A DNA stretch of 63,653 bases, the filler included, from Asterionella formosa (lineage: Eukaryota): assembly GCA_002256025.1 (NCBI GenBank). It is 22 parts of 22 records of this genome, joined end to end, with 100 filler letters (N's around TTAATTAATTAA, not from the genome) between each part and the next. Parts side by side here need not be neighbours in the genome. Positions count along the whole stretch, not along the records: positions 46,403 to 49,197 come from NKIB01014816.1; 21 more parts are not named here. One strand, 5' to 3'. The position numbers were made by a program, and so were the translations under genes. The notes beneath the pieces were generated by a model. It had not been told where the DNA came from. It worked only from the letters and a program-made list of their open reading frames with translations, and ran no database searches. Of this stretch, positions 1 to 63,653 are shown one piece after another (position 1 is the first letter of the stretch; every line of letters starts with the position of its first letter).

Positions 1-974
1 TTCGAGCTCCTACACCAGCTGTTCAAACCTTGTTTTTATTCCTTCACTCCCTGTAGGAAAAATACGGATTTCATTGTTAGAAATTCAACAATAAAGAAAG
101 GTCGGCAAAGATACCTATGTTCCATCAGTTGTCTAGCGCTTGGGTTAGCATGGACCAGGACTTGTGGTTCCTATATGATTCTTCAGATTATTTTCGGATT
201 AACTCATGGTTCTTTGAGTGTTTGGTTGAGGTTTTCAAGGCGAATTATTGTAAAAGTACTGCTGACACATGAAGATGCCGTTGTGAGACTGCCTACTGCA
301 GACGAAGCCACCTTGTTTGCAACCATGATCAATCAGATATAACCACTTGTAACAAATTGTTGGAAGGGGGGGGAGCAATGGATGGTCTGAAAATTACCCT
401 GCAACAGGCTGGAAATGCGATACAGCAGAACAGCTTCTACAATGGATGGACTGATGAACACTATGTGACAAACTTGTTTCTTTTTTCGCCTGATGGCAAA
501 ATTCGCTGCTCATATTTCAATGCACCTGGTGTTCTACATGACTCCACCATGGCAAATTGGTCATTGATCTATGATCAGATTGAAACAGTTTGCAAGGATA
601 CAGGTAAAAAAGTAATTGTGGATTAAGCATTTGCATCTAAGAAATCAAATACAATGTTGAAATCGCATCAAAATAATGTTGATGCAAATGGTAATCCTCG
701 ACAAAGATTTGGTATAAATCGCCAAGCCACCTCCATCCGACAGCTGTCGGAATGGGGAATGCGATGCCTTCAAGGATCATTTCCGAGAATCAAAGACAAA
801 TTTCGTTATGAAGAAAAAGGTGAGAGAAAATTAATTCTCCAAATGAGTGTATTGCTCTACAACCTTTGTGATAGAAAAGTTGGTCAGAACCAAATTGTTT
901 CAGTGTATATGCCCTATTTGCATAGGAATGCAAACAGATATGCCATGCAATTCAAAGAAATTATTCATTCATGA
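1..974 (+). pseudogene. DDE_Tnp_4 (PIF/Harbinger-ISL2EU group) transposase pseudogene, 5'-truncated
   Basis: Joined frames read ...LALGLAWTRT...FGLT...CW/GAMDGLK...FYNGW...FSPDG...NAPGVLHDS...KVIVD*AF...RQLSEWGMRCLQGSFPR. Stops at 340-342 and 624-626, and a frameshift in the G-run at ~364-373. Confidence 0.85.
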
Positions 975-1146
975 TTATTTAGCACCACTACTTTCATATT
1001 ATATTAGAATGAATTAATTTAAGGTTATTCATCATCACTACTACTACTACCACTGTTGTTTTTTGGTGTTTGACATTGAGTTGCGGCAGACAAAGTTTGT
1101 TGTGCACTCGTCTGTAAATAAAAAATATCATGAAAATATGATCAAG

Positions 1147-1452
1147 GGTATTGTACGCTTAGTGGCACAGGATTTTCACATATATGATAGTTTTTCGATC
1201 AAAAATATGATCAATGTATCATATAATTATGATCACACAGTAAAGTTTTACCGAGCTTGAAGTATGATGAGACTACCGGTATCATAGTTATAATACCATT
1301 GCATCATATAATTAGTTAAACATGGTCATATGATGTGTATACTTTTGTCATACATCTATCTTAGCATGATCGTAATTCTCATCGATATCACTGTCTAAAA
1401 TAGGATGAAATTGATCGATATTTAGAACTATATTTAGCTAAGAATGGTGCTA
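1147..1452 (+). repeat. Dispersed TGATCA-rich repeat (copy at 61201-61600, related tract at ~33620-33810)
   Basis: GGTATTGTACGCTTAGTGGCACAGGATTTTCACATATATGATAG aligns with GGTATCGTACGCTAAGTGGCACAGGATTTTCGAATATATGATAA at 61201. Similarity persists to the end of the tract. Confidence 0.75.
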
Positions 1453-1479
1453 TGATTCAATCATATCTTAAGTGGCTAC

Positions 1480-2090
1480 AGAATGTTCTACAATGCTCTC
1501 ATCACAATGATTGTTGGTTCCGCTTTCACTTTCACTTCCACCTCCCCCAATCCAATTCTAAAGGTTGTTGTACTGGTTGCCTTGCCGTTGTTCCCCTGCT
1601 TGCTTTGTTCCATTTACTCCTGATGGATCTGAGTTTGCATTCACGCATTTTCCTATTACTATTTAATCCGTTTCGTTGTCCCAATCATACTAACAAAGAG
1701 AAGCAATTCATTGTTAGCTGTTCATGTTTTTCTTACACAACAACATTCATTTCGCTTCTATCTGCCTTCACTTACCACAAATTGAGGAAGTAACTGATGC
1801 ATATTTTTGTAGAAGAATGTGTCAGTCGAAGATTGAATGAGAAGCAAAGTATCGATCAATAAATGGGCTCCAACACTGCTGTTTGTAACTTACAAATACT
1901 GTTTGTCTACCATTATCCTGAAAGAAGCAACACATATGTGTCAGTTATTCTAACAGTTGTAGATTGATACAAAGATGGCTGATAGGCATCACTTAACGAT
2001 TTCTTTTGTCCACAGCCATTGATGGTTGGCCACGAGTCATCAAATCGAAAAGGAGCTATTGAATCACTGAAAGCAAGGGGACGAGTCATT
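1480..2090 (-). pseudogene. Degenerate intron-containing gene of unknown family (homolog at ~61600-62000)
   Basis: Minus-strand intron 1775-1690 (GTAAGT...CTAAC...TTAG). The upstream exon LLIQxxTDxxLLQxYAS is shared with contig 22. Boundaries are approximate. Confidence 0.4.
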
Positions 2091-2100
2091 CCGTAATTTT

Positions 2101-2235
2101 AATCTCAACAATTGATCATCCTGGCATATGCTCTTGACATGCTGTGATACTATACACAGCTTGTTGATTCCGCCCTTCTCCGCCCATCATATTCACTCCT
2201 TCTTAGCCGCATGGTGTATTGTCACTTCAGTTTTT
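2101..2235 (+). repeat. Dispersed repeat with an inverted copy at ~18520-18662 and a diverged local duplicate at ~2318-2455
   Basis: AATCTCAACAATTGATCATCCTG...TTGATTCCGCCCTTCTC...CTTAGCCGCATGGTGTAT matches the reverse complement of the contig 7 sequence. Confidence 0.75.
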
Positions 2236-2806
2236 CGTTGCTTGAGATCCTTCATTACAGGAAGTGGATGCAGCATGACAAGGAACATGAAAGGCATCTG
2301 CTCTTGACTTACCATCAATTGATTCCGCCCTTCTCTTCTAAGCCGCAAGTATCGCTCATTGTGCTTTATTATCACTTTCGTTTTCCGCGTCATCATCTGT
2401 GTTAATCCTTCAATTCAGGAGCAAAGTGTATGCATGACAAGGAACCACATGAAAACATGATTTCAAATGTTTCAGCCATGAATACATATATATAAAGATT
2501 TGTAAGAAGTTTAAATGTATATATAGTTGAACATTTGCATAGTTTGAAACACCCTCATAATACGGCAAATCCTGTGTATACTTTCATTAATTTTGATTAT
2601 ACATAATTCAAATATATATATACAATGCATGATGAGTTCATAGTTTTCCACGACCTGTTGAGTTTTTTCAATTTTTGTTGTGTCAATTCTTGTACCTACA
2701 AGTCAGTGGCTGATTTAATTAAGCCCCTTAATAAACGGGAGTCATCACCAATTTTTCAAATGGTCGAAATCATACATTTATGTATATAGACATATTGACC
2801 AAAATT

Positions 2807-2906
2807 NNNNNNNNNNNNNNNNNNNNNNNNNNNNNNNNNNNNNNNNNNNNTTAATTAATTAANNNNNNNNNNNNNNNNNNNNNNNNNNNNNNNNNNNNNN
2901 NNNNNN
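2807..2906. other. Artificial contig linker N44-TTAATTAATTAA-N44 (first of 21)
   Basis: Identical 100-bp linkers start at 2807, 5713, 8617, 11520, 14421, 17322, 20223, 23123, 26022, 28920, 31818, 34716, 37613, 40510, 43407, 46303, 49198, 52093, 54978, 57871 and 60763. The core puts a stop codon in all six frames. Confidence 0.99.
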
Positions 2907-3607
2907 ACGAGGTTGAATATCATTATTTCGCTTAGATTAGTATTCGCTTCTTTTCTATATATTATGTATATATTTTCCAGTATAGCACTACTGAGTAACT
3001 GTGTAGTCGCCGTGAGTAGCAGGGGAATGCATGAAGCATCATGCCATTTCAGCCTTGACAATTACAAACATAACAAATATCTCCATGCAAAATGACCCTT
3101 TGCTATTGGGTACATATATTAAGCACAATATAGAAAATACAATCATTAAAGAATGATTGTAATAATTCTAATATTGACAACGAAAATTGAAATAGCCGAT
3201 AGCGCATTTTTTAATAAATCTATAGATTCACAATTCATAACAATGATGCTATCAGCAGATTTGACACTTTTACAGTAGCTATACAACGACTACAAAGACG
3301 AATAAAACAATAACATGATTAATTAAAGCAAAAGATGTGAAACAAGTTTTTTATTAGCTTAGATTTGATTGCTTGTATTGATGCTGATGATGAGATTTCA
3401 AAATTTTTTGCTTACTGGCAAGTACCAGAATACTTTTGTCTTCATTATACTACCAGTATGTAGTCGACAATCAATACAGTATACATAACATGAGGACCAG
3501 TATACTAATTATTATCTTCATGAGTAGACAGCCAGTCAATATTTATTGCTAGCTACTGGTGTATAGTGCTGAATAGTACACATGTATACCCTATCATTCA
3601 ATTTCTT

Positions 3608-3659
3608 CCCCCTCCCCCCCCCCACCACCCACACCCCCACCCCCCCCCCCCCCCCCCCC
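3608..3659. repeat. Poly-C tract (G-rich on the minus strand)
   Basis: About 50 nt of almost pure C, directly visible upstream of the pogo pseudogene. Confidence 0.9.
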
Positions 3660-3808
3660 GAATTTGACTGATTTTACTTAGGGGGAGGGGAGGTAAATGA
3701 AGAGAACTCACTTATGAATGAAACATGTAAAATTAATCGGTTCTACAGGATGGCGTGCACATTTTTCTTTTTAATATTAGTATGAGCATTATTTCCGTAA
3801 AGTGAAAA

Positions 3809-4830
3809 ATGAGAAAGCTCTTGACATTTCATGAAAAACGCGAAATCACGGATGAAGCATGGGAACTCGTCCCTGGCAACATCAAAGCTGTTGTACGTAA
3901 GTATGGCATCAGCGCCAACAATATTCGGCGCTGGAAAGCTAACTTTCATTCTTTTGAGACTCGTTATACTGATGTAGAGGGTTTATTATTGTATGAGGGT
4001 TGTTTGTTATTAAAGAAACATTTCTATCATTTAGGCAAGCCACAGATCAATAGTGTAGCTGAATTTGCTGCGATTCGCCTTGTGGCTGTATGATCAGCTT
4101 CGTACTGATGTTTATGCTTGTTCGGTCATGTTGCTTGCTGCCAAACTGAAGCGCTTGTTGGGACATGATCTTAGCTTGAACATCATGCAACAGCGTGTAG
4201 TTTGTTGGTGCGCCTCCCATAGTAATTTTTTTGCCGTATCACCCACAAGGCGCAAAACACGCGCTATGTACTACTGCGTGTCACGCAGGAGCATCTCCAG
4301 TATTTTAGCAAACAGTTTCTTGAAGGGTTGTATCATCATCCAGTATCGTAAATATAGATGAAACAAACATTTATTTTGACATGGCGGGCGGGCTCCTACT
4401 AGCTAATAGGGGTGCCAAAACGATCAACTTCAGCACCAATGCATGGTAGCAGCATGCGTTGCACAGTGTTGTTGGGCATTTCAATGTCTGGCGAGTACCT
4501 AATGCCAGGATCTAGCGAGAATTTAACAATCATCAGTTTGATTATCCTCCACAGATGGTTCATTGTTGTCAGAAAAATTGTGGGTTGACAAGTCGATTTT
4601 TTCACTGTGGATTCGCGACATTTGGAAGCCATGGACAATCAGTCATGGCATGCAACCATCCTACCTTCTGATGGAAGAGTTTCAGGTGCATTTGATGGCG
4701 ACAAGCCTAAATGCAATTTAGGATTGTGGAACTACTGTTATCCTTTTGTGGAGAATGCACCTGCAAACTACAGGTGTTGGACGTCGGCGTCAATGAGCCC
4801 TTTAAGGGCTATGATAGCAGGGATGCTTAG
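3809..4830 (+). pseudogene. pogo/Tigger-like (Tc1-mariner superfamily, DDE_1) transposase pseudogene
   Basis: N-terminal HTH (KAVVRKYGISANNIRRWK) and a CENP-B-like HTH. Catalytic-region remnants IVNIDETNIYFD, RCTVLLGISMSGE and KLQVLDVGVNEPFKG lie across several frameshifts. Confidence 0.75.
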
Positions 4831-7514
4831 CTAGCCTATGAGAACTGGATGGTCAAAAAGTATCTACTCCTGGCCTTGAATATCCACCATTGAGAGGAAT
4901 GATGCCATTCTGCAATTCCTCTTGCTTTTCTTTCTCATCATAAAAATTTCGTGAGTGTTATATAGTTCTCCTAGCACCTGCGCAAACTTGTCGATGTATT
5001 TCATTCTTTGCGATGGCAATGCAGCAACTTCCCTGCCCAGAAACCCAACAGTGCAAAGTTCTGTGCCCTCCTTGATGTTGACGGTCTTGACTGTCTCCGA
5101 AATACATTATCAGACCAGCAAGGAATCCACCGGTAGTCAAGCTACGACACAAGCTTTCGGGTTTCCTTTGGGGAATCTTCAGGAAAAACAGCGTCTCCTT
5201 GCTTTCCACACACTGTATTCAATTCTTGCATGATGCTGAAGCACTGGAATCGCATTCTATGATAGATGATTATGTGTAGTAGCTCCCCGTCAATGAAATT
5301 CTATCTGGTGCTGATAAGGGGCTACTGTTGCGGTATAATCCAGACTCAGAACTTGTCAGCTTTGTACATCCGGTACAGGAAGTTACAAATCCAAACACCA
5401 TTGGATGCAAGTTCTTTGTAATTGAAGGCAATTCCTAGAGCTGATTCCTTTGTTGTCCAGATTTTTGATGTCTTTGCTGCAGTCCGGTTTCCCCATCTTC
5501 GCTGCTGATGGTCCTATTACAGGGATCAGCATGCTGATATCAACGAGAAAGAAATGCCTTTATTGCTGCTTAACTATGATCAGAGCACAGGTATGATGAT
5601 GTGTAGTGTGGTATTTGTCACTACAGATGTAGCTAGCAGAGAATTGTCTTGACTATATACCTGTATTCAACCATTCAAATGATGTCATTGCTTGTTTGGT
5701 TTTGTGAGCGAGNNNNNNNNNNNNNNNNNNNNNNNNNNNNNNNNNNNNNNNNNNNNTTAATTAATTAANNNNNNNNNNNNNNNNNNNNNNNNNNNNNNNN
5801 NNNNNNNNNNNNATCCTCTATCAGAACAAGCACACAGTGGTCTTCAGTTCCTTAATTTTCACTTCCGGTAGCTATTTTTAGATCATTGCCTTTTCAAAAT
5901 GAAATGAGAGAGTAAACTAAATTGATGATGTTTTATTCGAACTTGTTCTACCATTGCGAATGGCAGCAAGTCACATTCTCCAATGTTCTTGTACAACTTT
6001 CCTGTAAGAGATAATAACAACAATGTTAGCAAAACTGTTGCATCAAGTAAGCTAGGCAGCCATCTAAACAAAGATATGTGCAACGAAACAATCACATGAA
6101 CAATCCATCACTCCAATTTCCGTATGAGCAGGCAATGTGCAAATAACTTACCTGTACGCTCATGGTTGATTGTTGCTTCCATTAAGAATGGTAGCAAGCT
6201 ACATTCTCCAAGGTTCCTGTATGATTTTGAGGAGATAATATCAATGTTAGCAAAAGTGTTGCAACAATTAAAGCATCTCCAGCCACGCATGTGCCACGAA
6301 CTGATGAGCGACAAAAAAATCTAAATATTAACTACACATTCCAATCGACATAACAAGCATCAAATGAGAGTAAAATAGCTTACCTATGCTCTCACTGTTG
6401 ATTGATGGGTGACAGGGTAGCGTTGTTAACCCTCACATCTGCATATATGGAAGGGAAAGATGTTATTAATGTCGAAATCCTAATTAATGGACACAGACAA
6501 TACAAAGCCTCTGCAGCATTGTGCACAAACATATTAAGTGCGGTTTCTCACCTCGTAATTAGGTTGATTTTTATCGTTCGTCCTGAGGAAGTATAGAAAC
6601 TTTGAGTGGCAGCAGCAAACACGAACAGTGTTACAATCTTATAGTTTGCTTCCGGTTTCACATGGTACCGATCATAAGCCCCTTGGTAGCCACAGTTGAG
6701 AAGCAAAACAATCATATAACTTACCTCTTCCCACCGGTTGGTTTGATACCGGTAGAAGGCTCTCGATCACCATTCCCTCATCAGTTTGTTTTGTGGAATA
6801 GAACGCATTACCGGTATGAATTTTTTAACAATATCTCAACATTTCCTCTTCTTCAAAAAGTGTGTATAACACACGTTCTTGTATGTCTAGTAACTTTTTT
6901 GAAGGAACATTTAATACCCTACCAGCATGTATGATTAGATAAAATATACAAGACTTCACAGGAATTCGAATACGGTACCCGATATAGTTCCAGTTATCAT
7001 ATCCTATGTAGAGGACGACAGTGGACACCATGTATCATAGGTACATATACATACCGTCAAAATTTACTGGTACTTGCTTACATGATGGAGGAACACTGGA
7101 ACTTACATGATGCTCAGTAGAGTACAGTAACAGGACCTCGTACGTCACCGTTATCGAAGCAGGAACTTCCCTGGTACCAGGGTGTACCGTACATTTCGTC
7201 TATGTTCCTGTCGGTACTGTTCTAACATTTAAGTTTGGCTACAGTATTGATCAATACTACCGGTAGGTATTTGAACATGATTGAACACACTTGAAGTGCA
7301 TTATTATGATATAATGCCGAAGTACTCAGATTATAACATAGGTAGTGAATGATAAATTAACATTTCTCCATGATCTAAAATAAGAGACCAACTCCCTTTT
7401 TAATCTTGGCGCGCCAAAAACAATATCAGACTTCTCTCTTATATTATTGTTTCATTCTTTGATTTTAAAGCATCAGCGGCCCGTTTACCTTGACTCCTGT
7501 ACATTGTAATCATC

Positions 7515-8616
7515 ATGTCCGGTAGAGGAATAAAAAGAAGCGATAATTCTAGAGTTGATAACTTGTCTCAGAAGAAGTACCGCAACAGTAACCAGGATGA
7601 AAAGACTCGGGGAAAAAGCCTTCCTATTCATGTCAAACATAGCAGGCGTTTGGTTACTCCTGCAACGAAATTGTCTCATGAGTACGAAGAGTTTGTAACA
7701 AATACAACTGCTTCAACAAAGCAGCGAGATCATCATCAAGATTCAGATTCTGACGATGATGATATTTTGTCAGAACTGTCCTCTCCTGGTAACAAGAAGG
7801 TGCCGCCTTTTTATCCACCCATTCAAGGAAGGAGTGACGATTCACCAGTCACTGATAATCCAAAGACAAATATTATGGACTTACATCTCGATATTGGCGA
7901 CAATTTCAAATATATCACAGTTCCGCCTTAGTCGTGAGACAGTGATTGATCAGAAGCATCATTATCCGTTGTTGTTTTATATTCAACAACTTCATAATAA
8001 GATTGCCCTATTGGAACGCAAAATTTCCCTGAATAACTCTTCTATCAGTGGATACAAAGATTCCAGCCTTGCCACTACTGTTTATACATGACGAAGGGAT
8101 ATAGTTGCATCGATAACTTCCTCTCATGCAACCGAAGTAGTTGGTGAAAAATTTCATACTAGCTAGAAAATTTTGTCACACCCAGGTAAGTTCATGTACA
8201 CATTTAAATCTCCTCAAATCACCTTGTTTTTTATATCGTTACTAACCATTTTTTCTTTCATTCTCCTTACAGTCTTACAAACATCCTGCTGAAACATGTG
8301 CGCCAAGTAGTATTGGAATATCAAGTCCAACAAGTCATTGGTATGCAAGATTGTGCATTTCGTTCTTGTTGAAATGTCATCCCGAAATCGCTCTTGCCGT
8401 TCAGGATGATTCTGAATTGGCGGATTGCATCTGGAATGGTGCTGAAGAAGTTTCTCTTAGAGGAGCCGATTTCCTATCAGTAAGAAGTGCTAAGGAAAGA
8501 AAAGAGTACTTTGACCGTACGTTTGGAGGAATGTGCATTAAACATATTCATTACTTCCAATTGACATTGAACCATTTCATTCGTTCAGTTTTGAGTAAGT
8601 TTTTTGGATTCCTTAT
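7515..8616 (+). pseudogene. Disrupted gene of unknown family, with a phase-0 intron at 8186-8272 (homolog at 63165-63653)
   Basis: Basic and acidic low-complexity N-terminus. Intron GTAAGT...CTAAC...TACAG. Exon 2 reads SYKHPAETCAPSSIGISSPTSHWYARLCISFLLKCHPEIALAVQDDSELADCIWNG. Exon 1 carries a frameshift and a stop. Confidence 0.55.
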
Positions 8617-9700
8617 NNNNNNNNNNNNNNNNNNNNNNNNNNNNNNNNNNNNNNNNNNNNTTAATTAATTAANNNNNNNNNNNNNNNNNNNNNNNNNNNN
8701 NNNNNNNNNNNNNNNNCGAACGATCGATTCTTCCTCGTCTTGTTCGTCGTTGTCTTCATCGCTGTCAACAGTGTTGTATAAACTGTTAACTGACATTATT
8801 ATAGGGGAACTAAATCAATTGCTTCTTTACTTTCGCGAGTAGATGCTATCTGCATCGACCGTCGGAATCTTGTTGTTACTTCGATGTTCTGCGCCTCGCG
8901 CTGATGTTGAATGCACTTGTTGACTTGACGTTGTGTGTTTTGCTTTCGCAGCTATGTATCGGGAATAAAATGTTGTGAACACCATCACGGATCATTGATG
9001 GACATCAACATGACGTCGATTCACGGTTGAGGAAATCTCAAACGTCATCACCCGCACCCAAGCAAAAGGCCCGGTACCTGGTAGTGTACCGGTACGTTTC
9101 ATGCACACTTTTTCAGTTTCGACTCACTCCAAATTATTCCTCCCATGCCTACCGGAAGGGTTTGACTGGCTTTCCATTCCAAACTCTCTTAAGTAACTTT
9201 CTATTTGGTTAACTTATCATCCATTGCTAGATCCAAGTCGTGTTCTCTCCGTCAAAATCGTGCTCACCTACTTCCACTTGTAACACATGAAGCACTTTCC
9301 GTGTGCAACAAACTCGAACATTGCTCTAGTATGTCAACTACTTGAAACATGTAGAAAAAATGATACTAAGATGAAAATATTATTTTAGCCTCTTCATCTT
9401 TTCCTATAGGCAGGATGCATCCCTAAATGCCAACCTGGTTGTGGTACCAGAAATTCTAAGCTGCTTTTGACGAAGCTACATGATCAAGGAAATGTAAGCG
9501 AGTCCACAACCCAATTTCTCGTAATCTAAAATAAATAAATTTGGGAAAATCTAGGGGATTAGCATACAAATCTAGAGTCTAAAGGCCAGAACGTGTTGTA
9601 AGAGCCCTGGCATCTTGTTCGATTTTGCAGATGGAAAGTGCTCCATGTGAATAGTATTCAGGAACTGGAAGGCGGTTTGATTATAGAGTTCAAACATTGC

Positions 9701-10106
9701 TCAGCAACTTCTAGTTGTAGTCAGCAAATTCTATTCAAAGTCTGCAAATCATATAAGTTATCTGCAATTTCAAGTCGTTGTCAGCAAATTTCTAGTAATA
9801 TGTAGACACCAACTGGATCAGTAGTCGTAAACAAAAGAGTCATTTTGAAAATATCAATGGACTATTATTTATTATTTTTAAAAGAGAATCAAACAAAATT
9901 TGGTTCTCAAATCGCTCAGTGATGCCACTTCTAGTCGAAGTCAGCAAATTCTAATTGTTGCCAGCAAGTTGTAGTTGTTGTCAGCAAATTTCTAATCATA
10001 TGTAGTCACCAACGGGATCAGTACTTGTAAACAAATGAGTCATTTTGAAAACATCAATAGACTATTTTTTGATATTGTCAAATAGCGAATCAAACAAAAT
10101 TTGGTT
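9701..10106 (+). repeat. Degenerate 20-bp minisatellite (TCAGCAAATTCTAGTTGTTG-like) nested in a 200-bp tandem duplication
   Basis: Units at 9701, 9721, 9741, 9761, 9781 and at 9941, 9961, 9981. Segment 9778-9905 is duplicated at 9978-10106. Three more units lie at ~10767-10828. Confidence 0.8.
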
Positions 10107-10322
10107 TGACCCACAAATTATCATAGTGTAGCGTGTTGCATGCTGAGAAAGTGTTAAATCTTGTCAGAACTTCGTCATTTTAATTGTGCATTATCCAACT
10201 ACATAAAGAAATTCGCCTTCGGCGGCTTTAATTTTCGTTGTCATTATTAGTGATATCACAATGATTCTTCTACGATTGAATTGTATATATCATGCATAAT
10301 TTATGTGCCAAATAGCATAACA

Positions 10323-10405
10323 TTGTTCTCATTTTCCGTGGAGATATTCGTTATTTTTGTCATGGCTGGTAGATGGCATGATGCAGGATTCTCCAGCCGC
10401 TCACA
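10323..10405 (+). repeat. Dispersed repeat shared with ~19594-19685
   Basis: TTGTTCTCA...CGTGGAGATA...TATTTTTGTCATG...CATGATGCAGGATTCTCCAGCC occurs in both contigs. Confidence 0.7.
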
Positions 10406-11619
10406 ACAACTGCACTGTAGCTTAAATCGCAACATCTAAGCTAATTCAAAATAAACTAGCTTCTACAAGGCAGGGCTAACTGAGCATACCGGTATATCCT
10501 AGTAGTACTATGTAGCCATTCTTGATATGAATGATATTTGCAAATATTCCAGTACTTGGTACAGTTTTGCATCAGGCATGATAATGACTCTGACTAGTAT
10601 TTTTATAGATGTAATGTTATATATGTTCAAATCAGTATTAGCATGGCTATTAGGGGTATGTAACACATAGTAGTTGTGTATTTTCATGTATATACTGGTA
10701 TGGTACTTCATTTGCATTAGGGTCATTCCGAAAATCTATACATATTCACCCACAAGTTCTACCGGTAGTTGTTGTGAGCAGATTCTATTCATAGTGAGCA
10801 AATTCTAGTCGTTGTCAGCAGGTTCTAAATGTAGAATGATTCCTATTTGTATTCCGAAGCAAGAAAACGGTTTGCTGAACCAGTTGATCAGGCAGTAAAT
10901 CCGAGTCGTGTTCAGAGTTTAATTCTGCAAATCATCATTGGTCAATAAGAGTTACATTTTTTCATCGAAAGCTGGCCTCTCTCATCTGGCAGGCATGGGA
11001 TAATCATTGGAAGTAATTTGTAACAGAAAAGGTGCATTACTGGACTTTCATTACCCTATGCTTAGCATCCTGGTGCAACTCAACGTTTGCCTCTTTCGAG
11101 CTCTTTTTAAAGCTTACTTAAAGATTTATTTATTCCTTATCTAGTTTACCACAACAAGTAATATTCTAATTAGCAGCGCTTGACTATACATATGCAAAAT
11201 ATATTGTGGACTAAGTGTTTAATATATATATTTCAAATAATTATACATGTAGCTAGGTGCACAACAGGAGACCGACATTTGTCATTTTTTGAAGCAAAGG
11301 TCGGTACTTTAGTTTGGAATTTTGGTCAATACTGCTATGCATGCATACGTAGGGTGCCAAGAATCCGGAGATCAATTCACATGCTGATACATGTAGCAAA
11401 ATTATTCGTGCCTGTCATCGTCAGGTTGGATGGAAATTGATTCGTAGCCATTCCTCGCATATCAAGAACCATAACATAAAAAAGAATTTTGTTCTACATG
11501 CATACCGGGTTGTCTTGAANNNNNNNNNNNNNNNNNNNNNNNNNNNNNNNNNNNNNNNNNNNNTTAATTAATTAANNNNNNNNNNNNNNNNNNNNNNNNN
11601 NNNNNNNNNNNNNNNNNNN

Positions 11620-11781
11620 TCGAGCAGTTCCGGTGTCCAGAGACGTGGGATATGCGAGATCATATAGATAAGTCACCTCGACTAGATTGACATAGTTCTG
11701 CTTCTCCAGCAGATCCTGACAAGCATAAGAAAGCGGATTGCTCATATTATTGAGCTCAACAACTACTGATTGGTTGCTCAT
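11620..11781 (-). CDS. 5' fragment of a hypothetical protein (runs off the contig)
   Basis: ATG at 11781 opens MSNQSVVVELNNMSNPLSYACQDLLEKQNYVNLVEVTYLYDLAYP to the contig end. No family recognised. Confidence 0.35.
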
Positions 11782-13675
11782 GGTTAATGCCGATGGCGTT
11801 GGATCGCAATGCCAACAATCGTCCGCCAAGTGGTTTGATGGTTGCTGCTTTGCTGCTGTTCGGGCGGTGTGTTGTTGTGGCGTGCTGGCCGGTTATTTCT
11901 TTGCCTTGTGGGGCTGTTCAGGATCGTCACATGCTGTACGTCTACAAACCGGTAGATTGGACTAGTACAAATGTTTCTTTCGCTACATAGCCGGCCATTC
12001 CGGCGCGGCGCTTTCCGCGGCAAGTGGAAAATTCGCCCTTCAGGTTATTCACTTCCAAGCGATACTCTCATACGAATCAAGCGTGGATCGACCATGCTAA
12101 GGGGTGATTCAGAATGATTAATTGTTTTTCGACGAAAACGTTTCAGTTGCGTTATGTATTCAACTCCCAGTCATGAAGACAAAGAATGAATCAATATTTT
12201 TGCGGCGAACGAGCACATACCGGTATTACTATCTTACCGGTACTTTCTTTCAAAATCTCTACATTCAATTAAACAAGAATACCTATACTAATTATTTGAA
12301 TTGGACCGCCGAGCGTGCAGGGATGGCTTGCACATACCGAATCTCTCAGGAGAACCTGGTACCTGGTACTCCCTACGCATGTAGTGCGTTATGTTGTTTA
12401 CGCTATGTATGCCCTGTAAGTGCATAATGCATGGAACATTCGACATCCTTGCACAGTGCACGTTGTTTAGCATGGCATCACACAAGTTATCCTCTGGTAT
12501 TTGTCTTATCAGTGCTCTTGATGACAATCCGTCATCAGAAATTCTTTTCCTTTTTACCGCCCTCCTACGTAATCGCTGATACATAGGAAGTGGCACCTGG
12601 TTAACAGGGTACATAGCACAGCAAGTTTTAGCTTTGATAACAAGCCCGGAAAACTGGAAAAATTTGACTACGGGCGTTGTTGCATGTGAATGCACTGGTA
12701 CCATAGTACCTGGTACTCCTCCCTGGTAGTAACTGCTGTACCTGGTACCAGCAAGTTGCGGTAAAATTGCCGAAATGACGATTTGGAAATTTCGGATATG
12801 CACGCCTGTAGATCCAATACTGAAGATTATAATCTGGCTAGCTCGGAAAACGGTTATCTTTCATTCGTGGCATGATCGTTTTGAATACTATTATGCTAGA
12901 ATTTGATTCGGCAGGAACTATTTTAGGGTCAAACTCATTCCCCCAATCCAAAACCAGCCAATCGAAAAAAACCCAATCCAAAAAAATTGGGGAGTTTTGC
13001 CGGAGAGCTAGATTCCGTCGGGGTCAGATGCGGGCACAGGAGAGGGATCAAAGAACATGATAGTCGACCCCCGCCAATGAGTGCACACATCCGGGTATAC
13101 ATATAGCGGTAGCGGTAGATGCACATACGGTTATATTTATAATATATATGCTCTCTGCCTACATAACGGGTATAAGAATTATACAATCGCTCATGAATCG
13201 AACATGAGAAATTTCCCATTACCGTGATATCAAACCATGATAAAATGATTATTAATTTTCGATTTTGTACAATTGCTTTACACTTTTATTTATTTCTTAG
13301 ATAGAATATACGTGTTGCTAGCAATTAGCTAGTGAAATAAACGAACACGTCGCTTTGATATTCATTGCGAAATAGCTAAAATAGAAAATCGGCGGAAGCA
13401 ACATGGCGTTCGACTGCAACAACAATATCTCCATGATTTCTTGCTGGATCAAACCCCGAGTAGTTTGTACATAACCGTTGTACATCAAGTATACATATTC
13501 TATAATATCAGAAGCTGAAAACAACAATTGGTATCATCATTTTCATGATGTTACCATGATAGCTACTGGTACCAAACCGGCAATCATCATGTTCCAAGAA
13601 CATACATGCTTGTAGCTATTTACTAAAAACCATATATTGACATGAAATCAATTGTACCAGGGTGGTGGTACCTGG

Positions 13676-14420
13676 TGAGCAATCCTGCACATCGATACAG
13701 ATGTATTTAGGGTTAGGGTTATATCAAATATATCGGAATTGTATAATGAGAGAACTCGACTAACACCCATTCTATACTTTGATGTCAGTTCAGGAAATGA
13801 GTTATACATAAGGATTAATTAATAAGCTCATATATTCAACAAATACTACTACTTCTGGTTAGATACTTCACTTTGAATTCAAAAAGAGTCGAATTAGAAG
13901 ACAACAAACATGGCAATGTATTCAAGGGTTCCTGTGATTCCTTTGATCAAAGACTACAATGTATTGACTATCAAAACTAAAACGTTCAGAGTTGCTTTAA
14001 CCAGAGTTTTCAACATCAACGACAATGGATGCTACGTTATTTATCTAAACCCTTTTCTATGTTGGTAATGGATTACGGAGCTCGTATTAAAACTTTAAAC
14101 AGGCTACTTCAACTAATGCCTCATCCAGAAGATCAAGTTGGATTGTCAAAAGAAGATATACGGATTATCATTATCCGTTCTATGCCCGATGAGTGGCAAC
14201 AAGAGTTTGAATTAAATCATGCAAAGACTTCAGACCAATCGATTCGCTCGGTTCTCGCTTACTTCGAGAGTCAACAATCGTTTAAGGATCGAAACAAGCA
14301 TCTTCCCAAGAACAGTTTTCAAACAATCACACAGAACCGTCTTCGCATTGCTGAAGGCAATCGTGTGATGCGTCAAGAAAACGAGCGTGTCAGTCGTCAA
14401 TTCTACAAGGATAATTTTAC
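13676..14420 (+). mobile_element. gag: Ty3/Gypsy 5' end: ~195-bp LTR (13676-13870) plus internally deleted gag (ATG 13910)
   Basis: The LTR TGAGCAATC...GATACTTCA matches, inverted, 49298-49485, which lies downstream of Gypsy pol. Gag motifs KPFSM...RIKTLNRLL...MPDEWQQEF. About 240 bp are missing relative to the contig 8 copy. Confidence 0.75.
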
Positions 14421-14520
14421 NNNNNNNNNNNNNNNNNNNNNNNNNNNNNNNNNNNNNNNNNNNNTTAATTAATTAANNNNNNNNNNNNNNNNNNNNNNNN
14501 NNNNNNNNNNNNNNNNNNNN

Positions 14521-14888
14521 GGAAAAAAGGTAGTTTGAATCGTGCTGATTATTTCACTAAACATCATCCCGCTTCCCATCATATGTTGATGCGCCCGCAC
14601 TATCTCCATTGCCCTCCATCCCTCCCTAGTCCTCCTAACTATTATGCGTGCTTGGCTTCCGATGCTGATATCATCTCCACCCCCGCTCCTGTTCTTCTGC
14701 CTGAATCTGCTGGTGAGGGTGTGTTAATATCTGCATATGATGCTCCATACATGCGCCGTACAAACCATACCGGCGCAGCCACCAGATTAGGTACATGCGT
14801 GAGTGCTAACAACGATGTACTTGGAACAGCAATAGAATAGTCATAATATTGTAGTTCACCTTTATTCACGATAAGGTTCCCCTCAACA
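14521..14888 (+). mobile_element. Ty1/Copia (CoDi-like) 3' end: RNase H C-terminus, PPT and 167-bp LTR (14722-14888)
   Basis: NRADYFTKHH motif, purine tract GGTGAGGGTG, LTR TGTTAA...TCAACA. The LTR differs from the one at 46796-46962 at only two positions. Confidence 0.9.
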
Positions 14889-15239
14889 GAATGGATTGAC
14901 CATTGGAGATCATTTCCATTTTTCACAGTTTATATCATAATTTTAGTTTACGTTTTACATTTTAACCTTTTTTATCCGGTACTGCCACTGAGAATATCGT
15001 CACTGTTTAAGACGGTTTCTGGTTAAGAAGGTTAGCCAGCCCCCATTTTCCCTCCACTACATAATATGTCATAATAGGAGAAAGTTATAGTGATCACGTT
15101 TTTACTATTTACATAGCAAAATACTATGGCCCATATTTCGATTCATGACGTAAGTTTGCAATATATTAGCTTTTTGGATGAAAATGTAACTTCGTCAAGG
15201 CATAGAATTTCTGGCACCGGAAGCGATTTCAGGGATGAA

Positions 15240-16830
15240 GTCTCTGGCTCATTATCGAAGAAAGTATACAATTGAGGAAATGGTAAGTTGTCCAAAATCA
15301 TGATGTCATAACTTCGGCAAGACCATCATCATCGTTGTAACTGTTGATTGTTATTTGCACTAATGTCCTGTCGTTGCTCTTGTAAGCACAGCGGATGATG
15401 CAATGTGGCTGGAGGAGGAACGGCAGGGGAGACGCCGACTTGATGGGGAGGGGGGCATCGAACTGAATGCAGGAAGAAATAATCAGCAATCAGCCGCATG
15501 TGACAGGGTCGATTTCAAGGAATAATGAGGCAGCAAGCAATCTCCGGTGTTAGGGATCCAAAAAGTTGAGATCCCAAAGGGGACAAAGCTGTGATGTCTG
15601 TCCTACCGTCGTTGCAATCAGTGTTATCCCGATCACAAAAATTATATTCAGAAGCAGTTCCATTATCATGCAACCATGATTCGCCTGAAAGGAGATCACC
15701 AGTCGCATAATTAAACACCGCCAGCACATAGAATTGCAAAACAACATAGTCTGTGGCACTATTATAAAGTGTCGACTTGCTTCTCCAACCTTGTAAGTGC
15801 CTTTTTTGTGAGGAGGCAGTAGTTGAAAGTGCTGTTCCGTTATCAAACGAATGTTCAGCCAAGAATCCAAACAAACTTTGAGATGGGCTTACTGATGGAG
15901 TTTCTGATGGAGCCAATGTTTTGAGTGATGGTTTTTTTAGCTGAATTGGGATGGAAACGAAGATGTCAATTACCAAAAATATTAACAAAGCAGTCTTCAC
16001 TTGACGTTGACATTGGGCTGTTTCTTCTGCTTCAACGTCAACAAGAGAGGCACTGCTGGCAAGTTCGGAATCAACCACAAGTTCAGCATTGAATAGTGTT
16101 GCAGGTTCCAGCTGGCCTTGTTCACTTCTGAATCTCATGGGTGGCAAAATCATTGTCACCATTCAAAAAGGAATCATGCTGTGGAGTGATTCTTGATCCC
16201 CGTACTGGAAATGCGCCAGGATGTGCCTGTTGTGGTGGTGATGCCACATGGAGCTGTTGATGAGAGTGCTGTGACAAAGATATCAGAAGAGAGGTTGTCA
16301 TCTTGAGGCACCTCCTCTTTCACTTTCGTTTGCTTCCTCTGCAAACAGGATTTCATTGCTGTTTTCAACAGAACTTCTTGGCAACTTTAGGGCCAGCTGC
16401 CAGGTCATGGAGTATAGTAGCATTGTCCTACTCATCCTCCTTTGCTTCATAAGCAAAAGGATGAGCATGATCTATGCCAGCAGTAGCAGGAGTAGCAGCA
16501 ATTGCATTTTACCCACACTCTTTTGCTTGCCATGGAAAGTAATGTTGTTGGAATCAGACATGATGAAATCTGGATCATCCCTTTCTGAGGATCTGGGTGC
16601 CAACTTCTTTTCCACCATTTGCCTTGGTACACGACTTCTCTCAGCAATAAGGCGCTTCTCTGCGAGGAACGACGATTCTTCTCCATCACAATGAGTTCCT
16701 TCTTGGAGAATCGACAAAGCTGGGGGCTTCTTCTCATCGGAACCTCCATTGTCAAGGGTGTCACTGGGTTCCTTCTTCTTGCCTCCACCATCATCATTCT
16801 TCTTGTTCTTATTGTTGCTTGACAAAATGG
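15240..16830 (-). pseudogene. Diatom-type membrane-anchored LRR protein pseudogene
   Basis: HPGAFPVRG motif, NAELV, a TM segment, an APSETPS linker and SFDNGTAL...LQFYVLAVFNYATG...WL...C...C...QLFGSLTPEI (LRR N-cap and first repeat). Multiple frameshifts. Confidence 0.75.
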
Positions 16831-16974
16831 TCTGCCATGTTATGGACGGTCTCGAAGACGAAGAGAGGACAGAATTAATGTGGTCGATGTGATAAATTAT
16901 TAAGTAAATTTTATTGTATGCTATTGTTAAAGAACTCGACAATTGTGGAGGTTGTGAAGTCGCACTTTGGCCCC

Positions 16975-17110
16975 CCAGAGGGCCTTAGACCTGCTGGTTG
17001 TCTGCCTCACCACCCGGAAGAACCCAAAGGACTACATAAACAACGCAGGTTGAGAATGCGGGAATCTAACCTGCCACCTCGGAAGGTGAGCTAACCAACT
17101 ACCGGTAAGC
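16975..17110 (-). mobile_element. Possible degenerate tRNA-derived SINE
   Basis: On the minus strand an A-box-like TAGTTGGTTAG and a B-box-like GGTTAGATTCCC precede a GC-rich body. No cloverleaf can be formed. Confidence 0.3.
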
Positions 17111-17639
17111 TATTCCCATGGTCGATGAGATAAATATAATGACACAGAAATTTAAGAATCGTACTGATGGTTCTATCATTATTCCTGGTACAACATCGAT
17201 ACTGAATTGCAGAATGTTAGAAACAAACAACAGCGGTTGTTGTTGTTGCTGCGTCATGCCTCGATGTGCCAATATGAAGCCGGAAAGTGTCCAGTCACTC
17301 CACACTGTGCTAGTATGAAAANNNNNNNNNNNNNNNNNNNNNNNNNNNNNNNNNNNNNNNNNNNNTTAATTAATTAANNNNNNNNNNNNNNNNNNNNNNN
17401 NNNNNNNNNNNNNNNNNNNNNACATACGACTCTACAATCAACCGGTCTTGGCAGGTAGGACAACTATCATGACTGTAGTTAAATTCGTCATTACCATTGT
17501 CATCATTTTGATGTGTAATTTCGCTCATGGTTGATTGTTGCTTTTTTTTGTTTCTTAGCTACCGGTAGTCATCAACAATATTTGCCATGCTGCCAGCTCG
17601 TCTGACACATATATGTTGATTGTATGATAGGGTATATAA

Positions 17640-17844
17640 CATTGAGCGATGGAGAACGTTTATGTATATATTTATTGAATTCGAAAAGGAATCTATGTAT
17701 GTACGCGCAAATTTCCAGTGATTCAAATATTTCAATTGAAATCACGTTATTCAAAATTAACTCATAAAAATTCTTAGTTCCAGGGAATTTCGGCAACCCT
17801 AAGCAATATTTTAATTTTTGCCTAGGGGTTCAAATGCAGGAACC
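17640..17844 (-). mobile_element. Truncated copy of the TIR element at 38854-39516
   Basis: Reverse-complement similarity to 38854-39050. Ends ...AAATGCAGGAACC followed by TTAA (17845-17848). Confidence 0.8.
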
Positions 17845-17848
17845 TTAA

Positions 17849-19148
17849 GGTTGCAGCCCCATAGTTACACATTGCGAGGTCCGTTTTTTCCCAAAAAAAT
17901 TTTATGATGTACCTTAATCAACACATTATGTACAAGTAAATAAAATAGTAAAAGGTAAAAACCACTTTGCATATGCTTAGATACAGCCATGGGTCGACTT
18001 AGGGGTATGTTCTATCTTCAGATATGGTAGGGACATCATTTCTGGAAAGAAACTGCAGTTATACATCGTAGATTCGTAACTATCGCAAAAATAGTCAAAA
18101 AGGGGCTACAAAGCTTTTCTAAAAATCTACGATACATAACTGCAGTTTCTCTCCAGAAATTAACTCCTGACGTTATAGGTTACACGGCTATCTACTTTAA
18201 TCTTCGTGGAACCCCGCAGATGTAGAGCAATTCTCCTCCAAAAAGTCGACCCGATCGGCTTTTTCAACAGTCGCCAAAATATTGGAATTGGAATTTGTAT
18301 GTGCAAAACGTTCTCGTATACTTAGAGTTTTGCGTAGGTATGTTTTGCTGCTTAATTCTCAGTCCGAAAAGACTCCAGGGTACATTGCCGCGTCACTACA
18401 CATATTCTGATTGGTTGAATTGAATTTACTCACCTCCTCCAGATTGGCTGAAGTATTCCGGTCTTGTAAAATCACGCCAGCCACACTTGAACCACATGTA
18501 TTGGATGTACTGTATACCAAAAACTGAAGTGAAAATACAACACAGTGATACACCATGCGGCTAAGAAGGGGTGAATATGATAGAGAAGGGCGGAATCAAC
18601 AAGCTGTGCATATTATCACGGCATGTCAAGAGCAAATGACAGGATGATCAATTGTTGGGATTACAAATACGAGCAGGTAAAATCTGTACCGGTACACCGG
18701 TACTAGTTTCATCCTGTCTTCCATCGTCATGAACCGAGATTATGTACTACCGGTACACCGGTACCAGGGTACCAGTACTCTGGTTCTTCGGTACCTGGTA
18801 CCGTACTGATTTTTATTAAGCCTACATACAGCAGCGTAGATTCAATATAAAGTATAAACACGAACCATGAGCGTACATGTTGGCGTACTCCTGATTTATA
18901 TATTTGTTTTGGCGTTGAGCAGAACAATGTCCACATTCAGCAATGTAGATATAGTATCAACGTTCAAATATCATTTTTGTTTGTTTAAAATGGAACTCTA
19001 TCAATCTGGCACCGATTCCTATTTAATTCAAATATTCAAATGGACACTCAAATCATGGGAATTCATAGTAGGAAACTCCCTGTTCCACGCCGTTTTTACA
19101 ACCCTAGCGATATTTTCTCCAAACTAGGGTTAAGTCGGGGCCGCAACC
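17849..19148. mobile_element. Non-autonomous TIR element flanked by TTAA (Kolobok-like), containing nested repeats
   Basis: TTAA|GGTTGCAGCCCC ... GGGGCCGCAACC|TTAA (11/12 TIR match). Internal ~36-bp inverted repeat at ~18040-18075 and ~18124-18160. Segment 18150-18295 is shared with ~38020-38165. Confidence 0.7.
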
Positions 19149-19152
19149 TTAA

Positions 19153-19530
19153 GGGAATGGCTTAGTGGTTGAGCACGCGGCCTTTGATCTGAGGTTGTGA
19201 GGTTCGATTTCCGCAATTTTTTTGAGAAGCAATTGTTGAGTTCGACTCCCACACTCCTTACTGTCCCGCATGGTCTTGCCTGGTGTGCAAGAAATAGTGG
19301 GTTGCCCCCCTACAAGCAGCTTGTTCCGCCTTCCTAGGCGGTCGGAGTTTCCCCTAATGCTGCGGCTAAGACGATCACCTTTCGCGAAAGTTGGTTGGGG
19401 ACTCACCTACGCTAACAAAACTAGGGAAGCACAGGTCTTGTTGGCAGGTAGCACGATGAAATATTTGCCTTGAAAGAGGGGGGTACGAATGGGCTATAAA
19501 ACATACTAACTTAGTATTATTACTTTACTT
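19153..19530 (+). mobile_element. tRNA-headed SINE-like or structured Pol III element
   Basis: A box TGGCTTAGTGG, B box GGTTCGATTTC, a T-run, a second B box GAGTTCGACTCC, a hairpin-rich body and a TATTA/TTTAC-like tail. Confidence 0.5.
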
Positions 19531-19948
19531 CTCTCACCATTGTATTTGTATTTTCTATGACATGCTTAATGTACATTACAAGCAGCAAAGCGTTGTTCTC
19601 AATTTTCGTGGAGATAATTTGTATTTTTGTCATGTTCAAGGTTGTGACAACATGATGCAGGATTCTCCAGCCAGCTGCTCCCAACCCCTTTTCTTTGCAC
19701 TCTAGTGTTTTATATGTACAAAGAAATCACAAAATCGTAGCTAAATAGTTATATACCAGTGCCTGCGAGAAAAAACAGAATTACAGTATGTTACTTTGTC
19801 TATGTCTAGAAAATTACTGGGTGTTTGGTACCACGACAAAAAAAATGTACAGGGGGGTGGGGGCAGCCGCAGTGAAAGAGGGGATGAGAGAGATCGACGA
19901 GGTCGATGAACGAGGAGACGATAGAGGAGGGGAGTGCGATATCTAACC

Positions 19949-20222
19949 TGACAAGCTCAAAAGGAGATTGGAAGGTGTGTTTGTTAAAGGAGTGATTAGA
20001 TTAAGTTGATATAGAAGAACGTAGGTACTGTCAGACAAACAGACACAGACATATACTGACACGTCATGTAAAGAGGTGATTCACAACATCCCCCCCATCT
20101 CATAACAAAATGAGATAAAAGGAGTAGAATCAATGATTGTCAAAGAACTGATTTGTCAGGCCGTACAAGCGTGGCGACCGCACGATGACCAACATCGATA
20201 AATTGATATCCCATCATAGTCA
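19949..20222 (-). mobile_element. Probable Copia 3' end: ORF end, PPT and short LTR starting at 20088
   Basis: The minus strand reads GAGATGGGGGGA then TGTTGTGAATC. The LTR end is ambiguous (19982 or 19949). A C/T-rich leader-like tract follows. Confidence 0.5.
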
Positions 20223-20322
20223 NNNNNNNNNNNNNNNNNNNNNNNNNNNNNNNNNNNNNNNNNNNNTTAATTAATTAANNNNNNNNNNNNNNNNNNNNNN
20301 NNNNNNNNNNNNNNNNNNNNNN

Positions 20323-20890
20323 CTATATTTGTATGACAATACTTTCACTGGCACACTTCCCACAGAGATTGGAGTCTTGACAAGTCTCAATTATCTAGTT
20401 TTGTATGACAATACTTTCACAGGGACACTTCCAACAGAGATTGGACTCTTGACAAGTCTCAATTATCTATATTTGTATGACAATACTTTCAATGGCACAC
20501 TTCCCACAGAGATTGGATTCTTGACAAGTCTCACTGATCTAGTTTTGTTCACCAATACTTTCACTGGTACACTTCCCACAGAGATTGGACTCTTTACAAG
20601 CAAGTCTCATTGTTCTAGTTTTGTCTGACAATAATTTCAATGGCACACTTCCCACAGAGATTGGACTCTTGACAAGTCTCAATGATCTAGATTTGTCTGA
20701 CAATACTTTCAACGGCAAACTTTTAACAGAGATTGGACTCTTGACAAGTCTAAATTATCTAGGTTTTTTTGACAATACTTTCACAGGTACAGTGCCAGCA
20801 ACAATATGGCCTGGACTCAGTAATTCAACTCTTTATTCACTAAGATTGAGCAACAATGGATTCAATGGATCAGTCCCACAAGATTTCTAA
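20323..20890 (+). pseudogene. 24-aa plant-type LRR array, 3' fragment with one frameshift
   Basis: About seven 72-bp repeats of LxxLxLxxNTFTGTLPTEIGLLTS. A 4-nt duplication (ACAAGCAAG) at ~20596-20604 shifts the frame. Confidence 0.9.
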
Positions 20891-20904
20891 TTCCTGATGA
20901 CATA

Positions 20905-22175
20905 TTAGTGGTCCATATGTTTTGGGCATAGAATACTGTTTGGGGCAGTAGATAAAAGGGAGGACAACTTGCTGTCCTCCCTATGTAGCCAAGCCCTTCT
21001 AGGGCTTGATAAGCTCAAGTAGCTATATCTAGTACAATGAATGAGTAATCCGTTTGCAGAATTGGTAGAAGAAACCTTGTGTTAGTATTGCTTGTTTTGT
21101 TATGCATATGATCATATAGATTTATTCAATATTGTAAATTAAGTGAATTTCTTACGCACTTTAAAACTACTCTATATTTGCTGGAGGAGACCATACACTT
21201 TGAATTCAAAAAGTGTCCAATTAGAACAAAACAAACATGGTAATATATTCAAGGGTTCCTGTCATTCCTTTGATCAAAGATCACACTTTATTTACTATCA
21301 AGACTAAAACATTCAGAGTTGCTTTAAATTGTTTGATCAAGATATGATCAATGGAAGCTCTGTGGAAGCATTGTTGATTGGAGTGAAACAATTTCATGAC
21401 ATGGCTAACACATCTGCCTTTAGCCCTGCAGATAACTTTTCCTGCTTTATAAGGTGTTTGACCAACATTGCCTTATCAGATTGGTTGAATGTTGATGTAC
21501 ACCCAGAAGATCAATCCTACAATAGTTTCGATGAAGCGATGGTTTTATGGTTAGATGATCGTTTACCAAACGAGAGTTTTCAACATCAATGACAATTGAT
21601 GCTACGCTACTTACTATCTAAACCCTTCTCTATGTTGGTAATGGAATTCGGAGCTCGTATTAAAACATTAAACAGGCTACTTCAACTAATGCCTCATCCA
21701 GAAGATCAAAACGGATTGTCAAAAGAAGATATGCGGATTATCATCATCTGATCTATGCCCAATGATTGGCTACAAGAGTTTGAATTGAAGCATGCTAAAA
21801 CTTCAGACCAATCAAGTTGCTTGGTTCTCGCTTACTTTGAGAGTCAACAGTCGTTTAAAGATCATAACAAGCATCTTCCCAAGAACTGTTTTCAAACAAT
21901 CACACAAAATCGTCTTTGTATTGCTGAAGGCAATCGTGTGATGCGTCAAGAAAACGAGCGTGTCAGTCGTCAATTCTACAACAATAAGTTTACTCCAAGT
22001 GGTTGTGGAAGAGCGCGTGCTATTGTCAATGCAGCCGGTCGCGCATGGGATTGTCAGGCAACTGTTCTTTATCAAGCTCTACAAGCCAGTCGTACGTACC
22101 AGGTACCATGATTATTTGTGGCCCTTGCCCGGTACATCCTGAAGGTACACATATGTATTCTTTTCATGTCCAATT
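20905..22175 (+). mobile_element. gag: Ty3/Gypsy 5' end: putative LTR (~20905-21197) plus decayed gag (ATG 21237)
   Basis: Gag is closely similar to 13910-14420, has internal stops, and retains a GPCPVHPEGTH knuckle remnant. The upstream region ends ...CCATACA and contains twin hairpins. Confidence 0.75.
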
Positions 22176-23378
22176 TCTTAGTCTCTGTCGAGCCCCTTTA
22201 TTACTGTCACACCTGTTTTCAATTGCACCACAATCAATTCCTTGCGCTGACGAAAAGTTGCTTACCTATAAATTAGCCCATGCATAGTCAGCTCTTGTCA
22301 GTACCCAACACCAAGACACTTTCATGTATCCTATTTGCAACACTCTCTTTTCCAGACACACCAACACTCTAGGATTTGCATCTTCCAGTTCTTCCTACAT
22401 GTCTAGCTAGTCCTGTAATGTACCTACTTGATTGTGTCCACTATGCCATTATATACTTTCTACTTGAAATACTATGGACTTTCTTACAATCAAGTAATCA
22501 TCAGGTTTGATCAAGACAACTGACCTAATTTAAAATAGTTGACTATACTAGCTGGCACTTATATTTTCATTCATTTGTTACTCTTTGTAGCAATGTGTTT
22601 GAAAAATGCAGGTCGGACATGAACAAAGATCCCACCTCGATTTCCTTTGGTAATCCTAATATCCTGATCCAAATAACAGAAGTCCAAGAACCCTCCTTTC
22701 TTCTTCAAGGGCAATGGAATACGAGGAAATCTCCAAAATTTCCATGATGCACCTACAATGTCACATGCAATTCGTCGAAGGATAATTTTATTACCAAACT
22801 TGTCAAAGTTATCTGCAATTGGAGTAAACTACCGTTATATAAATAATGAAAAAAGTCAGATTTGACCATTTAGATTTTGCATGGCGAGAGACAAGAGAGT
22901 TATTGTGTGGGGTTAGAATCCAAGTGATTTGCAATATAATCACACAACAACCACGTACCTTGACTGTCGATCCCAAATCCCCTTGTCCAAATAATAATTT
23001 CGCATTTCCTGTAAAGATTCCTTGGTGACAATCAAAATTACTGTACGTCAATTGCTCCATTTTGGCAATAATTTTTTGTAATTTGGGTGACGCTTTTCCT
23101 GAAACATTCATCACTGATATCCNNNNNNNNNNNNNNNNNNNNNNNNNNNNNNNNNNNNNNNNNNNNTTAATTAATTAANNNNNNNNNNNNNNNNNNNNNN
23201 NNNNNNNNNNNNNNNNNNNNNNTACCGGTAAGTGTGAGTTCTTCATGTGATGTGTACAACCGTAAAACTTTGATCTCAGATGGATGACATTAGACACCAC
23301 AAATATCCTTACTATTTCATTAAGTAAAATGCGTGTTGCGAATGTATTAGCCTCAAGAGCAGGATCTTAGTTGAACTT

Positions 23379-23754
23379 TCAAATGAATTATTTGAAACAT
23401 CAACTAATTCAGTCTCGCGTTCAAAATTCATTGTGAAAACTTCACATGAAACAGTTAAAACTTCACATGAAACCGTTAAAAGTAACCTTTTTACGTGAAG
23501 AGTGGCATTAATGCATGTGAAGTACCACATAATTAACACTCGTACGTAAACGAAATTTCGAAAAGTCAAATGAATTATTTGAAACATCAACTAATTCAGT
23601 CTCGCGTTCAAAATTCATTGTGAAAACTTCACATGAAACAGTTAAAACTTCACATGAAACCGTTAAAAGTAATCTTTTTTACGTGAAGAGTGGCATTTAT
23701 GCATGTGAAGTACCACATAATTAACACTCATACGTAGACGAAATTTCGAAAAGT
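23379..23754 (+). repeat. Tandem duplication, 2 x ~187 bp, with internal 19-bp AAAACTTCACATGAAAC repeats
   Basis: Copies start at 23379 and 23566. A related CACATG/CACGTA-rich tract lies at ~60320-60700. Confidence 0.9.
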
Positions 23755-24365
23755 GGCGTATTTCGCGTCTTAGATGAAGGGTGCTGGCCCCTGCCGGGTT
23801 CCGTTCCATCTGGCTACCGTCCCCATCGGATGATGAGCTTTCAACCGAAGAGTCAAAGTTTTGCTGTGCTGTGAGCGTTTCTGGCAGAATCTCCAGTCTC
23901 CTGCACAAATTCAGCTGTCCCAATTTCTTGGTTCAGCCCCCGAGGAGCTGCAGGTGGAACGACACTCCGTCGATTCCTATAATTTGTCGAAGCACGTGTT
24001 TGTTTTGGCACTTTTTTGGTCTCCCTTTGCCCGGAACCGCATCTCGACCTGCCAGGCTTAGAGAGAGGTCCCGCAAGTAGTCATGATAGTGAATACTCAG
24101 GTGGGAGTGGGGTAGGAGACAGAACTCCAGTGCATGCCACCCATAGCATCAAGAATCCTATCCCCTCTCCGTTGTTCGGTGGGGGAGGTAGTGGCAATCA
24201 CTTCACTGTTGAGCACCAAACAGTACTAAGTTGTGTTGTTACTTGCCATTTCCCTCCCAGGGCCGGGTTCCTTTTCTTCCCTCTTTTTTATTTTATTTTT
24301 TAACTTATTTTTTCAATTTTTATTTTTTTTTTCCTATTTTTTTATAACTCTTTTCGCACCCATTG

Positions 24366-24383
24366 TTAGGGTTAGGGTTAGGG
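24366..24383 (+). repeat. Interstitial (TTAGGG)3 telomere-like repeat
   Basis: Direct reading. Dimers also occur at ~13707, 28486 and 28694. Confidence 0.85.
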
Positions 24384-24860
24384 TTGCATTTGTACCCAAT
24401 CTTCTTCGCCCCAGGCTAGGCTTCCACCTAGTTTAACCACATTTCGGTGAGAAAGTTGATGAACCACATTTCCGGTGGCTTGGCGCCCCAGGCACCCACC
24501 TAGTTTTGCCACATTTTGGTGAGATAGTTTAACCACGTGAGGAGAGGGGGGCCAAGTTGAAGTATGGCAAGGCACACATTGGCAACATCCGTGCCTCCTT
24601 CCACAGGCCTACTGATGGCATATCCACTGCCCTCCATTTTTTTTTGGCTGTTCCAAGGCGCCAGGAGAAAACCTATCCGGCCGCTTTGCCCGCCTGCCCC
24701 ATCGCTGTGGGGTGCTTGGGGGGCATCATGGGAGGATTCGAACTCCTCCCACCAGTTCATGTGTTCAGGAATGTTTTTGAGGCACCCCGTCATCCAATCA
24801 TGTCCCAGTGTCCGGTGAGGCACCCCGCCCCTCTCACCTGGGCGAGGTAGTGTGAGACTT

Positions 24861-26021
24861 TCACTCACTAAAAACCTGTGTGCAGCCCCAGTCTTGACCA
24901 GTACGCGGTCTGCCCTACCCGTCGGGGCGTTGGCCCGTGGAGGTGTGTGGGACCCCGTCAAATGCCTCACTTGCGTAAGACCCCCAACGGGACCTGATTA
25001 TGTTAGCACGAAGGCTAACAACGCTCATCAGGAACCTGGCAAGGGTGGTGGCCCCTGCCGGGTTCCGTTCCATCTGGCTACCGTCCCCATTGGATGATGA
25101 GCTGTCAACCGAAGAGTCACAGTTTTGCTGTGCTGTGACTCCGGTTGGTTCACCCATCATCCATCCATGTACCCAGCGGTTATCACAACTCCCTCCGAGG
25201 AGCCATGCCAACCGTTGTTGGTCAAAACCGAGGGCGAAATTCGGCCCTAACGTCCGAACTTTCGCGATCAATTCTGCCATGTGTGGCTCGGTACGTAGAC
25301 CACGCCACCGACCACACGTGAACACTAAGTGTTCCAGCGTTTCTGGTTCATCCATACCACAAAATGGACACTTCCTCAAATACCTATGAGGCATTCGCTT
25401 CCACCCCACCAAGGTGGGGACAGTTACAAATGCCCCAATCCGACACCGAACTATCAAAGCCAGTCCTGCTTGGTCTTTGGGACTGCCCCCCACACGTGAC
25501 CGTGTGAGTGGATGCTTGTCAAATCCGGCTCCCTCATACCACACTGTGCGGGCCCCCGACGGACGAGTCAAGTTCCGTCGGATCCCACACTCTCTCTCCA
25601 AAATGCATGCTTTCACTACCTCAGCCAGTACCTTTGGTTCCAGGCTCTGCCATCCAGCACCCAAGTACCTCTCCACAATAGACACCGGTGCATGGGGGAG
25701 CGCATAGCGTTTCAGCCAGCGCGGAACCCCCGAGCACCATGTCCATTTCTGACTTCGGAATGGTCTTAGGACCAATTCCTGAAGCCAGGTTTTGAGACCC
25801 GAGGCCTTGGCATAAGCTCTGGCCCGGCGGGCACCCGCCAAGGCACACATTGGCAACATCCGTGCCTCCTTCCACAGGCCTACTGATGGCACATCCCCTG
25901 CCCTCCTGGCTCCAATGCTAGCCCTAAGGCATCGGTTCAGAAGAACCTGCATTTTGTCCGTAAGGTGACGGTTCATACCATACAGCTCAGCCCCAAAAAG
26001 GAGGCGGGGGGCAACTACTCC
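24861..26021 (-). mobile_element. Non-LTR retrotransposon (LINE) 3' part: post-RT region, CCHC zinc finger and short 3' UTR
   Basis: Open frame from the contig edge to the stop at 24915: VVAPRLLFGAELYG...TWCSGVPRW...CRIGAF...CPFCGMDEPETLEHLVFTC. The UTR ends in GTGAGTGA. Markedly GC-richer than the flanks. Confidence 0.8.
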
Positions 26022-26960
26022 NNNNNNNNNNNNNNNNNNNNNNNNNNNNNNNNNNNNNNNNNNNNTTAATTAATTAANNNNNNNNNNNNNNNNNNNNNNN
26101 NNNNNNNNNNNNNNNNNNNNNATCAATATCTTCGAGTACCTGCCCGGCAATGGTGCGTAGTTGTAACAATGACATTGCTGGTATGGTCATATAGCGTCAC
26201 AAGCACTCCGACTAAGTTGGTATCACCACTGTCATTGTTGTCTGTATCCTCCTTGACACAGCCGGAAATTGAGCCAAGTTTCTGTGCACTAGGAGCAGGA
26301 CTGATGACGGGCTGAAGACCTGGACGTCCTGGAGGGGCGTAAAAATGAACTTTCCAGCACTGTCCTTTAACGTCGTCATTGCAGGGTTGTTGTGCTGTTG
26401 ACTTCTTTGTGGCTTGCCATCGCCTGTGATGCGAAGCAAGTCAGCTGCCAGCGCTTTGGTCCGATGAGATTGACCCACCAGCAGCATGTGCAAATCATTA
26501 GCAGAAATAATTTCCGTTCGGAAAATATTTCTGCTGCCAGTTCCATCATGTTTGCAAGTGTCATGGAGGAGTCAACTAAGATTCGTGTGGCAAAAAAGTA
26601 TTGGTGGTTTATACGAAGATTATGTAGGCTAGTAGGGTTTAAGGGGTTATCAAAAAGAGGGGGACGAAATATCGATATAGGGGGACGAAATATCTTTTTC
26701 CTATAATTATTATTACGTTAGACAAAAATTCCAGGATAGGAATGACTGAAAGAATGTGGAGCTTTCATGTACTGTAGAATTCAACGAGAGGAAGTTGAAG
26801 AACTCAAGAATTAGTTCAAACACGACCAGGACAGAGAAAAACCATAGGCAAATCAAAGCATGTAAAATTCGTAGGAGGTCTATAAAAAGAATTACATTCA
26901 TCTTGTGCAGCACGATCAAAACACACCACGAAAAATAAAGCGTCCTTTCATAAATCAACC

Positions 26961-28457
26961 ATGGCGATGAATACCGCCCCTGCTTTTGTCGCCCCTACCT
27001 ACCATCATGCTCAAATTGTAAATGAGCATGGCGTACAAGCAGAGTTCGCAAGGAAAGGACTCTGTCGTTATCATCCAGACATTCAGCTTCGCCAAAAGAA
27101 ATGGAATGGAGTTTGGACGACTGTGCGAGGCAGCTGCCCTAGATGCGATCGTCTTGCAACCCAAATTCCAAGCCTTTTTAGTTCTTCTCAGATTGCTGCG
27201 ATTCTTTTAACGATGAAAAATAATGAGCGGAATGCTGACATTCAAATAAAAGGTTGTTCAGAACTTTGTGACTTGGCTTATAATAATGACAAGAACCAGG
27301 TAACGATTGCTGAAGCAGGAGGTATCACTACGATTCTGTCTGCAATGAAGACTCATTCCTCCAATGCTACTGTGCAAGTGAATGGTTGTGGAGCACTTCT
27401 GTGCTTGGCTTATCCTAATAAAAAGAACCAGGAAACGATTGCTGACGCACGAGGTATCACCACGATTCTGTCTGCAATGAAGACTCATTCCTCCAATGCT
27501 AATGTGCAATAAAATGGTTGTGGAGCACTTCTGTGCTTGGCTTATCTTAATGAAAAGAACCAGGTAACGATTGCTGAAGCAGGAGGTATCACTACGATTC
27601 TATCTGCAATGAAGACTCATTCCTCAAATGCTTATGTGCAAGAAAATGGTTGTGTAGCACTTTGGTACTTGGCTTATCTTAATGAAAACAACAGGGTGAC
27701 GATTGCTGAAGCAGGAGGTATCACTAGGATTCTTTCTGCAATGAAGACTCATTCCTCCAATGCTAATGTGCAAGAGAATGGTTGTGGAGCACTTAGGAAC
27801 TTGGCTGTTAATGACAAGAACCAGGTAACGATTGCTGAAGCAGGAGGTATCACTACGATTCTGTCTGCAATGAAGACTCATTACTCCAAAGCTAATGTGC
27901 AAGAAAATGGTTGTGGAGCACTTAAGAACTTGGCTGAGAATGAAAACAACAGGGTGACGATTGCTGAAGCAGGAGGTATCACTACGATTCTGTCTGCAAT
28001 GCAGACTCATTCCTCCAATGCTAATGTGCAAGAGTATGGTTGTGGAGCACTTAAGAACTTGGCTGCGAATAATGACAAGAACAAGGTGACGATTGCTGAA
28101 GCAGGAGGTATCACTATGATTCTGTCTGCAATGAAGACTCATTCCTCCAATGCTACTGTGCAAGTGAATGGTTGTGGAGCACTTTGGAACTTGGCTTTGA
28201 ATGAAAACAACAAGGTGACGATGGCTGAAGCAGGAGGTATCACTATGATTCTGTCTGCAATGAAGACTCATTCCTCCAATGCTAATGTACAAGAGTGTGG
28301 TTGTGGAGCACTTAAGAACTTGGCTGCGAATGAAAACAATAGGGTGAAAATATTCAATGCTGGTGGAAAAGCCGTAATTGAGTCTGCGATGCGAAATTAC
28401 TCATCCAATGCTGGTGTTCAAGAAAAAGGTAAAGCAGCACTTTGCAATTTGTGGTAA
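26961..28457 (+). pseudogene. Armadillo-repeat protein (9 repeats plus cap) with N-terminal CxxH...CxxC domain; single in-frame stop
   Basis: 43-44-aa units NANVQxxGCGALxxLAx(x)NxxNxVTIAEAGGITTILSAMKTHSS. The two ORFs are in the same frame, separated by TAA 27510-27512 where most other repeats have a Glu codon. Confidence 0.9.
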
Positions 28458-28477
28458 TGATCATTATGGTTATATTC

Positions 28478-28900
28478 TGTTAAGGTTAGGGTTAGGGCAA
28501 AGGGACGACGCCTCTAGGTGCCATCCCTATAGAGCATCCAGCCCCACTAGGGCTGGGCATGTATCTGTAGCACACAGTATGCTGAATCTATAAATGGAAA
28601 CTGGTATGAGAATGAATGTGTTAGTATCGGTTGTTTTTGTTGGATATGAAGATGATGTAGAAGTGCACTGTGTTATACTTACCAGAGTGATGGTTAGGGT
28701 TAGGGTAAAGGGAAGACGCCTCTAGGCGTCATCCCTATAGAGCATCCAGCCCTCTAGGGCTGGACATGTAACTGTAGTACGCAGTATGACTAATCCTACA
28801 GATGGAAACTGGTATGGGAATGAATGTGTAAGTACTGGTTGTTTGTTTTTGATATGAATATGTAGAAGGGCACTGTTTTGTACTTACCATAGTGATTGTC
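28478..28900 (+). repeat. Two tandem 208-bp LTR-like units carrying (TTAGGG)2 and twin hairpins
   Basis: GGTTAGGGTTAGGG at 28484 and 28692. The array begins TGTTAAG. Related to ~20957-21070 and to 35860-36018 (minus). Confidence 0.75.
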
Positions 28901-29019
28901 ATGTAAAATGTTACACATTNNNNNNNNNNNNNNNNNNNNNNNNNNNNNNNNNNNNNNNNNNNNTTAATTAATTAANNNNNNNNNNNNNNNNNNNNNNNNN
29001 NNNNNNNNNNNNNNNNNNN

Positions 29020-31817
29020 CCATATAAGAAGGCATTCCCAATATCAGCAGCACAAATGTCTAGGTGGTTTATGGCAGCAATTAGGAATCCCATACGAACA
29101 GTGTCCATCCCAACAACTCCTGAGTATATGTCTTCTTTGGGTGGATTGGTTTGATGTCCTCCTGCAACTAGCCTTGCTTTCCTCCTTAGATCAAATTTGA
29201 CGTCGAATATTATCTGGTATGGGATTTGTTTGTACCCTGCTGGTAATTCATGTTCTGATACCTCTCGAAACGTATTGTATTCATTGATCTGTTTCAATTC
29301 CATGTCTATGGCGGTTCTCCATAAGTTATCATGATTCATCTCATCTAGATGTAATGCATGTTTTACTGATGAAGGGACTTCCACTCCAAACTTATATCTT
29401 GGTTCATCACGAGTTGCTTTCATGATTTGTATTATTGCATGCAAGCTTGTATTGGGTTCAAGGTATTCTTTCACCCATATCCATTCATCTAGATGGCATA
29501 ACCGTTTTTGTATTGCGTATTTTATCAACACCATAGGGTCCTGTAACCTCATTGATTCCATTGTAACCCATCCAGTGTCTCCATTCATCCATTGTATATT
29601 TATTGGTACTGAGTTGCCTGTAGGGTCATGCTTCTTGGATCTGTGGTTAAGTACTTTTAAGGGTGTCCACATGTCATCATCATACTCTTGTGTTGCCAGT
29701 TTGTCAATGTTCCGGTGATATTCTTGTAACTGTTTAATATTTTTTCTGTCATGTACTTGTTTTCCTTGTTGTTTTTCATTGCATATTTCATCTTGTGCAG
29801 TTATTTGTCCGTAGATGTCACCTTCATAGTTGCTAAAAATACTCATCTTGTTTATTTCTTCTTTGTCATCCTGTGGGCAATTCACAGCTGTCATTATATA
29901 ATGAGGATTAGGCATGCGTTTCCTAATTGACTTCCTAATGTTTGATATCTTTTGTTCCACATGTGCCACCTCCCCTTTCTCCTGTTCTCTAATCTCCCCT
30001 GTCTCTTGCACTGTGTGTATTGGACTCTCATGCATTACTTTTGGTATCTCTTGTTCTGCTTCTACCTCTTGTTCTGTATGTAATACCTCCCTTGTCTCCT
30101 GTTCTCTAACCTCCCCTGTCTCTTGTGCTGTGCGTATTGGACTCTCACACGTTATTGCTCCCCTCGAAGTCGGTATTGTAACGCCAGGTGTCCTTTTGCG
30201 CTGGCGGGAAATGGTGGGTTTGACATGGGTGGGAGTGGAGTAGAACTGTAAAGCAGGTAAGGGGGCAAGAGGAGTTGTGTTGGCTACCGCAGGGTTGGTC
30301 ATGGGATTAAACTGTATGCGGTGATTGGGGTGGGCCGGGTCACATGGTCGGACAACACTGCGGTGTAGCACTTGTTGTGTATGGTCAGTGAGGATTTTGT
30401 AGGTCAGGATGTCCCCCACATGGTCTGTAATTCCAACCCAGTACCCAGGCTTTTCTTTAGTATCTGGATATACCTCTTGGTAGTCTAAGTAATACACTTT
30501 CTCATAAAACTGGAAGTGTAAGATTTTTTAGATATCAGGGGTGTCACCATGGCGTAGTGTGAGGGGAATCGCCCAATTGAGGGTCTCATCAGCACTATGG
30601 TTGTGTAAAGCAGCAAGGTACTGCGATGCTAGCAACCAAAGCATAGGAGGTGCTCCTGTTCGATCAAGTAGCAATTGGGTGTGTTGCTTCAACCATTTAA
30701 CTGCCCGTAACTCAGCCATGTTCTGCTGTGGATGGTATGGCTCCGTATATTCATCCCCAATCAGATACAAACGGTTGAGTTGTTGGAACCGGAAGCCAGA
30801 TTGGACATGTGAATTATCTCGACGTAAAATGGTGGGGCAACCTTCATGCCGCAGGAAATCGTTGTGAGCATCGGGGGCACCGTTTTCGGAAGGCATACCA
30901 TATACATTGATAACGTGGGACGTGATTCCATAAAAGACCTGTGCACAAGTAGCACCAGTAATGTCGCGGCAGTTGGCAAAGAATGTATCAGTTGCTACCT
31001 TCTCTTTGAGGCGTGGACGATTAGCTTGAGGAAAGCGGGATTTAATGTGGCGTCGAAGGGGATACCGGTATATAGCTTTAGCCAATTGTGTTGTGTTCGC
31101 CAAGGTATGGGAAATGACCTCAGTTGATTGGAATCCTAGGTATGGTCTGAGGGCATCAATGTTTGGATTGACTATGCGAGTAGTAAGGAGAGCATGGCAC
31201 ATTTTGTTAGGTTTCTCAGCTGCAAGATTTGGGTTTAATACCAAGCCCAAAGGGTTCTTGTATGTATCGAGGGTAGAGTCCAAGAGTACATATGGTGAGG
31301 TGCAGAGTTTATCGTCTTCCATGTGTACAATGTTATGTACCTGGACCGATATATCTTGCTGTAATGGCAGAAGTGATAAGCATTGGTCACTGTAGTGTGA
31401 GTTAGGATCCCAAGGGAAGTCTGCTGTGATATCGATAGGTGGCAATGATGTTAATTCTTGTTCTGTTGGTAACCGGTGTCTGAATGTCATAAGACCTCCA
31501 TTAATGATAAAAGGGATGTAGACATGAGGACGGGGAAGAAAACACTGTCCTCCTTTCCTGCCTGGTACGCTTGTTGGGTGCTTAGTGGAAATAGAATCAA
31601 CAATGCAGTCATGCTCTTGTAATTGAAACTCTGAGAGGAGGGTGGTAGAACTGCCTTGATTATACACAGCTTCATGTACACGGAGAAGGTATTTATTCCC
31701 TTGTGTCTCCACTACTGTTACCGCACTGACAATGGGCATTCCAGTTTTACGGGAAGCTTTTGCATCAAACCCGACAAGGTTGGCTTTTTGTGACGTGTAT
31801 GACTCAATATGCCATCC
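29020..31817 (-). mobile_element. pol: Ty1/Copia (CoDi-like) pol: protease end, integrase, chromo-like domain, RT start; one nonsense codon
   Basis: DTFF...RRDN...EPYHPQQNMAE (integrase), then KFGVEVP, IFDVKFDLRRKARLVAGGH, YSGVV and ADIGNAFLY (RT). The two ORFs are in frame across TAA 30528-30530 (TPDI*). Integrase precedes RT. Confidence 0.95.
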
Positions 31818-31917
31818 NNNNNNNNNNNNNNNNNNNNNNNNNNNNNNNNNNNNNNNNNNNNTTAATTAATTAANNNNNNNNNNNNNNNNNNNNNNNNNNN
31901 NNNNNNNNNNNNNNNNN

Positions 31918-33102
31918 CAAGGTCCCAATATGCAAGATCTTTAAAATCTGAACATGATTTTTTGATACCTTTGACTCCATAAAATACAGAGGCGTACACC
32001 AGCTGGTCTAACAGAATATAGCTAACTTCCAGACTATGGATATTGATGACTTTATTAGGTGGGCGTTGACGCTTTATCGTTTTGCGCAGTCAAAGGACAT
32101 TGACAGGGGAAGTCATGGCTTTCCACAATTTTCGTTGTCCATGTGACTTCGGCAAACTCAAGGAAAATGCCGTTTGCTTTGGCATAAAAGCTCTACACAT
32201 TTCACATGCCAACTCTTCACAAAAGTAGCTGCCTTCGGGATTGTTCTCAATTATTTTTACAAAGAAATTCTTTTTCTTCCATGTATGATTTGGAAAAAGA
32301 TTCAATTTTGTTCTTCTGACTTTGTTCCAGACTCAGTGCATCAACTGCCTTCGCCAGCATCACATCTCTGTCTGCATTGATTTTATTGAATTCGAGGTCT
32401 TGATCTAGCTCAGAATTTTTCTTGAATATCGGATCTTTTAGAAATGCAATAGTTTCTCTGCTTTTATGATGTTCATGTTGATGTTCTGGACGGATAGTGA
32501 GATATGTTTCTTGGTTTTGCAACTTTTCAACCATTTCTACTTCTGAAGTGTTGTCTGCCACATTTCCGCCGATATTTTCATTCTTCGCATGAATTTGTTC
32601 ATCAAATGAATGAGAATCACTGAGTTCTTCTTCATTATCAGCGATTTCGGGAAATTGAGGAGAAAAATACGACACTGGATGGTGGAACTGTGACTCTGTA
32701 CGAATAGAGTCTTCATCCACGAAGACCAACTGTTTGGGTTTCCTCTTCGAAAGCAATCTTTTCTTTCTTTTCAATCTCAGCCACTATTGTATCGGCATAC
32801 TTCATTATTTTTTCTATTCAAATTCACTAACTGTTTGGGTTTTCCTCTTCGAAAGCAATCTTTCTTTCTTTTCAATCTCAGCCACTATTGTATCGGCATA
32901 CTTCATTATTTTTTCTGGAGTATTATGAATCTGTTCAAATTCATTTCACCTTTGAGTGTATTCAAAGGAATCTTCGATTGATTGATTTCATAAGTTTCTT
33001 CATCTTCTTTTCCGAAAACATAAAGTCGTGTAGTGTAAACAATGGAAGTAAGTCTCGTTTCTTGTTTGATTGATCCTTTCCATGAAATCCATGAAATGCC
33101 AT
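31918..33102 (-). pseudogene. Degenerate gene of unknown family, interrupted by a 101-bp tandem duplication (32728-32914)
   Basis: Successive protein-like ORF pieces in shifting frames. Duplicate units start at 32728 and 32829. Confidence 0.4.
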
Positions 33103-34815
33103 TTGGAAAGTTGTCAAAGGGCCAGAAGACAATGATGTTAAACAGTGGAAGGGAAACGCGGAGCTTTTCGTGGGCTTATTGCGGCGCCTGTGGAGGTGGA
33201 ACTGGTGTGATGGTAACCGAGTGTAGTAATTGTTGAACAGAGCACAGTGTAATATGCATGTTCCGCCAGCGTAGTGTTTACACAATACACATGCTGGCAC
33301 ATATATAGCTAAAACAAGGAAAGACGACACAACAATGAACGTGATGGCTGGTTGTTGAGGATACCGGTATGTGATATGCATCAATCCATATCACAAATCA
33401 TATTATAGTGATGTACATATCAACGCATCCGTATACTTAGATCCTATCCACTGTATAATACTATCATATTAACTGTTGACTTTAACTGTATACATTAAAC
33501 AACAAAACGACAAACATATATATTAATTAACATACTTTATGATTGCTTGATTTATATTCTATGATGTCTTGGTAACACTTGCGTACATATTTTATTGTAC
33601 TTTATTGTCATTGTACTATTTTTACATGATCATATTTTGATCAAAATTACATCATATACATTTCATAAAATCATCATAGTTTTATGATCAATGTATCATA
33701 GCTATGTGATGTACTTTATTCAATACTACATATCATACTTTGGTGATGTATGTATCGATGTAACCTTATCATGATATCACAGTATCATCTTATCAATCAT
33801 GATGAGATGATTGGGAAGCAACTGTATTCTGCATCGTGCTACAGGGTATATTATTAAATCACGCAATTTAGTACCTAACAAGTCACTCCGCCTGTAATGT
33901 ACAAAAGTCGACAGTGCACATTGCACATACTCACACGCGATTCAGGTTTGAGGCAACGGACAGTGGTTCCAACGAGCGAATAATGATACCATGAGTTCCA
34001 ATTTTTCCAGCGTAAGAACTTGTCTCTCTATTGATGAGGATGACACGGACACCGAGGACTTTTCCAGGAGCAAATAACAATAAAGAAACCCACTTGTCGC
34101 TCTATTGATGGTAACAAAGATGCGGACAAGTTCAACAGTGAATACAAGAACAACATACCATTGAAAGCAAGTCGACAGTGTGTGCACGCACACGCCAAGC
34201 AAGTTTGAGGCAACGGACAATTCCAACAAGCAAATGACGATACAGATATCAAATTCTTCCTACAAGCAAACAACAATGAAAAGAGCCACTTGCTTTCGCT
34301 CTCTTGATGATATCAAAGATGCAGACAAGTTCAATAGATATTTCAAGTACAGTATGCCAAATGCAGAAACGAGTGAGCGATATGAAAATGAAACACATTC
34401 TAATCAGAATCATTCTATAACTAGGCTATAGCTATGTGGACAGTAGTCTGTTACGCACATTTTCGTATCTCCTTCTATGCTGAATCTCAATAGTAGATGT
34501 AGTATCATGTGAGAATTGAAAATGTCAACGAGAACAAGTAGAATGTGTTTGTTTGAATAATTATGAACAAATGTTTACTGCACATGACGATTACTCGAAG
34601 ATATAATGATCACTTGACCAAAAACATTGAAGATGTTTTCGCAAACATTCATTCCGCTTGTCATCGCTAGTATTTCGTTGTTGTTGCAAAAATCGGAGTG
34701 ATGACGGATGGAAATNNNNNNNNNNNNNNNNNNNNNNNNNNNNNNNNNNNNNNNNNNNNTTAATTAATTAANNNNNNNNNNNNNNNNNNNNNNNNNNNNN
34801 NNNNNNNNNNNNNNN

Positions 34816-35190
34816 ATGAAGAGTTGAAAAGGAAGCGGCGTGCGGAAGGAGTGCAGTGTGAGCGAGAGTATAGTAGCTAAGAAAATAGATGCACACACGG
34901 CGCTTGCAAACAAGGTTGATGCAATCCGAACTCTAAAAAAACAGTCAACAGAGTGCTGGACAGTGGCGCAAACGAAAACAATGGCAACATGTTACAAGCA
35001 AGCAGGCAATCTTCCATTACCAACAACGAAGCAACTTCTACTTACCAGATACCATGACACTATGATGTGTTGTGATGCTGCAGTGCAACTGCAATTACAT
35101 GACAAGGTACAATGGGAGTTTAAGAATGAGCGATGCAACGACTGCAGCGAAAAAATGCAAAGAGTCTTTGATGGAACCAACAAGATATAA
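34816..35190 (+). pseudogene. Possible C-terminal remnant of a DNA-transposon protein
   Basis: WTVAQTKTM...KQAGNLPLPTTKQLLLTRY resembles, from memory, C-termini of diatom transposase-like proteins. No catalytic motif is present. Confidence 0.3.
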
Positions 35191-35859
35191 TTGAAGTGAC
35201 ACCACCAGCATAAGAAAGATTCAGCTTCTGGCTGCGAAAAAAAACATGCAAACGATGTAATATTTTCTAACTGTCGCCTATAAAGAACCTTTATATATGG
35301 TAAAATTTTAATAAATGGCCTTGAGCCACTTCGGCCGTTTTTGTCACTTTTAAAATTGATAGGATCTCAGTAAATATGTGTTCAAATAAAAAATGATTTA
35401 ATTCTCATGTAGCTTAATGAACTAACTAGTCTATTATCGTGCCAAAGGGCGAAAGAGGGGATCGATTTTAGCATTATTCTAGAATTAGTCGGAAAACGAT
35501 GTAAAAACGTGGCTCAAAGCCATTTTTGTCTGGTACCCACATCGGATATTGTACCGGGCTACCGGTACCGGTACCTGGTACGCCCAAGAAGGAATGTTAC
35601 ATGTGTATCCAATGTTGCCAGCGTGGGTTTGCAATCCCTTGCAAAACAAGCCTATCAAACGGACATGAGTAATTCGCAATAGCAAATCAGTATGTCAATA
35701 TTATTGCGCAGATTTCCAAGAGAAAATAGAGTCGAGCTCAATTCTTTCTTCATACTCATCAACAGAAAACTGATAGGAAATCAAATTCCTCACCTGCAAG
35801 GGAACCCCACCATTCACTTTTAAGATATTTTCCTTGTCACTCCGTTTATCCACTTCCTT

Positions 35860-36018
35860 AAAGATTCCTATACCATTACAACTGTACTACCATAGGATTA
35901 ATGGTACCATCTGCTACATGTACATACCCAGCCCTAGAAGGGCCAGGTGCTACTTAGGGATGACGCCCAGAAGGACCCTATCAATAATAAAGAAGAGCAG
36001 AAACGTAAATTCTTAACA
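35860..36018 (-). repeat. Diverged copy of the twin-hairpin LTR-like unit
   Basis: The minus strand starts TGTTAAG and contains GGGCGTCATCCCTAAGTAGCACCTGGCCCTTCTAGGGCTGGGTATGTA. Confidence 0.6.
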
Positions 36019-36132
36019 AAATGTTCACTTAGCTATAATTGATAATCAACATAGAACAGTTACTTAGTTACAAAAATGAATACTAATTAATCATAGTAAA
36101 AATTTCCAAAATGACCATTTCCACCATAATGA

Positions 36133-37167
36133 TCAATTCTCATGGTTCAATATTTGAAGTGCTCTTTCAGCTTTTGCTTTCACACCAGCATTGGCTGAGT
36201 GATTTCGCAAAGCAGAATCAACTGCGACTTTTACATCAGCATGGGCAATCGCCTCCTTGTTGCTGAGATTATTCACAGCCAAGGTGCCAAGTGCTGCACA
36301 ACCATAGTATTGCACATTTGCATTGAAGTAATAAGTCTTCATAGCAGACTGAATTGTGGTGATACCTCCTGCTTCGGCAATCGTCACCTTATTGTCTTCA
36401 TTCGCAGCCAAGTTCCAAAGTGCTGCACAACCATACTCTTGCATCTTGCACATTAGCATTGAATAAATGATTCTTCATTGCAGACAGAATCATAATGATA
36501 CCTCCTGCTGCAGCAATCCTCAACTTGTTGTTTTCATTATTGTCAGCCAATATACAAAGGGCTGCACAACCAGATTCTTGCACATTAGCATTGGATGAAT
36601 GCCTTTTCATCGCAGACAGAATGGTAGAGATACCTTCTTTTTTCGCAATCATGACCTCGTTGTTGTCATTCTCAACAAATTTCAAAAGCGCTCTACAACC
36701 ATATTCTTGTATGTCAGTATTCGTGGAATGATTATTCATCGCAGACAGAATGATACCTCCTGCTTCAGCAATCGTCATCCTATTGTTGTCACGATTGGCA
36801 GCCAAGTTCAAAAGGTCCATGAGACTTTCTTCTTGAATTTCAGCATTGGATGAATGATCCTTCATCGCGGACAGAATCAAATCAATCGGAGCCGAAATTG
36901 AAGTGGTTGGAATTTGGGTTGTAGACTGAGATTGTGTTGCTGGCAAAGAAGGAGACTGCTGAGGCATTGGAGTCGTTGGAGCAGTAGGCCTTGGGTATTC
37001 CTAAGATCGCATCTAGGGCAGCCCTCTCGCACAGTCTTCCAAAATCCAAACCAATTCTTTTTGCAAAGCTGAATGTCTGGATGATTAGGACAGAATCCAT
37101 TCCTAATGTGCTCTGCTTGTACGCCATGCTCATTCACGATTGAAGGGACGTGACGATTGAGTGACAT
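36133..37167 (-). pseudogene. ARM-repeat paralog of 26961-28457 with two frameshifts
   Basis: Same N-terminal domain (VNEHGVQAE...CPNHPDIQL.KK.W.G.W.TVR..CPRC) and about five ARM repeats. Frameshifts near 36990 and at a 7-nt TGCAAGA duplication near 36445. Confidence 0.88.
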
Positions 37168-38264
37168 TTTTGATTTGTTTTCGTTGATTTAAACGTACAT
37201 GTATCATATGAAACGCCTTTTTCTTTGTGGTCGTGTTATGTAATAATTCTTGAGTTGTTGAATTCTACATGACACGCTCCAAATTCATTCAGTCATCTCC
37301 ATGCAGGAACTTTGGTCCATCATCTATGTTTGTATGCACTATAAAATGTAGAAGAAATTTAGTGATGAAAGGGCTTTTGTGTATTCATATAAGGAACAAT
37401 ATTGTTAGTAACATGTACGGTATCGTATCTCAAATATTTATGAATGGATCTCGTATGAAAACGTTGCATGGCTGATGAGGACATTTTGAGAAATTACGAG
37501 CTATTATACCTTTTATCCAGTACCGACATACACTGGCATCATTGCAACAGGTACCCTGGCGCAGATATTGGAAAAATACCGGTGGGTGGTGCCTGGGAGT
37601 TGACGGAAACTCNNNNNNNNNNNNNNNNNNNNNNNNNNNNNNNNNNNNNNNNNNNNTTAATTAATTAANNNNNNNNNNNNNNNNNNNNNNNNNNNNNNNN
37701 NNNNNNNNNNNNATTGTAGACTGATTACCTGAGGGCATCCTATGCAGTTTGATTGGTGGTATTCAATCCAGAAGCAGGAGTCAAGTCAATACAATGCAAT
37801 AAAATGGCATATCCTATCAATTCCATGCATCTGTAGGTTAATACCCTTGTTAACATCATATTTGTGACTGTGTCAGTATAGTTCTGTTGGTTTACTCAAC
37901 AACCAAACAACTTCCTACACCGCTTGATTTATCAATTTCTCCAGAATAACTATCCCAAAAAAAGAAAAGGGGCTATTAAGGATAGTAAAAAAAATTACAG
38001 GGATAGCTGCCACCACTTTTCTCCAGAAGGTAACTCCTGACATTATAGGGTACATGGCTATATATTTTAATCTTGATGAAACCCCACAGATGTAGAAAAA
38101 GAATCCATCTCCAAAAAGTCGACCAAATCAGTTATTTCAAAAGTCACCAAAAAAATTTGGAATCGGAACAAACGAGTATCAACAATGTATGATACTCCAT
38201 CATGTCTAGAATATGGTGGTGTCAATCTTATATAACAAATCACAAGGACTGCATGTCAAGAAAC

Positions 38265-38480
38265 TTATTGATGCGACTGATGTTTCAGATCAATCAGAAT
38301 AAATAATAAATTTTGCTTAAATGAAAAGGGAACAAGAAGAACAGTTTCTCAAAGTTTGATGAATGGGATTGAAACTAGATTTTAGATCAACCTAATAACT
38401 GAAGAGAAACAGTGAGAATTGACAGAGTAAGATCAATAGCAAAAATTAGCAAGAAGGCTAGCAACAATAGGTATAACTAC
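38265..38480 (+). repeat. Dispersed repeat shared with ~43115-43330
   Basis: AAAAGGGAACA.GAAGAACAG.TTCTC.AAGT.TGATGAATGGGATTGAAACT...GAGAATTGACAGAGTAAG.TCAATAGCAAAA occurs in both contigs. Confidence 0.8.
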
Positions 38481-38853
38481 TAGTAGCACAACTGGTAACT
38501 TCTACATAAGCCGATGCTATTAACAAATCCATAAATGTGATAGAAAATGAAGGAAAAGCAGCTACCTCACCCAAGAATTTCTAGATCCATAATCACGGAC
38601 AACCTACCGATCAGCATTTAGCTGGTCTGACCCCACATGTGAAAAAAAATACGTCATAATATAGGGTACAGTTTACAAATTATCCTGTATGATCCAGTAC
38701 TTTTATTGGTTGCACTTAGACATACATCGGTCATAATATAGGATACAATTTACAAATTATCTTGTTTTATCCATGACTTTCAAGGACTGTATTGTAACAG
38801 TTGCGATGTACTCAGGGTAGGTGTAGCTGCTGACCTGATTGCTTTCCATTTCA

Positions 38854-39516
38854 GGTTCCTGCATTTCAACCCTACGGCAAAAATTAAAAAATTGCTTAGG
38901 GTTGCCGAAATTCCCTGGAACTTCGAATTTCTATGTAATAATTTTGGATGACATGATTTCATTTGAAATATTGAAATCAGTTGAAATTTGCGCGTGTATA
39001 GATAGATTCCTTTTCGAATTTGCTAAATATACTATATATACACAGTCTAAATCGCTCGATGAGTATACCAATATTGTCGAATTTTTGAATGACAATTGGT
39101 CAACATTATTGGCAGGGTTTGAAGAAGAGTAAAGTACATAGGTAATCTTCATATAGTCCCAGAAGATAATTTTCGGCGAGAAAGTGCAGAAAGGAACTTC
39201 TATTTTTTAACTAGTCCAAATAAATGTGTTGGCCTGGTAAAATCCACTATTCTCAGCATATTAAAAAAAACGAAGTTCCTTTTTGCACTTTCTCAACATA
39301 TCCTATATATCCTGATGATATAAAGCGTTGACCTATATCCCTACTTTGTCAGAAGACAGTATCTAAGCAAATGGAAAGGGTGTATATTGGTGAAAGCTCT
39401 GTTTAGTGATTTACATTTCTTGTGAAGTATTTGTTTGACTTCTTCCCCTGGTAGTCTGACTTAATATTATTATTTTAACCCTAGTACCTCTAATCTAGGG
39501 TTTAAAAGCAGGAACC
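38854..39516. mobile_element. Complete 663-bp MITE with 21-bp TIRs (Kolobok-like)
   Basis: GGTTCCTGCATTTCAACCCTA versus TAGGGTTTAAAAGCAGGAACC (19/21). Flanks are TTCA and TTAA. Internal ~33-bp inverted repeat at ~39178-39210 and ~39261-39293. Confidence 0.85.
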
Positions 39517-40619
39517 TTAATAATAAAGAAGAAATCACAGTCTACTTCATGGAAGAATAGTAGACTACTCCTGCATGTATGTTTGTGGACGATTTCAGAA
39601 CTCACATGCTGCAGACGAATACCGGGTTATTTTACCCCCAAACCGTTTTGTTTAACTCAATTGTTACCACAAAAACTATTTTTATCACTTTTGGTTGATC
39701 CTATAATTAGCGGTACCAGCTACCGGTGCCAGGTACCAGGATTTTTAGTGCCGATTAGAACAGTTCTGGTACCAGGTACCAGGTAGCATATTCGTTCGGA
39801 CCTCGTATATCAATCACCTCAAGTTCTCATTTGTCCTGTGGTCCTCCTCTTGTTTCAATTCATTTCACGGGTGATTTTTGTGATTTCATGACAAATCCTT
39901 GTAGGTGGTTTTTCAGGTACCAGGTATCATAGTCATGCCGAGAGGTTGCAGCTGAGTTTCTCCATTTAGGTAGAGGATTAAATTCAAAATGACGTCGTTA
40001 TATATTTTACCGTATGGCTGGATGCAATTTTTGGGGCCACCGGGTAGACCCTGTAGGCCTAGTATTAGCATAAACCCCAAACCTACAGTATTTAATATTT
40101 TGCGCCTGGATTGGCATGTTATAATCACATCCACCATGTTGTCATTATTCTGTTGCTTTACTCAACAATAGAACATCCTCCCATGCCGTGTCAAACAGCT
40201 TTCTTTCCTCCATGAGTAGCACTACTATTAAACACCGGAAGCGGTACAGGACGATACATATGAACTATTTTGTGTTGGGCACGGAGATCCACGCCTACAT
40301 GACCAATGGTTTCACACTCTTGAGCTTGATAGTGCGCAAGCTGGAGTTGAAACTGTACAGGAATGTCTCAAATAATATCATGTAGAAGTTGCAATGAAGA
40401 TACAACAACGATTCCACACCCATCGCTGCGCAATGGACTTCGATTTCATGTTTGTCATGAATGAATGCAACGACAACAACAATCAAGATCGCGGATGCAT
40501 GTGAACATANNNNNNNNNNNNNNNNNNNNNNNNNNNNNNNNNNNNNNNNNNNNTTAATTAATTAANNNNNNNNNNNNNNNNNNNNNNNNNNNNNNNNNNN
40601 NNNNNNNNNCCAGCCAAGA

Positions 40620-42325
40620 CGACTGCTTTGGACAATTCTCCTCCAAATTTACGACCCTACACCAGCCATGATGCAGACGAGGAAATCCTTGTCCCAGCGC
40701 GCAGCACCCTTTCCAACAAGCAACATTGTTGACCTAATTTCTGAATATTTTGCTTGCTGCCTCGCTCATGATTGCTTGAAATCGACCATGATGTCAAATT
40801 CGGCTCAGCTGATTGCAGACTATTATTCTATCCGCTCCTTTGCTTACAAGAGAAATAATGACAGGACAGGACAACTACACTTACCATGCATTTCCTCACT
40901 TCTGTACTTGCTTCGATAATGACGAGCCAGAGGAGAGGCCTTTTTGCTATCAAAGCACCAGCAAGCCTCAGCCAAGCTCATCCTCTTGGGCACAGTGATG
41001 AGCTTGGATGCCGCCTTGACCATTTGGAAGGGCGTTGTTACGAATGGGAGTCTTTCCACACATTCGAGAGCGACGTTTTACCTTTGGACCAGAATTTACT
41101 GTGGAAACCTTTTTGAGCCATTGGAAGATGATGATGATGTTGATAGTACAATATTGTCACACTGTGGCAGGATCTCAATCAGCAGCCACCTGTGGAGTAC
41201 TAATCAAAGCAGTATTCTTGGACCATGGGAGCGCAAGTGACGAGTGATTCAAATGCTACTAGATCAGGACGACTGCCCGATTCTCAAAGCTTCACTCCTT
41301 TCAAGAACTCAAGATACACTCATGTTGATCTCCTCCAATAAAGTACGACCACTTGACGACAATATACAGGAATTTTTAAAGAAGCACTTGAGGATTTCTG
41401 AGTTGAGTGGGGTTTGGCTTCAGAAATGTTACGCATTGGAGAAGGAACGAGTCATTTTATGCATGTCCATATCGAAAACTTTTCCAGCACTGACCAAGAA
41501 CAAGCCCAACAACTGGGGTGGCCATCACATTGTCAACTCACCACTCTTCAAAGCTGTTTCGAGAAATGACCTACTCAATACTGTATGATTGACAGCCGCC
41601 ATTGGATCCTTCATGGGTAAATTTTAATCAGACAAGAAAGTGGATGAAATGAGCTTGACACTTCGTGGTGGCCGTGTTATTTTCTCCAAGGGCAAATTTA
41701 TATTGGAAGGAAACAACACCAAGCAAGGTGGAACAAGCTCTAAGCAACCACATGGAGGATTCGGCAGCAATGCTCCCTCAAGATGCCAAGAAAAAGTCTG
41801 TTGTATCTGCCTAGCAAAGAAATCCCGTTTGTAGAGGAGCCGAAAGTGGTTTACCAAGACGAGAAAGACAACACTATATTGCAGAAGATACCCGGCACAG
41901 TTGTCACTTAAGATGACAACGATTCTTCTGCCCTTTTAGCTGCTCCTGTGGTATTGTCTGCAGCTCCACCTCGACAAGCTGTGGCAACAAGCACAACCTG
42001 GCGCATAACCAGTAAGAGGACCGCGATTCATTCCACACGATGATGATTCCGTTTCGCATGCATGTCGACCCTGCTCCCGCTAGGACTAACGAGGTTCAGG
42101 ATGAACATTGCCAGCTGGAACCTGCCACACTAATACTATTCAATGCTGTCCTTGTCGATGATCCTGAAATTGCCAGTTCCTCTATTTTTGACCAAGGAGC
42201 AGTTCTTGAAAAAGCCTATTGTTGTTATGTCAAGGGTGGAGAGCGAGTCTTGGCAACATTTGTGGTGATTGGCATCTTAGTTACTGAAGTTGTTCCTCCT
42301 GTTCTTTTGACCTGGCCTACATCAT
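40620..42325 (+). pseudogene. Two decayed pieces of the LRR-TM family seen at 15240-16830
   Basis: About 40740-40930 matches the 3' part. About 41900-42325 matches the 5' part (QAQPGA*PVRG, QLEPATL..FNAVLV, TM segment). Confidence 0.6.
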
Positions 42326-43506
42326 GACCAACAAAACTCCAGCTAAACATAGAACAGGTGTGTGGCACATTTGGCATGCAGCAGTGCTCTGGATGCTTCC
42401 GTTTCCATTTTTTCAAGGCTTTGTATGCTGCTGGGTTGGCTTGGCTTGGGTATCTCTCACACAAATGCCCCTTGGAATCTCACGTCTTTCATCCTTGGCA
42501 AAATGACAAGCGATCAAGGAGCATGGACAACATTATTTTAACTGGTATAATGCTATTCTTTCACCTAACTTGAGTAATGGTGTGGATGAATTTCCAGCAG
42601 CAATTTCCATGCTGTTGACAGTTCTGAAGCATTGTGAGTCAGCAGTTCAGCTTGCTGCTACTGCCACTGCCACTGCTTTTAGAAGCAAGGGACAGTCAAA
42701 TCTTGATTCATCATCAGAATCGGAAGGCAGACCATGACACTGAGTTGGATCCAGCAGAGACTAGTGAAACTACCAGTATTCCTAACTTGGAGGAGGCAAC
42801 CTCATTTATTAGACATGACCTGCCAAGCTATGTTTGCATGGCTGGTCACCGTGATCTCGGTCTTGCTGCTGCTCAAGTGCTTGCATGGGGGTAAGAAGGG
42901 TCCGTCTTTGGTGCTTGATGGATTCTGGAAAGAATCTTTACTGAGATCATTGAATCAAACTTATCACAAGAATGGAACCTCGATTTTCGGATGGCCTGAT
43001 GTGAGAAGCGGCCAAACAGATCATCAATGTCAAGAATATAGCATCAATGGCTATAGTGAGTCACAAGGACTGTGGACTCGACTATAGTCCAATGAGTCAA
43101 AATGGTGCTTTCCCATGTCAAGAAGCTTGCTAACGAGATTGATGTCTTAGATCAAACAGAAGAAGGTTTACATCAACGAAAAGGGAACACGAAGAACAGA
43201 TTCTCGAAGTGTGATGAATGGGATTGAAACTTAATTTTAGTTTAAGCTTATATAATTAAGAAGCAATGAGAATTGACAGAGTAAGGTCAATAGCAAAAAC
43301 TAGCACAAAGGCTAGCAGCAGAAAGAAGATAACAATACTACCGGTAGTGGTATAACATGCAAGTCCTACGTAAGAGGAAACCCGTCAGACGGGAAGGAGT
43401 ATGAGANNNNNNNNNNNNNNNNNNNNNNNNNNNNNNNNNNNNNNNNNNNNTTAATTAATTAANNNNNNNNNNNNNNNNNNNNNNNNNNNNNNNNNNNNNN
43501 NNNNNN

Positions 43507-44067
43507 AGATTTTCAAGAATCAAGCTAGTTGTTAAGCGCATTGAAGCCCTCATTTTGAAGACAAACAAAACATCAACAATCATTCTGCAAGTTGTAGATG
43601 ATTCCTTAACCAGTTTGAATTCGAAAATGATTACCATAACAAACATTGAGCAGCATCTGACAACAAATTTCGACTATCTAGCATTGCAAATTTCTAATCA
43701 AGGTTTGACATCTTCACCATCAGCTACTGAGATGCCTGCAGTGAAGGCAAAAAGTGTCATCAAACCTACAGTTGAATTTGAATTGACAGCTAAACCTGCA
43801 TACAAGGATCATATTCCACAAACCACAGTTGGAACCATAACTGAAGCAATTGAAGTAGCCAAAGTTGCGAAAGTTGGTGATGCATACAATTCTACATTGA
43901 TGACAACCGGTATGTGTGATGTGTGTGGTGACATCATCATTCAATTGCATCAATGTATCATCTCTTACAAAAAACATATATCAGGCTATCAAGTTGCAGG
44001 TGAGCAAGGAACAACATGTTCTAATTGTCTTGCCAAAAGTAAAAGACGTCGAATTGGACAAATATAA
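43507..44067 (+). CDS. 3' fragment of a hypothetical protein with a C-terminal Cys cluster
   Basis: At least 170 aa open, ending CDVC...HQC...CSNC and a basic tail. Family not recognised. Confidence 0.4.
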   Translation, partial: RFSRIKLVVKRIEALILKTNKTSTIILQVVDDSLTSLNSKMITITNIEQHLTTNFDYLALQISNQGLTSSPSATEMPAVKAKSVIKPTVEFELTAKPAYKDHIPQTTVGTITEAIEVAKVAKVGDAYNSTLMTTGMCDVCGDIIIQLHQCIISYKKHISGYQVAGEQGTTCSNCLAKSKRRRIGQI

Positions 44068-46402
44068 TTAAGATGAATTAAAAGGAGATATATTTTATTA
44101 TACACCTAATAGAATATAGAAAGAAATCCGAATCCCACTCAGGAGCTTTGAAAAATGCATACTGTGCCATTTCTTCCTTTAAATAGCATTTTCGCTTAAA
44201 GTCATTCACTAAATCATTTTGGTAGTCTCAATACTCAAAAATCATTCAACATCAAATTTGCATTATTGTTAACAGTCATTGCATGCCAAGTCATTCTACA
44301 GTCATCTACATTATTTTTGATTTCTTTATGATTTGATGCTAACTTTGATGATGTGCTTTTTCTCTCAAAAAATAGTTTTTCTGCTCTTTGTAATTTCGGG
44401 AGAGGAAATTAACAAATCAACTGCTCTAAGAAAGATTTTGTGATAGCAAGTATGCATGAGAAGAGAAGCGATCCTGGATTTCCTTGCAGGAATTGTCAAT
44501 GACAACGGATGCAGCAATGATTTTTTGTACTGTTTGGTGTTGCAGCTGATGCAATGCCCAGCAATTTTCCGGCAGACATTATATCAACAAGTACAGGCTT
44601 GTCTCACCCTCCACCAGTGGTCAATTGATTGAACCTATCCACTGAAAAACTTCATATGCCTAGATTCCACCAGAGAGAGCAGCTGACATCTCCAGACACT
44701 TCATTAACCCTCCGGAAATTGATTCCTTTACATCTGAAGGTAACTGTAAAATTCAATATTCACATCGCATTATCTTTGTTAGCAAAGTTGGCAGTGGTAG
44801 AAAATGATGGAGCATCTGAAGTCCATGTTTCCGGAAAGCTGCATGGTAAAACTCAATCAAAAGATGCATTCAAGAATAGCCCTCTTTCATAGCAATCTGA
44901 TTGGGAAGAGATGCTTGTGCAATGTCAGGAATCTCTGCACATCAGGATGAGCCCCCATGGCAGTACTACAAACTTGTCCATCATTTTTTTCATGCTCCTA
45001 TAGTTTGGCAAGCCCGACGGCAGATTCAATTGAAGAAAATTCAGCTGTGCAATGTTGAACCCGGTTTCAGGTTTAATTTGGGCCAGAGATTCAAAATAGT
45101 ACCATTTTGCATGCATCATGATGAAAGGATATCATGTCCTCCTCTGTCCTTTTAGGATTCAGAGCAGCCGCCATGCGATGATGAGCAGTCACAAAACCGC
45201 TTTGTATGTCATAATTATCAACCAATTTTCATCGATTGACAGGCCTGAAAACCTTTGTGTCATCGTCTGCAACGGAAAGGTTCATGTTTGCAATCTTGTG
45301 GAGCATCTATAGCAAAGTGCCAAAAAGGCCAACGTTTCTTGCATTTGTATTTTAATGTGCATTCAAAAAGATACAACAAAGGATAACATGAAGACGACGT
45401 GGTTGCATAGCAACAACGCAATGACGAAGAGGTGTGGCTTTCACAGCAGTCGCTTTTGAAAAAGTTCCGCAAAGCCAAGGCTCATCGCACTCCTGCTAAA
45501 AAGAATCCACAATGACAAATGATACAAGGCGTGAATTTATGCCTCGAGCATGAGCATGAGCATGAGCACGATCACGATGATGACGACTTCGGAGCAGGAG
45601 GAATGGATTGGGATGATTGTTTTGCGATTTTAATGGAAGATGAGAGTACTACAATATTGGATTTACCATACCGGTGCCTCTACTGAAGTACCACCGGTAA
45701 GACTACCGTATAATGATGGTGAGCGACAATCTGGTTTATACTGATGTTCATCACTGTATAATAGTGTAAAGTGTTTCTGACTTGGTATATAATAACCAGG
45801 TTATTAATACTGCTTCACTATAATAACCGTGGTTATTTGTCATCAAGTCTGACTTGGTGGCGTCAGACTTTGGACTCAAGTCCAGACTTGGTATAAATAT
45901 CTACATGCATAGTCTGATGTATAGGTAATGATATGCATCATAGATCAAGGTGGAGATGCTCTAAACGAGAGTCGTATTTACGAACTACACACTATACATA
46001 TGATCCCGTAATGCGCATTATGTACAATAAGATTTATGTAGACCTCCTCCAATTTACGATCAGGACTTTCTGCATGAGGATCATGAGCTATTGATGATGG
46101 GTCCGAAACGCCGGACGAAGTAGAAGCCATTCTCGTCTGTGCATTTGTTCTTGCCATTTTTTTACCCGTGTACCGGTAATACGGTAGGGGGTTGGACCTA
46201 AATTTCAGGATGCTAGCGACGAGAAGTGACGGATTATAAAAGTTCTCCAATCCTCTAATTAATATTTTCAGGGCGCCGTGGTAAATACCAGATACCAGTA
46301 GANNNNNNNNNNNNNNNNNNNNNNNNNNNNNNNNNNNNNNNNNNNNTTAATTAATTAANNNNNNNNNNNNNNNNNNNNNNNNNNNNNNNNNNNNNNNNNN
46401 NN

Positions 46403-46962
46403 CGTCTGGATGCCGGGATGTTCGGGCGGTACAAAGGGTTCACCGGCACGCAAGAGATAAGGAGCAGCAGCCATGACAATACCAAGGAAACCATTGGCAC
46501 CACCACCACTGGTACAGTGGACAGAGCGAGCGTTGGCAAAGAGTTCCTTGCGAAGGCGGGTTACAGTGAAGGCTGTAGGTTTGCCCTCGATCGGCGTCAA
46601 GAGCGGATGAGGGAAGGGGAAAACAGCGGAAACGATTGGAGTCGTCATGGTGGAAGAAGGCCTGAGAGACAGGGACAGCGAACGGGCAAGCGGTGCTGGA
46701 CGGTTGATTGTTGAGACCAGTGCTGGTTTGCACTGTCGACAAGACCCGCAACTTCGCAGGTGCGGACAAGAGAGAAAGAACAGATATTGTAGTTCTGTTG
46801 AGGGGAACCTTATCGTGAATAAAGGTGAACTACAATATTATGACTATTCTATTGCTGTTCCAAGTACATCGTTGTTAGCACTCATGCATGTACCTAATCT
46901 GGTGGCTGCGCCGGTATGGTTCGTACGGCGCATGTATGGAGCATCATATGCAGATATTAACA
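46403..46962 (-). mobile_element. gag: Ty1/Copia (CoDi-like) 5' end: 167-bp LTR (46796-46962), leader and gag start (ATG 46648)
   Basis: The LTR is nearly identical to 14722-14888. Gag N-terminus LTPIEGKPT...LRKELFANARSV...GGGANGFLG is open to the contig end. Confidence 0.9.
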
Positions 46963-47518
46963 AGTCGTACCTGGAGTTGAGGAAACATTGTATGGTGCCA
47001 CGTACCAGGTATTGTACCTGGTACCAGGTACCGGTAACCCTGGCATACTACCTGCTACCAGGTAACGTATTGCTTCGCTCCAGTGCATATTTTGTACCAC
47101 ATGCATCATGCACATGAAATGATGGCTTTTCGCCTTAATTCTTTTTGCTCCATTCTTCCGGGTTGTCATGAACCCACTTGGTTGTTTGTTTCTTTGGTCA
47201 CGTCCGGTAATACGGTTGCCCCTAGTATGAGGCCCAACGGGTGAACAATTCTTTTAGTCATTATGTCGCTGGTACTGGTACCAGGGACCCCCCTTCTTGG
47301 CTACTACCACCTGGTACCCCCTAAGATAGTTTGCGGTTTCAGCATCATGTCATGATTATTTTTTCTCAAACACGCTCACAAAAAGGGAAAAAATCAACAA
47401 CATATTGAACAAGTGTTAGCAGCCGCAACAAGAACTATGATAACTGTTGGAATACTCATGCGGTACGTTATCAGATCTTATGAAGAAGCCCCTGTGTGGC
47501 ATAATATGGTAGTGAGCG

Positions 47519-48196
47519 ATGGGCACTACAGACAATCTTTGCTTCTCCAATAATGTCAGTAACTCACAGTTGCTTATTCGCAACGTCTCTTCCAGGCCTC
47601 CTTTGATTTCCTATGCTTTCCTCTGTTTTTGTATTTTCTTGTTTGGGAATATTTTCTTCAAGCTGGAATCACTGATTTTTCGACCCATGAGGATGAATGC
47701 AATCCCATTAGAACAACACAATCTAGTTGAAATGGTCCCAAATTCGGCATTGTTTGTTGTATGCGGAATTATACCAGTTCTATGCTTTGCAGTTGATAGT
47801 GACGCCCTTACCAGATGCTGCACGCTGTTTCTAGCCATCGGACTTACAGGTTTTGTCACTGACTTTCTCAAGTTACTCTGTCCCCAAAGGAGGCCTAACT
47901 ATTACCAAATGGTGGAGTTTGATGAACAAAATGCAAACATGTCATTTCCTTCTGGTCACTCCAGCCTCGCCTTCACTGCCATGCTACTTTTATCACTAGA
48001 TCTTAAAGAAAAGTTCCGTAATGCACCATATTGCCTCACATTTAGCCCCATGTTGGTGGCACTCCTGGTTGCATGGAGCCGAGTCCATGATGGTTGGCAT
48101 TTTAATGTTGATGTTTGTGCTGGTGCTGTCATTGGCATTGCTTCTGTTATTATAACTTATCAAATATGGTATGTTATCAAATGTGATGTCTGTTAA
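47519..48196 (+). CDS. PAP2-superfamily lipid phosphate phosphatase
   Basis: All three catalytic motifs are present: KLLCPQRRP (Kx6RP), SFPSGH and SRVHDGWHFNVD (SRx5Hx3D). Several TM segments. The true 5' end is uncertain (possible intron). Confidence 0.9.
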   Translation: MGTTDNLCFSNNVSNSQLLIRNVSSRPPLISYAFLCFCIFLFGNIFFKLESLIFRPMRMNAIPLEQHNLVEMVPNSALFVVCGIIPVLCFAVDSDALTRCCTLFLAIGLTGFVTDFLKLLCPQRRPNYYQMVEFDEQNANMSFPSGHSSLAFTAMLLLSLDLKEKFRNAPYCLTFSPMLVALLVAWSRVHDGWHFNVDVCAGAVIGIASVIITYQIWYVIKCDVC

Positions 48197-48640
48197 AACC
48201 ATAAGTTTGGACTGTATTCTGTTGTGTCTATAAGACAACAATGTCCAGAAGAAGTTCAGTGTCCAAAAAACAGTTGACAAAGGAGGCTCTATTGATGTAA
48301 ACAAGATAAATAATAAAGAATAAGCAAGAGCATGAGCAGAACTCATGACAATTATACATACAGTATACCCATACTTACTGACTGATCCATCCCTATTCCT
48401 TCACTGGCAACATGGCTCCTTTGTTTTTCTCTCTTTGTACTGTACCTCACTTTGATCCACTCACTGTCTATATCTTGTATGTTGACCTCCATATTTCCTG
48501 ACATACTCCTGTGATCCTGCAAGCTAACAGTTGCTGGATCAACCTTAATCTCGTTTCTAATTTTCTGAAAAATTATGACCTGAAGTGGCTTTGTAAAAAT
48601 AACTGCAACCATCTCTTGTGTGGGGCAGTACTGGTATTGA
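48191..48640 (-). mobile_element. Decayed Copia 3' end: RNase H tail, PPT and ~313-bp LTR (48503-48191)
   Basis: YCPTQEMVAVIFTKPLQ..FQKIR motif, then ACAGGAGTA, then TGTCAGG...GGTTTTAACA. Confidence 0.7.
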
Positions 48641-49297
48641 AATGATGAAATATACTATACTATACATATCTACACTCCTGACTTACTTTCTATTTGTCCC
48701 AACACATGTTGTTAAGATACCCTTCAGGTATTTGTTTAATTAAATATATTTTTTATTGGCTAGATTCATCGCCAAGATATAAAGAAAGTAGACAGCCACG
48801 TATATCATCATTTTTCTTAACATGAATTCTGGAATGATGAAAGAGATTACCGGTATCGGTATTCATGTTGCTTCATTCATTTTACGCATTTGGCTGTACT
48901 GCCATAGTGGCAGATTGACATGTACCAATAGCACATTGACTGATATATCGGGTACATGGGACTCAGTTAACGACTAGGTAGTCTACCAGGTACCGACCGG
49001 TACAGTGGTTAAATATGGTGACGACCGGTGTATATTTGTTGTCGATTACTGGTACGGTACCAGGGTACCTGGTACCGTACTCCTGTCAGGACATTGGCAA
49101 CGGTAGTCTACTCCCACCTCGTACTGTATGCATTCCATACATTATACAGTATTACTGGTCCAGTGCCAGGTACCTTCCATGGAGTAGCATGGAGGAANNN
49201 NNNNNNNNNNNNNNNNNNNNNNNNNNNNNNNNNNNNNNNNNTTAATTAATTAANNNNNNNNNNNNNNNNNNNNNNNNNNNNNNNNNNNNNNNNNNNN

Positions 49298-50410
49298 TAA
49301 CTAGAAGTAGTAGTATTTGTTGAATATATGAGCTTATTTGTTAATCCTTGTGTGTAACTCGTTCTCCAAGTCGACACCAAAGTATACAATGAGGGTTAGT
49401 CGAGTTCTCTCATTATTGAGTTCTGATACATATATGATATAACACTAACCCTATATACATCTGTATTGATGCGCAAGATCGCTCACTCTCCCACACCAAG
49501 GGAAAACCTTTTACCTTTGAAAAGGTTTGATGTAATGGATATTAATTCGTTCCGTTGTATGCATAGTTTGTTGAAAAGTAACTGTACCATAGGATTCGAT
49601 AGTGATGTAGGAATAACAATACGTCAGGTATCTCCTGGATTCTTCACAAAATACATTAAATGTATATGATGAAAATTGATAGAGGGAAAATTTAACAGAT
49701 GTGTTTGGTTTGTTGATTGAGAATGAGATGAGTTGTTTGATTGAGAATCAATTGTATATCCAGCAATTGTCTATCATGTATTGAGTAATATTCCAGAGGA
49801 TATTGAATATTGTTTGCCAAAATTGGATGATTGAGGGAACAGGTAAACAAAGGTTCATCATCTACTTCAATTGAGAAAGTAGAAATGGATGTTGATGCTG
49901 AAGATTTCGGTCCAATATCATCCCCCACCAAAGACTCAAGCCTCGGGAGGCGAGAGATAGAATCTGTAATATTTCACATTATCAGTACCCTTCATATTGT
50001 GAAAAGTGAGAAGATATTCTTCAATATAAATCCTCCACCGGAGAACACGCTGAGTTTCTGTGTAGGGTAATAAAGAAAAAATATGATGTTCAGTGTGAAC
50101 ATGTAGAACCGCATTCAATGACATAGAGCGAAATTCTTTGAAAGTTTCTTAATTGACAATCAGAAACATTAGTAAAAAATATGGAAAGGAAAATTACGAT
50201 CAGGATAACTCATGAGTGTATCTGCAACTAACAATACTTTCATTGATGCACAAGTTTGTTGATGTATGCATAGGTAACCATACAAATGGTCAAGTTCCAT
50301 TTCAATCCTGTTTTAAGATTTGAAGACCAAAGTTTGAAGTCGGTTGGAGTTTATCGATATCCCAATGAGTCAGTTTCTTTAACAGACCATTTCATATAGA
50401 ATGGTGCTGG
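49298..50410 (-). mobile_element. pol: Decayed Ty3/Gypsy 3' part: RT and RNase H remnants, PPT and 3' LTR (49485-49298)
   Basis: KWSVKETDSLGY, DTLMSYPDRNFPFHI, ETFKEFRSM and TQRVLRWRIYIEEY. TGGGAGAG precedes TGAGCGATC, which matches the LTR at 13676. Confidence 0.85.
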
Positions 50411-51148
50411 AGTACTTCAGCCATAACAGCATATTTCCGTATCTGTATAGTTAGGAGCTTAAATGTTCCATGTGTAAACATAATCCTTGATAGGTGTATC
50501 AAAATGTAACAAATCATTGTGCAAATGTTCTGTGCGTATCATTGTAGGAATGCATGACATGCAGAAAAACACTGATATATCCACCATACAGACAGGACAT
50601 GGTATTTGTAAATTATCCGTCATAAAATAATCAGCTGGACAAATGAGCAAACTCGCAGAATGTACTACGACCAGGTACTTCTGTTGCAAGATACAAGCTG
50701 ACGGATTAAATTTTGAGAGCATCATGCTGAGTACTGGCAAAGGAAGAAAAAAAAGGTGGGATTATACCTGCTATGCATGGTATATATTAATTATAAATGT
50801 TCGATTTACAACGAAATGTCCTGAAGTGCAATCCATTCATAAGTTAAAGATCAGGACCCACCGCGATCAAATAATATTCATCTTATGTCATGCATATACA
50901 ACGCAGCCACCAATGCTTGGGTTGTTTATGACATGAGAATGAAATGCAATTAAGCTTTGCATTTTAAAATATCCCGTGTTAAAATAGCGGTGATATCCAA
51001 CCTGTAATTATCCTGTAAATAACAAAAGTTATTCAGGTAATGATTGACGTAAGACATATTCAATGTGCTGTCGCTCATAAATATATCTATATGTATATTA
51101 TTAAAATCATAGCATTGTTGCTTTTGTCGCACATACTTCTGTTAAGGC

Positions 51149-51336
51149 GATATGTTCAGCATTCTGCTGGTTTTTTTATTAGGTACATCGGCCACTAACT
51201 GACCAACAGGAGGGTTCATGACCACTAAAATTTCCTGGGCAGATATGTTCAGCATTCTGCTGGTTTTTTATTAGGCACATCGGCCACTAACTGACCAACA
51301 GGAGGGTTCATGACCACTAAAATTTCCTGGGCAGAT
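51149..51336 (+). repeat. Tandem duplication, 2 x 93 bp
   Basis: Near-identical units start at 51149 and 51242. Confidence 0.9.
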
Positions 51337-52192
51337 TCATAATTGTCGGCAGGTATGGTCATCGGCACAGTACCCTAACCAGACATCATCATAGGGTTAA
51401 CCCATGGATTTGCTTGTATAAAACATGCACGGAAGAAAACATGAATAGAGTACCGGTAAGCTGTGTTAGTATGAAAATTTGCTCCGCGTAGAATTTCTAC
51501 GCCAGCCAGGAGAGGAACAGGAACCGGATTCCGAACAGGAACAAGGTTAGTAGTGTTAGTAATGTTAACTCCATGAACCTTATGTTTGACCGTTGTTTCA
51601 TATTCCATGCGTGGTCGGTTGCATTAAGATGCATGTGCCCTGTCATTGCCACTGAGTATAAAATTATTATGTACAAATTTACGCTTGAAATGGTGGTTGT
51701 ATTCTTGATACATCACAGGACTGCATATAGCAATGCGAAGACGATCTTTTGTTAAAATTGACACCAGTCACGCTTATTTTCTTGATGCGTCATGGAATTT
51801 TCTTCAACTTCAACTATTCATTTACGATTTTTTGTTAGAAAATTGACACCAGGCACGCGCGTTCTCTCGAAGTAACACGATTGCCTTCAGCGATGCGAAG
51901 TCGATTTTGGCTTATGGTAGAACTCATGCTTGAGGATGTGCTTGAGTTGATCTTTGAATGATAGTTGACTCTCGAAGTAAGTCAAAACCAAGCGAATCAA
52001 TTTTTTTTGTTCTTTTCATTGTTCCACTCAAACACTTGTTGCCACGCATTGTTGATCAAGCAAAATGACAATCAACCTCAAATCTTCCTTGGNNNNNNNN
52101 NNNNNNNNNNNNNNNNNNNNNNNNNNNNNNNNNNNNTTAATTAATTAANNNNNNNNNNNNNNNNNNNNNNNNNNNNNNNNNNNNNNNNNNNN

Positions 52193-52290
52193 TTGTCAAT
52201 AAGTAACATCTCCAGTCATTTGTCAATAAGTAAACATCTCCAGTCCAGTCATTTGTCAATAAGTAAACATCTCCAGTCATTTGTCAATAA
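52193..52290 (+). repeat. ~28-bp tandem repeat (TTGTCAATAAGTAAACATCTCCAGTCAT), about 3.3 copies at the contig start
   Basis: Direct reading. There are no unique spacers. Confidence 0.9.
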
Positions 52291-52640
52291 ATGTCGAAAT
52301 GTTTTGGGTCTTGGTTTCTAATTACTACTAAGAATATTGATTCTCGATTCGTTGGATTCCATATATTTTATCAACAATGAACGTGGTTTCTGCATGATTC
52401 ATAGTGTTTCCGCACTATCAAATCAGCATACTAGTATCCTGGATAGCGACCAAATAAATCAACAATAAAATAGCATCACTACGGGAGGCAAGGGTTTTTC
52501 GTCTTCCTACCTGCATGCTCTTTGTGATGCTCCATTGAGCAGCACATATTTTCCCCAATGAATGCATTCTTGGAAGGTAGACAAGAGTGAAGGATGGCAG
52601 TTGTTTAAAGCTGGCTCTATTGATATATTAACTTTAGCGT

Positions 52641-53546
52641 TCATTTTAACCCTGCAGCTTTTTCCACCATTTTCATAGCAAAGGTCATGATTATTAAAAG
52701 CACCAAAAGTGTCATGCCTGTCTGCAAGGCTCCCCACCATTCCTTGTTGGTAATACTGGTACTTTCCTCATGGATTGCTTCTTGCAGTGCGTCATACGCG
52801 TTGACGAGATCACTGCTCTCATCTTTCGCTGTAAGTTCGTCGAAGAGTGATATCTCGGTTTGTTTCGTCTGCTTCTTCTTGATTTTCTTCTTCTTTTTTG
52901 GTTTGATTTTGCTTGTAACTCCTCCTGATATCGAAGTGATCACACTATCTTTCATGGACGGTATGTCAACGTTGCTTGGCAATTCTTCGCAAGAATTGAC
53001 AATGACTTCATCCCCTTCACTTGAAAAAATCCGTGGTCCTTCGTGGTCCTCCCCTTCCTCCGTACCTCGAGGGACACTGTCAGGGGCTGCTTGAAACGGA
53101 TCAACACGTTCCTTGGCTGCCTCAAACTGTGTAAGATCTGTTCCGTCAATAAGATGATCAATGGCTTGCTCCTCTTCTATCGAAAAAGGTATTTCGATTG
53201 ATGTGTCTCCTCCTTGTGTGCTGCCCTCGAGGTGGTGTACTTGGCCTCGTTCCTCCTTCGCCCCCGATTGTTGCTGGCTGTTGGACCCCCTGCGTATTGA
53301 TAGTTTATCTCGCCGTTGTCGCTCTCGTCGAATACGTAATAGCTGTTGCTTCACCTGCATGAACGAATCAGTTGTTTCGCCTTCCATCTCTTGCCGCATC
53401 CGCTGGACGTCCTCCTCAAAGGCATGTAAGAACTGCCGATTGTCGTACGATGTATTGTCTAAATGAGTAGAGGACGACGAGGAAACTCGTTTTACAACGA
53501 TCCCAACAAGAAGCTGGAGTAAGAATCTTATTCTAGTCAGAGGCAT
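52641..53546 (-). CDS. Hypothetical type-I membrane protein, 301 aa
   Basis: Intact ATG-to-stop ORF with a signal-peptide-like N-terminus, a coiled-coil and acidic middle, a poly-Lys patch and a C-terminal hydrophobic helix. Confidence 0.75.
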   Translation of the reverse strand: MPLTRIRFLLQLLVGIVVKRVSSSSSTHLDNTSYDNRQFLHAFEEDVQRMRQEMEGETTDSFMQVKQQLLRIRRERQRRDKLSIRRGSNSQQQSGAKEERGQVHHLEGSTQGGDTSIEIPFSIEEEQAIDHLIDGTDLTQFEAAKERVDPFQAAPDSVPRGTEEGEDHEGPRIFSSEGDEVIVNSCEELPSNVDIPSMKDSVITSISGGVTSKIKPKKKKKIKKKQTKQTEISLFDELTAKDESSDLVNAYDALQEAIHEESTSITNKEWWGALQTGMTLLVLLIIMTFAMKMVEKAAGLK

Positions 53547-53963
53547 GGTTTAGCTTGTATAAAGGAGCTGCGAGAGGTGCAGATTATAAGATATCAATTC
53601 AATGCACACCAGTTCGTTCGACTTTTTATTGTTTGGCCGAATCCTCTGGTTGCTTATATTATTAAAAAATATATGCAAGTATATTTATATTTGTGTATAT
53701 GGCTATGTAAGATACCAGTATGCATTTCGACAATAACAACAGCATCCGCCCACTAAAGTGGGTACCAGGTACCAGGGTACCAATAAGTTCATGTTGTCAC
53801 AATATATGAGTATTTTTTGAAGTGTGCGTACCTGGTACCTGTATTCTACATGCTACCTGCTACCTAGTACCAGGTACACCAGGCCATCATACATAAACGT
53901 GGTACCAGGTACCTTGGTATGAATCCACCATACCTGGTACCTGGTACTAGGTACTCCTGTGTG

Positions 53964-54977
53964 TGTTGAGAGGGAGAAACGCTTGCAACGGATGCCAGCG
54001 GCAGCTACATTAACAAGGAACTGAGATTCTAAAGTAGTATTTAACTAGCTGTAGAGGGACCAGTACTCACGGGAATTAAGCACTTACAGGAATCTTGGTA
54101 GGATATACGGAGTAACCGGTATATGGTACCAACACCCCCGAAAATTCCCATGAGACGGGACAATAATATTGCGGAGGCGGAGAAAATGGGCATCATCTTT
54201 ATGTTCTTTGGTGAACAGATCAGCAACATTGGTATCCCCTGGGAGGTGGGTGACAAAGATTTCGGAAAAACGGTGAGCGTCGCGCACAGCCATGTTGCGG
54301 ATATTAATATGCCGCATCTTTTTGTTAGCACAGTTGTGGGACCAGTCCACAGCACCTCGGTTGTCATTCCAAAGAGGGGTGGGGAGAGTGACATCAGGCA
54401 TGTGGAGGTCACTAAGGATATGGCGGATGAATTGGGTAACCTTGGTGCCCTCATCTGCAGATTTGATTTCAGATTCGCAGGTACTGCGGCTCACACGAGG
54501 TTCACGAATGACATGCCAGGCAATGGGGCCACCTGTACGTGTACTGATGGAACCAAGAAGGGAGCAACACTCGGCAAGAGAGATGATGTCGGTGGGGTTG
54601 GGTTTGGAAGCATCTTGGGGGCCCCAGTTGGCATCGGTGTAAGTGGTGAGAGTGGGAGTGTCCTTGGGCCAGCCAAAGGTGGTGGAGAGGTATGAGGAAG
54701 CAAATTGCGAGGTAAAGGCAATGCCATGATCGGCAGAGCCAGCCAGGTATCGTAACACATACTTGGCACCTAAAAGGTGAGCAGGGGTGGCATAGGAGTT
54801 GTGCTGAGCCAGGAGAGTGAGGGCCACAGAGACATCAGGACGTGTGCTGACAGCCAGCCAATTGAGAGCCCCAATGAGTGACTGGTATTGTGTAATAATG
54901 GCCGCGCGAGCTTTGGGGGAAAGTTCAGCACCATCAGGCACAATGCGGTCATAGACCAGGCCAGAGCGATAAGGGGT
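53964..54977 (-). mobile_element. pol: Ty1/Copia (CoDi-like) 3' end: RT C-terminus and RNase H, PPT and 171-bp LTR (54134-53964)
   Basis: TPYRSG, YQSLIGALNWL..STRPD, YTDANWG, SRSTCESEI, NDN and ADLFTKE are all in one open frame. CGGGGG precedes TGTTGG...CTCAACA. Confidence 0.93.
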
Positions 54978-56520
54978 NNNNNNNNNNNNNNNNNNNNNNN
55001 NNNNNNNNNNNNNNNNNNNNNTTAATTAATTAANNNNNNNNNNNNNNNNNNNNNNNNNNNNNNNNNNNNNNNNNNNNCATGAGTAATCTATACTTAGTCA
55101 GTCTCAAAGTCAGCATTGAACTTGAAATAAATAAACTAAGAGTGGACTATAATCCCCGATGTCTTGCACATCATGGGTACTCTGGCTAGGTGACTAGAAA
55201 GGTTTACAATGACATACAGGGCTCACATCATCATTTTTTCAAGCCCAGCTCAACCAAGCGATCGAAAATAGATTAAAAAACTTTTTAGCTCACTCGTTTT
55301 AATCGTTCAACTCTGTTTGTTACCTCTGAAATTGTTTAGGATTGATCGCCTTGATAGCATATGGCTGATATTTCCATTTTGGGTTGCTGTTGGCATTTGT
55401 TGCAGCAAAAGCAACTTTGTCAGGAACACTGCCCAACGCTGACCACCACGATATATGCGACCCTCATTCCAACAATATCATCTCAGGAGCATTCATTTCA
55501 ACTTGTATGTGTTAATGATTACTTAGAGATCCTGTTTTGACAATTTACCATTGTTCAATTGTCAAAACTCATCATTTTCCTGCATACACATCATCTTGCA
55601 GAATTTTCTAAGTCTTTCTTTAGCATTTGCTGGATTGTCAGTTCTTAGCAGAAAACCCACTGTTTTTTGGGTTAGTGCATTGGTCCATACACTCCGTCTC
55701 AGGATAATGGCCAAGGAAACAAGAAAACAACTGCCTTTTGACAGGGATGCCGTCAATGAGAACCTGGCTTGGCGCATCCCTCTTGTCCTTAGAATTTGCG
55801 TTCAATACAGATGCAGCTTGGCCATCAGAGCGACAAGGAACCGAATATTTGCAGTTGGTTTCTTGTTAGTTGGAAGCAATTGTCAATTTGGCTGACCACT
55901 TGGAACTGACAGACACAACACACACACACATACAGGAAGCTTATACCATTGATGAATTGGATATTTTATACTTGAATGAGAAAAGGATGACCATCATGAT
56001 TGAACTCTTGCTAAATGTGAGACTCTAGAGGCTGCCTTACTTGTAATGTTTCCCTTGTCTTGTCTGCAGACTTGTTCTGTTTTATGGCCTTTTTAATGAC
56101 AAGGTCATTGACAGGCACAACCATACCTTGTTGGATTTCCACTGTGGGTAATTACATTCCAAGTGAAAAGACAATGTGGCATAAAGTACTACAATGCCTT
56201 TTTTGCAGTGATAGTTAATGGAATAATACTGGCCAAGTGTTTGGTTATCATCCTTGTTTTCCCCATGCTCCTCTACACTAAACTCACAACTTGTAGTACT
56301 ATCATTGGCTATTTGCCATAACCTCTGTACAACATCATGGAAATAAGTACATTTTTGTAAGCATGGGAATGTGTTAGTTCATTTACTCTCCTGGTCAACA
56401 TTGCTTGTTGCCATGCTGATGTTTAATTGTACTGATGTTTAAGTTTATTTTAATTTATGATGTTTTACCAGTAGTATAATCCCTCAACATAACACAACAC
56501 AGCCAGTGCACCAGGTACAC

Positions 56521-56568
56521 AGGTACAGGTACAGGTACAGGTACAGGTACAGGTACAGGTACAGGTAC
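56521..56568 (+). repeat. (AGGTAC)8 microsatellite within a GGTACC-rich patch
   Basis: Direct reading. Confidence 0.95.
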
Positions 56569-57037
56569 GAGTCGTGCCCAAAAGTACTCACCAGCTACCA
56601 GTAGCAGTACTCTAGGAACCCTGGTACCTGGTACTGGTGCAACTACCGGTACTCCAGTACGAGGTACCAGATACCCCTGGTAGAATTTCTTGGACAATAC
56701 CATGGCATACTGCAGGGTTCCATCGGTCCGTTGGTAGAATATTCTACCAAAATGTGAAAAAAATTCTTCCCCCAGTACTACTGGGTAGAATTTTTGCCTT
56801 TCTCTATACCATATTTTCACCACGGTCAAGCAAGGGAGGAATACCGGACAGAATTGACCTGTCCAGAGTAGAATACAACGAACGCACCCGAAAATAAATC
56901 AACTCTCATCGCAACCTTTTATGGCCATACATATAGTCGTAGCTGTGTACTGCACTGGTAGTTAACTAGCCCCTTCGACAAAGCTCGCGATGTACATATA
57001 CCGGTACTTGAGTACAGGGTAGACTGGGTACCAGTAA

Positions 57038-57860
57038 AGAACTGCTGTGACCCACTGAGTTCTCCTATTCGTTTGATTAGTTCGACTAAACCTATTCCAT
57101 GTCTTGCGAGAATCAAACTTGCATGTCTTGTTAACCAAAGGAGTCATCAAGTTGTGGATCTGTCGATATTCTCATTAAAGGTCGAGGTGCTGAGATACGA
57201 ACCCTTTTATGTGGACAAAATTTGCCGGTAATGGGTCACAGCCGTACTTAAATTTTTATCTATAGTTGAATATAATTTTATATACCATTACGATCACGGA
57301 TTACCCCGTTTGGTTTTCGAAAAATTATTTTTAAGAAGAATTTTCGTATCCAGATTTATCCGAGTACCTGCTGTACCAGGATACCGGTACATCACAATCA
57401 CACACAAATGCATTCAGCCGTCAACACATACCGGTATGTACCGGTTTCGGTGCACACTTTCTTCGCATTGTTGTACGGGGGCTGATGGTATGTGGGTTGA
57501 CCTTGGCGCGCCCGTTTATGCATGCTGAAATTACTCAATCAATGTCAGGGGATAGGGATATGTTTATGACAAGAATCATAGGCAAAATAAATCGCATGCG
57601 ATATTTTTGTATTTAGTTGCGTATATCACAAAACAATGAATCCTTAAAACATGGGGTAATCCGTGTTCTGGCAATAATTTCGTCGATTGCACTTTTCAAC
57701 CAATATTTTAGGAGAAACAAATTGCTATAAACTTAAATCTAATGGCATATCCTTAAAGCGTAGATGGTCAGGATTTGGGTCGAAGTTTTAAAATTAACAT
57801 ATTGGCATTTGGTGGGGTCAAACCGTGTTTTTCTCCTGTTCAGTGGGTCACAGCGGTTCC
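57038..57860. mobile_element. MITE-like element with ~21-bp TIRs
   Basis: AGAACTGCTGTGACCCACTGA versus TCAGTGGGTCACAGCGGTTCC. Internal inverted repeat CACGGATTACCCC (57295) / GGGGTAATCCGTG (~57653). TSD unclear. Confidence 0.75.
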
Positions 57861-57988
57861 AATTTTTTTTNNNNNNNNNNNNNNNNNNNNNNNNNNNNNN
57901 NNNNNNNNNNNNNNTTAATTAATTAANNNNNNNNNNNNNNNNNNNNNNNNNNNNNNNNNNNNNNNNNNNNGATCGTTTATTTTTTTTT

Positions 57989-59155
57989 TCATGTCGCTCT
58001 TTCGTTTTGAAGTGTTATTGCTGTTGGTCGATCAATTGGGGAAATGAACGGTGATACAGAGGATACTGGGGGTGCATCTGGAGGAAGTTTTGCCGTTGTT
58101 GGTCGATCCATTGGGGATAGAAACAGTGATACCTTCGATACTGGTGGTGCATCTGGAGGAAGTGTTGCTGCTGTCGGTCGATCAATTGGGGCTATGAACG
58201 GTGATAGGGTGTATACTCGGGGTGCATCTGGAGGAGGAAAGGGCGCTGACTGAGAAGTTACTCCGTCATTTATTTTAGTCGGGGTGGTAGGGAGTTGAGG
58301 TTTCTCTGTGACTATGGTTTCACCCGTGTTTTGAGATGAAAGCATTTCTGTAGGGCCTACTGTTGGAGCCTTGTGTGGTGTTGACACAGAGGAAGGGGAC
58401 GTACTAGGAACGGAAGTCAGCTGAGCGGCTACTACGACATGAGTTGGATAATTTGACGGCAAATCTGTAATTGCTGCAGTAGGGCTTACTGTTGGAGGGG
58501 TGTACTTCATCGGTGCAGAAGAAGGGTATGTAGTAGGAAAGGAAGACGGCTGAGCGGTTATCACGACATTCGTTGGAGATTGGGACAGCAAATCTGTTAG
58601 TATTGCACTTGGCCTTACAGTTGGAGGTGTGGTTTGCGTCGTCTTATTTGAAGGGGAATCACTAGGAAAGGAAGTTTGCTTAGGGGATGCCACAATATTC
58701 GTTGGCGAATGCGACGGCAAATATGTCAGTGCTCCACTCGGGGTTATGGTTGGAGGTGTGTATTGCGTCCATGCAGAAGAAGGGAAATCACTAGGAAAGG
58801 AAGTTTGCGAAGGGGTTGTCACAACATTCGTTGGAAAATGGGACGGCGCATCTGTCAGAGCTGCAATAGGGGTTACTGTTGGTAGTGTGTGAGTTGGAGG
58901 AGAAGAAGGGGAATCACTAGGAAAGGAAGTTGGCGTATGGGTTGCAACAACTTTTGTTGGAGGATTGGACAACAGATCTGCCAGTGCTGCATTATGGGTC
59001 ACTATAGGAGGTATGTATTGCGTTGGCGCAGAAGAAGGGGAATCACTAGGAAATGAGGACGGCGGAGGGGTTGCCATGATATATGTTGGTGAAGGCGTTT
59101 CTGCCGACGTGGTTGCCAATGCAACTGCAATAAGAACAAATGTGAATTTGAACAT
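57989..59155 (-). CDS. Secreted Pro/Thr/Ser-rich mucin-like protein
   Basis: Signal peptide MFKFTFVLIAVALATTSA, five and a half 42-43-aa SFPSDSPS... repeats and three 25-aa PPDAP...PIDRPTA repeats. Confidence 0.85.
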   Translation of the reverse strand: MFKFTFVLIAVALATTSAETPSPTYIMATPPPSSFPSDSPSSAPTQYIPPIVTHNAALADLLSNPPTKVVATHTPTSFPSDSPSSPPTHTLPTVTPIAALTDAPSHFPTNVVTTPSQTSFPSDFPSSAWTQYTPPTITPSGALTYLPSHSPTNIVASPKQTSFPSDSPSNKTTQTTPPTVRPSAILTDLLSQSPTNVVITAQPSSFPTTYPSSAPMKYTPPTVSPTAAITDLPSNYPTHVVVAAQLTSVPSTSPSSVSTPHKAPTVGPTEMLSSQNTGETIVTEKPQLPTTPTKINDGVTSQSAPFPPPDAPRVYTLSPFIAPIDRPTAATLPPDAPPVSKVSLFLSPMDRPTTAKLPPDAPPVSSVSPFISPIDRPTAITLQNERAT

Positions 59156-59262
59156 GATTGGCAACCTGCAAGGGTTCTGTCTGGAAAGTGCTGATACAAG
59201 AAATCAAGTAGTAACGATGATTGTTGTTCATACAAAGAAATAGATGTGGCTGCCTTTACGAA

Positions 59263-59425
59263 ACGACCACCACTTTCATGTGCACTGGCAACTTGGTTGA
59301 GATGAGTAATGAACAAAATGTTTCTGCTTTTGGATGTGTGTATTTTAGTCAAGTGTTGATGTCTTTTCTTAACGACCACCACTTTCATGTCCACTGACAA
59401 TAATTTGTTGAGATGAGTAATATTA
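59263..59425 (+). repeat. Diverged ~109-bp tandem duplication upstream of the mucin-like gene
   Basis: ACGACCACCACTTTCATGT.CACTG.CAA...GTTGAGATGAGTAAT occurs twice. Confidence 0.7.
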
Positions 59426-61200
59426 CTGGCAGGCAAAATGTGGCTGCTTGTGGGATGTGCCTGTATTTTAGTCAGATGATCTGCTACCAAGGTAGGCTGG
59501 TACCCGTGGTGTGTTTATAGCTCTCCATATTATGATTGCGCTTTTATCAATAGAATACTATATAGGTGCCCTCTACCGGTATGTGACACACATTTTGAGT
59601 GTTAATAAGTGCCGGGGACAGCGCATCCGACATGCGGATTATGGTGGAGGGACCATATTAATGAATCTATGCGCAAAATTCGGCCACCCATGAATCTCCA
59701 TCCGAGATTCATCCATGAATTTTTGTCACATCCTCAAGCCAAAAGTACTCGCATGTACAATGGTACCGGTACTCCTTTCCCGACAACCTGCTAACGGAAT
59801 ACCGGTACTAGGGTACCTGGTACCGGGTAAATCGTACTCCGTACCTGGTACCTGGTACCAGCCATAACCCCAAGAAGTATACTGGTACCTGGTACCTGCA
59901 ATTAGCGTTCATTTGGCTTAGATACACAATTTAATATAGGATAAAGATAGCTAATTGTTTGGTAGAGGTAACGGTACTCACTCAACAGTTGGAGCATCTC
60001 CACCGCATCGACCATATACCAAAGCCAATATCATGTTAGAAATATCAAAATAGGTCACTTGGGCACATGTGTATCGGTAGACTAATGCTAGTCGAAATTT
60101 ATTAACGTTTTTTCTCATATCATCGACCAAATCATCCTGAAGGCAATATACGCCCAAGGTGGTCTCTTGCCTGCGAGTACACATGTATGCTAGAAGGCAG
60201 GTAGCCGCCGAGAAGGCCATTGTTGAGGCAATTCCCGCTCTAGCTATCGTCGCGTCATTTGCTTACCTACTGCCCACAAATAAAGCATAAATGTCATATT
60301 ACATCTAAGCCGCGTATTACGTGAAGTGACCATCACGTAAAAAAGCCTAGTTGATTTTGAATGGATCACATGAATTAGTTGAATACATCAAAATGCTTAC
60401 TTGAATATATCTATATATTATCTGAATACATCACGTTCATTATTTGATCAGAGTATCATGCATGCATTCCTGATCATCACTATATTACGTGATCACCTTC
60501 ACATAATTATTTGAAATACTTCACATAATTATTTGAAATACTTCAATTAATTCTGTAATTCAGTTCACATTGCCTTAAATTTTTTTCACGTAATTCTATA
60601 ATATAGTTCACGTAATGTATTAAAAATTTACGTAATTTAAAAGTACTATCAAATAATGTTGATTACTAATTCAACTACCGGTATTTCACATTACATGGGA
60701 AACAAATCTCGATATGCAATCAAACAAAGCTGTTCTATCAGAATGGAATCTTCAGTCTTGAGNNNNNNNNNNNNNNNNNNNNNNNNNNNNNNNNNNNNNN
60801 NNNNNNTTAATTAATTAANNNNNNNNNNNNNNNNNNNNNNNNNNNNNNNNNNNNNNNNNNNNTGCTACCAAGTCGAACCAAATCTCCATCTTGGAAAAGA
60901 ATGGAGCTTTGTCACCAGCATCCATGAAGCCTAAACCAAGGGATTTTCAGGCAACTAGAGTCAGCAAAGAAAATATTTCAATTGGACTTCATACATTCTC
61001 CTGGAAGGTCAAAATCAGAGTGGTCCTTCCACGAAATACTGTGTTTGCGGAACATGTCAGGCTCTTCGAACCTATTCTAGAGAAGCTTTTGTTAGTCATG
61101 TTGGAGGCAGATGAAGCATTTAGACTCAACCACTTAAAGGAAAGTGATGGAGACATGCAAGTCCAGGAGTTGTTTAATCTTGACAACACGGCATGAGATC

Positions 61201-62000
61201 GGTATCGTACGCTAAGTGGCACAGGATTTTCGAATATATGATAATTTTTGGATCAAAACTATGATCAAGGAATCCTATAACTATAATGATTTATAAATAT
61301 TTTACCAACCTTGCTGAAAAATAATGATAATAAGAACATTATCATCACACAATGTATATAAACTGATCAACAACATTAATCATCATCATCATAAACCTTC
61401 TCATATTATTTTCAATTCTCGTGATTGCCCGATGTAAAATATAACTACAACGTATCCTAAAACCAGCTCAACTCTATGCTATCATGTGAATTATTTCATC
61501 GTAAATCTATCGTAAACATGATCATAATTCTAATCACAAGCATTGTAAAAAATAGATTGAAATGGATCATAATTTAACTATCATATTAAGCAATGCTATC
61601 TATTAATCTACATGCCAGCAACCCAACATTTCTCTCTCTACTTGGCTCAATGTATATTGTTCCTGTCCCACCCTCTTCTTCCTCTTTTCTGAACCTTGTG
61701 CCAAGCAATGCCTTACTAATGTTGTTTCTCTCTCCCTGCTGTTAGTGTCATTCTGAACTCGCCGACTATTCCGTTGTTTGATCGGTTTTATTGTCCTATG
61801 CAAATACAATAACCATGAGAAGGAATGACTTGTTAGCTGGACATGTTACACTGACACAACATCACGCCATTCCATTGTACCCTCTTGCTTGCTTCACTTA
61901 CCACAGCCAAATCAAAGCCAGTGATGCATAAGTCTGTAATAGTAACTTGTCAGTAAATTCTTGAATAAGTAAGTTTCGGGTATCCAATGTTGTTGAATAA
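61201..62000. repeat. TGATCA-rich repeat plus minus-strand decayed gene, collinear with 1147-1860
   Basis: Shared left end, shared splice donor GTG|GTAAGTGAAG (61901) and CAGCTAACAA branch site. Confidence 0.65.
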
Positions 62001-62886
62001 AACTTACCGGTACATTTTTGTCATCTTAACTTTGAGAGAAGGTAAACTTTTTGTTAGTTTTGTTCCAACAGAAGTGAATGGTTCCAACGAGCGACAAGAT
62101 CACTTACGAAATTTAGTTTTGTTTTACATTGGTGCTCCCCAACAAGAGAAACGAGCTGTTGAATCAACTGAGAAAAAAGGAAATGTGCGTTAAGTTAACA
62201 ATTTGTTGTTGTGCTGCCTGTCTCCCAACGATTGTCATCCAAGTAGCTACCACATTGATGGCTTCATTACCTTAAACATTCTCCATCCTTCGAAGGCGCA
62301 ATGTGTCGAAGCCACAATGTTTTTCGTTATGTATTGCGTAAACTTTCTTTTCTTGTCATGTGCTTTACAAGTACAATGTATCTTTTCATGAAGCAGCAGG
62401 CATTGTTTGTTAACATGACAGAACGATTTCAAAAATATATATGCCATGAATATAGTAATAAAATTTGTAAATATATGTATATATATATATATATTAAGTG
62501 TGATACATTTATAAAATTCAAAGGCGCTCTCAATATGGAACATCTGATATGGTTGAGATCATACTTGCATATACATAATTCGAAAATACTCAATGCACTA
62601 TATGTTCATTGTTTTCCACGACTACGTGTACCGGTATTATTTCTGAAATTGTTTTGCATCGATATTTTCTACGTCCGTTGAAACTAATTATTTAGACCAT
62701 TCAATTGGTATAAGTCATAACCGCCAGGGTTTTGGTAGCAAATTGTTTAAGACCCTTTTTTGGGTGGGAGCTCTTCATGTGTACTGGTACATCATATGAC
62801 AATAACAATATATCATATATATATACAGAGTACCAGTAGCAGGTAGTAAGATATACTGGGGGTAGTCGGAGTAGTAAACTAGCAAC

Positions 62887-63164
62887 AGAACACCATATGT
62901 TCAGGACTGTTGCTACTGCAGTGGGACAGTAAATCATCATAGTTTTAGGATCGTATGATCGAAAAACTAAAAACCAATAGAACGCCATATGTTCAGGACT
63001 GTTGCTACTGCAGTGGGACAGTAAATTATCATAGTTTTAGGATCATATGATCGTAAAACTAAAAACCAATAGAACACCATATGTTCAGGACTGTTGCTAC
63101 TGCATTGGGACAGTAAATCATCATAGTTTTAGGATTGTATGATTGTAAAACTAAAAACCAATAG
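62887..63164 (+). repeat. Tandem repeat, 3 x 92 bp
   Basis: Units start at 62887, 62979 and 63071. Confidence 0.92.
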
Positions 63165-63653
63165 TCGGAGTAATAAGCAAGCAACAGAACATCATTTGTC
63201 TATAACTGCTGCTACTGCCTTATCAGAACGTCGTTCTCGCTTAGCACAAATTAAATCAAACCATCAATTGTCACAAAGGTTGTGAGTTTTATTTTCAAGA
63301 CCAAGAAGTTTTCCTGTGAACATGTAAGTTTGATGTTATAATTCGTGAATTGCAGGTACTGTAAAACAGAATATCAATTTAATTTTCTTTTTTTTCTGCT
63401 CCCAAAAGAGAATCAAACATCCCGCCCTATCTGGTCCAAGTAGTATGAAAGGCATTTCCGATCACAAACAGGATTGGTTTTTCCAATGTTGCCTAACTTG
63501 GCTATACACAGTGAAACCAGGGGTGATAGGCAAAGAAGTGGAGAGTGACCCAGAGCTTGCCGATTTCATGTGGAATGGTTCTGATGCACTACTTCCAATG
63601 AATCAGACCATTGAACGTACCAACAAGGCATGTTTAGATTACATCAAATCAAC
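63165..63653 (+). pseudogene. Homolog of the unknown gene at 7515-8616, with an intron at 63324-63408
   Basis: After the intron: RIKHPALSGPSSMKGISDHKQDWFFQCCLTWL.../VIGKEVESDPELADFMWNG, with a frameshift. Confidence 0.55.

What the first reader, a model, noticed from the sequence alone, without database searches (positions are those of the whole stretch)
46784..46838. Ty1/Copia element with a Tf1-style self-priming site instead of a tRNA PBS
Seen: on the element strand, the 12 nt right after the 5' LTR (GAACTACAATAT, 46795-46784) are perfectly complementary to ATATTGTAGTTC inside the LTR (46838-46827). There is no TGG-type tRNA PBS. The same LTR on contig 6 follows a Copia RNase H end and PPT, and its 3' flank lacks the 12-mer, so the motif belongs to the element interior. 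Known: self-priming through complementarity between the PBS and the mRNA 5' end is established for the Tf1/sushi Gypsy group. I recall a similar suggestion for Phaeodactylum CoDi elements but cannot confirm it here. Inference: this young Copia family primes on its own transcript, with the TSS near 46838.
Basis: partly seen in the sequence, partly recalled or inferred. Interest (0 to 1): 0.78.

Follow-up and report, generated by a model that had tools for sequence, protein, structure and literature searches.

The report
Self-priming Copia-like retrotransposon of algae
A jumping gene from an algal sample seems to start copying itself by folding the start of its own RNA onto the spot where such elements normally bind a tRNA, and about 50 related elements from other samples keep the same pairing with different letters.

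Summary
On contig 17 of this 22-contig window, a 167-nt LTR (46962-46796, minus strand) is followed at once by GAACTACAATAT. That 12-mer is the perfect complement of ATATTGTAGTTC inside the LTR, 31 nt upstream. None is expected by chance.

I collected 57 related loci through their Gag protein (23-99% identity). Both arm positions lie on the contig in 51 of them. Of these, 49 carry a perfect 9-14 bp inverted repeat at the same place, one has a single mismatch and one has none. There are 26 different arm pairs. Twelve of 14 pairs change on both sides. In the inner ten pairs, 259 of 260 cells are paired and only 2 are G.U.

The right arm starts at the first base after the LTR in all three families where the LTR end could be checked. 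No tRNA-type (TGG) site or shared block follows it. A conserved CATAA(T) motif lies 15-17 nt before the inner end of the LTR arm. One RNA-library contig snaps back exactly at 46838.

Pol has the Copia gene order (integrase before an RVT_2-type reverse transcriptase). Tf1-like self-priming is therefore well supported by comparison, though not shown biochemically. Self-priming has already been predicted for the plant Copia TAR lineage, so this is a new member of a known kind.

The parts
46796..46962 (-). 5' LTR, 167 nt, TGTTAA...TCAACA
   Evidence: 98.8% identical second copy on contig 6. Copies at 97.6-99.4% identity over all 167 nt in loci L001, L002, L003 and L026.
46839..46842 (-). CATA of the conserved CATAA(T) motif; candidate initiator/TSS. 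The A of CA (46841) lies 15 nt before the inner end of the LTR arm.
   Evidence: The motif is present at a constant 15-17 nt distance in all 26 representative families. Its function is inferred.
46827..46838 (-). LTR arm ATATTGTAGTTC, the proposed self-primer at the 5' end of the transcript
   Evidence: Perfect complement of 46784-46795. It covaries with the right arm across families. The snap-back joint lies at 46838.
46807..46826 (-). Small hairpin ACCTT-10 nt-AAGGT stacked on the long duplex (resembles a U5-IR stem-loop)
   Evidence: Present in the minimum-energy fold. Conserved in the families with 31-32-nt loops. As aligned, cell pairing is 71.8% over all 26 families.
46796..46806 (-). 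Last 11 nt of the LTR (TCCCCTCAACA), unpaired strand between the hairpin and the primer binding site
46784..46795 (-). Primer binding site GAACTACAATAT, starting at the first base after the LTR
   Evidence: Homologous right arms in 49 perfect and 1 one-mismatch loci out of 51.
46649..46783 (-). Untranslated leader, pyrimidine-rich at its start
   Evidence: No TGG and no block shared between families.
46403..46648 (-). First 82 codons of gag, cut by the contig end
   Evidence: 100% identical to the N-terminus of the 362-aa protein P0002.
14523..14840 (+). C-terminal 105 codons of pol (RNase H end ..NRADYFTKHH..) plus the TAG stop; the frame runs 116 nt into the 3' LTR
   Evidence: 105 aa without a stop. 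Same C-terminus in the full-length pol of L003.
14712..14721 (+). Polypurine-like tract GGTGAGGGTG just before the 3' LTR
   Evidence: A similar GATGAGGGTG stands before an LTR in L009.
14722..14888 (+). 3' LTR (or solo LTR with pol remnant) of another copy of the same family; the LTR arm is at 14846-14857 and a non-complementary flank follows

Best explanation
This is the 5' end of a short-LTR retrotransposon with Copia gene order that primes minus-strand DNA synthesis with its own transcript, as Tf1 does. Transcription is inferred to start at or a few nt upstream of 46838, at the conserved CATAA(T) motif. The first 15-17 nt of the RNA fold back over a 31-nt stretch that holds a small stacked hairpin. 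Their last 12 nt pair with the 12 nt that directly follow the LTR. A cut at the inner end of the duplex, between 46827 and 46826 (by the element's RNase H in Tf1), would leave a 3'-OH opposite the first base after the LTR. Reverse transcriptase would extend it into U5/R.

Shown here: the complementarity, its exact position at the LTR border, its conservation by compensatory change in some 26 sequence variants, and the absence of a tRNA-type site.

Inferred: the TSS, the cleavage, and the use of the fragment as primer.
For: (1) Perfect 12-bp complement, with none expected by chance.
(2) 57 loci were found through Gag. Both arm positions lie on the contig in 51. Of these, 49 have a perfect 9-14 bp inverted repeat with a 20-52 nt loop at the homologous place, L025 has 1 mismatch in 12 and L007 has none. 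In 541 control windows of 350 nt from the same loci, a repeat of 9 bp or more occurs in 5.7% and of 11 bp or more in 2.2%.
(3) There are 26 distinct arm pairs. Twelve of 14 pairs change on both sides. The covariation score is 0.466 against 0.112 +/- 0.016 in shuffles (0 of 500 reach it) and 0.036-0.092 in slid registers.
(4) Pairing is almost purely Watson-Crick: in the inner ten pairs 259 of 260 cells are paired and only 2 are G.U. This fits a site that is re-copied from the primer each cycle, as I recall for Tf1, better than a stem kept by selection alone.
(5) The right arm starts at the first base after the LTR in the three families where a second LTR copy fixes the border: the window, L009 and L047.
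(6) There is no TGG within 30 nt after the LTR in 25 of 26 representatives, and no 10-mer is shared by more than 5 of 26.
(7) Only the last 35-51 nt of the LTR (within positions 116-165), i.e. from just before the arm to the LTR end, is still alignable in 11 diverged loci.
(8) The duplex is in the minimum-energy fold in 13 of 13 folds, with z-scores of -3.4 to -7.3.
(9) In RNA run X17 an 84-nt contig (depth 82.8) lies on 46776-46838 and then continues with 18 letters. By eye, 14 of these match the leader read in the opposite sense. This is the product expected when a cDNA that ends at an RNA 5' end near 46838 folds back on the site and is extended.
(10) The family is held in 6 RNA libraries from 5 studies, one of them polyA-selected.
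Against: No TSS, cleavage product or primer-linked cDNA has been seen, so everything mechanistic is inferred. The snap-back contig comes from one run and from a diverged relative (7 differences in 63 nt). Polymerase trimming or template switching at any hairpin could place the joint at the end of the complementarity even if the RNA began further upstream. If the TSS is the A of CATAA, then 3-6 nt at the 5' end stay unpaired, unlike Tf1, where nt 1-11 pair. R plus U5 would be only about 46 nt, and only 31 nt would remain after cleavage for the first strand transfer. The polyA site is unknown. L007 has no pairing. The inner end of the LTR arm (TAGCTC/TAGTTC) looks like the start of a tRNA D-arm, and host tRNAs could not be searched because no genome is held. 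RNA libraries can hold DNA, and RNA-run contigs do run from the LTR into different flanks.
Confidence: 0.75

Rival explanations
1. The duplex is a structural U5-leader stem, of the kind that flanks primer binding sites in retroviruses. It would help an unidentified primer (a tRNA fragment or another small RNA) anneal nearby, but would not itself be the primer.
For: Covariation shows that a duplex is selected, not what it does. A stacked small hairpin resembles retroviral U5-IR structures. Half-tRNA priming is known in other Copia lineages (PMC6317226). The arm's inner end, TAGCTC/TAGTTC, resembles a tRNA D-arm start (my reading).
Against: The right arm occupies the only position from which U5 can be copied completely, the first base after the LTR. 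No conserved block or TGG follows it. Its sequence differs between families at 12 of 14 positions, so one host RNA cannot fit all of them. Pairing is almost free of G.U.
Confidence: 0.13
2. The complementarity acts between two RNA copies. The 5' end of one genome pairs with the site after the LTR of the other, serving as a dimer linkage or packaging signal. Priming would then occur either in trans by the same pairing or by another route.
For: The same sequence data fit pairing in cis or in trans. Palindrome-based dimer sites are known in retroviruses (mentioned in PMC5445492).
Against: The arms are not self-complementary palindromes. The short 20-52 nt loop with its own stacked hairpin favours an intramolecular fold, which is the minimum-energy structure in 13 of 13 folds. 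This reading does not supply a primer.
Confidence: 0.07
3. The inverted repeat works at the DNA level (promoter palindrome, integrase or host-factor site) or is a chance match.
For: The arm lies next to the presumed promoter and initiator in the LTR.
Against: Chance is excluded: 0 expected, and 49 of 51 loci against 5.7% of control windows. A protein-binding site would conserve sequence, not complementarity. Here the sequence changes and the pairing stays.
Confidence: 0.03

Closest known systems
Tf1/Tf2 of Schizosaccharomyces pombe and the Tf1/sushi group (Ty3/Gypsy), self-primed reverse transcription
   Same: A site directly after the 5' LTR is complementary to the start of the element's own RNA within the LTR. 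There is no tRNA site. A further small stem sits next to the duplex. In Tf1 the first 11 bases pair with the primer binding site and RNase H cuts between bases 11 and 12 (PMC7175516, passage read).
   Different: The gene order here is PR-INT-RT-RH with an RVT_2-type reverse transcriptase, so this is not a Gypsy/chromovirus element. The duplex is 9-14 bp. It probably starts 2-6 nt inside the RNA rather than at nt 1. The looped-out stretch is only 20-52 nt.
Plant Ty1/Copia TAR lineage (Houba, Osr-1), predicted self-priming
   Same: Copia-superfamily elements for which self-priming has been proposed from sequence (PMC6317226, passages read).
   Different: Those are land-plant elements. The pol here matches RVT_2 only weakly: 19-34 bits in 7 pol frames, with 1 above the 31.6-bit cut-off. 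Its source is algal and aquatic metagenomes. The relationship to TAR was not tested. I did not see that paper's supplementary data on the predicted sites.
Fungal GalEa Copia elements with a 'conserved hairpin site' in place of a PBS
   Same: Copia elements that lack a tRNA site and carry a conserved hairpin where the site should be (PMC5445492, passages read).
   Different: In GalEa both arms lie after the LTR, the first is a palindrome that includes the last A of the LTR, and the authors found no complementary sequence in U5. Here one arm lies inside the LTR.
Diatom CoDi Copia lineages (e.g. Blackbeard)
   Same: Very short LTR: Blackbeard's is 163 bp and suffices to drive transcription, against 167 bp here. 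Both have separate gag (ORF1) and pol (ORF2) frames and an aquatic algal setting (PMC2806351, passages read).
   Different: Membership was not tested because no CoDi sequences are held. That paper's main text says nothing on priming.

Membership tests
Self-priming LTR retrotransposons (mechanistic class defined by Tf1) | The sequence directly after the 5' LTR is complementary to a sequence inside the same LTR | tested here: met
   Perfect 12 bp in the window. 49 of 51 related loci are perfect and 1 has one mismatch. The LTR border was checked in 3 families.
Self-priming LTR retrotransposons (mechanistic class defined by Tf1) | The complementary sequence is the 5' end of the element's mRNA | tested here: inconclusive
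   No TSS data. Indirect support: the snap-back joint at 46838 in one RNA run, and a conserved CATAA(T) 15-17 nt before the arm's inner end.
Self-priming LTR retrotransposons (mechanistic class defined by Tf1) | No tRNA-complementary primer binding site | tested here: met
   No TGG within 30 nt after the LTR in 25 of 26 representatives, and no shared 10-mer in more than 5 of 26. Host tRNAs were not available.
Self-priming LTR retrotransposons (mechanistic class defined by Tf1) | RNase H cut at the end of the duplex releases the primer, and the primer sequence is inherited by the new copy | not testable with these tools
   Needs biochemistry or genetics. The nearly pure Watson-Crick pairing (2 G.U in 260 cells) is compatible with it.
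Tf1/sushi clade of Ty3/Gypsy | Gene order PR-RT-RH-INT, with a Gypsy-type reverse transcriptase | tested here: not met
   The integrase core and its SH3-like domain (pol residues 441-497) precede RVT_2 (914-1030) and the RNase H end. The order is the same in L016.
Ty1/Copia (Pseudoviridae) | Gene order PR-INT-RT-RH | tested here: met
   Pol of L003, motifs read by eye: DSG, then the integrase D, D, E region, then VVDD, then DAS...ADYFTKHH. Pfam gives the order SH3_retrovirus then RVT_2.
Ty1/Copia (Pseudoviridae) | Reverse transcriptase of the RVT_2 (PF07727) type | tested here: met
   RVT_2 is the only RT family hit in 7 pol frames from 7 loci (19-34 bits). Only L013, at 34.0 bits, exceeds the 31.6-bit cut-off. 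All 30 Atlas feature hits carry RVT_2. The match is weak, so this is a divergent branch.
CoDi lineages of diatoms | Placement of the RT domain inside CoDiI/CoDiII in a tree with reference elements | not testable with these tools
   No reference CoDi sequences or eukaryotic genomes are held.
Fungal GalEa 'conserved hairpin site' | Both hairpin arms lie downstream of the LTR, with a palindromic first arm that includes the LTR's last A | tested here: not met
   The left arm lies inside the LTR, 20-52 nt before its end.

The most novel reading that the evidence does not exclude
A whole, old and widespread clade of Copia-order retrotransposons of aquatic protists uses self-priming as its ancestral mode. 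The clade spans at least 26 sequence variants, Gag identity down to 23%, and marine, estuarine, lake and river samples. The primer would have a fixed length of 15-17 nt, set by a conserved cap-proximal AUAAU motif rather than by the length of the duplex. That would be either an origin of self-priming independent of Tf1/sushi, or evidence that self-priming predates the Copia/Gypsy split. It would also come with a natural record of primer-to-site sequence transfer, visible as near-perfect Watson-Crick covariation.
Probability: 0.45. Interest if true: 0.7.

Novelty: new member of a known kind. Interest (0 to 1): 0.55.

Why it matters
Self-priming has been shown experimentally only in the fission-yeast Tf1 element; elsewhere it has been inferred from single sequences. 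This case offers a comparative data set of about 50 loci and 26 arm variants in which the pairing is kept while the letters change. That is far stronger than single-element complementarity. It extends the mechanism to a divergent Copia-order clade that is abundant and present in RNA libraries from natural algal communities.

It has a practical use: annotation pipelines that look for tRNA sites will mis-call or miss these elements. It also gives testable predictions: the TSS position, a 15-17 nt primer, a cut at the inner end of the duplex, and a very short R. If it holds, it bears on how often retroelements have escaped dependence on host tRNAs.

Tried and rejected
- The whole genome is not held, so neither all family copies in the host nor host tRNAs could be searched.
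- ARAGORN found no tRNA gene in the window, and Rfam found no family there.
- The 35-sequence Gag alignment was too diverged for the search for related loci, so I used a 12-sequence alignment instead.
- Pfam finds no family for Gag. The PDB sequence search of pol gave only one chance-level hit.
- Contig 11 (Copia-like INT-RT piece) is not part of this family: there is no DNA match and no Gag match.
- I looked for contigs that begin at the presumed TSS; none does.
- Read-laying runs on contigs only, so it gives no read starts, no polyA loose end and no usable depth. 77 'other letter' rows and 18 loose ends were not shown, so I make no claim about variation inside 46784-46838 in those runs.
- An RNA contig of a diverged relative (X17 record 16, 2839 nt) stops about 4 nt beyond 46844. 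This could be a graph branch and was not interpreted.
- RNA-run contigs that bridge the whole LTR, or run into flanks, show read-through or DNA in those libraries, so R could not be delimited.
- CATAA is not generally the pol stop codon. In L016 and L018 the pol frame ends about 75 and 115 nt upstream of it.
- The tRNA 5'-part reading of the TAGCTC arm end was rejected because the rest of the arm is AT-rich, varies between families, and is tracked by the LTR arm.
- Papers PMC1369541 and PMC1563812 are not held.
- Earlier-findings look-ups returned nothing.

Full report
**What the window is.** The 63,653-base window is not one stretch of genome. It is 22 contigs of about 2.8 kb joined by N44-TTAATTAATTAA-N44 spacers. 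No whole genome is held. The best DNA holder among public runs is labelled an algae metagenome.

**The observation.** On the minus strand, one search shows the following order:
- ...GTCATA
- ATATTGTAGTTC (46838-46827)
- ACCTTTATTCACGATAAGGTTCCCCTCAACA (46826-46796)
- GAACTACAATAT (46795-46784)
- a pyrimidine-rich leader
- a gag start codon at 46648

The contig ends at 46403, after 82 Gag codons. BLAST of contig 17 against all 22 contigs finds one other match, on contig 6, at 98.8% over 170 nt.

The alignment defines a 167-nt LTR, TGTTAATATC...CCCCTCAACA, at 46962-46796 and 14722-14888. On contig 6 the LTR follows a pol C-terminus (..NRADYFTKHHPASHH..) whose frame runs into the LTR and stops at 14838-14840. 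It also follows GGTGAGGGTG, a polypurine-like tract. Its 3' flank is unrelated to the 12-mer.

Both LTR copies happen to be followed by GAA, which leaves a 3-nt ambiguity of the border from these two copies alone. The 12-mer occurs three times in the window (the site itself, and as complement in both LTRs), against 0 in 100 shuffles.

**What the element is.** The Gag fragment is 100% identical to the start of a 362-aa protein known only from metagenomes. That protein has 54 relatives at E of 0.001 or better; none carries an informative name and none has a precomputed Pfam domain.

A Gag alignment (A3) retrieved 57 loci from public metagenome contigs, with 23-99% identity to the query. Three of them (L001-L003) are near-identical, essentially full-length copies of about 5.4 kb.

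In L003, gag (362 codons) ends in TGA and a 1356-codon pol frame follows in the same frame. In pol I read, by eye, in this order:
- a DSG protease motif
- an integrase core
- a VVDD reverse-transcriptase motif
- an RNase H with DAS...ADYFTKHH

Pfam places SH3_retrovirus (residues 441-497) before RVT_2 (914-1030). RVT_2 is the only RT family hit in 7 pol frames from 7 loci (19-34 bits, with one above the 31.6-bit cut-off). All 30 Atlas feature hits carry RVT_2. So the element has Copia gene order and a Copia-type but divergent reverse transcriptase. It is not a member of the Tf1/sushi Gypsy clade.

The family is held in 20 of 24 listed runs from 15 studies, covering algal, marine, estuarine, lake, river and freshwater samples. 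Six of these are RNA libraries from five studies.

**Comparative test of the pairing.** I searched the 350 nt upstream of gag in each locus for perfect inverted repeats. The 57 loci break down as follows:
- 3 have too little upstream DNA (L004, L030, L043).
- 2 contigs begin inside or after the loop, so only the right arm is present (L019, L023).
- 1 has non-homologous upstream DNA (L024).
- 51 have both arm positions on the contig. Of these, 49 carry a perfect 9-14 bp repeat with a 20-52 nt loop at the homologous place, L025 has the same hairpin with one mismatch in 12, and L007 has no pairing.

In 541 control windows of 350 nt from the same loci, a perfect repeat of 9 bp or more (loop 15-60) occurs in 5.7% and of 11 bp or more in 2.2%.

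The arms differ between families. There are 26 distinct arm pairs, for example TTTATCTAGCTC/GAGCTAGATAAA, CGTCTAGTTC/GAACTAGACG, AATTTAGTCAAGTA/TACTTGACTAAATT and TTACTAAGTTG/CAACTTAGTAA.

On an alignment of 26 representatives (A4), the count of structure pairs gives these results:

| Measure | Result |
|---|---|
| Pairs changed on both sides | 12 of 14 |
| Covariation score, observed | 0.466 |
| Covariation score, shuffled | 0.112 +/- 0.016 (0 of 500 reach the observed value) |
| Covariation score, slid registers | 0.036-0.092 |
| Inner ten pairs, cells paired | 259 of 260 |
| Inner ten pairs, G.U cells | 2 |

The RNA fold places the duplex in the minimum-energy structure in all 13 sequences folded, with z-scores of -3.4 to -7.3. 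In the families with 31-32-nt loops, a 5-bp hairpin (ACCUU...AAGGU) is stacked directly on it.

**Position relative to the LTR.** A second LTR copy that fixes the LTR end is available in three families:
- The window: contig 6 against contig 17.
- L009, where an upstream LTR copy ends at ...CAATA and then diverges.
- L047, where the 3' LTR ends ...ACAATA followed by flank, and the 5' LTR ends ...ACAACA followed by CAACTTAGTA.

In all three the right arm starts at the first base after the LTR. For the other families the border is inferred from the CA/TA end of the loop.

After the LTR there is no TGG within 30 nt in 25 of 26 representatives, and no 10-mer is shared by more than 5 of 26. A conserved tRNA site is therefore absent. 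Arms that differ at 12 of 14 positions cannot all fit one conserved host RNA.

**Where the RNA starts.** This is inferred, not shown.

First, all 26 representatives carry CATAA(T) or CATTAA just upstream of the left arm. The A of CA lies 15-17 nt from the arm's inner end whatever the duplex length. A pyrimidine-A start inside a conserved motif fits a polymerase II initiator; that reading rests on general knowledge, not on a call. In diverged families only the part of the LTR from about this motif to the LTR end is still alignable: 11 loci, matches within LTR positions 116-165.

Second, in RNA run X17 an 84-nt contig (depth 82.8) lies on 46776-46838 and then continues with CTGTTCTTCCTCCCTTTG. 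By eye, this matches 14 of 18 letters of the leader that follows the site on the opposite strand. That is a snap-back whose joint lies exactly at the outer end of the complementarity. A 12-nt repeat is too short to mis-join a 31-mer assembly graph, so reads must carry this joint.

The simplest origin is a first-strand cDNA that reached an RNA 5' end at or near 46838, folded back on the site and was extended. Exonuclease trimming or template switching could give the same joint from a longer RNA. The contig also comes from a diverged relative in a single run. I count it as a hint only.

**Mechanism proposed.**
- Transcription starts at 46838-46841.
- The first 15-17 nt fold back, and nt 4-15 pair with 46795-46784.
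- A cut at the inner end (46827/46826) gives a 3'-OH opposite the first base after the LTR.
- Extension copies the 31-nt stretch up to the new template end, and this short strong-stop DNA transfers to the 3' R.

This is the Tf1 scheme, in which the first 11 bases pair with the primer binding site and RNase H cuts between bases 11 and 12 (PMC7175516, passage read). The near absence of G.U pairs and mismatches fits a site that is rewritten from the primer at each cycle.

Open points: the unpaired conserved 5' AUAAU, the very short R plus U5 (about 46 nt), the unknown polyA site, and the exception L007.

**Comparison with what is known.** Searches for self-priming together with copia or LTR retrotransposon and diatom gave two papers, neither about algal elements.
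- Maumus et al. 2009 (PMC2806351) does not mention primer binding, priming or tRNA in its main text. Its supplements could not be opened. It does report a 163-bp LTR for the CoDi element Blackbeard and separate ORF1/ORF2 frames, which resembles this element.
- Neumann et al. 2019 (PMC6317226, passages read) state that self-priming has been proposed for the plant Copia families Houba and Osr-1 and predict it for the TAR lineage. 'Self-priming Copia' is therefore not new as a kind.
- Donnart et al. 2017 (PMC5445492, passages read) describe fungal GalEa Copia elements with a conserved hairpin in place of a PBS but without an LTR complement. That is a different anatomy.

I therefore rate this a new member of a known kind, with unusually strong comparative support and a few distinctive traits.

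**Verdict.** I put confidence in self-priming at 0.75. The main rival, at 0.13, is a structural stem that serves an unknown primer. Interest is 0.55.

Noticed in passing
window 1-63653: The window is a concatenation of 22 contigs of 2785-2806 bases, roughly sorted by length, joined by N44-TTAATTAATTAA-N44 spacers. Neighbouring contigs are not neighbours in a genome.
   Followed up: yes
L003:1516-1545, and the gag ends of L001, L005-L008, L011-L015, L019, L029-L033, L036, L040-L042: Gag ends in a single stop codon (TGA, TAG or TAA) and pol follows in the same frame. Six nt after the stop there is usually a conserved GGGGAG-like block (e.g. TGAtgtggaGGGGAG, TAGgagcgaGGGGAG). This suggests stop-codon read-through for gag-pol, which is unusual for Copia-order elements.
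   Followed up: partly
window 14722-14840 (+): The pol reading frame runs about 116 nt into the 3' LTR and stops at a TAG (with an in-frame TAA 6 nt later), just before the CATAA motif. Most of U3 is therefore coding.
   Followed up: partly
window 29022-31817 (-), contig 11: Two long open frames (429 and 502 aa) with a weak RVT_2 match at the end: a piece of another Copia-like element. It is unrelated at the DNA level to the element of the finding.
   Followed up: partly
window 47516-48193 (+): A PAP2-superfamily phosphatase frame lies about 550 nt from the 5' LTR, in divergent orientation. It is the presumed host gene next to the insertion.
   Followed up: no
window 26886-28454 (+) and 36262-37000 (-): Armadillo-repeat protein frames. 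The second one explains the 126-136 nt direct repeats found.
   Followed up: no
L009:615-810: A diverged LTR copy is followed by only 15 nt (ATCTTGATGAGGGTG, polypurine-like) and then by the 5' LTR of a complete element. This is an LTR-PPT-LTR arrangement, perhaps the product of a deletion or an aberrant strand transfer.
   Followed up: no
L001, L002, L013, L014, L043 (contig ends): The two ends of these contigs repeat each other (periods about 5.3-5.6 kb), i.e. circularly permuted one-LTR assemblies. This could be assembly wrap-around through the LTR or real one-LTR circles.
   Followed up: no
L007:1-60: This is the only locus with both arm positions on the contig and no pairing. The contig begins 14 nt before the loop, and the 12 nt at the site position are GC-rich and unrelated. 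It may be a chimeric contig start or a variant with another priming mode.
   Followed up: partly
L056:1-2418: A Ku70/Ku80-type protein frame with a SAP domain lies upstream of a related element, which shows a eukaryotic host for that relative.
   Followed up: no
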